A DNA stretch of 32,000 nt. It comes from Buchnera aphidicola (Neophyllaphis podocarpi). Lineage in GTDB: Bacteria; Pseudomonadota; Gammaproteobacteria; Enterobacterales; Enterobacteriaceae. How positions within the stretch are numbered: the first letter of the stretch is position 1; every line of letters begins with the position of its first letter. Both the position numbers and the translations under genes were made by a program. Where the stretch lies: positions 510,001-542,000 of the forward strand of contig NZ_OZ060386.1 in the NCBI RefSeq assembly GCF_964059055.1, written 5' to 3'. This document shows, in pieces, positions 1 through 32,000 of this stretch. Below the pieces are notes generated by a model that was not told the origin of the DNA, ran no database searches, and was given only the letters and a program-made list of their open reading frames with translations.

Positions 1-339
1 AAAGAATTATTACCTTTAAACTCGTTAATACAAATTAATATAAAAAAAAACAATGAAATTGATGACAAAGAAATATATAATATTTCTGATATTATAAAAT
101 CTTTGCCTAATTTAAAGTTAAGAGGAATAATGGCAATTCCTAATAAACTAAACAAAAACAAAGAAAAAGAAATAAAAGCAACATATAAAAAAATAGAAAA
201 AATATATAATAAACTAAAAGAAAAATATTCATCAATAGATACTTTATCATTAGGAATGAGTAATGATATAAGAATAGCTATAAAAAATGGAAGTAATATG
301 CTAAGAATAGGTAAATCAATATTTGGTAACAGAAAATAA
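1..339 (+). CDS. yggS: PLP-binding protein YggS, C-terminal part (5' end lies off the left edge)
   Basis: Frame 1 is open from base 1. The tail LKLRGIMAIP...IDTLSLGMSNDIRIAIKNGSNMLRIGKSIFG parallels the E. coli YggS C-terminus (LRLRGLMAIP...IDTLSLGMSDDMEAAIAAGSTMVRIGTAIFG). It is followed by yggT, as in E. coli. Confidence 0.9.
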   Translation, partial: KELLPLNSLIQINIKKNNEIDDKEIYNISDIIKSLPNLKLRGIMAIPNKLNKNKEKEIKATYKKIEKIYNKLKEKYSSIDTLSLGMSNDIRIAIKNGSNMLRIGKSIFGNRK

Positions 340-374
340 CAAAATTTATTTATATAATATAACTAGAGAAATTT

Positions 375-935
375 ATGCTAATATTAATTTTATTCAGTAA
401 AAAAATAATTGACATATACATTATGATAATAATACTACGTATATGGATCAATTTATTAAATAATGATTTACATGATAATTTGTCTAAATTTATAATAAAA
501 GCAACAGAACCTCTTATAAATTTAATTAATAAATTAAGTATAAGTAAAAATACTAATTACATAAATATATATTTAATATTGATATCTTTAGTAATAACAA
601 CAATAAAAAATTCTATTATTATGTTCGTAAGTACCGGATATTTTTATATAAATCCAATAAACTTAATTGTAAATATAGCTTCATTATTAAAATTAATAGG
701 TAATTTAATATTTTACTTAATAATAACACGTTCATTTATTAGTTTTATTAAACAAGAGTATAGTAGCATAAACTACTTATTAGTAAAGTTAACAGATCCT
801 TTAATATTACCAATCAAAAGAATAATTCCAGATGTAGGTAATCTAGATTTTGCACCAACAATACTAATAATATTTCTATATTTATTAAATTTTTTAGGAA
901 ATATAATTTTTTTTAAAATATGGAATTTTATATAA
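375..935 (+). CDS. yggT: YggT-family integral membrane protein
   Basis: 186 aa with multiple hydrophobic segments. The N-terminal IIDIYIMIIILRIW...LSKFIIKATEPLI resembles E. coli YggT (VIELYTMVLLLRIW...FSQFVVKVTQPII). It sits directly after yggS. Confidence 0.85.
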   Translation: MLILILFSKKIIDIYIMIIILRIWINLLNNDLHDNLSKFIIKATEPLINLINKLSISKNTNYINIYLILISLVITTIKNSIIMFVSTGYFYINPINLIVNIASLLKLIGNLIFYLIITRSFISFIKQEYSSINYLLVKLTDPLILPIKRIIPDVGNLDFAPTILIIFLYLLNFLGNIIFFKIWNFI

Positions 936-948
936 TAAAAATATAAAA

Positions 949-2082
949 ATGATAAATTATCTACCTCCATTAAGCTTATATATACATATACCCTGGTGCT
1001 TAAAAAAATGTGATTACTGTGATTTTAATGTACATAAATATCAGAAAAAGATTGATCAGAATAATTACATAAAACACGTAATATTAGATTTAAGAAATAA
1101 TTTACCATTAATATTAAATAGAAATATTAAAACAGTATTTATTGGAGGTGGTAGTCCTGGATTAATTAAAATTGAAATCATAAAAAAACTAATAAACAAA
1201 ATAAAAGAAATACTAAAAATAAAAAATAAAATAGAAATAACAATAGAAATAAACCCAAACAAAAAAGAAATTTACAAAATAAATCAATTTGTTAAAGCAG
1301 GTATTAATCGTATATCAATAGGAATACAAACATTTAATAAAAAAAATATGGTTTTAATAGGAAGAAATCAAGAACTAAAAAATATAATGCGATCAGTAAA
1401 AATTGTTAAATCAACAAATTGTAAAAACTTTAACATAGATATAATATACGGATTGCCTAATCAAACTATAGAAGAAGCAATATATGATATAAAAAAAGCT
1501 ATTAAACTAAAACCGGATCATATATCATGGTATCAGTTAACAGTAGAAAAAAATACAATTCTTTATTATAAAAAACCTATTCTACCAAACGAAAATGTTT
1601 TATATAAAATAACAAAGTTAGGTAATAAAATACTTAAAAATAATGGATTTTACCAATATGAAATTTCTTCATATGCAAAAAAAAATAAAAAATGCAAACA
1701 TAACTTAAACTACTGGAGATTTGGTGATTACTTAGGAATAGGTTGTGGTGCTCATAGTAAAATAACTCAATCAAATAATAAAATATTAAGAATAATAAAA
1801 AATAAAAGACCAATAGATTTTATAAAAGGAAAATACATAAATAAAAAGTACGAAATCTTAAAAAAAGACAAAATAATAGAATATTTTATGAATTATTTTA
1901 GAATTTATGAAAAAGTATCAATAAAAAAATTTAGTAAATATACAAATATTAAAGAAAAAGATATTTTACCTAAAATTCAAAAAGCGATAAAACATGGATA
2001 TATAACTAAAAATAAAAACAATTTAAATACAACTAAAAAAGGAAAATTATTTTTAAATGATTTATTAGAAATATTTATTTGA
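949..2082 (+). CDS. hemW: Radical-SAM heme chaperone HemW (YggW; formerly annotated as a coproporphyrinogen III oxidase-like protein)
   Basis: PPLSLYIHIPWCLKKCDYCDF carries the CxxxCxxC radical-SAM cluster motif and matches the E. coli HemW N-terminus. NLNYWRFGDYLGIGCGAHSK is also conserved. 377 aa. Confidence 0.92.
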   Translation: MINYLPPLSLYIHIPWCLKKCDYCDFNVHKYQKKIDQNNYIKHVILDLRNNLPLILNRNIKTVFIGGGSPGLIKIEIIKKLINKIKEILKIKNKIEITIEINPNKKEIYKINQFVKAGINRISIGIQTFNKKNMVLIGRNQELKNIMRSVKIVKSTNCKNFNIDIIYGLPNQTIEEAIYDIKKAIKLKPDHISWYQLTVEKNTILYYKKPILPNENVLYKITKLGNKILKNNGFYQYEISSYAKKNKKCKHNLNYWRFGDYLGIGCGAHSKITQSNNKILRIIKNKRPIDFIKGKYINKKYEILKKDKIIEYFMNYFRIYEKVSIKKFSKYTNIKEKDILPKIQKAIKHGYITKNKNNLNTTKKGKLFLNDLLEIFI

Positions 2083-2086
2083 TATG

Positions 2087-2776
2087 TTAATTTTTTTCAA
2101 AAACTAAATTAAATAACCTTTTTCCATTTAATTTACTTTTTAATTCAAACTTAGTCTTTTCCCTACAGTTAAACAATAGATGATGTTTTTTATGTGATAT
2201 ATTTTTAAAACTTGTAATTTTAGAAATAATTTTTAGAATATTATTAACATAAGATTCAGAATCAGTAATAATATGTAGTATACCCTTAAAAATTAACTTA
2301 GCAAAAATTAAATCAATAAAATCTTTTTTTAATATTCTACGTTTATTATGTCTTCTTTTAGACCAAACATCAGGACAAAAAATTTGAAACTTTAATATAG
2401 AATTATCTTTAATCATATAGTACAATACATCAAACGCATCATAATAAATTAATTTTAAATTTTTTATATTGAGTGAGTTTATCTGTTTTAAACAATAGAT
2501 AATACCAGGTAAATATACTTCTATTCCCAAAAAATTCTTAGAAAAATTTTTAGAAGCAATATCAACGAGAGCGTTACCATAACCAAAACCTATATCTACT
2601 ATTAAAGAGTTATTAAAATCAAATAAATTATTAATATTAATTTTTTTAGTTAAAAAATTTATACCTGAATAGTTCCAAAATTTATTTAAAATATTTGTCT
2701 GATCTGTAGTGATTTTTCTTTTACGAATAACATAACTACGGATAGTACGTTTATAAGATAATTTTTTTTTAAACAT
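2087..2776 (-). CDS. trmB: tRNA (guanine46-N7)-methyltransferase
   Basis: 229 aa. IGFGYGNALV, FLGIEVY and FCPDVWSKRRHNKRR correspond to E. coli TrmB (IGFGMGASLV, FLGIEVH, FFPDPWHKARHNKRR). Confidence 0.9.
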   Translation of the reverse strand: MFKKKLSYKRTIRSYVIRKRKITTDQTNILNKFWNYSGINFLTKKININNLFDFNNSLIVDIGFGYGNALVDIASKNFSKNFLGIEVYLPGIIYCLKQINSLNIKNLKLIYYDAFDVLYYMIKDNSILKFQIFCPDVWSKRRHNKRRILKKDFIDLIFAKLIFKGILHIITDSESYVNNILKIISKITSFKNISHKKHHLLFNCREKTKFELKSKLNGKRLFNLVFEKN

Positions 2777-2881
2777 AATTTAATATACAATTAAAAGTTA
2801 TTATTCTAAAAATCAAAAAATATTATTCCATAGCAATATTATCAGTATTTTAATAAATAAACAATAAGAGTTATAAAAATA

Positions 2882-3121
2882 ATGAAAAATAAAATTTTTT
2901 GCAAATTTCTAAAAAAAATATCAAAAAAACAAGAAAATAAAGTATATCCAGGAAAATTAGGAGATAAAATATTTAAAGAGATATCTGAAGAAGCATGGAA
3001 AATATGGACACTACAACAAACTATTATAATAAATGAAAAACAGCTAAATATGTTAAAAAGAGAAGATAGAAAAATAATAGAAAATGAAATGATAAATTTT
3101 TTATTTAAAAATAAAAATTAA
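2882..3121 (+). CDS. yggX: Fe(2+)-trafficking protein YggX
   Basis: 79 aa. IFCKFLKK...YPGKLGDKIFKEISEEAWKIWTLQQTIIINEKQLNM is collinear with E. coli YggX (IFCTFLQR...[36 protein letters not shown]). Confidence 0.92.
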   Translation: MKNKIFCKFLKKISKKQENKVYPGKLGDKIFKEISEEAWKIWTLQQTIIINEKQLNMLKREDRKIIENEMINFLFKNKN

Positions 3122-3132
3122 AAAGCATAATA

Positions 3133-4575
3133 TTAAATTTTATGAAAAATAATTTTATATACATAATTAGAATAATCCTCTATATTTTTAATTATACGAA
3201 TAATATTAAAATCAAGCATATATTTTTTAGATAAAAAAAATAAATGTTCTCTATATAATTTAAAATAATTTTTGTTTAATTTATTTTTACAATGTAATAT
3301 CCAATTATTTTTTTCTTCAATATCTAAAGTATTTTCAAAGTTTCTAGATCTATAAAAAAATAGTAATAAAGTTAGTCTTTCATCAAAATTACATTTAGAT
3401 AAATTTATCTTACTCAATTTAAAACAATTAGATTGTCTAATGTGATTTATTATACATTTATCACGTGTACTAAAAAAATTTTTATAAAGCTGAGATTCCA
3501 CATCAGAATAAACAAGACTATTATTAATCTGGGAAAAAAAATTATATATTTTTTTTATAAAAAAAGAATTTTTTTTTAATATAGAAATATTATTAAATAT
3601 AAATTCTAAATTTATATTCAAACGTAATAAATCATCTGATCTAAGACAATTTAAAGACAAAATAACAGGACATTTATTAATGTACACAAAATTAATTGGT
3701 AAATAATACTTAAATCTCTTATTAAAAATATCTTTAATTTTATATTTATTAAGAATATTAAAATTTATTTTACTTAAATGATTTAAATCTTCTAATAAAT
3801 TACATGTTACTAATATATTTGCATTTTTAGGATGCCATATCAAAGGTGAAACAATCCCAATATTGTTTTTTTTAGCTCCAAAACAATTAGAAACATAAAC
3901 CAAAATTTTTTTGTTACTATTTAAAATATTTAAAAAACTATTTTTTCTTCTATTTTTAAATAAAAATAAAAATAACTTATTATAATTAATCTTTATTAAT
4001 TTTGCTAATTTAAGAGTAGCATAAACATCTGATATAGCATTATGAGAATTTAAATGAGGTATATTATTAATATTAGTAATATCCTCTAATTTAAAACTAA
4101 CATGACCATATTTATTAACTGGCCAACGTATTAATCCATCATAAGGTCGTAAAGCATGACAGGCTCTTAATAAATTCAAAACATCCCATCGAGAGTTACC
4201 ATTTTTCCAGCTCCAAGAGTAAGGATCTAAAAAATTTCTATAAAAAATATTCCTAGTAAATTCATCATCAAAATTAATATTATTATAACCTAAAATACAA
4301 GTATTTGGTTTATTAAAAATATCATAAATTAATTTAGCAAATTCGGATTCAATAAAACCATAACGTTGTACATATTGAGGAGTTATACGTGTAATTATTA
4401 TTGAGTTAGGATCAGGTAAATAATCTAGAGGTAATTTACAATAATAAAATATAGGATCAGAAATAATATTAAATTCTATATCTGTTCTAATACAAGCAAA
4501 TTGAGAAACCTTATCTTTTATAGGATCAGTGCCAAATGTTTCGTAATCATAAAATAAAAAACTAGGATTAAACAT
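3133..4575 (-). CDS. sbcB: Exodeoxyribonuclease I
   Basis: 480 aa. FLFYDYETFGTDP, ILGYNNINFDDEFTRNIFYRNFLDPYSWSW, NSRWDVLNLLRACHALRP and HNAISDVYATL match the DEDDh exonuclease motifs of E. coli SbcB over its full length. Confidence 0.93.
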   Translation of the reverse strand: MFNPSFLFYDYETFGTDPIKDKVSQFACIRTDIEFNIISDPIFYYCKLPLDYLPDPNSIIITRITPQYVQRYGFIESEFAKLIYDIFNKPNTCILGYNNINFDDEFTRNIFYRNFLDPYSWSWKNGNSRWDVLNLLRACHALRPYDGLIRWPVNKYGHVSFKLEDITNINNIPHLNSHNAISDVYATLKLAKLIKINYNKLFLFLFKNRRKNSFLNILNSNKKILVYVSNCFGAKKNNIGIVSPLIWHPKNANILVTCNLLEDLNHLSKINFNILNKYKIKDIFNKRFKYYLPINFVYINKCPVILSLNCLRSDDLLRLNINLEFIFNNISILKKNSFFIKKIYNFFSQINNSLVYSDVESQLYKNFFSTRDKCIINHIRQSNCFKLSKINLSKCNFDERLTLLLFFYRSRNFENTLDIEEKNNWILHCKNKLNKNYFKLYREHLFFLSKKYMLDFNIIRIIKNIEDYSNYVYKIIFHKI

Positions 4576-4648
4576 TAAATTTATATTTAAAAATGATTAT
4601 TAAATATATAATACATAATTATTAATAAAATATAAATAAAAATAATAA

Positions 4649-4693
4649 TATTATTAATAATTAATATATAATATATATTAATTATTAATAATA
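4649..4693. repeat. Perfect 45-bp palindrome, A/T only, with 22-bp arms around a central A at 4671
   Basis: I checked it base by base. Position 4649+k pairs with 4693-k for k=0..21, and pairing breaks at 4648/4694. It lies in the 135-bp divergent spacer between the sbcB start (4575) and the yeeX start (4711). Confidence 0.9.
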
Positions 4694-4710
4694 AAATAAA
4701 AAACAAAAAC

Positions 4711-5022
4711 ATGAATAACAATCAACAAAAAAAATCTTTTTCTAATGTAATAAAATTTGTACAAATGTTCAGGAGAAAAAATAAATTACAAAGAGAAATA
4801 ACTGATGTAGAAAATAAAATAAGAGATAATCAAAAGAGAATATTATTACTAGATAATTTACTAGAATATATTAAAACTGATATGAGCATTAAAGAAGTAA
4901 AAAAAATAATTAAAAGTATGAAACAAGATTATGAAGATAGAATTTATGATTATTTTTTAAAAAATGCAGATTTATCTAAGGAAAGAAAAGAAATTATGAA
5001 AGATATTAAAAATTACAAATAA
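4711..5022 (+). CDS. yeeX: UPF0265/DUF496 protein YeeX
   Basis: 103 aa. [38 protein letters not shown]...[26 protein letters not shown] closely follows my recollection of E. coli YeeX ([38 protein letters not shown]...[26 protein letters not shown]). yeeX lies a few genes from sbcB in E. coli. Confidence 0.75.
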
Positions 5023-5068
5023 ATTAATAATAATTTTTACAAAGTTAAAACAAAATTTAAGTATATAA

Positions 5069-5141
5069 CTCCTCCGACTGGACTCGAACCAGTGACATAC
5101 GGATTAACAGTCCGTCGTTCTACCAACTGAACTACAGAGGA
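5069..5141 (-). tRNA. tRNA-Asn (anticodon GUU)
   Basis: The reverse complement reads TCCTCTGTAGTTCAGTTGGTAGAACGACGGACTGTTAATCCGTATGTCACTGGTTCGAGTCCAGTCGGAGGAG. It forms a cloverleaf with anticodon loop CT-GTT-AA and is near-identical to E. coli tRNA-Asn. No CCA is encoded. Confidence 0.95.
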
Positions 5142-5311
5142 TTATTAAAATAATTATAATAATATTTTTTATTTTGTCAAGTGATCTTTATGCGAAAAAA
5201 TTATTTTAAAAAAATAAAGTATACAAATATTATTTTTTATTGTATAATTAACGTTAAATTCAGTTATTCTGTTTAAGATATATATAAAAATTTTAAAAAT
5301 AATAAAATTAT

Positions 5312-5384
5312 GGCCCTTTAGCTCAGTGGTAAGAGCAGGCGACTCATAATCGCTTGGTCGCTGGTTCAAATCCAGCAAGGGCCA
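5312..5384 (+). tRNA. tRNA with anticodon CAU, most similar to the lysidine-modified tRNA-Ile2 (ileX type) rather than elongator or initiator tRNA-Met
   Basis: The sequence is GGCCCTTTAGCTCAGTGGTAAGAGCAGGCGACTCATAATCGCTTGGTCGCTGGTTCAAATCCAGCAAGGGCCA. The cloverleaf is clear. The anticodon stem GGCGA/TCGCT, the variable region and the T-arm match my recollection of E. coli ileX almost base for base. It lacks the initiator features (C1-A72 mismatch, three G-C pairs in the anticodon stem). Confidence 0.9.
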
Positions 5385-5441
5385 AAAGTATTTATTTATT
5401 AAGCTAATTAAATTAAAAATTATAATATAACTGAGTTAATA

Positions 5442-6164
5442 ATGAATTTATTAATAAAAAGAAATAAAAACATACGCCCGATTAAATTTATAAAAAACTA
5501 TATTAAATTCAATAAAAGCTCGGTATTAATAGAATCAGGAAATACTAAAGTAATATGCAATGCATCAATAGAAAAAAAAATTCCTAAATTTTTAAAAAAT
5601 AAAAAATCAGGATGGTTAAGAGCAGAATACAGCATGTTACCTTATTCAACAAGTATAAGAAATAATAGAGAAATATTTAAAGGTAAACAAAGCGGAAGAA
5701 CTATAGAAATACAAAGATTAATATCTAGAATACTAAGAATGTCTATTGATTTAAAAAAATTAGATAACAAATCTACTATAGTAGTAGATTGTGATGTAAT
5801 ACAAGCTGATGGAGGTACAAGAACAGCTTCAGTAAATGGATCTTCAGTAGCTTTATATATTTTATTAAAAGAACTATATACTCAAAAAAAAATAGAAAAA
5901 AATCCATTTAAAAATTTAGTCGCAGGTATTTCAATTGGAAAAAAAAATAATAAACTATTCTGTGATATGAATTATAAAGAAGATTCATCAACAGAAATAG
6001 ATGTAAATATATTTATGAATGAAAAAAAAGAAATAATTGAAATTCAAGGAACTTCAGAAAAAAAACCTATATCTAAGAAAAATTTTTTTCATATATTAGA
6101 ATTAGCAGAAAAAAATATTCCTTTGATTCTAAATGCTCAAAAAAAAATATTAGAAAAAATATAA
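5442..6164 (+). CDS. rph: Ribonuclease PH
   Basis: 240 aa, collinear with E. coli Rph. Conserved blocks: RPIKFIKNY..GSVLIESGNTKVICNASIE, GWLRAEYSMLP, GRTIEIQRLISR, DCDVIQADGGTRTASVNGSSVAL. Confidence 0.94.
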   Translation: MNLLIKRNKNIRPIKFIKNYIKFNKSSVLIESGNTKVICNASIEKKIPKFLKNKKSGWLRAEYSMLPYSTSIRNNREIFKGKQSGRTIEIQRLISRILRMSIDLKKLDNKSTIVVDCDVIQADGGTRTASVNGSSVALYILLKELYTQKKIEKNPFKNLVAGISIGKKNNKLFCDMNYKEDSSTEIDVNIFMNEKKEIIEIQGTSEKKPISKKNFFHILELAEKNIPLILNAQKKILEKI

Positions 6165-6195
6165 AAGTAGTTTTGATAAGACAAAGTATAATAAT

Positions 6196-6845
6196 ATGAT
6201 ATATATTAAAAACAAATTTATTAATTTAATAATAAAAAAAAAGTATTACAATTTGGAAAATTTAAATTAAAATCAGGAAGAAATAGTCCATATTTTTTTA
6301 ACTCTGGAATTTTAAATACAGGTAAAGAACTACATATTTTAGGTAAAATATACGCAAAAATAATAGTAGAATCAAAAATTAAGTTTGATGTAATATTTGG
6401 AACAGCTTATAAAGGTATTCCTATAGTTACAGCAACAGCAATAGCTTTATCAAAATATTATAATTTAGAAATTCCTTATTGTTTTAACAGAAAAGAACAA
6501 AAACAATATGGAGATAAAGGAGAATTAATAGGAAGTAATATTAAAGAAAAAAAAATTATAATAATAGATGATGTAATAACAGCAGGAACATCTGTTAAAA
6601 ATTTAGAAAAAATTATAAAAGAGAAAAAAGCACAAGTAAAAGGAATTATAGTTGCATTAGATAGACAAGAAAAATTTCATGGAGAAGAAAATATATCACA
6701 ATACATAAAAACAAAATATGCATGTAATCTAATATCAATTATTACAATACAAGACATTATATCTTACATATCTAAGGAAAAAAATAAGAAACTATTTAGA
6801 AACTTAGAAAAAATGTGTAAATACTATATTAAATATAGTTTATAA
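6196..6845 (+). pseudogene. pyrE: Orotate phosphoribosyltransferase. The body is intact, but the ATG (6196) is out of frame with the rest because of an A9 run at 6234-6242. It may still be expressed through slippage.
   Basis: There is no entry in the ORF track. Hand translation of 6225-6845 shows no stop and reads ..KKKVLQFGKFKLKSGRNSPYFFNSG...YKGIPIVTATAIAL...PYCFNRKE...IIIDDVITAGTS...VALDRQE.. This matches E. coli PyrE, including the PRPP-binding VDDVITAGT motif. The ATG frame (MIYIKNKFINLII) stops at TAA 6268-6270. The gene follows rph, as in E. coli. Confidence 0.85.
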
Positions 6846-6865
6846 AAAATAATAAACACAAATAT

Positions 6866-7324
6866 TCATATTCCGGTATGTCCAAATCCTTTTTTTCCTC
6901 TTGTACTAATTTTAGTAAATTCACTAACTACATTTAATTCCACTTTTAATATAGGTATAAATACTATTTGAGCAATACGATTCCCTGGATGAATGGTAAA
7001 TGATTTATTACTACGATTCCATAAAGAAATCATTAAAGATCCTTGATAATCAGAATCAATTAAACCAATAGAATTACCTAATATAATTCCATGGATATGA
7101 CCTAATCCTGATCTAGGTAAAATTAAAGCAGTAATCAAAGGATCTTCAATAGATATTGCTATACCAGAAGACAACAAAACAGATTTATTAGGTTTTAAAT
7201 TTATTATATGATCATTACAAGATAATAAATCTAAACCAGAAGATCCAATAGTCTTATAAGAAGGTAAAGGAAATATATTGCCTATACGTTTATCTATAAT
7301 TTTAATATTTATTTTTTTTTTCAT
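6866..7324 (-). CDS. dut: dUTP diphosphatase
   Basis: 152 aa. [34 protein letters not shown] and [10 protein letters not shown] match the E. coli Dut motifs. Confidence 0.94.
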
Positions 7325-7708
7325 AAAAAAACCATTAATAAAAAATTAAAATATTTTAAATTTTTACAATTCAATAATATAATTATTAAAAATCTTATTT
7401 TATTAATTGTATTAAATTTAAAATAATAAATTTGTGTATATTATTTTTTATTTAAAATCATCATATTTAAAAATATAACATGATGATTATATAATAATTT
7501 TATTAAAAACAATATAAATTAAAAAATACTAAAAATTTTACATAATTATGTTTAAAAGAATAAATATTTATTTAAATAAAAATTTTAAACAGTAGTAAAA
7601 ATATATATTTTATTTTAAAAATTTTTAATTATTGATATCTTAATTAAATAAAAAACGTAAATTCAATCAAATAAATCTATTAAATTTTATATAAGAACTT
7701 AAAAAAAA

Positions 7709-8161
7709 TTATTTCTTAGATATAGCATTTACAATAAATGTAGTAGAAATATTTTTATAAGGACTAAAAACTACCTCATACTTTCCAACACTTCGTATTG
7801 TATTTGACAATAAATTAATTTCACTTTTATGAACTATAATACCTAAAGATTGTAAAGTATTAATTATGTCTCTTACACCTATAGAACCAAAAAATTTTCC
7901 ATCTATACTAGATTTAGAAGCAATATTTATCATCCCTATAGATTTAATTTGATCAACTTTATTTTTAGAAGAAATAATTTTTTGATCTATTTGTTTTTTT
8001 ATCTCTAATTTTTTATTTTCAAAATATGTAATATTTTTTTTAGTAGCTAATACAGCTTTTTTACTTGGAATTAAAAAATTATTAGCATATCCAGGTAATA
8101 CTTTAACAATATCTCCCTTATTACCTAAATTTGAAATTTTTTCTAATAAAATTATTTGCAT
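7709..8161 (-). CDS. rplI: 50S ribosomal protein L9
   Basis: 150 aa. MQIILLEKISNLGNKGDIVKVLPGYANNFLIPSKKAV compares with E. coli [37 protein letters not shown]. It is the last gene of the rpsF-rpsR-rplI cluster. Confidence 0.95.
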   Translation of the reverse strand: MQIILLEKISNLGNKGDIVKVLPGYANNFLIPSKKAVLATKKNITYFENKKLEIKKQIDQKIISSKNKVDQIKSIGMINIASKSSIDGKFFGSIGVRDIINTLQSLGIIVHKSEINLLSNTIRSVGKYEVVFSPYKNISTTFIVNAISKK

Positions 8162-8212
8162 TATATAAAATCCTTAAAATTTTAAAATAAATTAAAATAA
8201 TAAATTGAATAA

Positions 8213-8440
8213 TCAATTATGTTTATCAGTATAAGGTAATAAAGATAAAAATCTAGCTGTTTTAATAGCTTTAGATAATTGACGTTGATATTTAGCTTTT
8301 GTACCAGTAATGCGACTAGGAACTATTTTACCACTTTCTGTTATATAATTTTTCAACATAACTATATCTTTATAATCTATTTCTGTAATTCCTTCAGCTG
8401 TAAAACGACAAAATTTTCTACGACGAAAGTAACGTGCCAT
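8213..8440 (-). CDS. rpsR: 30S ribosomal protein S18
   Basis: 75 aa. [53 protein letters not shown] is almost identical to E. coli S18. Confidence 0.97.
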
Positions 8441-8526
8441 TTTTTTTCCTTATTAAAAATTCGAAATAAAAAACTAATTTTACATTAAATTTTATTTAAA
8501 ATTTTATAATTCTAAAAGATAAATTT

Positions 8527-8901
8527 TTATAAACTAACAAAAGATTTATTTTGAATGATATCTTTTTTATCAAAATTATCATCTTTTAATTTTGCAATAG
8601 GAGAAATTTCTGTATATGCTTTTTTTACTTTTATAATTAAATTTCTAATAATATATTTGTTAAATCTAAAATTATCTTCTAATTTTTTTATTGTATTTAA
8701 ATCTACCTCTAAATTCATTAAAATATAGTGCGCTTTATGCAATTTATTTATAGTATAAGATAATTGACGTCTACCCCAATCTTCTAAACGATGCAATATA
8801 CCATTATTATCTTTTATAATTTTTTTATAATTTTGAACTATACTTGTAATTTCTTCGCTTTGATCAGGATGAATTATCAATATAATTTCATAATGCCTCA
8901 T
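8527..8901 (-). CDS. rpsF: 30S ribosomal protein S6
   Basis: 124 aa. [16 protein letters not shown]...[29 protein letters not shown] matches E. coli S6. Confidence 0.96.
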
Positions 8902-9067
8902 GAAAGTATCCTTATATAAATTTATAAAATATTTTATATTGAATTGTTTGAATAATAAATAACTTTTTACAATATAAAATTTATTTTTTAAATTTAATTA
9001 AATTTTATAATATAATTTTATTTTAAAAAATTTAATTAATGATAGATTATTATACTACATATAAAAA

Positions 9068-11269
9068 TTAATTAAAATAAACAAAAGAACAATTTATTTT
9101 ATGCTCATATAAATTTACATCAGTAATTTTAACTTTTATTGTATCTCCTAAATAAAAAACTTTTTTAGAAAATTGATGGATTAATTGTTGATTTAAAATA
9201 TCTAAATAAAAAATCTTATTATTAATAGAATTAATACAAATAAAAGAGTCAATAAATAAATTATTTAATTTAACAAAAATACCTAAAGAAGTAATATTAA
9301 AAATAACAGCATTAAATATCTTGCCAATCTTAGATTTCATAAAATTACATTTTAACCAATCAATAACATTTTTAGTTACTTCATCTGCACGTCTTTCTGT
9401 CATAGAACATAAAACACCTAACTTTTTCATATCTGTTATACTATAATGATAACCACCAGAACTTAAATTATTAAACTTATAATGAAATAATTTTTTCTTT
9501 TTAATTAAGTATTTTATAGAACGATGCAATAAAAGATCTGGATATCTTCTAATAGGAGATGTAAAGTGAGCATAATGAGACAAAGATAATCCAAAATGAC
9601 CTCTGTTCTCTGAATCATAAATAGCTTGTTTCATAGATCTTAAAAGATTAATCTGAATTATTTCTTTATGTGAATGTTTTTTTAAATTATTTAATAATAA
9701 AGAATAATTCAAAGAACTAGGATTCTTACCTCCTTTAAGAGTTAAACCAAATTTTTTTAATAAATAACGAAAATTAATTACATTATTAGTATTTGGTTTA
9801 TCATGATCTCTAAACAAGGAAGGTTCAGAATATTTTAAAACAAGGTCAGCTGAGGAAATATTTGCTAATATCATACAATATTCAATCAAACGATGAGAAT
9901 TATTTCTTTTAGCACGATAAATATATTTAATATTATTTTGTTCATCTAAAATAAATTTTGGTTCTGGATTTTCAAAATTAATACTTCCTCTATTTTTTTG
10001 AGAAATTTCTAGAACAGAATAAAAAAATGATAATTTATTTACAAAATCAATAATATTTTTTTTATATTTATTAATTATTTTTTTATTACCTCTCCATATA
10101 TTATAAACTTCTTCATATGTCAAACGTCCATGAGAAACAATTACAGCTTCATAATGTTTGTAATTAATAATTTCTCCTGAACTTGATAATTTAATCTCAC
10201 AAATCAAACATAATCTTTCAAGATTAGGTTTTAGAGAACAAATATCATTTGAAAGTTTTTCTGGAAGCATAGGTATAACTTGAAAAGGAAAGTAGATTGA
10301 AGTACCTCTTTTTTTAGCCTCGATATCTAATAAAGTTCCAGGTTTTACATAATAACTTACATCAGATACAGCTACCCAAAGATTCCAACCTATTCCTGAT
10401 ATTTCTTTACAAAAAATAGCATCATCAAAATCATGAGCATCATCATTATCTATTGTAATAAAAGGTAAATTTCTTAAATCAACTCTGTTTTTTAAAATAT
10501 TTTGAGATATAGATTCTTTAATTTTAGAAATTTTATTTTTAATTTTTTTAGACCATTTATGAGGAACTTCATAAGTACGTAAAGCAATTTTGAGAGCTAA
10601 ATTAGTAGTAATTTTTTTTCCAAGTATTTCAACAATTTTACCTACAGCTTTACTAGAAAAATTATTAGGACGTTTGATTAATTCTACAACAACAACAGAT
10701 TCATTTAATTTATCTAAATTAAATCCATCAAATATTAAAATTTTAAAATTAAATCTATTGTCATTTGGAACAACAAAATTATGATTTTTATCATTATAAA
10801 AAAATTTACCAACTATTTTTCTATTTTTTAAATTTAATACTTTTAATATTCTAGCTTCCTGTTTTTGAGTTTTTTTAGTTTGATGAATTTTAGCAAGTAC
10901 AACATCTCCATGAATACAAAGTCTCATTTGACGAGAAGAAATCCATAAATCATTTTTTAAAGTAATACTTTTTAAAAATCCATATCCATCTCTATGACCT
11001 ATTACTATACCTTTAATTAAAGTAATATTCTCAGGTAAAGTATAATATTTTTTTTTAAAAGAAATTATTTGACAATCACGCTCCATAGCTTTTAAACGTT
11101 TTTTTATAATTTTGTTTTGTTTTAATCCTTTTATACCTAAATTGATTAATAGTTCTTTTTTATTAATAAATTTTTTATTTTTACTAAAGAAAGATAAAAT
11201 AAACTCTCTACTAGGTACTGGATTAGTATATTTTTTAGATTCTCTTTTATAAAAAGGATCTTGTATCAT
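9068..11269 (-). CDS. rnr: Ribonuclease R (VacB)
   Basis: 733 aa. RNB-domain motifs are present: ITIDNDDAHDFDDAI, RGTSIYFP, HFGLSLSHYAHFTSPIRRYPDLLLHR. A C-terminal S1-like segment is also present. It sits next to purA, as in E. coli. Confidence 0.93.
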   Translation of the reverse strand: MIQDPFYKRESKKYTNPVPSREFILSFFSKNKKFINKKELLINLGIKGLKQNKIIKKRLKAMERDCQIISFKKKYYTLPENITLIKGIVIGHRDGYGFLKSITLKNDLWISSRQMRLCIHGDVVLAKIHQTKKTQKQEARILKVLNLKNRKIVGKFFYNDKNHNFVVPNDNRFNFKILIFDGFNLDKLNESVVVVELIKRPNNFSSKAVGKIVEILGKKITTNLALKIALRTYEVPHKWSKKIKNKISKIKESISQNILKNRVDLRNLPFITIDNDDAHDFDDAIFCKEISGIGWNLWVAVSDVSYYVKPGTLLDIEAKKRGTSIYFPFQVIPMLPEKLSNDICSLKPNLERLCLICEIKLSSSGEIINYKHYEAVIVSHGRLTYEEVYNIWRGNKKIINKYKKNIIDFVNKLSFFYSVLEISQKNRGSINFENPEPKFILDEQNNIKYIYRAKRNNSHRLIEYCMILANISSADLVLKYSEPSLFRDHDKPNTNNVINFRYLLKKFGLTLKGGKNPSSLNYSLLLNNLKKHSHKEIIQINLLRSMKQAIYDSENRGHFGLSLSHYAHFTSPIRRYPDLLLHRSIKYLIKKKKLFHYKFNNLSSGGYHYSITDMKKLGVLCSMTERRADEVTKNVIDWLKCNFMKSKIGKIFNAVIFNITSLGIFVKLNNLFIDSFICINSINNKIFYLDILNQQLIHQFSKKVFYLGDTIKVKITDVNLYEHKINCSFVYFN

Positions 11270-11519
11270 ATTTTTATTTCCACATTCTATTTCTAAAAAT
11301 ATAAAATATTATTTTATTTTTAACTTTATATAAAAATATAGCTAAAAAAATTAAATACCAAATAAAAAAATTTTAAATAAAATATTAAATTTTTAAAAAT
11401 ATTAACAATATATATTACATTATTAAAAATTAACATTAAATATATAAAAATTAAAATAACTATTTAAAATAAATATCATAGTAATAAAAATATAAGTTTA
11501 ATTTCATTTATATGATTTT

Positions 11520-13837
<2,318 letters not shown>

Positions 13838-13907
13838 GTTAAAGTTTTATTCCTTTTTATAGTATTAAAAATTAAATACATCAATTTGATAACAAAAACT
13901 TGTATAA

Positions 13908-15068
13908 TTATTTATTATCTAAGTATTTTTCTAAATTATTATTATAATTTTGAGTTTTACTCTCAGGTTTATCAATATTTTTTATAAATTCATTTTTATT
14001 ATTTTCATAATTAAGATTGTTTTTAAAAAAACTAAATGGCAATAATAATAAATTATTTTTATTAGAATTAATAAAAATTTTATTAGAACGACTCAATATT
14101 CTTTCCATTGACTCTATATACAGTCTTTCTTTTGTAACCCTTTTAGAAGATTTATATTCAGGTAAAATTTTTAAGAATCTAGAAATTTCACCTTTAGCTT
14201 CTAACACTATTCTCGATCTATAAGCTTTAGATTCTTCAATTATTCTTTGAGCTTGTCCATTAGCTCTAGGTTGAACTTCGTTAGAATAAGCTTCAGCTTC
14301 TCTTATATATTGTTCTCTATTTTCTCTAGCAGCTATAGCATCATCAAAAGAATCTTTAACTTCTTCTGGAGGTCTAGCTGTTTGAAAATTAACATCTAGT
14401 AAAGTTATACCCATTTTATAAGGTTTTATAGTTTTTTCTATTTCATTTTGAGTATCGCCTCTAATTATTGTTCTTCCTTCAGTCAAAACTCTATCCATAG
14501 AGGATTTACCTATAACGCCTCTAAGAGCACTATCTGTAGCTTGACGCAAACTTTCATCTGGATTATTTACATTAAAAAGATAAAATTCAGGATTTGTTAT
14601 TTTATATTGCACATTCATTTCAACTTTAACAACATTTTCATCAGAAGTTAACATTATACCAGATGCTGATAATTCTCTTACTGTTTCAACATTAACTGTT
14701 TTAACATTATTTATAAAGGTAGGTTTCCAATTCAAACCAGGCATAACTATATTACTAAATTTACCAAAACTAGTAACAACACCTCTATCTGTTTCTTTTA
14801 TTGTATAAAAACCACTTAATATCCAGGAAATTATGCAAACTATTAAAATAAAATAAAAAGTTTTTTTAAATCTTGTTCGTGATAAATTATCATTATTAAA
14901 ATTATTTTTATAAAAAAATCCAAAAATATTTTTTAAAAAATTTAATTTATTCTTAGTAAAATATTTTTTTTTGCATACATTGTCATTTAAACTATTTTTA
15001 TATATATTAATTTTTTTTTCCAAATTATTAAAATAGTGTTTATTAATATTAGATTTAACATAAATCAT
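13908..15068 (-). CDS. hflK: FtsH protease modulator HflK
   Basis: 386 aa. GFYTIKETDRGVVTSFGKFSNIVMPGLNWKPTFI and LDVNFQTARPPEEVKDSFDDAIAARENREQYIREAEAYSNEVQPRANGQAQRI are near-identical to E. coli HflK blocks. Confidence 0.94.
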   Translation of the reverse strand: MIYVKSNINKHYFNNLEKKINIYKNSLNDNVCKKKYFTKNKLNFLKNIFGFFYKNNFNNDNLSRTRFKKTFYFILIVCIISWILSGFYTIKETDRGVVTSFGKFSNIVMPGLNWKPTFINNVKTVNVETVRELSASGIMLTSDENVVKVEMNVQYKITNPEFYLFNVNNPDESLRQATDSALRGVIGKSSMDRVLTEGRTIIRGDTQNEIEKTIKPYKMGITLLDVNFQTARPPEEVKDSFDDAIAARENREQYIREAEAYSNEVQPRANGQAQRIIEESKAYRSRIVLEAKGEISRFLKILPEYKSSKRVTKERLYIESMERILSRSNKIFINSNKNNLLLLPFSFFKNNLNYENNKNEFIKNIDKPESKTQNYNNNLEKYLDNK

Positions 15069-15173
15069 ATTTTAATACCCCAACTATTTATAGTAGTATA
15101 GAATAGATAATAAGTTTAGAAATTTTCTTTTTTAATAATTAATCTAATTATTTTATTATTAAGTCTATTTATA

Positions 15174-16142
15174 TTATTTTATCCTATTACAATGCGTTAA
15201 AAACTTAAATATAATATCTTTAAATATATCAACTTGATTATTTTTTATAACTTTTAAATTTTTCCACTTTCTTAACCAAGTTATTTGACGTTTAGCTAAT
15301 TGTCTTGTAGAACAAATTGATCTATATATCATTTCATCATAACTAATTTTTTTTGCAATATAATTCCACATTTGACGATATCCTACACATTTAATAGATG
15401 GTAAATTTGAATTAAGATCCCCTCTTAAGAATAATGATCTTACTTCATTTTCAAAACCATCTGTTAACATTTTCTCAAAACGAGTTTTTATAATTTTATG
15501 TAGTTTATTTCTATCATCAGGTATAATTGCTACTTGTAATATTTTATATGGAAAAAATTTATAATTATATTTATGTAATTCACTAACTTTTTTACCTGAA
15601 ATAAAAAAAATTTCTAAAGCTCTGATAACTCTTGATAAATCATTAGAATGAATTTTATTAGAATAAATAGGATCAATTTTATTTAAAATATTATATAATT
15701 TTTTACTACCAAATTTACTAGCATAATTGTAAATATTATCTCTCACTATTCTATTACTAATTGGCAAATTACTAAAACCATTTAAAAGTATCTTGTAATA
15801 TAACATTGTACCCCCCACTAACAATGGTATTTTGCCTTTATTTATAACTTTATTTATACTATCAATTGCATCATAATAAAAATTTATTACTGAATAAGAT
15901 TCAGAAGGATCTTTAATATTAATTAGATGATGGGGATGATTTAATAATTGATTAAAAGATGGTTTGGATGTGCCAATATTCATATCTCGATAGATTAAAG
16001 CAGAATCAACACTAATCAATTCTATAGGAAAGTATTTTTTAATTTCTATAGCTAATTTAGTTTTTCCGGAAGCTGTAGGCCCCATTAGAAAAATTACAGT
16101 ATTATTATAATAATTTTTATATTTTATATATTTAATACACAT
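15174..16142 (-). CDS. miaA: tRNA dimethylallyltransferase
   Basis: 322 aa. FLMGPTASGKT P-loop, ISVDSALIYRDMNIGTSKP and RQLAKRQITWLR match E. coli MiaA. Confidence 0.93.
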   Translation of the reverse strand: MCIKYIKYKNYYNNTVIFLMGPTASGKTKLAIEIKKYFPIELISVDSALIYRDMNIGTSKPSFNQLLNHPHHLINIKDPSESYSVINFYYDAIDSINKVINKGKIPLLVGGTMLYYKILLNGFSNLPISNRIVRDNIYNYASKFGSKKLYNILNKIDPIYSNKIHSNDLSRVIRALEIFFISGKKVSELHKYNYKFFPYKILQVAIIPDDRNKLHKIIKTRFEKMLTDGFENEVRSLFLRGDLNSNLPSIKCVGYRQMWNYIAKKISYDEMIYRSICSTRQLAKRQITWLRKWKNLKVIKNNQVDIFKDIIFKFLTHCNRIK

Positions 16143-16260
16143 ATTTTAAAAAAATTTATATTATTAATTATTTAATAATATAAAAATTTATCTCTATTAA
16201 AGAATAGATTCATAAAAAATTTTAAAAATAGATTTATATTTAAAAAATATTTTATTTCAT

Positions 16261-17466
16261 TTAATTTGAAAGAAGTTTAATCTTTTTAAGATAATATTTA
16301 CTTAAATCAAAATATGAATTTAATATACAAAATAGTATTTTTTTGTGATTATTATCTAATCCACAAAAATTTACTAAGGTTTTGTATATACCTTCTTTTT
16401 GAATAAAGTTATGTAATCTGTTAGATTCTATATCTTTTGGATGTCTATAATGCAAAACCGATGCTATACCTATTAATAAATTAGAATTAGATAAATTATA
16501 TTTTAAAGTTCCTAACAAAGGTCTAATAAACCTTTCATTAAACTTTAATTTTTGAATTGGATTTCTAGCAACACGTACTATACTATCATTTATATATATA
16601 TTTTTAAAACGACTAATAGTTTTATTGATATACAAATAATGAGATTCAGGTTTTAAATTATATTTTTTAATTAAAAATTCTCCAGTTTCTTGCATTGCTC
16701 CTAAAACTATTTTATATATCCTATCATCTGAAATAGCTTCTATAATTTTTTGATAACCATAAACATTTCCTAAATAAGCAGTAATTGCATGACCTGTGTT
16801 TAAAGTAAATATTTTTCTTTCAATATAATAAATTAAATTATTTTTAAATTTTACACCATGTATATTGGGTATTAATCCTTTAAATTGATTTTTATCAACA
16901 ACCCATTCATAAAATGACTCAACATTTACTGACAATTTTTTATCTTCTTTAGTTGTTTTTAAAGGAACAATTCTATCAACAGAAGAATTGATAAAACCTA
17001 TATAATCATGTATAAAATTATGTAATTTTGTGGGTATATATTTAATTATTTGTTGGTATAAGTAATTAGTCGCATATATTAAATTTTCACATGAAATAAT
17101 ATTTAAAGGATGAAAATTTTTTTTATTACTTCTTAAAATTAAACCTTTTGCAATTATTAAGGATATATCCTTTAAGACATTAACTCCAACAGAAGTGGTA
17201 ATCAAATCTACCTCACCTATTAATGATATAACTTTTATATCATTACTATGAACAACATTTATTCCTCTAATTTCTTTTGTAATTAATCTCTTACCTAATT
17301 CATTAACTAGATATTTTTTTTCTAAACTTAAAATTTTTAATATATTTTCATCTATATCTGCAAAATATACAACAAAATTAGATTTAATTAATAATTGACC
17401 TATAAAACCTAATCCAATATTGCCGGCTCCAAAGTGTAAAGCTTTTAATTTTTGTATTTTAGACAA
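16261..17466 (-). CDS. mtlD: Mannitol-1-phosphate 5-dehydrogenase. The start is probably the TTG at 17466. The longest ORF begins at another TTG at 17496.
   Basis: KALHFGAGNIGLGFIG is the NAD-binding N-terminus of E. coli MtlD (MKALHFGAGNIGRGFIG). Both candidate starts are TTG. The one at 17466 is preceded by AAGAGGTG about 5 nt upstream, a strong Shine-Dalgarno match. The gene is downstream of mtlA. Confidence 0.9.
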   Translation of the reverse strand: MSKIQKLKALHFGAGNIGLGFIGQLLIKSNFVVYFADIDENILKILSLEKKYLVNELGKRLITKEIRGINVVHSNDIKVISLIGEVDLITTSVGVNVLKDISLIIAKGLILRSNKKNFHPLNIISCENLIYATNYLYQQIIKYIPTKLHNFIHDYIGFINSSVDRIVPLKTTKEDKKLSVNVESFYEWVVDKNQFKGLIPNIHGVKFKNNLIYYIERKIFTLNTGHAITAYLGNVYGYQKIIEAISDDRIYKIVLGAMQETGEFLIKKYNLKPESHYLYINKTISRFKNIYINDSIVRVARNPIQKLKFNERFIRPLLGTLKYNLSNSNLLIGIASVLHYRHPKDIESNRLHNFIQKEGIYKTLVNFCGLDNNHKKILFCILNSYFDLSKYYLKKIKLLSN

Positions 17467-17506
17467 GAAACACCTCTTTATATAAATAAAAAACAAAATA
17501 ATACTA

Positions 17507-19453
17507 TTACAAAGATAAAATTTCTAGCACTCTATTATAATCTTTAGTATTAGATAACTCTTTAATAATATTTTCGTCATCTAATGCATTAGTAAGACTA
17601 CTAACAACCATAACATGTTCATTATTACGTGCGGCAATACCAATAACTAAATGTGCAATATCATCAATATTTTCTCCAAATTGAACTCCTTTAGGAAACT
17701 GACAAAAAATTATTCCAGTATTTAATACCTTATCTTTAGCACTAATAGTACCATGAGGCAAAGCTATAGATTCACCTAACCAAGTTGGTGCAAGTTTTTC
17801 TCTTTCTAACATAGATTTTATATATTCAAATTTGACATATCCCTGTTCAAATAATTTTGAACCAACAAAATTTATAGCCTCTTCTTTATTATAAGCATAT
17901 TGATTAAGAAAAATATTTTTTTTAGTTAATTTAAATAATTTTTGATTATTTACATTATTTTTCATTTTAGAATTCAATTCAGTATTTGAAATAGTATCTG
18001 AATTAGATTTGTTTGTAACTTTTTGCAAATATTTAATTAAATCATCATAAAAATGATAATCTAAAAAATTATTTAACGAAAAATGCATAGCTGTAGGAAC
18101 ACAAGATTTAGCTTTATCAGTCAGTTTAATGTGAGTAATAACAATATCAGCATTTTTAGGTAAAACATCAATAGCTGAATAATTTACTGAAACAAATAAA
18201 GGTAATTTGGAAAGTTTAACTTTTTTATTTAAAATAGCAGCACCCATAATACTAGAACCCATACCAGCATCACAAGCAACAAATATTTTAATTATTTTAT
18301 CTTTATTTAAGGAGTAAGAAATATTATCAATTGATTTTAATAAGTTTAAATTTTTGTTTAAATCAGTGTTTAAGTTTAAAGAACTACCATATCCTTTGAT
18401 ATCTTTTTGCTTAATAGTTTTTAATAAAAAAGATGAACAAACAAAAGAAACAAAAAAAGAAAAAAAAACAGACATTAAATTAGAATAATAATAATCTTTT
18501 GGAGTCATAGCTATTATTGATAAAATAGAACCAGGGGATGCTGAAGAAATCAATCCTCCATGAAAAAATGATAAAAAAAATATACCAGTCATACTACCTA
18601 AAATCAAAGCAATAATCAATCTTGGAATTTTTAAAACATAAGGAAAATAAATTTCATGTATGCCACCAAAAAAATGAATAATAGTAGAACTATAAATTAT
18701 CTTTTTATTAGAATGATAACCAAATAATAACCATGAAATTAATACACCAAGACCTGGACCAGGATTAGATTCTAAAAGAAAAAACAAAGATTTTCCTTTT
18801 TCTTGAACCTCTTGAAAACCTAAAGGAGAAAAAATTCCATGATTAATCATATTATTTAGAAAAAAAATTTTTGCTGGTTCTATAAAAATTGCTGAAAAAG
18901 GTAGTAAATTATTTTTTATAATAAAACTAATGAAATAAAATAAATATGAAGAAAAATAATTTACAAAAGGACCTATAATGAAAAAAGATAAAATTAGAGA
19001 TAAAATACTAATAATAGCAGATGAAAAATTATTAACTAGCATTTCAAAACCACTTTTTATTCTCTTTTGTATTTTCTTATCAAGTAAATAAATTAAAAAT
19101 CCAGCTAATGGACCAGAAATCATAACTCCTAACAAAGCATGTATAGAACTATTACTAATAATACCTATAGTAGATATAGCTCCAGGTATACCACCACGAT
19201 CTCCTCCGATTAAGCGTCCTCCTGTATAACCAATTAATATAGGTAGTAAATAAGAAGAAATAGGAAATATTAATTCTGACAGATATTTATTTGGTATCCA
19301 GCCATAAGGCATGAATAATGAATTTATTAAACCTAAAGCAATAAAGATACTAATATTAGGCATAATCATATTACTTAAAAATTTGCCTAATTTTTGTATA
19401 TTAGTTTTCAAAAAAGATAAATTAAAAAATGATTTTTTAGTATTAGTAAACAT
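17507..19453 (-). CDS. mtlA: PTS mannitol-specific EIICBA component
   Basis: 648 aa. It has a polytopic EIIC domain, the EIIB active-site cysteine context VACDAGMGSSIMGA and the EIIA histidine context GESIALPHGT. All three are as in E. coli MtlA. Confidence 0.93.
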   Translation of the reverse strand: MFTNTKKSFFNLSFLKTNIQKLGKFLSNMIMPNISIFIALGLINSLFMPYGWIPNKYLSELIFPISSYLLPILIGYTGGRLIGGDRGGIPGAISTIGIISNSSIHALLGVMISGPLAGFLIYLLDKKIQKRIKSGFEMLVNNFSSAIISILSLILSFFIIGPFVNYFSSYLFYFISFIIKNNLLPFSAIFIEPAKIFFLNNMINHGIFSPLGFQEVQEKGKSLFFLLESNPGPGLGVLISWLLFGYHSNKKIIYSSTIIHFFGGIHEIYFPYVLKIPRLIIALILGSMTGIFFLSFFHGGLISSASPGSILSIIAMTPKDYYYSNLMSVFFSFFVSFVCSSFLLKTIKQKDIKGYGSSLNLNTDLNKNLNLLKSIDNISYSLNKDKIIKIFVACDAGMGSSIMGAAILNKKVKLSKLPLFVSVNYSAIDVLPKNADIVITHIKLTDKAKSCVPTAMHFSLNNFLDYHFYDDLIKYLQKVTNKSNSDTISNTELNSKMKNNVNNQKLFKLTKKNIFLNQYAYNKEEAINFVGSKLFEQGYVKFEYIKSMLEREKLAPTWLGESIALPHGTISAKDKVLNTGIIFCQFPKGVQFGENIDDIAHLVIGIAARNNEHVMVVSSLTNALDDENIIKELSNTKDYNRVLEILSL

Positions 19454-19698
19454 ATTTAACTTAATCCTATAATATTTCTATAATTATACAAATAATATTG
19501 TTTTATACAATTTAAAATAAATTTCTAAATAATAAAAATAAGAATTTTGAAATTATTTTTTAAAATTAAAAATAGAAAAAACTAAAAGTCAAAAACAAAT
19601 ATTTTTATGAAAAATTATTCCAAGAAAATATTAAAAATAGATAAAATCTTATTCTTTATAAAACTTATTTTAGTATCTATATAAATAAATAGATTAAT

Positions 19699-21354
19699 TT
19701 AAAAAAATTCACGCCAATTAAAATATAAATTTATTAAACCATTTGTAGAAGAATCATAGCTTTGAATTCTATTGTCTCGACAACTTTGTATCTTTAATCT
19801 TATTTGATGAGATATATTTTTACCTAATTCTACTCCCCACTGATCAAAAGTAAAAATATTTAGTATAACTCCTTGCACAAAAATTTTATGCTCATACATA
19901 GCTAATAAAGATCCTAAAGTATAAGGTGTGATTCTTTTTAATAAAATTGAGTTACTCGGTCTATTTCCTTCAAAATATTTATAAATATACTCTCTAGAAT
20001 TAATATTGTTATTACATTTTATTCTTTGTTTTTCAATAAACTTATTATATGTACCAAAAGCTAATGCTTTTGTTTGAGCGAAAAAATTAGATAATAACTT
20101 TATGTGATGATCATATATTTTATGATGACTAATTACAGGTGCAATAAAATCACATGGAATAAATTTAGTTCCTTGATGTAGTAATTGATAAAATGCATGC
20201 TGTCCGTTTGTTCCTGAAGCTCCCCATACAATTGGTCCTGTTTGCCAAGAAGTTTTTTTTCCATTTCTATCAATACATTTACCATTAGATTCCATATTAC
20301 ACTGTTGTAAATAAGAAGGAAGTCTATGCATATATTTATCATAAGGAAAAATAGCTTCAGTTTCCATTAAAAAAAAATTATTATACCATATTCCAATCAT
20401 TGCTAGTATAACAGGAATATTATTTTCTAATTTAGTATTTAAAAAATGGTTATCCATATCATGTGCACCACTTAATAAATTTAAAAAATTATGAAATCCT
20501 ATAGATAAAACTATAGAAAAACCAACAGAAGACCATAAAGAATAACGACCACCTACCCAATCCCAAAATTTAAATATATTTTTAGAATCTATACCAAAAT
20601 TAATTGCTTCAATTTTATTTGTAGAAATAGCTAAAAAGTGTTTTTTAATATGTTTAGTATGTATAGCATGTTTTAAAAACCAATTTTTAATTGAATAAGC
20701 ATTTGTCATAGTTTCTTCCGTAGTAAATGTTTTAGAAGAAATCAAAAACAAAGTAGTTTCTGCATTAATAACTTTAAACAATTCACATATCTCTGTACCA
20801 TCAATATTAGAAATAAAATGAATATTTAAATGATTTTTATAAGGAGTTAAAGCATCAATAACCATATTTGGACCTAAATCAGAACCACCTATTCCAATAT
20901 TAACTATATCCGTAATGGATTTTCCACTATAACCCTTCCATTTACCAGTAATTATATCTTCTGAAAACAACTTCATTTTATTTAATACTTCATAAACTTC
21001 AGGCATTATATTTTTATCATTTAATATAATAGGATTATTACTCAAATTTCTTAAAGCTATATGTAATACGGATCTATTTTCGGTAACATTTATTTTCTTA
21101 CCAATAAACATAGATTTTATAGCATCTTCTAAAAATACTTCTTTAGCTAAAGATAACAATTTATTAATAGTTTTATAAGTAACTCTATTTTTTGAATAAT
21201 CAAATAGTATTTGATTATTAAAAATTTTAGAAAAGTTTTTAAAACGATCTTTATCTAAATTAAATAAATCTGAAAGATGAACATTTTTAATTTCTTTAAA
21301 ATGATTTTCTAAAGATTTCCATGCATTAGTCAATGTTGGATTAATATTTTTCAT
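19699..21354 (-). CDS. pgi: Glucose-6-phosphate isomerase
   Basis: 551 aa. [19 protein letters not shown] compares with E. coli [36 protein letters not shown] and QWGVELGK motifs are present. Confidence 0.96.
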
Positions 21355-21410
21355 AAGTTTTACCCAAAAAAAAATATATACATAATTTATCTAAATATAA
21401 ACTTGATAAA

Positions 21411-22283
21411 TTATTTATATTTATCATCTAATAAATAACACATCGCAGATCCAAATTTAGTTCTACTACCAACTTTCAAATTTTCTAAAAATTTAACTTT
21501 ATTAGAAGGAAATAAATTAATTATTGTAGAGCCTATATTAAAATAACCTATTTCTTGACCTTTAAATAAATTTGCAAATTCTTTATTTTCATTCCAATGC
21601 CAAGTTGTAATTGTTTTATTACTAAAAGATGTAATCTTATCTAACCAAATTGTTTTAATAGATCTAATAAATGCAGAACCAATAAAAATATTAACTATAG
21701 ACCCAAAGTTAGTTTCAAATACACAAATAATTCTTTCATTATTAGTAAATAAGTTAGGAGTATTATTTGATGAAAATTTATTAAAAATATCAAAATTACT
21801 AGGAACATAAATTATTTTTTTTAATAATCCTTGATAAGGCATATATACTCTATGACAATCACCAGGAGAAAGATGTATGTTAATAAAACTACCTTTATAA
21901 AACATGTATGATAGTTCAGAATTACCAGCCAATAAAGATTCTAAAGAATAAAAGTTATCTTTAGCTTGAAAAATTTGATCTTTATTTATTCTTCCTATTT
22001 GATTAATAATACCATCTGAGGGGAAAGTTAATATATTATTATTAAAATCTACAGGCCTAAATTTTTTATCTAATAAACGAATAAAAAAATCGTTAAACGT
22101 TTTATAATTAGATATATTATTATTTTTAGATTCAAAAATATTTATTTTATAAAACCAAACAAAAAATCTTATACTTAAACTAGTAATATAACCTAATTCT
22201 TTATTTGCAAACCATACAAATAAAAAACTAAAAAATCTTTTTTGTGTTAAGTTTAAAAAAAATAATTTAATAAAATTAAACAC
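21411..22283 (-). CDS. psd: Phosphatidylserine decarboxylase proenzyme (GTG start)
   Basis: 290 aa. YKTFNDFFIR and the self-cleavage site context GYFNIGSTIINLF (E. coli FKLGSTVINLF) are retained, including the Gly-Ser pair. Confidence 0.92.
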   Translation of the reverse strand: MFNFIKLFFLNLTQKRFFSFLFVWFANKELGYITSLSIRFFVWFYKINIFESKNNNISNYKTFNDFFIRLLDKKFRPVDFNNNILTFPSDGIINQIGRINKDQIFQAKDNFYSLESLLAGNSELSYMFYKGSFINIHLSPGDCHRVYMPYQGLLKKIIYVPSNFDIFNKFSSNNTPNLFTNNERIICVFETNFGSIVNIFIGSAFIRSIKTIWLDKITSFSNKTITTWHWNENKEFANLFKGQEIGYFNIGSTIINLFPSNKVKFLENLKVGSRTKFGSAMCYLLDDKYK

Positions 22284-22432
22284 TTTAACTCTCCACGAAT
22301 TATTTATTTAAAATATTTATAATTAGAGAAAAATAATTATAACATTATAAACTAAAAAATATTTAAATATAAAATATTATTTAGTAATGATAATATATAA
22401 ATAATTAAAATAATTTATAAAAATATTTCTAT

Positions 22433-22972
22433 ATGAATGAAGATAATTTAATTTGGATTGACTTAGAAATGACAGGATTAAATCCAAAAAAACACTTTAT
22501 TATTGAAATAGCAACGTTAATTACTGATATTAACTTGAATATTATTGCTGAAGGTCCAGTTATTCCTATATATCAAAATAAAAAAAAATTAAAAATTATG
22601 GATAAATGGAATTATATTAATCATAATAAAAGCGGATTAATTAACAAAGTTAAAAATAGTTTATTTAACGAATTAATAGCTGAAAAAAAAACAATATTTT
22701 TTTTAAAAAAATGGACAAAAAAACAAAAATCTCCTATGTGCGGAAATAGTATAGGAAATGATAGAAGATTTTTAATAAAATATATGCCAAAATTAGAAAA
22801 ATATTTTAAATACAGATCTATAGATGTAAGTACTATAAAAGAACTAATGATGAGATGGAAACCGTCAGTATTCAATAAATTAAATAAAATAAACAATCAT
22901 ACAGCATTAAATGATATAAAAGAATCAATAAAAGAACTAAAATTCTATAAAAAATATTTTTTTAAAATTTGA
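22433..22972 (+). CDS. orn: Oligoribonuclease
   Basis: 179 aa. LIWIDLEMTGLNP is identical in its core to E. coli Orn. The DEDDh C-terminal H..NDIKESIKELKFYK is present. The gene is followed by tRNA-Gly, as in E. coli. Confidence 0.95.
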   Translation: MNEDNLIWIDLEMTGLNPKKHFIIEIATLITDINLNIIAEGPVIPIYQNKKKLKIMDKWNYINHNKSGLINKVKNSLFNELIAEKKTIFFLKKWTKKQKSPMCGNSIGNDRRFLIKYMPKLEKYFKYRSIDVSTIKELMMRWKPSVFNKLNKINNHTALNDIKESIKELKFYKKYFFKI

Positions 22973-23054
22973 ATTTTAATTAAAATTTTATATTGAAAAT
23001 AGTTTAATTTTTATATACAATAATAATTATTAATATATTTATTTAAAAAAGTTA

Positions 23055-23127
23055 GCGGGAATAGCTCAGTTGGCAGAGCGCAACCTTGCCAAGGTTGAGG
23101 TCACGAGTTCAAACCTCGTTTCCCGCT
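23055..23127 (+). tRNA. tRNA-Gly (anticodon GCC)
   Basis: The sequence is GCGGGAATAGCTCAGTTGGCAGAGCGCAACCTTGCCAAGGTTGAGGTCACGAGTTCAAACCTCGTTTCCCGCT. The cloverleaf has loop TT-GCC-AA and is close to E. coli glyV/X/Y. No CCA is encoded. Confidence 0.95.
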
Positions 23128-23340
23128 CAATTAAATAAATTAATTTAAACTTTTTACAAAATTGAATTCTTAAACTAAAAAAATTAATTTTAAAAATTTT
23201 AGAAAATATCATATTAAAAATAAAGAATTAAAAACATATCGAAAAAAACTTAAAAATTAATATTTTAAATTAAAATGTTATTCAAAAAATAATAAATCAT
23301 TCACATAAAAAATAATAAATTTTATGCTCAGTATTTAAAA

Positions 23341-23431
23341 ATATAATTAATATTAAGATCGAGTATTTATCTTTTATTTGAATTTTCTATTCAAATAAAA
23401 GATAAATACTCGATCTTAATATTAATTATAT
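23341..23431. repeat. Perfect inverted repeat: 43-bp arms (23341-23383 and 23389-23431) around a 5-nt loop TTTCT
   Basis: I checked it base by base. All 43 positions pair, including the G/C-containing core AAGATCGAGTA / TACTCGATCTT. It lies between the convergent 3' ends of tRNA-Gly (+) and rpmE (-). Confidence 0.95.
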
Positions 23432-23504
23432 AATTATTTACTATTATATATTAATTTTTATATAATAAATAAAATAATAATTTAGAATTTGATAAATTTA
23501 AATT

Positions 23505-23708
23505 TTATAAAAATTTAAATTTTTTATTAAACTTTTCAACTCTCCCTTTATTATCTAATACACGTTGTTTTCCAGTATAAAATGGATGACATTTTGAACA
23601 AACATCTATATTTATATTACTAGAAATAGTAGAAAATATTTTTATAATATTTCCGCAGGAACATTTAGCTTTTACTGAAATATATTTAGGATGTATATTT
23701 TTTCTCAT
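23505..23708 (-). CDS. rpmE: 50S ribosomal protein L31 (zinc-ribbon type)
   Basis: 67 aa. [14 protein letters not shown] and [13 protein letters not shown] give the four-Cys form. GAGGA lies upstream of the ATG. Confidence 0.96.
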
Positions 23709-23940
23709 AATAATTCCTCGTAGAGATTGAAAAATTTCTTTTAAAAATATATATATAATTGTTAATAATATTATATTTATGTTATAAATGATAAAATAAC
23801 ATTATATTATTTAAGTACATGTATTTAATAACATTATTAATTATACCAAATAAAAGAGAATATAAAGTTGCAAAAAGATTATATAATTAAAATATCAAAA
23901 ATAAAAAATAAAAAAAAAGATTAAATCTTATATATCTAGA

Positions 23941-24156
23941 ATGAATATTTGCATTATAGCAATTGTTATTATAATTCTAATAAGTATAATGTATTATTCT
24001 TCATATAATAAAAAAATAAAGAAAAATAAAGAAAAAATACAAAATAAATTAAATAATACTATACCACCAAAACCAATAAACAAATGGAAATATATTGAAG
24101 AACTAAACAAAATAGATGTCTATTATAAAAATATAGATAAAATTAATAAAAAATGA
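23941..24156 (+). CDS. ftsN: Miniature FtsN-like protein: one TM helix plus the essential-domain (EFtsN) motif, with no cytoplasmic tail, Gln-rich linker or SPOR domain
   Basis: 71 aa. Residues 2-19 (NICIIAIVIIILISIMYY) are hydrophobic. Residues 41-57, IPPKPINKWKYIEELNK, align with E. coli FtsN 75-91, LPPKPEERWRYIKELES. The ORF sits immediately upstream of hslV on the same strand, which is the ancestral ftsN position. CCA CCA AAA CCA and TGG codons are preserved despite the A+T bias. Confidence 0.65.
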   Translation: MNICIIAIVIIILISIMYYSSYNKKIKKNKEKIQNKLNNTIPPKPINKWKYIEELNKIDVYYKNIDKINKK

Positions 24157-24200
24157 TTAATAAAAATGTTACTTTTAAATAATAAAAGGATCGCTAAACA

Positions 24201-24731
24201 GTGACAACAATATTAAGTATACGCCGTAATAAAAAAGTAGTTATTGGTGGTGATGGACAAGCTACTTTAGGTAATACTATAATGAAAAGTAGTGTGAATA
24301 AAATTAGATCTTTATGTAATGATAAAGTAATAGCAGGTTTTGCTGGAAGTACAGCAGATGCATTTACATTATTCGAGCTTTTTGAAAAAAAGTTAAGTAT
24401 GTATCAAGGGCAATTACAACGTTCAGCAATTGAATTAGCCAAAGACTGGAGAACGGACAGAATTTTAAGAAGACTAGAAGCTTTATTAGCTGTTGCAGAT
24501 AAAAAAATTTCACTGATAATATCAGGAAATGGAGATGTAATACAACCTGAAAACGATTTGATAGCAATAGGATCAGGCGGTCCTTATGCTCAATCTTCTG
24601 CAAAAGCTTTAATAGAAAATACTAAAATGAATGCTAAAAACATTGTAATAAAATCATTAGAAATAGCAGCAAGTATTTGTATATATACAAATAATAATTT
24701 TACCATTAAAGAATTAGCTTCAGAAAAGTAA
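24201..24731 (+). CDS. hslV: ATP-dependent protease subunit HslV (GTG start)
   Basis: 176 aa. (M)TTILSIRR provides the N-terminal Thr nucleophile. [42 protein letters not shown] and GSGGPYAQS are near-identical to E. coli HslV. AAAGGA lies upstream of the start. Confidence 0.96.
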
Positions 24732-24742
24732 GGATTATAAAA

Positions 24743-26074
24743 ATGTCTGAAATGACTCCTGGAGAAATTGTCATAGAACTTAATAAATTTATTATAGGTC
24801 AAGAAAAAGCAAAAAAAGCAGTGGCAATTGCATTAAGAAATAGATGGAGAAGAATGCAATTAGAAGAAAATTTAAGAAATGAAATAACTCCTAAAAATAT
24901 TTTAATGATAGGACCTACTGGTGTAGGAAAAACAGAAATAGCAAGAAGATTAGCTAAATTAGCTAATGCTCCTTTTATAAAAGTAGAAGCAACTAAGTTT
25001 ACAGAAGTAGGATATGTAGGTAAAGAAGTAGATTCTATCATTAGAGATTTAACAGATGTAGCAATTAAGATTGTTAGAGTTCAAATTATCGAAAAAAACA
25101 AAAACTCTGTAACAGAAAGAGCTGAAGATAGGATATTAGATGTATTAATTCCTACTCCAAAAAATGATTGGGGTAAATCAGATAAAATTAAAGAACCTAA
25201 AGCAACAATTCAATCTTTTAGAAAAAAATTGAGAGAAGGTAAACTTGATAATAAAGATATTGAAATAAATGTTTCTGCTGTACCTATAGGAGTAGAAATT
25301 ATGGCTCCTCCAGGAATGGAAGAAATGACAAGTCAATTACAATCTCTATTCCAAAATTTAGGAGGTAATAAAAAAACAATAAGAAAATTAAAAATTAAAG
25401 ATGCTATGAAAATATTAATCGAAGAAGAAGCAATTAAACTTGTTAATCCAGAAGAACTTAAAAGAGCAGCGATAAATTCAGTAGAACAAAATGGTATAGT
25501 TTTTATTGATGAAATAGATAAAATTTGTAAAAGAAATTATTCCAATTCTACTGATGTATCAAGAGAAGGAGTTCAAAGAGATTTATTGCCTCTTGTTGAA
25601 GGTTGTACAGTATCAACTAAACATGGATTAGTTAAAACAGATCATATATTATTCATTGCATCAGGTGCTTTTCAAATATGTACGCCTTCTGATTTAATTC
25701 CTGAATTACAAGGAAGATTACCTATAAGAGTTGAATTAGAAGCATTAACTGTAAACGATTTTGAAAGAATTTTGACTGAACCAAATGCTTCTATTACAGT
25801 TCAATATAAAGCATTAATAGCAACAGAGGGAGTAAAAATTAATTTTACAGAAGATGGAATAAAAAAAATAGCTGAATCTGCATGGAAAGTTAATGAAAAT
25901 ATGGAAAATATAGGAGCAAGAAGATTATACACAATTTTAGAGAAGCTAATGGAAAACATATCATTTAACGCAAATGAACTAGTAAATAAAAATGTAGTAA
26001 TAGATTCTGGTTATGTAAGTAAACATTTAGATAAATTAGTATCTGATGAAGACGTAAGTAAATTCATTTTATAG
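24743..26074 (+). CDS. hslU: ATP-dependent protease ATPase subunit HslU
   Basis: 443 aa. [37 protein letters not shown] and the Walker A block [37 protein letters not shown] are present. [10 protein letters not shown] is the Walker B motif. Confidence 0.97.
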
Positions 26075-26087
26075 GATATATGATAAA

Positions 26088-26120
26088 TTCCTGTGAATTA
26101 ATTATTGCAAATCACAGGAA
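26088..26120 (+). terminator. Possible hslVU terminator hairpin: TTCCTGTGA / TCACAGGAA, a 9-bp stem with a 15-nt loop
   Basis: The G/C-containing stem starts 14 nt after the hslU stop codon in an otherwise A/T-only spacer. No U-tract follows, so it is not a canonical intrinsic terminator. Confidence 0.35.
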
Positions 26121-26193
26121 TAAATCTTAAGATATACCATTAAAATAAAAAATTTTTATATATAAAATATATATAAAAAATAGGTACAAAAAT

Positions 26194-26949
26194 ATGACTA
26201 ATTGGGTAAAAGCTAATATTATAAAATTAAATCAATGGAATAATAAATTATTTAGTATCATATTGAGAGCTAACATAAATCCTTTTATAGCTGGTCAATT
26301 TACAAAACTTTGTATAAAAAACAAAAAAAGCAAAGATAAAATTCAAAGAGCATATTCATATGTCAACTCACCTAATAGTAAAAATTTGGAATTTTATATT
26401 GTATCTATTCCTAATGGAAAATTTACAAGAAAATTAATTAATATGAATTGCGATGATGAAATTTTAATATCTAAAGAATCTGCAGGATTTTTTACATTGA
26501 ATCAAATACCTTCAAGTAATTTATTGTGGATGATTGCAACAGGTACAGGTATTGGACCATATTTATCAATATTACAGTATGGAGGAAAAGAACTAAATAA
26601 ATTTAATAAAATTATATTAATATATGCAGTAAGTTATTTTAAAGATATTAGTTATTTGAATCTTATTAATAAACTAAAAACAAAATATAAAAATAAATTA
26701 CATGTTGAATTTATATTAAGTAGAGAAAAAAAACCAGATATTTTGCATGGACATATTCCTCGTCTTATTACAGAAGGTTTTATAGAAGATAAGGTTGGAA
26801 ATTATATAGAAAAAGAAAATAGTCATATTATGTTATGCGGAAATCCTGGAATGGTACATGATACTAGAAAATTTCTAGTAGAAAATAAAAATATGAGAAA
26901 AAATCTAAGAAAATTAAAAGGACATATTACTAGCGAACATTATTGGTAA
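26194..26949 (+). CDS. fpr: Ferredoxin/flavodoxin-NADP+ reductase
   Basis: 251 aa. FIAGQFTKL, RAYSYVNSP (FAD-binding RxYS), LWMIATGTGIGPYLSIL, MLCGNPGMV and the terminal HITSEHYW are collinear with E. coli Fpr. Confidence 0.94.
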   Translation: MTNWVKANIIKLNQWNNKLFSIILRANINPFIAGQFTKLCIKNKKSKDKIQRAYSYVNSPNSKNLEFYIVSIPNGKFTRKLINMNCDDEILISKESAGFFTLNQIPSSNLLWMIATGTGIGPYLSILQYGGKELNKFNKIILIYAVSYFKDISYLNLINKLKTKYKNKLHVEFILSREKKPDILHGHIPRLITEGFIEDKVGNYIEKENSHIMLCGNPGMVHDTRKFLVENKNMRKNLRKLKGHITSEHYW

Positions 26950-26959
26950 ATAAAAAAAT

Positions 26960-27970
26960 TCAACATCTATCAAAAGGAAAAGTGATAATATCTTGAATTT
27001 TTGTGCAATTAAAATATATCATCATTAGTCTATCCAATCCTAAAGCAACACCAGAACAAAAAGGCATATTTTTACTAGATAAAGCTTTTAAAAATAAATA
27101 ATCTATTTTATGTTTTGGTAATCCTAATTTAGTTCTTCTATCATTATTTAATTTAAAGCGCTTTTTTTGTTCATTATGATTAGTTAATTCACAAAAACCA
27201 TTTGCTAATTCTATTCCTTTAAAAAAAACTTCAAAACGATCAGCTACTCTTGAATCTTCATCATTTATTTTAGCTAGTAAAGCCTGTTCTTTAGGAAAAA
27301 AATAAATAAATAGTAACTCAAATTCAGATAAATATGGTTGAATAGATACTGTAAATAATATTTCTAATAAATCACTTTTATTATAATTTTTATGTATTAA
27401 ATGTTGTAAATTTTGATTTAAAATAATTTTATATAGTGTATTTTTCTTAATAGTTAAAGGATTTATGTTTAAATATCTTAAAAAAATTTTTTTATAAGAA
27501 ATAAAATCAATTTTTTTAAAATTTATAATTTTTTTTATAAATTTTTTGACTTCATATATCAAATCATGCATATTGTAATTAGGATGATACCATTCCAACA
27601 TAGAAAACTCAGGATTGTGATTATCACCATATTCTCCATTCCTAAAACTATGGCATATTTGATATATAGGACCACTACCACATGCAAGTAACCTTTTCAT
27701 ATGATATTCAGGACTAGTAATCAAAAATAAGTTTTTTATAGAAATATTATTTGAGGATTTATATGTAGTATTAAACGATTCTAAATATATATCATTAGAA
27801 GAAAAATGACTAAGTATAGGAGTATCTACTTCTAAAACATTTATAGAACTGAAAAAATTTCTTATTTTTTTTATAATTAATGCTTTTTTAAATAAATTAT
27901 CAATAGTTATTTTAGATTTCCATTTATTTTTATTCATATTTTGAAATAAAGTTTTAATGAAAAGTATCAT
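26960..27970 (-). CDS. epmA: EF-P (R)-beta-lysine ligase (PoxA/YjeA/GenX). An alternative start is the ATG at 27937.
   Basis: 336 aa. Class II aaRS-like motifs are present: LITSPEYHMKRLLACGSGPIYQICHSFRNGE, HNPEFSMLEWY, RFEVFFKGIELANGFCEL and CSGVALGLDRL, as in E. coli EpmA. Alignment length favours Met-12 as the true start. Confidence 0.92.
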   Translation of the reverse strand: MILFIKTLFQNMNKNKWKSKITIDNLFKKALIIKKIRNFFSSINVLEVDTPILSHFSSNDIYLESFNTTYKSSNNISIKNLFLITSPEYHMKRLLACGSGPIYQICHSFRNGEYGDNHNPEFSMLEWYHPNYNMHDLIYEVKKFIKKIINFKKIDFISYKKIFLRYLNINPLTIKKNTLYKIILNQNLQHLIHKNYNKSDLLEILFTVSIQPYLSEFELLFIYFFPKEQALLAKINDEDSRVADRFEVFFKGIELANGFCELTNHNEQKKRFKLNNDRRTKLGLPKHKIDYLFLKALSSKNMPFCSGVALGLDRLMMIYFNCTKIQDIITFPFDRC

Positions 27971-28051
27971 ATATTCTATATTATATCATGAATATTAAAA
28001 AATTAGTAAAATTGATATTGTTTTTAAAAAATAAAAATTTTAAAGGTATAT

Positions 28052-28549
28052 ATGAATAAATTAGCAATTTATCCAGGAACTTTTGATCCTATTACATATG
28101 GTCATATAGACATTATAAATAGAATATCAAAAATATTTCATAAAGTAATAATTGCAGTAATAAAAAATCCTAAAAAAAAATTAATGTTTAAAGCTTCTGA
28201 AAGGATAATATTAATAAAAAAATCAATTAAAAAAAACAAAAATATTAAGGTGTTAATTTTTAATGATTTAATAATAAACTTTGCGATAAAAAATAAATCA
28301 AATATATTAATTAGAGGTATAAGAAATACTAATGATTTTAATAAAGAATATGATTTTGAAAAATTCAATAAATTAATGAATAAAGATATAGAAGTGATAT
28401 TTCTATTTTCATCTAAAAATTTATCTTTTTTATCCTCATCTTTAGTAAAAGAAATAGCTGCTTATAAAGGTAATTTAAAAAAATTTGTTCCTTTATGCGT
28501 ACATCAAGCAATGAAAAAAAAAATAAAATTAACAAAAAATATTAATTAA
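28052..28549 (+). CDS. coaD: Phosphopantetheine adenylyltransferase
   Basis: 165 aa. IYPGTFDPITYGHIDII (the T/HxGH nucleotidyltransferase motif) and SSSLVKEIA match E. coli CoaD. Confidence 0.94.
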   Translation: MNKLAIYPGTFDPITYGHIDIINRISKIFHKVIIAVIKNPKKKLMFKASERIILIKKSIKKNKNIKVLIFNDLIINFAIKNKSNILIRGIRNTNDFNKEYDFEKFNKLMNKDIEVIFLFSSKNLSFLSSSLVKEIAAYKGNLKKFVPLCVHQAMKKKIKLTKNIN

Positions 28550-28623
28550 TATAATATATAAAAAATCTATTTATTTTTATTATATAAATAATATAATCAA
28601 TATATTGTAATTTTATATTAAAT

Positions 28624-29367
28624 ATGAAAATTATTTTTACAAAACCATTTAATAACAGATACTATAATTTAGTAAAAAAACTAAACATTTCGAATATATA
28701 CAAATCCAATATGGAATTAATTATAAAATCAGATTTTATATATATAAGATATAAAAATAAACATTCTAGTATATTTTTTATAGACTTTAATTCAAAAAAA
28801 ATGAATTATAGATGCAATTTAGCTAACATAAAAAATGAATTAATAGCAAAATCAGTAGGTATAAAAAATAAATACTTTCCTAAAATAATAGATGCAACAG
28901 CAGGATTAGGAAATGATTCATTTATATTATCTTATTTAGGATGTAAAGTTATCATGATAGAAAGAAATCCTATAATATATCTTTTATTAAGAAATGCTTT
29001 AGATAGAACTTATTCAAATACAACAACTTTAGGATGGACAAAAAAAAGATTGAGATTAATATATCAATCTAGTTTTGAAATATTTAAAAAAATAAAAAAA
29101 AAACCAGATGTAATATATTTAGATCCTATGTTTCCTATTAATAATAAAAAAAAATCTAAAAGTAAAAAAGAAATAGAATTACTAAAAAAAATAGTAGGAG
29201 AAGATAAAGATGCTGATACATTATTAAAATATGCAATATCTTTAGCAAGTACAAGAGTAGTTGTAAAAAGACCTCTTTATGCTTCTCCATTAAATAACAT
29301 AAAAACATCATCATTTATTAAAACAGGTAATTATAGATTTGATATTTATTTTAATAGAAAAAAGTAG
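28624..29367 (+). CDS. rsmJ: 16S rRNA (guanine1516-N2)-methyltransferase (YhiQ)
   Basis: 247 aa. SVGIKNKYFPKIIDATAGLGNDSFILSYLGCKVIMIERNP, VIYLDPMFP, VVVKRP and RFDIY parallel E. coli RsmJ. Confidence 0.88.
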   Translation: MKIIFTKPFNNRYYNLVKKLNISNIYKSNMELIIKSDFIYIRYKNKHSSIFFIDFNSKKMNYRCNLANIKNELIAKSVGIKNKYFPKIIDATAGLGNDSFILSYLGCKVIMIERNPIIYLLLRNALDRTYSNTTTLGWTKKRLRLIYQSSFEIFKKIKKKPDVIYLDPMFPINNKKKSKSKKEIELLKKIVGEDKDADTLLKYAISLASTRVVVKRPLYASPLNNIKTSSFIKTGNYRFDIYFNRKK

Positions 29368-29394
29368 TTTTATAATATGAATTATTTACATTAA

Positions 29395-29817
29395 TCATAA
29401 AGGTACAATTAACATATCTATAGGAACAGAGTTAATAAATTGACGTACATAAGAAATAAATTTACTCCAAAAGTCTTGATGATGTCCAAAAATTACTAAA
29501 TCTATTTTGTGTATTTTTATAGATTTTATTAAAGATTTCACTAAATCTCCATTAGAATTTATAATTTTATTAAATTTAAAGTTTGATTCTTTAATAAATC
29601 TAATGAGTTCGTTATAAATAAATTCTTTTTGATTTTTTTTTTCTATATTACTTATATTTACATCTATGAGACCAGTATATAAATCAGAATAATTAATATT
29701 TACATGAATTAAAGAAATTTTAGCTTTATTAAGTTTAGCTATTAAAATAGCTTTAGAAATTAAAATTTTACTCTCAGGAGAAAGATCTATAGCTACTAAA
29801 ATATGTTTATAAGACAT
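29395..29817 (-). CDS. uspA: Universal stress protein A
   Basis: 140 aa. MSYKHILVAIDLSPESK, LIHVNINYSDLYTGLIDVN, GHHQDFWSK and DMLIVPL are near-identical to E. coli UspA. Confidence 0.95.
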   Translation of the reverse strand: MSYKHILVAIDLSPESKILISKAILIAKLNKAKISLIHVNINYSDLYTGLIDVNISNIEKKNQKEFIYNELIRFIKESNFKFNKIINSNGDLVKSLIKSIKIHKIDLVIFGHHQDFWSKFISYVRQFINSVPIDMLIVPL

Positions 29818-29882
29818 TTTATTATATCCTTAAAAAATTATATATTATAAATAATACATATATTAAAATAAATAATTTTTAT

Positions 29883-31370
29883 TTATATAAAATTTAAAAC
29901 TAATAAATAAAATAAACTAGATAAAAACATAGAAATAGGTAAAGTAAATATCCAAGCAAGTATAATATTTTTAACCATGATAAATTGAATACCAATTTTA
30001 TCTGCTATCATAGTTCCAGCTACAGAAGAAGATAATATGTGTGTTGTAGAAACTGGTATTCCTGTATAACTAGCTACTCCTATAGAAATTGCAGCAGTCA
30101 TTTGAGAAGCAATAGCCTGAGCATATGTCATATTTTTTTTACCTATTCTTGTACTGATTGTATTAGATATTCTTTTCCAACCTATCATAGTTCCAATAGA
30201 TAAAGAAAATGCTATTGATAATATAATCCATGTAGGAGCGTATTCTACTGTTTTTAATAAATTTTTATTAGATATCATTAAAAAATGTCTATCTTCTAAA
30301 CTAATATTAGACAATCTATAAATATGTTCATTCAAATCTGTAATACATAATAAAAACATTCTTAATTTTTTCTTTTGATTTAAATTTAATTTTTTATAAT
30401 TTGATGATTTTTTAACTAAGTCATGAACATCATTAAAAATATATGATATTAAATAACAATTTTTAATTGTGTTTTTGTCTTTTTCTTTTTTAATATTTGT
30501 AATTAAAGGTTTAAGAATTTTTTTTTGAGATATAAATATTCTTTCATTTTTTAAATAATATTTTTTTAATTTTTTTATTGTTGTTTGCATTTTAATTATG
30601 TCATAATTTTTTAGATTTAAATCAACTAAAAAAAATGATGGAGATATTCCTATCAATACAAGCATAATTAATCCTATACCTTTTTGACCATCATTTGCAC
30701 CATGAGAGTAACTAACTCCTATAGATGAAATTATAAGAGCTATTTTAGCTATTAAAGGTAACGGTGCTTTATTTTTTTCTTTTTTATTTTTATAGGGGGT
30801 AGAATATATAATATTTAATTTATTTTTTATAAAATAATTAAGTAATATAATAAAAATTATTGATATTAATAAACCAACTATTGGAGAAAATATTAAAGAA
30901 GATAATACATTAAATATTTGATTCAAGTTCATAGCATGTAATAATGAAGATTTTCTAATAAAGGTATCAGTTATGCTAATTCCGATTATAGAACCAATTA
31001 ATGCATGAGAACTTGATGAAGGTAAACAAAAATACCATGTAAAAAGATTCCATGTTATTGCTGAAGATAATATAGAAAAAATAATAACTAAACCATTGAT
31101 TGAATAAATTTCAATTAATAAATTTATAGGAAATAAATGTACAATAGTATATGCTACACTCAGACCTCCTAATAATACTCCTAAGAAATTAAATATTCCA
31201 GACATAATTACAGCTATATTAGATTTCATTGTTTTTGTATAAATTACTATAGCTACAGCATTTGCTGTATCATGAAATCCATTAATTGCTTCATAAAATA
31301 ATACAAATAAAAATGCTATAATAAATATTAAGTCGTTATATAAATCTATACATTTAAACAAATATATCAT
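29883..31370 (-). CDS. pitA: Low-affinity inorganic phosphate transporter
   Basis: 495 aa. FYEAINGFHDTANAVA, SHGANDGQKGIGL, GKKNMTYAQAIASQMTAA and PVSTTHILSSSVAGTM are collinear with E. coli PitA. Confidence 0.95.
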   Translation of the reverse strand: MIYLFKCIDLYNDLIFIIAFLFVLFYEAINGFHDTANAVAIVIYTKTMKSNIAVIMSGIFNFLGVLLGGLSVAYTIVHLFPINLLIEIYSINGLVIIFSILSSAITWNLFTWYFCLPSSSSHALIGSIIGISITDTFIRKSSLLHAMNLNQIFNVLSSLIFSPIVGLLISIIFIILLNYFIKNKLNIIYSTPYKNKKEKNKAPLPLIAKIALIISSIGVSYSHGANDGQKGIGLIMLVLIGISPSFFLVDLNLKNYDIIKMQTTIKKLKKYYLKNERIFISQKKILKPLITNIKKEKDKNTIKNCYLISYIFNDVHDLVKKSSNYKKLNLNQKKKLRMFLLCITDLNEHIYRLSNISLEDRHFLMISNKNLLKTVEYAPTWIILSIAFSLSIGTMIGWKRISNTISTRIGKKNMTYAQAIASQMTAAISIGVASYTGIPVSTTHILSSSVAGTMIADKIGIQFIMVKNIILAWIFTLPISMFLSSLFYLLVLNFI

Positions 31371-31541
31371 AAGATTTAAGCCATTTTAAAATATGAACTC
31401 AACTTATTTATCATCTGTTACAAAATATTTTTTGTAAAAAACAAAAAAATAAATTTTATTAAATAAAATTTCTATATGCTTAATATATAAATATTTTAGC
31501 AAGGTAATAAAAATTATTTAAGTTTGAATTTTATTTATTTT

Positions 31542-32000
31542 TTAATCATTAGAAGATAATTTTAATTTGTGAGCTAACAAAATTCCAATAGACAACATAA
31601 AAATAATAAAAATAGATATACCTAACCAATGCCAAGTAAACCAGAAAATACCACCAAAAGTTCCAAAGATACTAGAACCTAAATAATAAAAAAAAAGATA
31701 TAAAGAAGAAGCTTGTCCTTTAGCTATTTTTACTCTATGACCTATCCAACTACTAGAAACAGAATGTGCAGCAAAAAATCCTGCAGAAAATAACATTAGT
31801 CCAGGTATAATAATTATTAAATTGTTAAATTCAGTAACTATTAAACCAGAAATCATAAGGAATAGAGATCCTATAAGAACGTTACTTCTATGATATTTGT
31901 TAGTTAATATCCCTGCTTTAGGAGAACTATAAGTTCCAGTTAAATATACTACAGATAATAGTCCTATCATTGACTGATTTAATGAAAAAGGATAAGAAGT
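31542..32000 (-). CDS. ynfM: MFS-type inner-membrane transporter, YnfM-like, C-terminal part (5' end lies off the right edge)
   Basis: The frame remains open to base 32000. The product has four or five hydrophobic helices typical of the C-terminal half of a major-facilitator protein. The ynfM assignment rests on my recollection that Buchnera carries ynfM next to pitA. I did not verify it by alignment. Confidence 0.6.
   Translation of the reverse strand, partial: TSYPFSLNQSMIGLLSVVYLTGTYSSPKAGILTNKYHRSNVLIGSLFLMISGLIVTEFNNLIIIIPGLMLFSAGFFAAHSVSSSWIGHRVKIAKGQASSLYLFFYYLGSSIFGTFGGIFWFTWHWLGISIFIIFMLSIGILLAHKLKLSSND

Follow-up and report, generated by a model that had tools for sequence, protein, structure and literature searches.

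The pyrE gene of Buchnera aphidicola (Neophyllaphis podocarpi) carries a one-base frameshift in a run of nine adenines (A9), which parts its only usable start codon from an otherwise intact reading frame. We consider it very probable that the gene is functional and that full-length orotate phosphoribosyltransferase (OPRTase, the PyrE protein) is made through recoding at the A9 tract, by slippage of RNA polymerase, of the ribosome or of both. The evidence is a conserved frameshift with purifying selection on either side of it. Slippage-compensated frameshifts are a known phenomenon in endosymbionts, and the pyrE case is a rediscovery of it, now with explicit selection tests and a ribosomal slip site. 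In the following, the window is the whole stretch of 32,000 nucleotides that was analysed (G+C 20.9%), and all positions refer to it. Its proteins are exact matches to those of an ENA assembly of 559,180 bp (Rph, CAL4325638.1; Dut, CAL4325646.1; L9, CAL4325655.1).

The pyrE locus and its product

Directly upstream of pyrE lies rph (RNase PH, 240 aa; 5442-6164, + strand; CAL4325638.1). The two genes share their orientation and are separated by a spacer of only 31 nt (6165-6195) before the pyrE ATG, and hence they are probably co-transcribed. The rph-pyrE region of E. coli carries a UTP-sensitive attenuator. The 31-nt spacer leaves no room for an attenuator of the E. coli type, and transcription presumably runs on from rph into pyrE free of this control. 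On the other side, dut (152 aa; 6866-7324, - strand; CAL4325646.1) runs towards pyrE from the opposite strand, and the stop codons of the two genes are 20 nt apart. The gene order rph-pyrE-dut is found in the window and in four other Neophyllaphis-Buchnera assemblies, and the convergent arrangement of pyrE and dut recurs in four other Buchnera loci (L005-L008).

The gene falls into two segments on the + strand. The first (6196-6242) is read in the frame of the ATG at 6196-6198 and comprises this ATG, codons 1-13 (MIYIKNKFINLII) and the lysine run; continued in the same frame it gives MIYIKNKFINLIIKKKYYNLENLN, 24 codons that end at TAA 6268-6270. The second (6243-6845) is the body of the gene, 201 codons from V17 up to and including the TAA stop, with intact OPRTase motifs. 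Owing to the A9 run at 6234-6242 (+ strand), the ATG is one base out of frame with this body. The body frame is open from 6225 to TAA 6843-6845 (206 codons) and is closed to any upstream start by a TAA at 6222-6224 (+ strand), just 5' of the tract. It contains no ATG, GTG or TTG before codon 197 (6813), and the ORF listing shows no ORF of more than 30 aa between rph and dut. The preliminary description of this DNA had noted the empty ORF track, the positions of the ATG, the A9 run and the upstream TAA, the 206 open codons and the missing start, and all of its coordinates match ours. Another A9 run within pyrE, at 6547-6555 (+ strand), is in frame (GAA AAA AAA ATT).

The chance of 206 codons without a stop at the base composition of the window is approximately 8e-10, and 28 out of 28 stop-free stretches of at least 120 codons in the window are genes, which places the pyrE open frame beyond chance. 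Internal initiation was considered and ruled out: no canonical start precedes codon 197, and ATT or ATA first appears at codon 29, where the ATT is already beyond the essential K26-F35 loop. Other disrupted genes were looked for in the window and none was found; the only other large ORF gap (22973-23940) corresponds to tRNA-Gly and rpmE.

Adding one A to the tract gives a 216-aa protein that scores 187.9 bits against the TIGR00336 pyrE profile (cut-off 106.8), covering profile positions 2-173 of 173, and that matches E. coli OPRTase 1ORO with an E-value of 2.4e-64. The alignment with 1ORO puts residue 5 on residue 5 and is ungapped across the tract, as had been claimed for the N-terminus on the addition of one A. 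The earlier claim that a full PyrE is encoded also holds, with all named motifs present: the body translation contains KLKSGRNSPYFF, YKGIP, PYCFNRKE, IIIDDVITAGTS and LDRQE, and SGRNSPYFFNSGILNTGK is a further peptide from it. The PRPP-binding and catalytic motifs (K26/S/G/R, YKGIP, FNRKE..K103, DDVITAGT and LDRQE) all fall in columns that do not vary when the protein is aligned with six homologues. After the submitters' own protein (CAL4325644.1), the nearest protein is 57-58% identical, and a search of genome contigs with the restored PyrE found no relative.

Other Buchnera have an in-frame KKK at the position of the tract (TTT AAA AAA AAA GCA or TTA AAA AAG AAA GTA) and a protein of equal length. 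In Neophyllaphis the codon preceding the tract is ATA, and an intact gene would need A10 (ATA AAA AAA AAA GTA). Judged from these codons, A9 is a 1-nt deletion within an old lysine/poly(A) tract and not a mis-start.

Selection on both halves of the gene

Sister loci were fetched using RpsR (window 8213-8440) as the handle, which gave four further assemblies. These are CP135039, from Buchnera of N. podocarpi isolate 25, and CP135042, from Buchnera of N. varicolor (PMC11193766), together with independent Logan re-assemblies of SRR29340287 (the CP135039 sample) and SRR29340286 (the CP135042 sample). All five assemblies, which represent three independent samples and two laboratories, agree in the A9 run, the out-of-frame ATG and the stops on either side, and the sole indel in the five-assembly pyrE alignment is found just 3' of the pyrE stop codon. 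The comparison of tract length and frame among sister strains, proposed in the preliminary description, thus returns the same A9 and the same frame break, N. varicolor included.

To quantify selection, 12.2 kb of the window (2212-14439) was aligned to CP135039 and CP135042. The pyrE body differs from that of CP135039 by 10 synonymous changes and 1 non-synonymous change (dS 0.09, dN 0.002), and the resulting dN/dS of 0.023 is the lowest non-zero value among the genes compared. Non-zero values in neighbouring genes range from 0.06 to 0.58, and rpsR is without non-synonymous change. When the same body differences are scored in the two wrong frames, the ratios of synonymous to non-synonymous changes are 1:10 and 0:11, and under neutrality the probability of at most one non-synonymous change among 11 is approximately 8e-7. 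The 13 codons of the leader contain two differences (6219 T/C and 6225 T/C) that are synonymous in the ATG frame only, and no non-synonymous difference.

Indels give the same picture. Divergence between the window and CP135039 is 6.3% in intergenic DNA and 2.0% in pyrE, and intergenic DNA has 29 indel events in 1,763 nt, against none in pyrE, where 10.7 would be expected (P = 2e-5). Homopolymers are the main indel sites in the compared lineages: among runs of at least 6 bases, 7 of 20 intergenic runs changed length, but none of the 101 genic runs and none of the 7 runs within pyrE did. The only genic indel in the 12 kb compared is located at the 3' end of sbcB (window 3133-3150, - strand), where a 1-nt homopolymer indel at approximately 3144 alters the extreme C-terminus of exonuclease I. 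This protein is 478 aa long in CP135039; both CP135042 and the window ORF give 480 aa, and the ENA annotation, in which another start was probably chosen, gives 483 aa.

The comparison spans a modest divergence (dS about 0.09-0.10) and only two deep lineages. Within this range, the shared A9 and the pattern of substitutions and indels indicate that the frameshift is older than the split of the compared lineages and that strong purifying selection acts before and after the tract, in the ATG frame and in the body frame respectively. This agrees with the preliminary description, which had found the long open frame hard to square with a decaying pseudogene. Selection on the two halves in their own frames in turn implies translation across the tract, which is in all likelihood the only account of such a two-frame pattern.

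Routes across the tract and competing readings

The proposed history starts from an ancestral A10 that would have become A9 through an old, now fixed 1-nt deletion, parting the start and 13 codons from the rest of pyrE. The A9 run is itself a candidate site for slippage by RNA polymerase, through which some transcripts would carry A10. Read from the ATG, the sequence at the tract is ATA AAA AAA AAG TAT and contains A_AAA_AAG at 6237-6243 (+ strand), in the phase of a -1 ribosomal slip site of the dnaX type. Beyond this heptamer the -1 frame stays open to 6845. A ribosome shifting by -1 here would continue at GTA 6243 in the body frame. Either route, or both together, would lead to the identical 216-aa protein (..LIIKKKVLQFG..), and unshifted decoding would give a 24-aa peptide ending at 6270. 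Our guess is that the split between the routes is roughly even, with transcription slightly favoured, and we infer that the level of PyrE is lowered. The preliminary description had proposed reduced expression through A9-to-A10 slippage in transcription; its view of a functional gene behind a frame break is supported, and the specific route and the lowered level that it named are one possible version of the rescue.

Given that both routes produce the same protein, the junction peptide (..IIKKKVLQ..) cannot separate them. The preliminary description had suggested the peptide IIKKKVLQFGK as a test of transcriptional slippage, a use it does not have because a -1 ribosomal shift gives the identical protein. 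That description overlooked the phasing of A_AAA_AAG (6237-6243), as well as the prior annotation of the 216-aa CDS by the submitters. A_AAA_AAG arises automatically whenever an in-frame (AAA)n-G tract loses 1 nt, and hence transcriptional rescue should not be the default assumption for this class of frameshift.

In bacteria, nine consecutive A or T are enough for efficient slippage, and the heptamer A_AAA_AAG shifts very readily when one tRNA-Lys decodes AAA as well as AAG (PMC5009743). The window contains no tRNA-Lys gene, but the genome likely has a single tRNA-Lys, given that the related CP135039 genome has 31 tRNAs in total (PMC11193766).

It is possible, although we would put it forward only tentatively, that rescue is mainly translational, with -1 shifting on A_AAA_AAG dominant and RNA polymerase slippage minor; this version is nested in the explanation above and does not exclude it. 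It is favoured by the correct phasing of the heptamer at 6237-6243, from which a -1 shift lands exactly on GTA 6243, and by the rarity of the phased heptamer in intact window ORFs (3 in 27 kb). In addition, E. coli RNA polymerase slips less readily on A runs in the coding strand than on T runs (PMC6260861), and the Buchnera slippage case named there is A10, not A9. However, there is no SD-like element upstream, the first G after 6198 being that at 6243, and no downstream stimulatory structure in 6225-6330 (MFE -8.1 kcal/mol, shuffle mean -9.6, z = +0.59). With both dnaX stimulators absent, the ribosomal contribution would be basal only. The phase bias of the heptamer is explicable by codon usage alone, and published evidence from endosymbionts points to heterogeneous transcripts.

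AAAAAAG occurs 28 times in intact window ORFs, as AAA_AAA_G (21), AA_AAA_AG (4) and A_AAA_AAG (3), and the shift-prone last phase is found in the ORFs at 24201-24731, 26960-27970 and 28624-29367. This skew may reflect selection against the shifty phase or merely the rarity of AAG codons. The 21/4/3 distribution was set aside as evidence because it is inseparable from codon-usage bias.

If slippage is efficient enough for pyrE, then in-frame runs of 9-10 A elsewhere must yield a matching fraction of out-of-frame product. Should slippage rescue pyrE, such products are either a genome-wide cost or else evidence of a low slippage rate. In-frame A9 runs are present at four places in rph (5572-5580, 5884-5892, 5939-5947 and 6139-6147), codons 2-4 of dut contain the run at 7312-7321 (T10 on the + strand), and further in-frame runs of 9-10 A are found in intact genes at 28514-28523, 29094-29103 and 29633-29642.

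Heterogeneity could instead reside in the DNA. Buchnera is highly polyploid, as is well established, and minority A10 genome copies kept by replication slippage might supply PyrE under an A9 consensus, with homopolymers being where most indels arise in these lineages. We find this improbable, since the consensus is A9 in three out of three samples, an A10 allele that conferred a benefit would be likely to spread, and no intact PyrE of the Neophyllaphis lineage is called from any Logan contig, the submitters' CAL protein being the only one.

Recoding might also be more than a repair. Slippage at an A run with a G behind it could vary in yield with the nucleotide pools, through pausing for GTP or ATP. 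If selection kept the frameshift in place as a means of gain control over pyrimidine synthesis, PyrE output would track the purine/pyrimidine balance or be held deliberately low. The sole hint in this direction is that reversion from A9 to A10 was fixed in 0 of 3 lineages, over the same time in which 7 of the 20 intergenic runs of at least 6 bases changed length, and maintenance for gain control is decidedly doubtful.

That pyrE is a true pseudogene, lost too recently to show decay, is very unlikely. RefSeq and both CP records are without a PyrE protein, and gene loss in Buchnera usually begins with a single-base indel in a homopolymer, according to Moran 2009 as cited in PMC3017870. However, the frameshift is common to lineages at dS of about 0.1, and since their split the gene has gathered 12-13 synonymous changes, 1 non-synonymous change and no indels. 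A truly lost gene, in contrast, left no trace. In the other Buchnera loci (L005-L008) an inositol-phosphatase gene of approximately 250 aa (Pfam Inositol_P) is located between dut and rplI, and tblastn finds no trace of a remnant in the 384-nt dut-rplI spacer of the window (7325-7708). This spacer, which has about nine indels among the three lineages, shows the state of a truly lost gene in this genome.

Among runs of at least 9 bases in the window, 22 of 28 are inside intact ORFs, and therefore homopolymer calling is not generally unreliable in the window assembly. The alternative offered in the preliminary description, a homopolymer sequencing or assembly error in an ordinary pyrE that truly has A10, is extremely unlikely: homopolymer length is a classic source of error, and purifying selection on pyrE would be expected in that case too, but A9 is common to five assemblies from three samples and two laboratories, with two assemblers used for two of the samples, the 22 other runs of 9-10 bases keep frame, and the submitters curated the frameshift and did not correct it.

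Known systems, annotation and host labels

The precedent invoked in the preliminary description is borne out: poly(A) frameshifts rescued by transcriptional slippage are described in Buchnera and Blochmannia (Tamas 2008 and Wernegreen 2010, via PMC3017870; 10.1101/2022.08.28.505559), an example being a conserved poly(A) frameshift in pheA in Buchnera of Periphyllus/Chaitophorinae. The pyrE case resembles the Tamas 2008 class: the genome is that of an extremely A+T-rich endosymbiont, a single-base indel within a long stretch of A is the one defect of the gene, the frameshift is conserved between diverged lineages under continued purifying selection, and curators annotate the gene as functional. 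In pyrE the tract is A9, one A short of the A10 required, and the gene is free of further stops or indels; the frameshift is conserved in five assemblies from three samples at a dN/dS of 0.023. Unlike that of pyrE, the Buchnera tract named in PMC6260861 is A10.

Other systems are related more by mechanism. In Thermus thermophilus dnaX, a nine-base run likewise brings plentiful insertions, +1 or longer, into the mRNA (PMC5009743), but there slippage truncates the protein and gives a 1:1 ratio, whereas in pyrE it would compensate a genomic deletion. E. coli dnaX has the identical, correctly phased A_AAA_AAG, the same logic of tRNA-Lys re-pairing and the same -1 direction. It differs in having an upstream SD-like element and a downstream stem-loop, neither of which is present in pyrE, and its shift leads to a second, shorter product, whereas that in pyrE would restore the only useful one. 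The rph-pyrE pair is also involved in E. coli K-12, where the rph-1 frameshift is said to lower pyrE expression, a finding reportedly made by Jensen in 1993. Cells there tolerate strongly reduced PyrE as well, although that frameshift is in rph and acts via polarity/attenuation, whereas the one in Neophyllaphis is inside pyrE itself.

The databases disagree on this gene. The protein submitted as CAL4325644.1 is 100% identical to the restored protein over 216 aa, but it has a CAL accession and no WP_ accession, which means that RefSeq (PGAP annotation) gives no PyrE protein. In CP135039 and CP135042, the protein accessions of Rph, Dut and L9 are consecutive, and hence no PyrE was called in either record. 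A preprint (10.1101/2022.08.28.505559) from a group whose study includes Buchnera of Neophyllaphidinae sets out a policy of annotating genes with A/T-homopolymer frameshifts as functional, following Tamas 2008 and weighing conservation among close strains. We infer that this group submitted the window genome. No paper was found on the pyrE frameshift of Neophyllaphis Buchnera specifically. On the comparisons made here, the selection evidence settles the annotation conflict in favour of a functional pyrE. A metabolic reconstruction based on the RefSeq or CP records would wrongly deny de novo UMP synthesis to Neophyllaphis Buchnera. For conserved slippage-compensated frameshifts, pyrE adds a well-controlled case, with two deep lineages and with contrasts to both intergenic DNA and a truly lost gene.

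The same alignments bear on the host labels. The pyrE region of the window is 99.2% identical to that of CP135042 (N. varicolor) and 97.4% identical to that of CP135039 (N. podocarpi 25), and its intergenic divergence is 0.7% from the former and 6.3% from the latter, despite the ENA label N. podocarpi. That the window is much nearer to the N. varicolor genome than to that of N. podocarpi 25 suggests host misidentification or a cryptic host species.

Follow-up and report, generated by a model that had tools for sequence, protein, structure and literature searches.

A shrunken ftsN interrupted by a poly(A) tract upstream of hslV in Buchnera aphidicola of a Neophyllaphis aphid

The interval between rpmE and hslV

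What lies upstream of hslV in this Buchnera? In the window, as we call the whole 32,000-nt stretch of DNA analysed here, an ATG-started ORF of 71 codons occupies positions 23941..24156 of the plus strand, stop included; the coordinates and translation given in the preliminary description match the sequence exactly, as judged from the ORF list and from direct translation. The synteny described there also holds: the ORF sits between rpmE on one side and hslV, on its own strand, on the other, as in E. coli. The window reads rpmE(-) / ORF(+) hslV hslU, and the order in E. coli K-12 is rpmE / priA cytR ftsN hslV hslU. The rpmE product is 100% identical to the Buchnera 50S ribosomal protein L31. The features that make up the downstream part of the locus are as follows.

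23505..23708, minus strand: rpmE (L31), divergent upstream neighbour and marker of the ancestral locus (ORF list)
23920..24156, plus strand: downstream-frame segment of the candidate gene (mini-ftsN), consisting of IKSYISR and the ORF 23941-24156 including its stop
23941..23997, plus strand: predicted transmembrane (TM) anchor MNICIIAIVIIILISIMYY (Kyte-Doolittle; aligns with residues 37-54, the TM helix, of E. coli FtsN)
24061..24111, plus strand: EFtsN motif IPPKPINKWKYIEELNK, W49/Y51/L55 corresponding to E. coli W83/Y85/L89 (alignments, HMMs)
24201..26074, plus strand: hslV-hslU, same-strand downstream neighbours (ORF list)

hslV (24201-24731, GTG start) begins 45 nt past the mini-ftsN stop codon and is followed by hslU (24743-26074); a scan for terminator-like sites between mini-ftsN and hslV-hslU returned none. 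Scanning for promoters and terminators was uninformative in DNA of 22% GC (9 promoter sites vs 7.0 expected), and none of ftsI, ftsW, ftsL and ftsB lies within the window.

The hydrophobic stretch begins at ORF residue 1-2, in line with the TM helix reported from residue 2, and its best 19-residue Kyte-Doolittle window has a mean of 2.62, compared with 2.40 for the TM helix of E. coli FtsN. The motif spans ORF residues 41-57 with W49, Y51 and L55 where they had been placed, and residues 75-91 of E. coli K-12 FtsN, as used for the comparison, do read LPPKPEERWRYIKELES. In the ORF, the motif reads IPPKPINKWKYIEEL; it fits the EFtsN consensus (W/Y/L/F)x(Y/F/L)hxxL, which binds FtsL and FtsI (bioRxiv 10.1101/2023.05.12.540521), has PPKP ahead of it and lies ~20 residues past the TM helix. 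The product ends 16 residues after the L89 equivalent. Automatic annotation (PGAP) starts the ORF at ATG 23941 and labels it 'hypothetical protein'. Whether it already carried the name ftsN had been posed as a question, and in one public record it does: CAL4325756.1, a manually annotated entry probably from the same genome, is a 'Cell division protein FtsN' of 97 aa.

Relationship to FtsN, conservation and distribution

By its sequence, the ORF is a drastically shrunken, genuine remnant of an ftsN ortholog at the ancestral locus, the identity originally proposed for it; profile matches, BLASTP, a purpose-built HMM tested against a null set, hhalign and synteny all support this. BLASTP aligned ORF residues 3-56 without gaps to residues 37-90 of E. 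coli FtsN (33% identity, pairwise E=3e-12). The two best NCBIfam matches of the 71-aa ORF are FtsN models (E=3.3e-7 and 7.4e-5). These models also rank first for the proteins of 85 aa from A. pisum Buchnera and 81 aa from Protaphis Buchnera, and for the 97-aa product, whose alignment (E=9.5e-9) starts at profile position 4 or 19 and reaches about 90-96. The curated family cut-offs were missed (35.2 bits vs 525 for NF008179, 27.5 vs 107.65 for TIGR02223), as is expected of a fragment that leaves two-thirds of the family model without a counterpart.

An hslV-anchored contig scan yielded 80 loci, 72 of them, mostly from free-living Enterobacterales, with a full-length ftsN upstream of hslV; only three were from Buchnera, because HslV is so conserved that other loci filled the scan. 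From these other loci we built an FtsN HMM (69 free-living Enterobacterales FtsN N-termini) and applied it to a null set of 2,328 composition-matched six-frame ORFs from AT-rich symbiont loci. Its sole matches were four syntenic ORFs at 46, 46, 36 and 29 bits, the window ORF scoring 46 and the next best ORF 8. A second HMM, restricted to the 28-residue EFtsN region and leaving out the TM helix, still set the syntenic ORFs apart (28, 23.5, 23.5 and 16 bits, against 6.9 for the best other ORF). Alignment of three Buchnera sequences with 11 free-living FtsN N-termini by hhalign gave a probability of 97.8% (E=9.7e-13). Sensitive profile comparison by NCBIfam, our own HMMs and hhalign thus recovers similarity to the essential region of FtsN. 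The Gln-rich linker and the SPOR domain are both absent, as had been noted: Pfam contains no match to SPOR (PF05036) at E<=10, returning weak TM-type matches only, and hslV follows after 45 nt. With the ORF as query, phmmer searched 1.84 billion representative proteins and retrieved only the sister ortholog and no FtsN proper, the single 71-aa query being too distant for database-wide significance, and a sequence search of the PDB gave no relevant match.

Is the sequence under selection? Between the window and Buchnera CP135039, codons 2-69 differ by 5 synonymous and 2 nonsynonymous changes, corresponding to a pN/pS of 0.09 (binomial p=0.003; 7 substitutions in total), compared with 0.05, 0.11 and 0.28 for the neighbouring genes hslU, orn and psd. 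The EFtsN motif itself shows 0 nonsynonymous changes and 1 synonymous change between sister genomes (AAA to AAG in PPKP), such that the sister spacers leave the encoded motif intact. Over a longer range, in an alignment of E. coli, Arsenophonus and three Buchnera lineages, P76, W83, Y85, I86 and L89 never vary; outside these residues, protein identity across those lineages is just 23-26%. The Neophyllaphis and Aphidinae Buchnera lineages parted close to the root of the aphid tree. Pro and Trp codons are retained in a genome of 22% GC. The suspected selection on the motif is therefore purifying, both between sister genomes and over the deep splits within Buchnera, and this conservation suggests that mini-ftsN is functional.

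One correction to the first reading is that mini-ftsN is not confined to this genome but occurs in other Buchnera lineages as well. Aphidinae Buchnera carry versions of 81-85 codons whose tail/TM junction also has a poly(A) tract (A11 or A12) and which end 3-4 residues past L89 (A. pisum motif peptide, e.g., NDVLPPKPKEKW). The spacers of seven other Buchnera lineages gave no significant ftsN match, one of them, from a Pemphigus-like Buchnera, holding decayed remains of the gene with TAG for TGG at the Trp codon; Buchnera of Pemphigus are without the peptidoglycan pathway (PMC9116674), and Aphidinae Buchnera keep ftsL, ftsB, ftsI and ftsW, though not ftsQ (PMC10591338). A word-indexed profile search with two Buchnera mini-FtsN queries returned A. 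pisum and Neophyllaphis proteins only, which implies that gene callers miss or split mini-ftsN elsewhere; automated calls reduce it to a 'hypothetical protein' of 52-71 aa. Scanning metagenomes for the pattern PPKPxxKWKYI added just one A. pisum Buchnera contig. The gene was probably short already in the Buchnera ancestor; it survives in Aphidinae and Neophyllaphis Buchnera and has been deleted or has decayed in other lineages, for example in the Pemphigus-like one.

A probable cytoplasmic tail and the A9 tract

The FtsA-binding cytoplasmic tail had been listed among the missing parts. We find a basic, tail-like segment encoded upstream in another frame, across a tract of nine adenines, so that the tail is probably still present in mini-ftsN, judging from the features below.

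23853..23858, plus strand: Shine-Dalgarno-like AAAGAG, a weak candidate 9 nt ahead of the TTG (read from sequence)
23868..23918, plus strand: putative cytoplasmic-tail segment, upstream frame, TTG start, M-QKDYIIKISKIKNKKK (CAL4325756.1 residues 1-19)
23910..23918, plus strand: A9 homopolymer at the tail/TM junction, A9 in three Neophyllaphis-Buchnera sequences

The upstream segment, MQKDYIIKISKIKNKKK, is a basic stretch of 17-19 codons beginning M(KL)QKDY, compared with MAQRDY in E. coli, and the full six-frame translation of the window has Q[RK]DY at this site alone. CAL4325756.1 starts two codons before the TTG, at ATA 23862; its residues 1-19 are the upstream tail frame and the whole protein is this frame joined to the ORF, and its CDS accordingly appears, from the protein sequence, to bridge the A9 tract. 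With the tail, the product scores 48.7 bits against the FtsN HMM, compared with 40.4 when the tail is left out. A tail-only HMM gave no score, the homology of the tail consisting of QKDY and a basic patch. The Aphidinae orthologs of A. pisum and Protaphis Buchnera carry tails too, in which the DY is not kept.

Read straight through, the tail frame stops at TAA 23922-23924; it joins the ORF frame with one A fewer (A8) or two more. The tract is A9 in 3/3 Neophyllaphis-Buchnera sequences (the window, CP135042 and CP135039). The same junction has A11 in Protaphis Buchnera, where the gene is frameshifted and the CDS of the record spans 247 nt for 81 aa, and either A12 (in frame) or A11 (out of frame) in two A. 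pisum Buchnera assemblies. An assembly error can be ruled out, A9 being found in the window, CP135042 and CP135039, with the window differing from both. A -1 ribosomal frameshift of the dnaX type (A-AAA-AAG) can likewise be dismissed because the shift needed is +1 or -2.

Two observations concern where the product begins. The 89 nt upstream of the ATG (23852-23940), which include AAAGAG, are shared unchanged by the window and its two sister genomes, with 0 differences vs 11 in the other 143 nt of the spacer (Fisher p=0.008). Moreover, the ATG-started ORF is intact in CP135042, and ATG 23941 is CTA in CP135039, so a TM-bearing product there can only start upstream. A TM helix that starts at residue 2 is therefore a product of the frameshift. 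In the 97-aa model, the helix is flanked by charges of +10/-1 on the N side vs +6/-1 on the C side; the 71-aa form has no N-flank charge, and the predicted N-in orientation is favoured only when the tail is present.

Interpretation and comparison with known systems

What does the locus encode? We think it fairly probable that the ORF makes up the 3' four-fifths of a minimal, A9-interrupted ftsN in the Buchnera aphidicola of a Neophyllaphis aphid. Such a gene would have ~95 codons, starting with TTG 23868 and running through the basic tail into the A9 tract, beyond which the sequence would continue one base out of frame with linker IKSYISR, one TM helix, ~21 Lys-rich residues, the EFtsN motif and 14 more residues. 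By homology to E. coli, tail and TM helix would insert mini-FtsN N-in/C-out, a topology that would put the EFtsN helix in the periplasm; there, its W, Y and L may dock at the FtsL(AWI)-FtsI interface and activate FtsW-FtsI for septal peptidoglycan synthesis. The long linker, like the SPOR/denuded-glycan feedback, has presumably been discarded. A full-length product would require either an mRNA one A shorter, arising by transcriptional slippage, or a +1 ribosomal shift, and in this genome ATG 23941 could also yield a tail-less product of 71 aa. Orthology, motif conservation and the frameshift architecture can be read directly from the sequences; from these we infer expression, topology and activity of mini-FtsN.

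Several observations run against the reading we favour. The A9 tract breaks the frame in each of the three Neophyllaphis-Buchnera sequences, and the frame is likewise broken in Protaphis Buchnera, just as it would be in an early pseudogene. The Shine-Dalgarno-like sequence is weak, the tail resembles that of FtsN in QKDY and a basic patch, with a DY that Aphidinae do not keep, and the selection test has 7 substitutions to draw on. Frame repair would need -1 (or +2), unlike the commoner +1 insertions: in a survey of Buchnera transcriptomes, homopolymer slippage consisted mainly of +1 insertions and no restored reading frame was seen (PMC5574713).

Might the locus hold a truncated, frameshifted ftsN that is non-functional and decays slowly, its motif persisting by chance or short divergence? 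The poly(A) frameshift in Neophyllaphis and Protaphis Buchnera, the loss of the start codon in CP135039, the loss or decay of the gene in most sampled lineages and its scoring as absent from 53 Buchnera genomes in reviews would fit; yet the motif residues have stayed unchanged between the Buchnera of Neophyllaphis and those of Aphidinae while the flanking protein has diverged to 23-26% identity, the pN/pS of 0.09 resembles that of bona fide neighbouring genes, clearly dead copies are unrecognisable or carry TGG to TAG, and the Pro and Trp codons persist at 22% GC. We regard a pseudogene as unlikely. A little less likely again, in our view, is the model of the preliminary description, a stand-alone 71-aa protein from ATG 23941 with TM helix and EFtsN, no tail and FtsA coupling lost, so that just the periplasmic trigger would be left. 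PGAP annotates the ORF from this ATG, the window and CP135042 both carry the ORF intact from its ATG, and EFtsN exported to the periplasm suffices in E. coli when overproduced (PMC5013485; 10.1101/2020.06.05.136150). Against this model, CP135039 has CTA for ATG with the TM codons before the next ATG open and nearly unchanged, the 89 nt upstream are invariant and hold a QKDY/basic tail-like segment with its own start, Aphidinae orthologs have tails, and, if the N flank carries no charge, the Lys-rich stretch that follows the helix (+6/-1) would favour the wrong orientation, placing EFtsN in the cytoplasm.

That an AT-rich spacer has produced an ORF whose hydrophobic, Lys-rich composition mimics FtsN would explain why Pfam matches are weak and TM-type and why phmmer against 1.84 billion representatives returns only the sister ortholog. 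It is refuted by the composition-matched null, with its 38-bit gap to the best non-syntenic ORF, by deep motif conservation and by the hhalign probability of 97.8%; the TM-free EFtsN HMM still matches and the Buchnera of A. pisum and Protaphis have orthologs in synteny, leaving chance a negligible probability.

A bolder extension of the A9-interrupted gene, which we consider quite improbable, is that the poly(A) at the tail/TM junction acts as a conserved, slippage-dependent throttle on the dose of the division trigger. A9 to A12 would have been kept at the same codon position in lineages that split near the base of the aphid radiation, and only a minor transcript fraction, with one A lost, would encode a correctly oriented mini-FtsN. 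If true, polymerase infidelity would set the dose of the trigger and hence symbiont proliferation in bacteriocytes, the A11 vs A12 polymorphism in A. pisum Buchnera would be a heritable on/off or dose switch, and Buchnera would offer a natural FtsN working without SPOR, FtsQ or FtsK.

What follows for Buchnera cell division? The absence of ftsN is stated in PMC5013485, PMC4350177 and a 2023 review of 53 genomes, and such surveys, including the review and the 2015 genome paper, infer another trigger of septal-wall synthesis in obligate intracellular bacteria. At the sequence level, the Buchnera of at least Aphidinae and Neophyllaphis retain the part of FtsN that is sufficient in E. coli deletion analysis, which corrects the inventory of the Buchnera divisome. 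They may serve to study how FtsN acts alongside FtsL and FtsB where FtsQ is absent. FtsLB by itself is able to stimulate FtsW (bioRxiv 10.1101/2023.05.12.540521). In addition, mini-ftsN may mark which Buchnera lineages have retained the peptidoglycan machinery.

The Buchnera gene corresponds to the N-terminal third, cytoFtsN - TM - EFtsN (L75-Q93), of E. coli FtsN (b3933, 319 aa; NF008179 / TIGR02223). Both lie directly upstream of hslVU with rpmE beyond, the order of basic tail, single TM helix (tail and helix being predicted in Buchnera), ~20-residue spacer and PPKPxxxWxYIxxL is the same, W83, Y85 and L89 are invariant and the start codon, in Buchnera the proposed one, is non-ATG in either case. 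Unlike E. coli FtsN, the Buchnera versions have 81-97 residues, no Gln-rich linker and no SPOR domain; their putative tail is shorter, with a D5/Y6-like DY clear in Neophyllaphis only, and a poly(A) tract breaks their reading frame. Buchnera also has fewer partner proteins, FtsQ, FtsK, ZipA and FtsEX being reported absent (PMC10591338). L75-Q93 is sufficient in vivo in E. coli (10.1101/2020.06.05.136150); the Aphidinae versions end near this experimental minimum, and because they stop 3-4 residues past L89 they suggest a natural boundary for minimal EFtsN.

Trimming of FtsN to its essential N-terminal part has been published for other symbionts, which makes the Buchnera case an extension and a correction. 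A shrunken ftsN was described in Serratia symbiotica SCc/STs by Manzano-Marin & Latorre (2016), who connected it with the deletion result for FtsN(1-119) of E. coli (PMC5013485), and in stink-bug symbionts, with 170 aa in Ishikawaella and a 129-codon N-terminal part in 'Ca. Pantoea carbekii' (Kenyon et al. 2015, PMC4350177). The notion that reductive evolution has arrived at a minimal FtsN hence stands as to anatomy, TM helix and EFtsN being kept, and falls as to novelty. Like these host-restricted Enterobacterales symbionts, Buchnera has kept the essential N-terminal part and lost SPOR; it differs in genus and in the poly(A) frameshift, and its versions are shorter than the sizes reported by Kenyon et al.

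Poly(A)-disrupted genes are themselves familiar from Buchnera, where rescue by slippage was proposed (Tamas et al. 2008, as relayed in PMC3164680) and has been surveyed (PMC5574713). As in those genes, the break in mini-ftsN falls inside an A9-A12 run with conserved ORF parts on either side, and tract length differs between assemblies from the same host (A11 vs A12). Unlike in those genes, rescue would proceed by -1 or +2 rather than by the commoner +1 insertion. The position of the mini-ftsN tract, at the tail/TM junction, is common to deeply diverged lineages.

An ftsN orthologue between rpmE and hslV

Is the 71-codon frame upstream of hslV a remnant of ftsN? We confirmed the ORF and its previously quoted translation, and the FtsN sequence given in the preliminary description (residues 75–91, LPPKPEERWRYIKELES) matches the E. 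coli K-12 record retrieved for comparison, in which the gene order is rpmE / priA cytR ftsN hslV hslU.

Features of the rpmE-hslV interval and its flanks
23505-23708, minus strand: rpmE, on one side of the ORF
23902-23904, plus strand: TAA after which the ORF frame opens
23910-23918, plus strand: A9 tract, the sole overlap of the tail and ORF frames
23922-23924, plus strand: TAA stop of the upstream (tail) frame, read straight
23941-24156, plus strand: ORF, 71 codons, ATG start
24201-26074, plus strand: hslV-hslU, on the other side of the ORF

BLASTP aligned FtsN 37–90 with ORF residues 3–56 without a gap (33% identity, pairwise E=3e-12), a span running with identical spacing from the TM helix through the motif of EFtsN, the short essential periplasmic peptide of FtsN. 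The best two NCBIfam matches were FtsN equivalog models (E=3.3e-7 and 7.4e-5), with scores far below the whole-protein cut-offs, which a fragment would not be expected to reach. A Pfam scan of the product returned nothing meaningful and no SPOR domain, the latter as previously described. Because the ORF encodes hydrophobic residues and then Lys-rich sequence, in a genome of 22% GC, a composition-matched control was built. From ftsN of 72 Enterobacterales loci recovered with hslV, we derived one HMM for the tail-TM-EFtsN part (69 distinct sequences) and another for the 28-residue EFtsN region alone, and ran both against every six-frame ORF of 20 aa or longer in the window and in 12 AT-rich symbiont loci (2,328 in all). 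The former matched only four ORFs, each of them in the syntenic spacer (46, 46, 36 and 29 bits, against 8 bits for the runner-up), and the TM-free model separated the same four (28, 23.5, 23.5 and 16 bits, against 6.9). With hhalign, three Buchnera sequences matched 11 free-living FtsN N-termini at 97.8% probability (E=9.7e-13, 54 columns). This separation, together with the hhalign result, makes orthology to ftsN secure. The proposed identity, with the EFtsN motif retained, holds.

The 71-aa product has the same sequence as RJV68_02600, a 'hypothetical protein' from Buchnera aphidicola (Neophyllaphis varicolor), and at the counterpart position the sister genome CP135039 (labelled N. podocarpi) carries a 56-aa 'hypothetical protein', a PGAP call without the TM helix. 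Among the results of an exact-sequence cluster look-up was CAL4325756.1, a 97-aa 'Cell division protein FtsN' from Buchnera aphidicola (Neophyllaphis podocarpi), whose residues 27–97 are the ORF product; the same assembly has an L31 protein to which the window's RpmE is 100% identical. The gene in the window has probably, therefore, already been named ftsN by one annotator. As a side observation, the host labels of two sequencing projects seem to disagree: 'N. podocarpi' protein records match the window at 100%, whereas CP135039, also labelled 'N. podocarpi', is only 95% identical to the window, and CP135042, labelled 'N. varicolor', is 99.3% identical to it (33 differing positions and 2 indels in 5.2 kb).

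A probable cytoplasmic tail in a second frame

According to the preliminary description, the cytoplasmic tail of FtsN was missing. This is probably wrong: residues 1–19 of CAL4325756.1 (MKLQKDYIIKISKIKNKKK) are encoded by 23862-23918, in a frame one base behind the ORF, and that record joins the two. Dropping one A from the A9 tract fuses the frames to give NKKK-IKSYISR-MNIC. A conventional start is available at TTG 23868, with AAAGAG 9 nt before it, yielding MQKDY as compared to MAQRDY in E. coli. Q[RK]DY occurs once in the six-frame translation of the whole window, namely in the tail segment, and with the tail included the HMM score rose to 48.7 bits, against 40.4 without it (NCBIfam E-value 9.5e-9).

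Two readings of the gene have to be weighed, a stand-alone 71-aa ORF and a longer gene comprising the tail segment and the ORF frame (mini-ftsN). In CP135039, CTA takes the place of the ORF's ATG, yet all 16 TM codons up to the following ATG stay open, with one synonymous change only. Upstream of the ATG, an 89-nt block (23852-23940) is invariant in the window and both sister genomes, whereas the remaining 143 nt of the spacer show 11 differences to CP135039 (Fisher p=0.008 for the contrast). With the tail, the charges flanking the helix are +10/-1 on the N side and +6/-1 on the C side, an arrangement shared with E. coli FtsN; for a tail-less protein, the positive-inside rule predicts that EFtsN would lie in the cytoplasm. 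Given the CTA codon, the invariant block, the unique Q[RK]DY, the flank charges and recurrence in other Buchnera, these sequence comparisons favour the longer, tail-bearing gene. Runs of 9-10 A or T occur 28 times in the 32-kb window, and those at 5572-5580, 5884-5892, 5939-5947 and 6139-6147 lie inside rph. Since several such runs stand in frame inside intact genes, the A9 tract alone is no pseudogene marker here.

Distribution and selection of mini-ftsN

Syntenic Buchnera loci were retrieved with RpmE homologues as handles. Contrary to its presumed uniqueness to this genome, mini-ftsN is also present in Buchnera of A. pisum and Protaphis terricola. In A. pisum Buchnera (APS), an 85-aa gene annotated 'hypothetical' lies between hslV and rpmE (MYNDKYKINSAYFNKKTKKIKKKNK-LTCICFILMSTLIFIVYLNI-...-LPPKPKEKWKYIEKLENS-stop), with an in-frame A12 tract at the junction of tail and TM helix (L086:2819-2830). 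A second A. pisum Buchnera contig, otherwise identical over 341 nt, has A11 (L091:3084-3094), so that the frame is broken and what remains is the 52-aa call seen in RefSeq-type records; in strain TLW03 the call is 103 aa long and takes its N-terminus from an alternative frame. The A11/A12 difference is either a real polymorphism or a homopolymer assembly error. The Protaphis gene reads MYKNQNQISSMSFKRKKK, an A11 frameshift, then IKFSKFNLFSILMIVIISLFFFNLFF...LLPDIPKEKWKYIKKLKNL-stop; its record gives a CDS of 247 nt for 81 residues and was thus annotated across the frameshift.

W83, Y85 and L89 are the critical residues of E. coli FtsN. Overall identity of the Buchnera proteins to E. coli FtsN is only 23–26%; M1, K24, I48, K58, P76, W83, Y85, I86 and L89 are invariant in a five-way alignment that includes E. 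coli and Arsenophonus.

Across rpmE-hslV spacers of Buchnera, the motif is kept in Neophyllaphis and Aphidinae, and several other lineages have none or a relic. In Buchnera from Pemphigus, Tetraneura, Taiwanaphis, Anoecia and Kurisakia, and in a relative (L083/L084), the spacer gave no significant match. The Buchnera sp. MAG SMAG_U13190 (L015:628-1353, plus strand), whose HslV and RpmE resemble Pemphigus Buchnera counterparts, contains a clear decayed relic, with MIKKDYILYKSKK in one frame and, in another, a TM-like stretch followed by ...PNKIEKY*QYIKRLEN; its TAG stands precisely where Trp83 is encoded, a TGG-to-TAG change of the kind expected from AT-biased decay. In Baizongia pistaciae Buchnera (str. 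Bp, L092:1597-2500, minus strand), a spacer ORF with a basic patch and a TM helix (TKKKITKIVIIFIIFLLFTLCIKLIL...LLKKPQEQYFFFKKY) scored a non-significant 5.4 bits against the FtsN HMM, and may be a degenerate copy in which EFtsN changed W to Y, Y to F and L89 to Y. In Hormaphis cornu Buchnera (L089:2243-2398; 643-kb genome) the locus is rearranged, with a UvrD/Rep-type helicase gene as the neighbour of rpmE in place of hslVU, and a run of N (assembly gap) alongside.

Beyond Buchnera, priA abuts hslV in Lightella (L070), so ftsN and cytR have been deleted; Westeberhardia (L068) has no ftsN upstream of hslV. In Arsenophonus and Sodalis symbionts (L023, L080), ftsN is kept at about 250 aa, its linkers shortened. 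The four, taken together, suggest a graded reduction of ftsN.

Selection on the motif between sister genomes was borne out. Window and CP135039 differ at 5 synonymous and 2 nonsynonymous positions in ORF codons 2–69 (pN/pS 0.09, binomial p=0.003), and by one synonymous change and zero replacements in the 17-residue EFtsN motif. This pN/pS falls within the range of neighbouring genes (hslV 0.02, hslU 0.05, orn 0.11, fpr 0.14, rpmE 0.23, psd 0.28). The phylogenetic pattern offers the stronger argument: the motif is common to Neophyllaphis and Aphidinae Buchnera, and lineages released from constraint have nothing, or the TGG-to-TAG relic, at the ftsN position.

Divisome context and reduced ftsN genes elsewhere

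What could mini-FtsN do? By homology to E. coli FtsN, it would be a bitopic N-in/C-out anchor presenting a short periplasmic helix. FtsN L75-Q93 is sufficient in E. coli (10.1101/2020.06.05.136150). Genetics and AF2 models put EFtsN, with the consensus (W/Y/L/F)x(Y/F/L)hxxL, on the FtsL(AWI)-FtsI interface, and FtsW is stimulated in vitro by FtsLB alone, without FtsQ (10.1101/2023.05.12.540521). The Buchnera proteins satisfy this consensus, and the Aphidinae versions end 3–4 residues after L89. Aphidinae Buchnera keep ftsL, ftsB, ftsI and ftsW and are without ftsQ, ftsK, zipA and ftsEX (PMC10591338), while Pemphigus Buchnera are without the peptidoglycan pathway (PMC9116674); these inventories fit a link of mini-ftsN to septal wall synthesis. 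Loss of SPOR would remove denuded-glycan feedback. Consistent with this, amiB, which adjoins rpmE in A. pisum, Protaphis and Baizongia Buchnera loci, is absent from the window: the orn-rpmE interval (22973-23504), which elsewhere holds this amidase gene (Amidase_3), has only tRNA-Gly(GCC) at 23055-23128. The window's gene content is otherwise housekeeping only (hemW, trmB, sbcB, rph, dut, rplI, rpsF, rnr, purA, hflKC, miaA, mtlAD, pgi, psd, orn, epmA, coaD and rsmJ). A 186-aa ORF at 375-935 (plus strand) matched no NCBIfam family at E<=1e-10, unlike all other large window ORFs tested.

The weakest link is expression. To make the full-length product, either a transcript with A8 or a +1 shift by the ribosome would be needed. 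Rescue by poly(A) slippage was demonstrated for another Buchnera gene (as cited in PMC3164680). For mini-ftsN we only infer it, because in a transcriptome-wide survey most insertions were +1 and no frame was restored (PMC5574713). On the sequence evidence, we consider a functional mini-FtsN plausible, with the balance tilting modestly in its favour.

A 2023 review listed ftsN in 0/53 Buchnera genomes and concluded that no obligate intracellular bacterium covered encodes an FtsN homologue (PMC10591338); Buchnera mini-ftsN corrects this inventory. The principle of ftsN shrinkage is already known, and the Buchnera gene itself is already recognised in at least one database annotation. In Serratia symbiotica SCc/STs, ftsN has shrunk to its essential N-terminal part, which was tied to the E. 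coli FtsN(1-119) result (PMC5013485), and truncated ftsN occurs in Ishikawaella and 'Ca. Pantoea carbekii' (PMC4350177). Buchnera shows the same trimming of ftsN as these symbionts, yet carried beyond the reported sizes.
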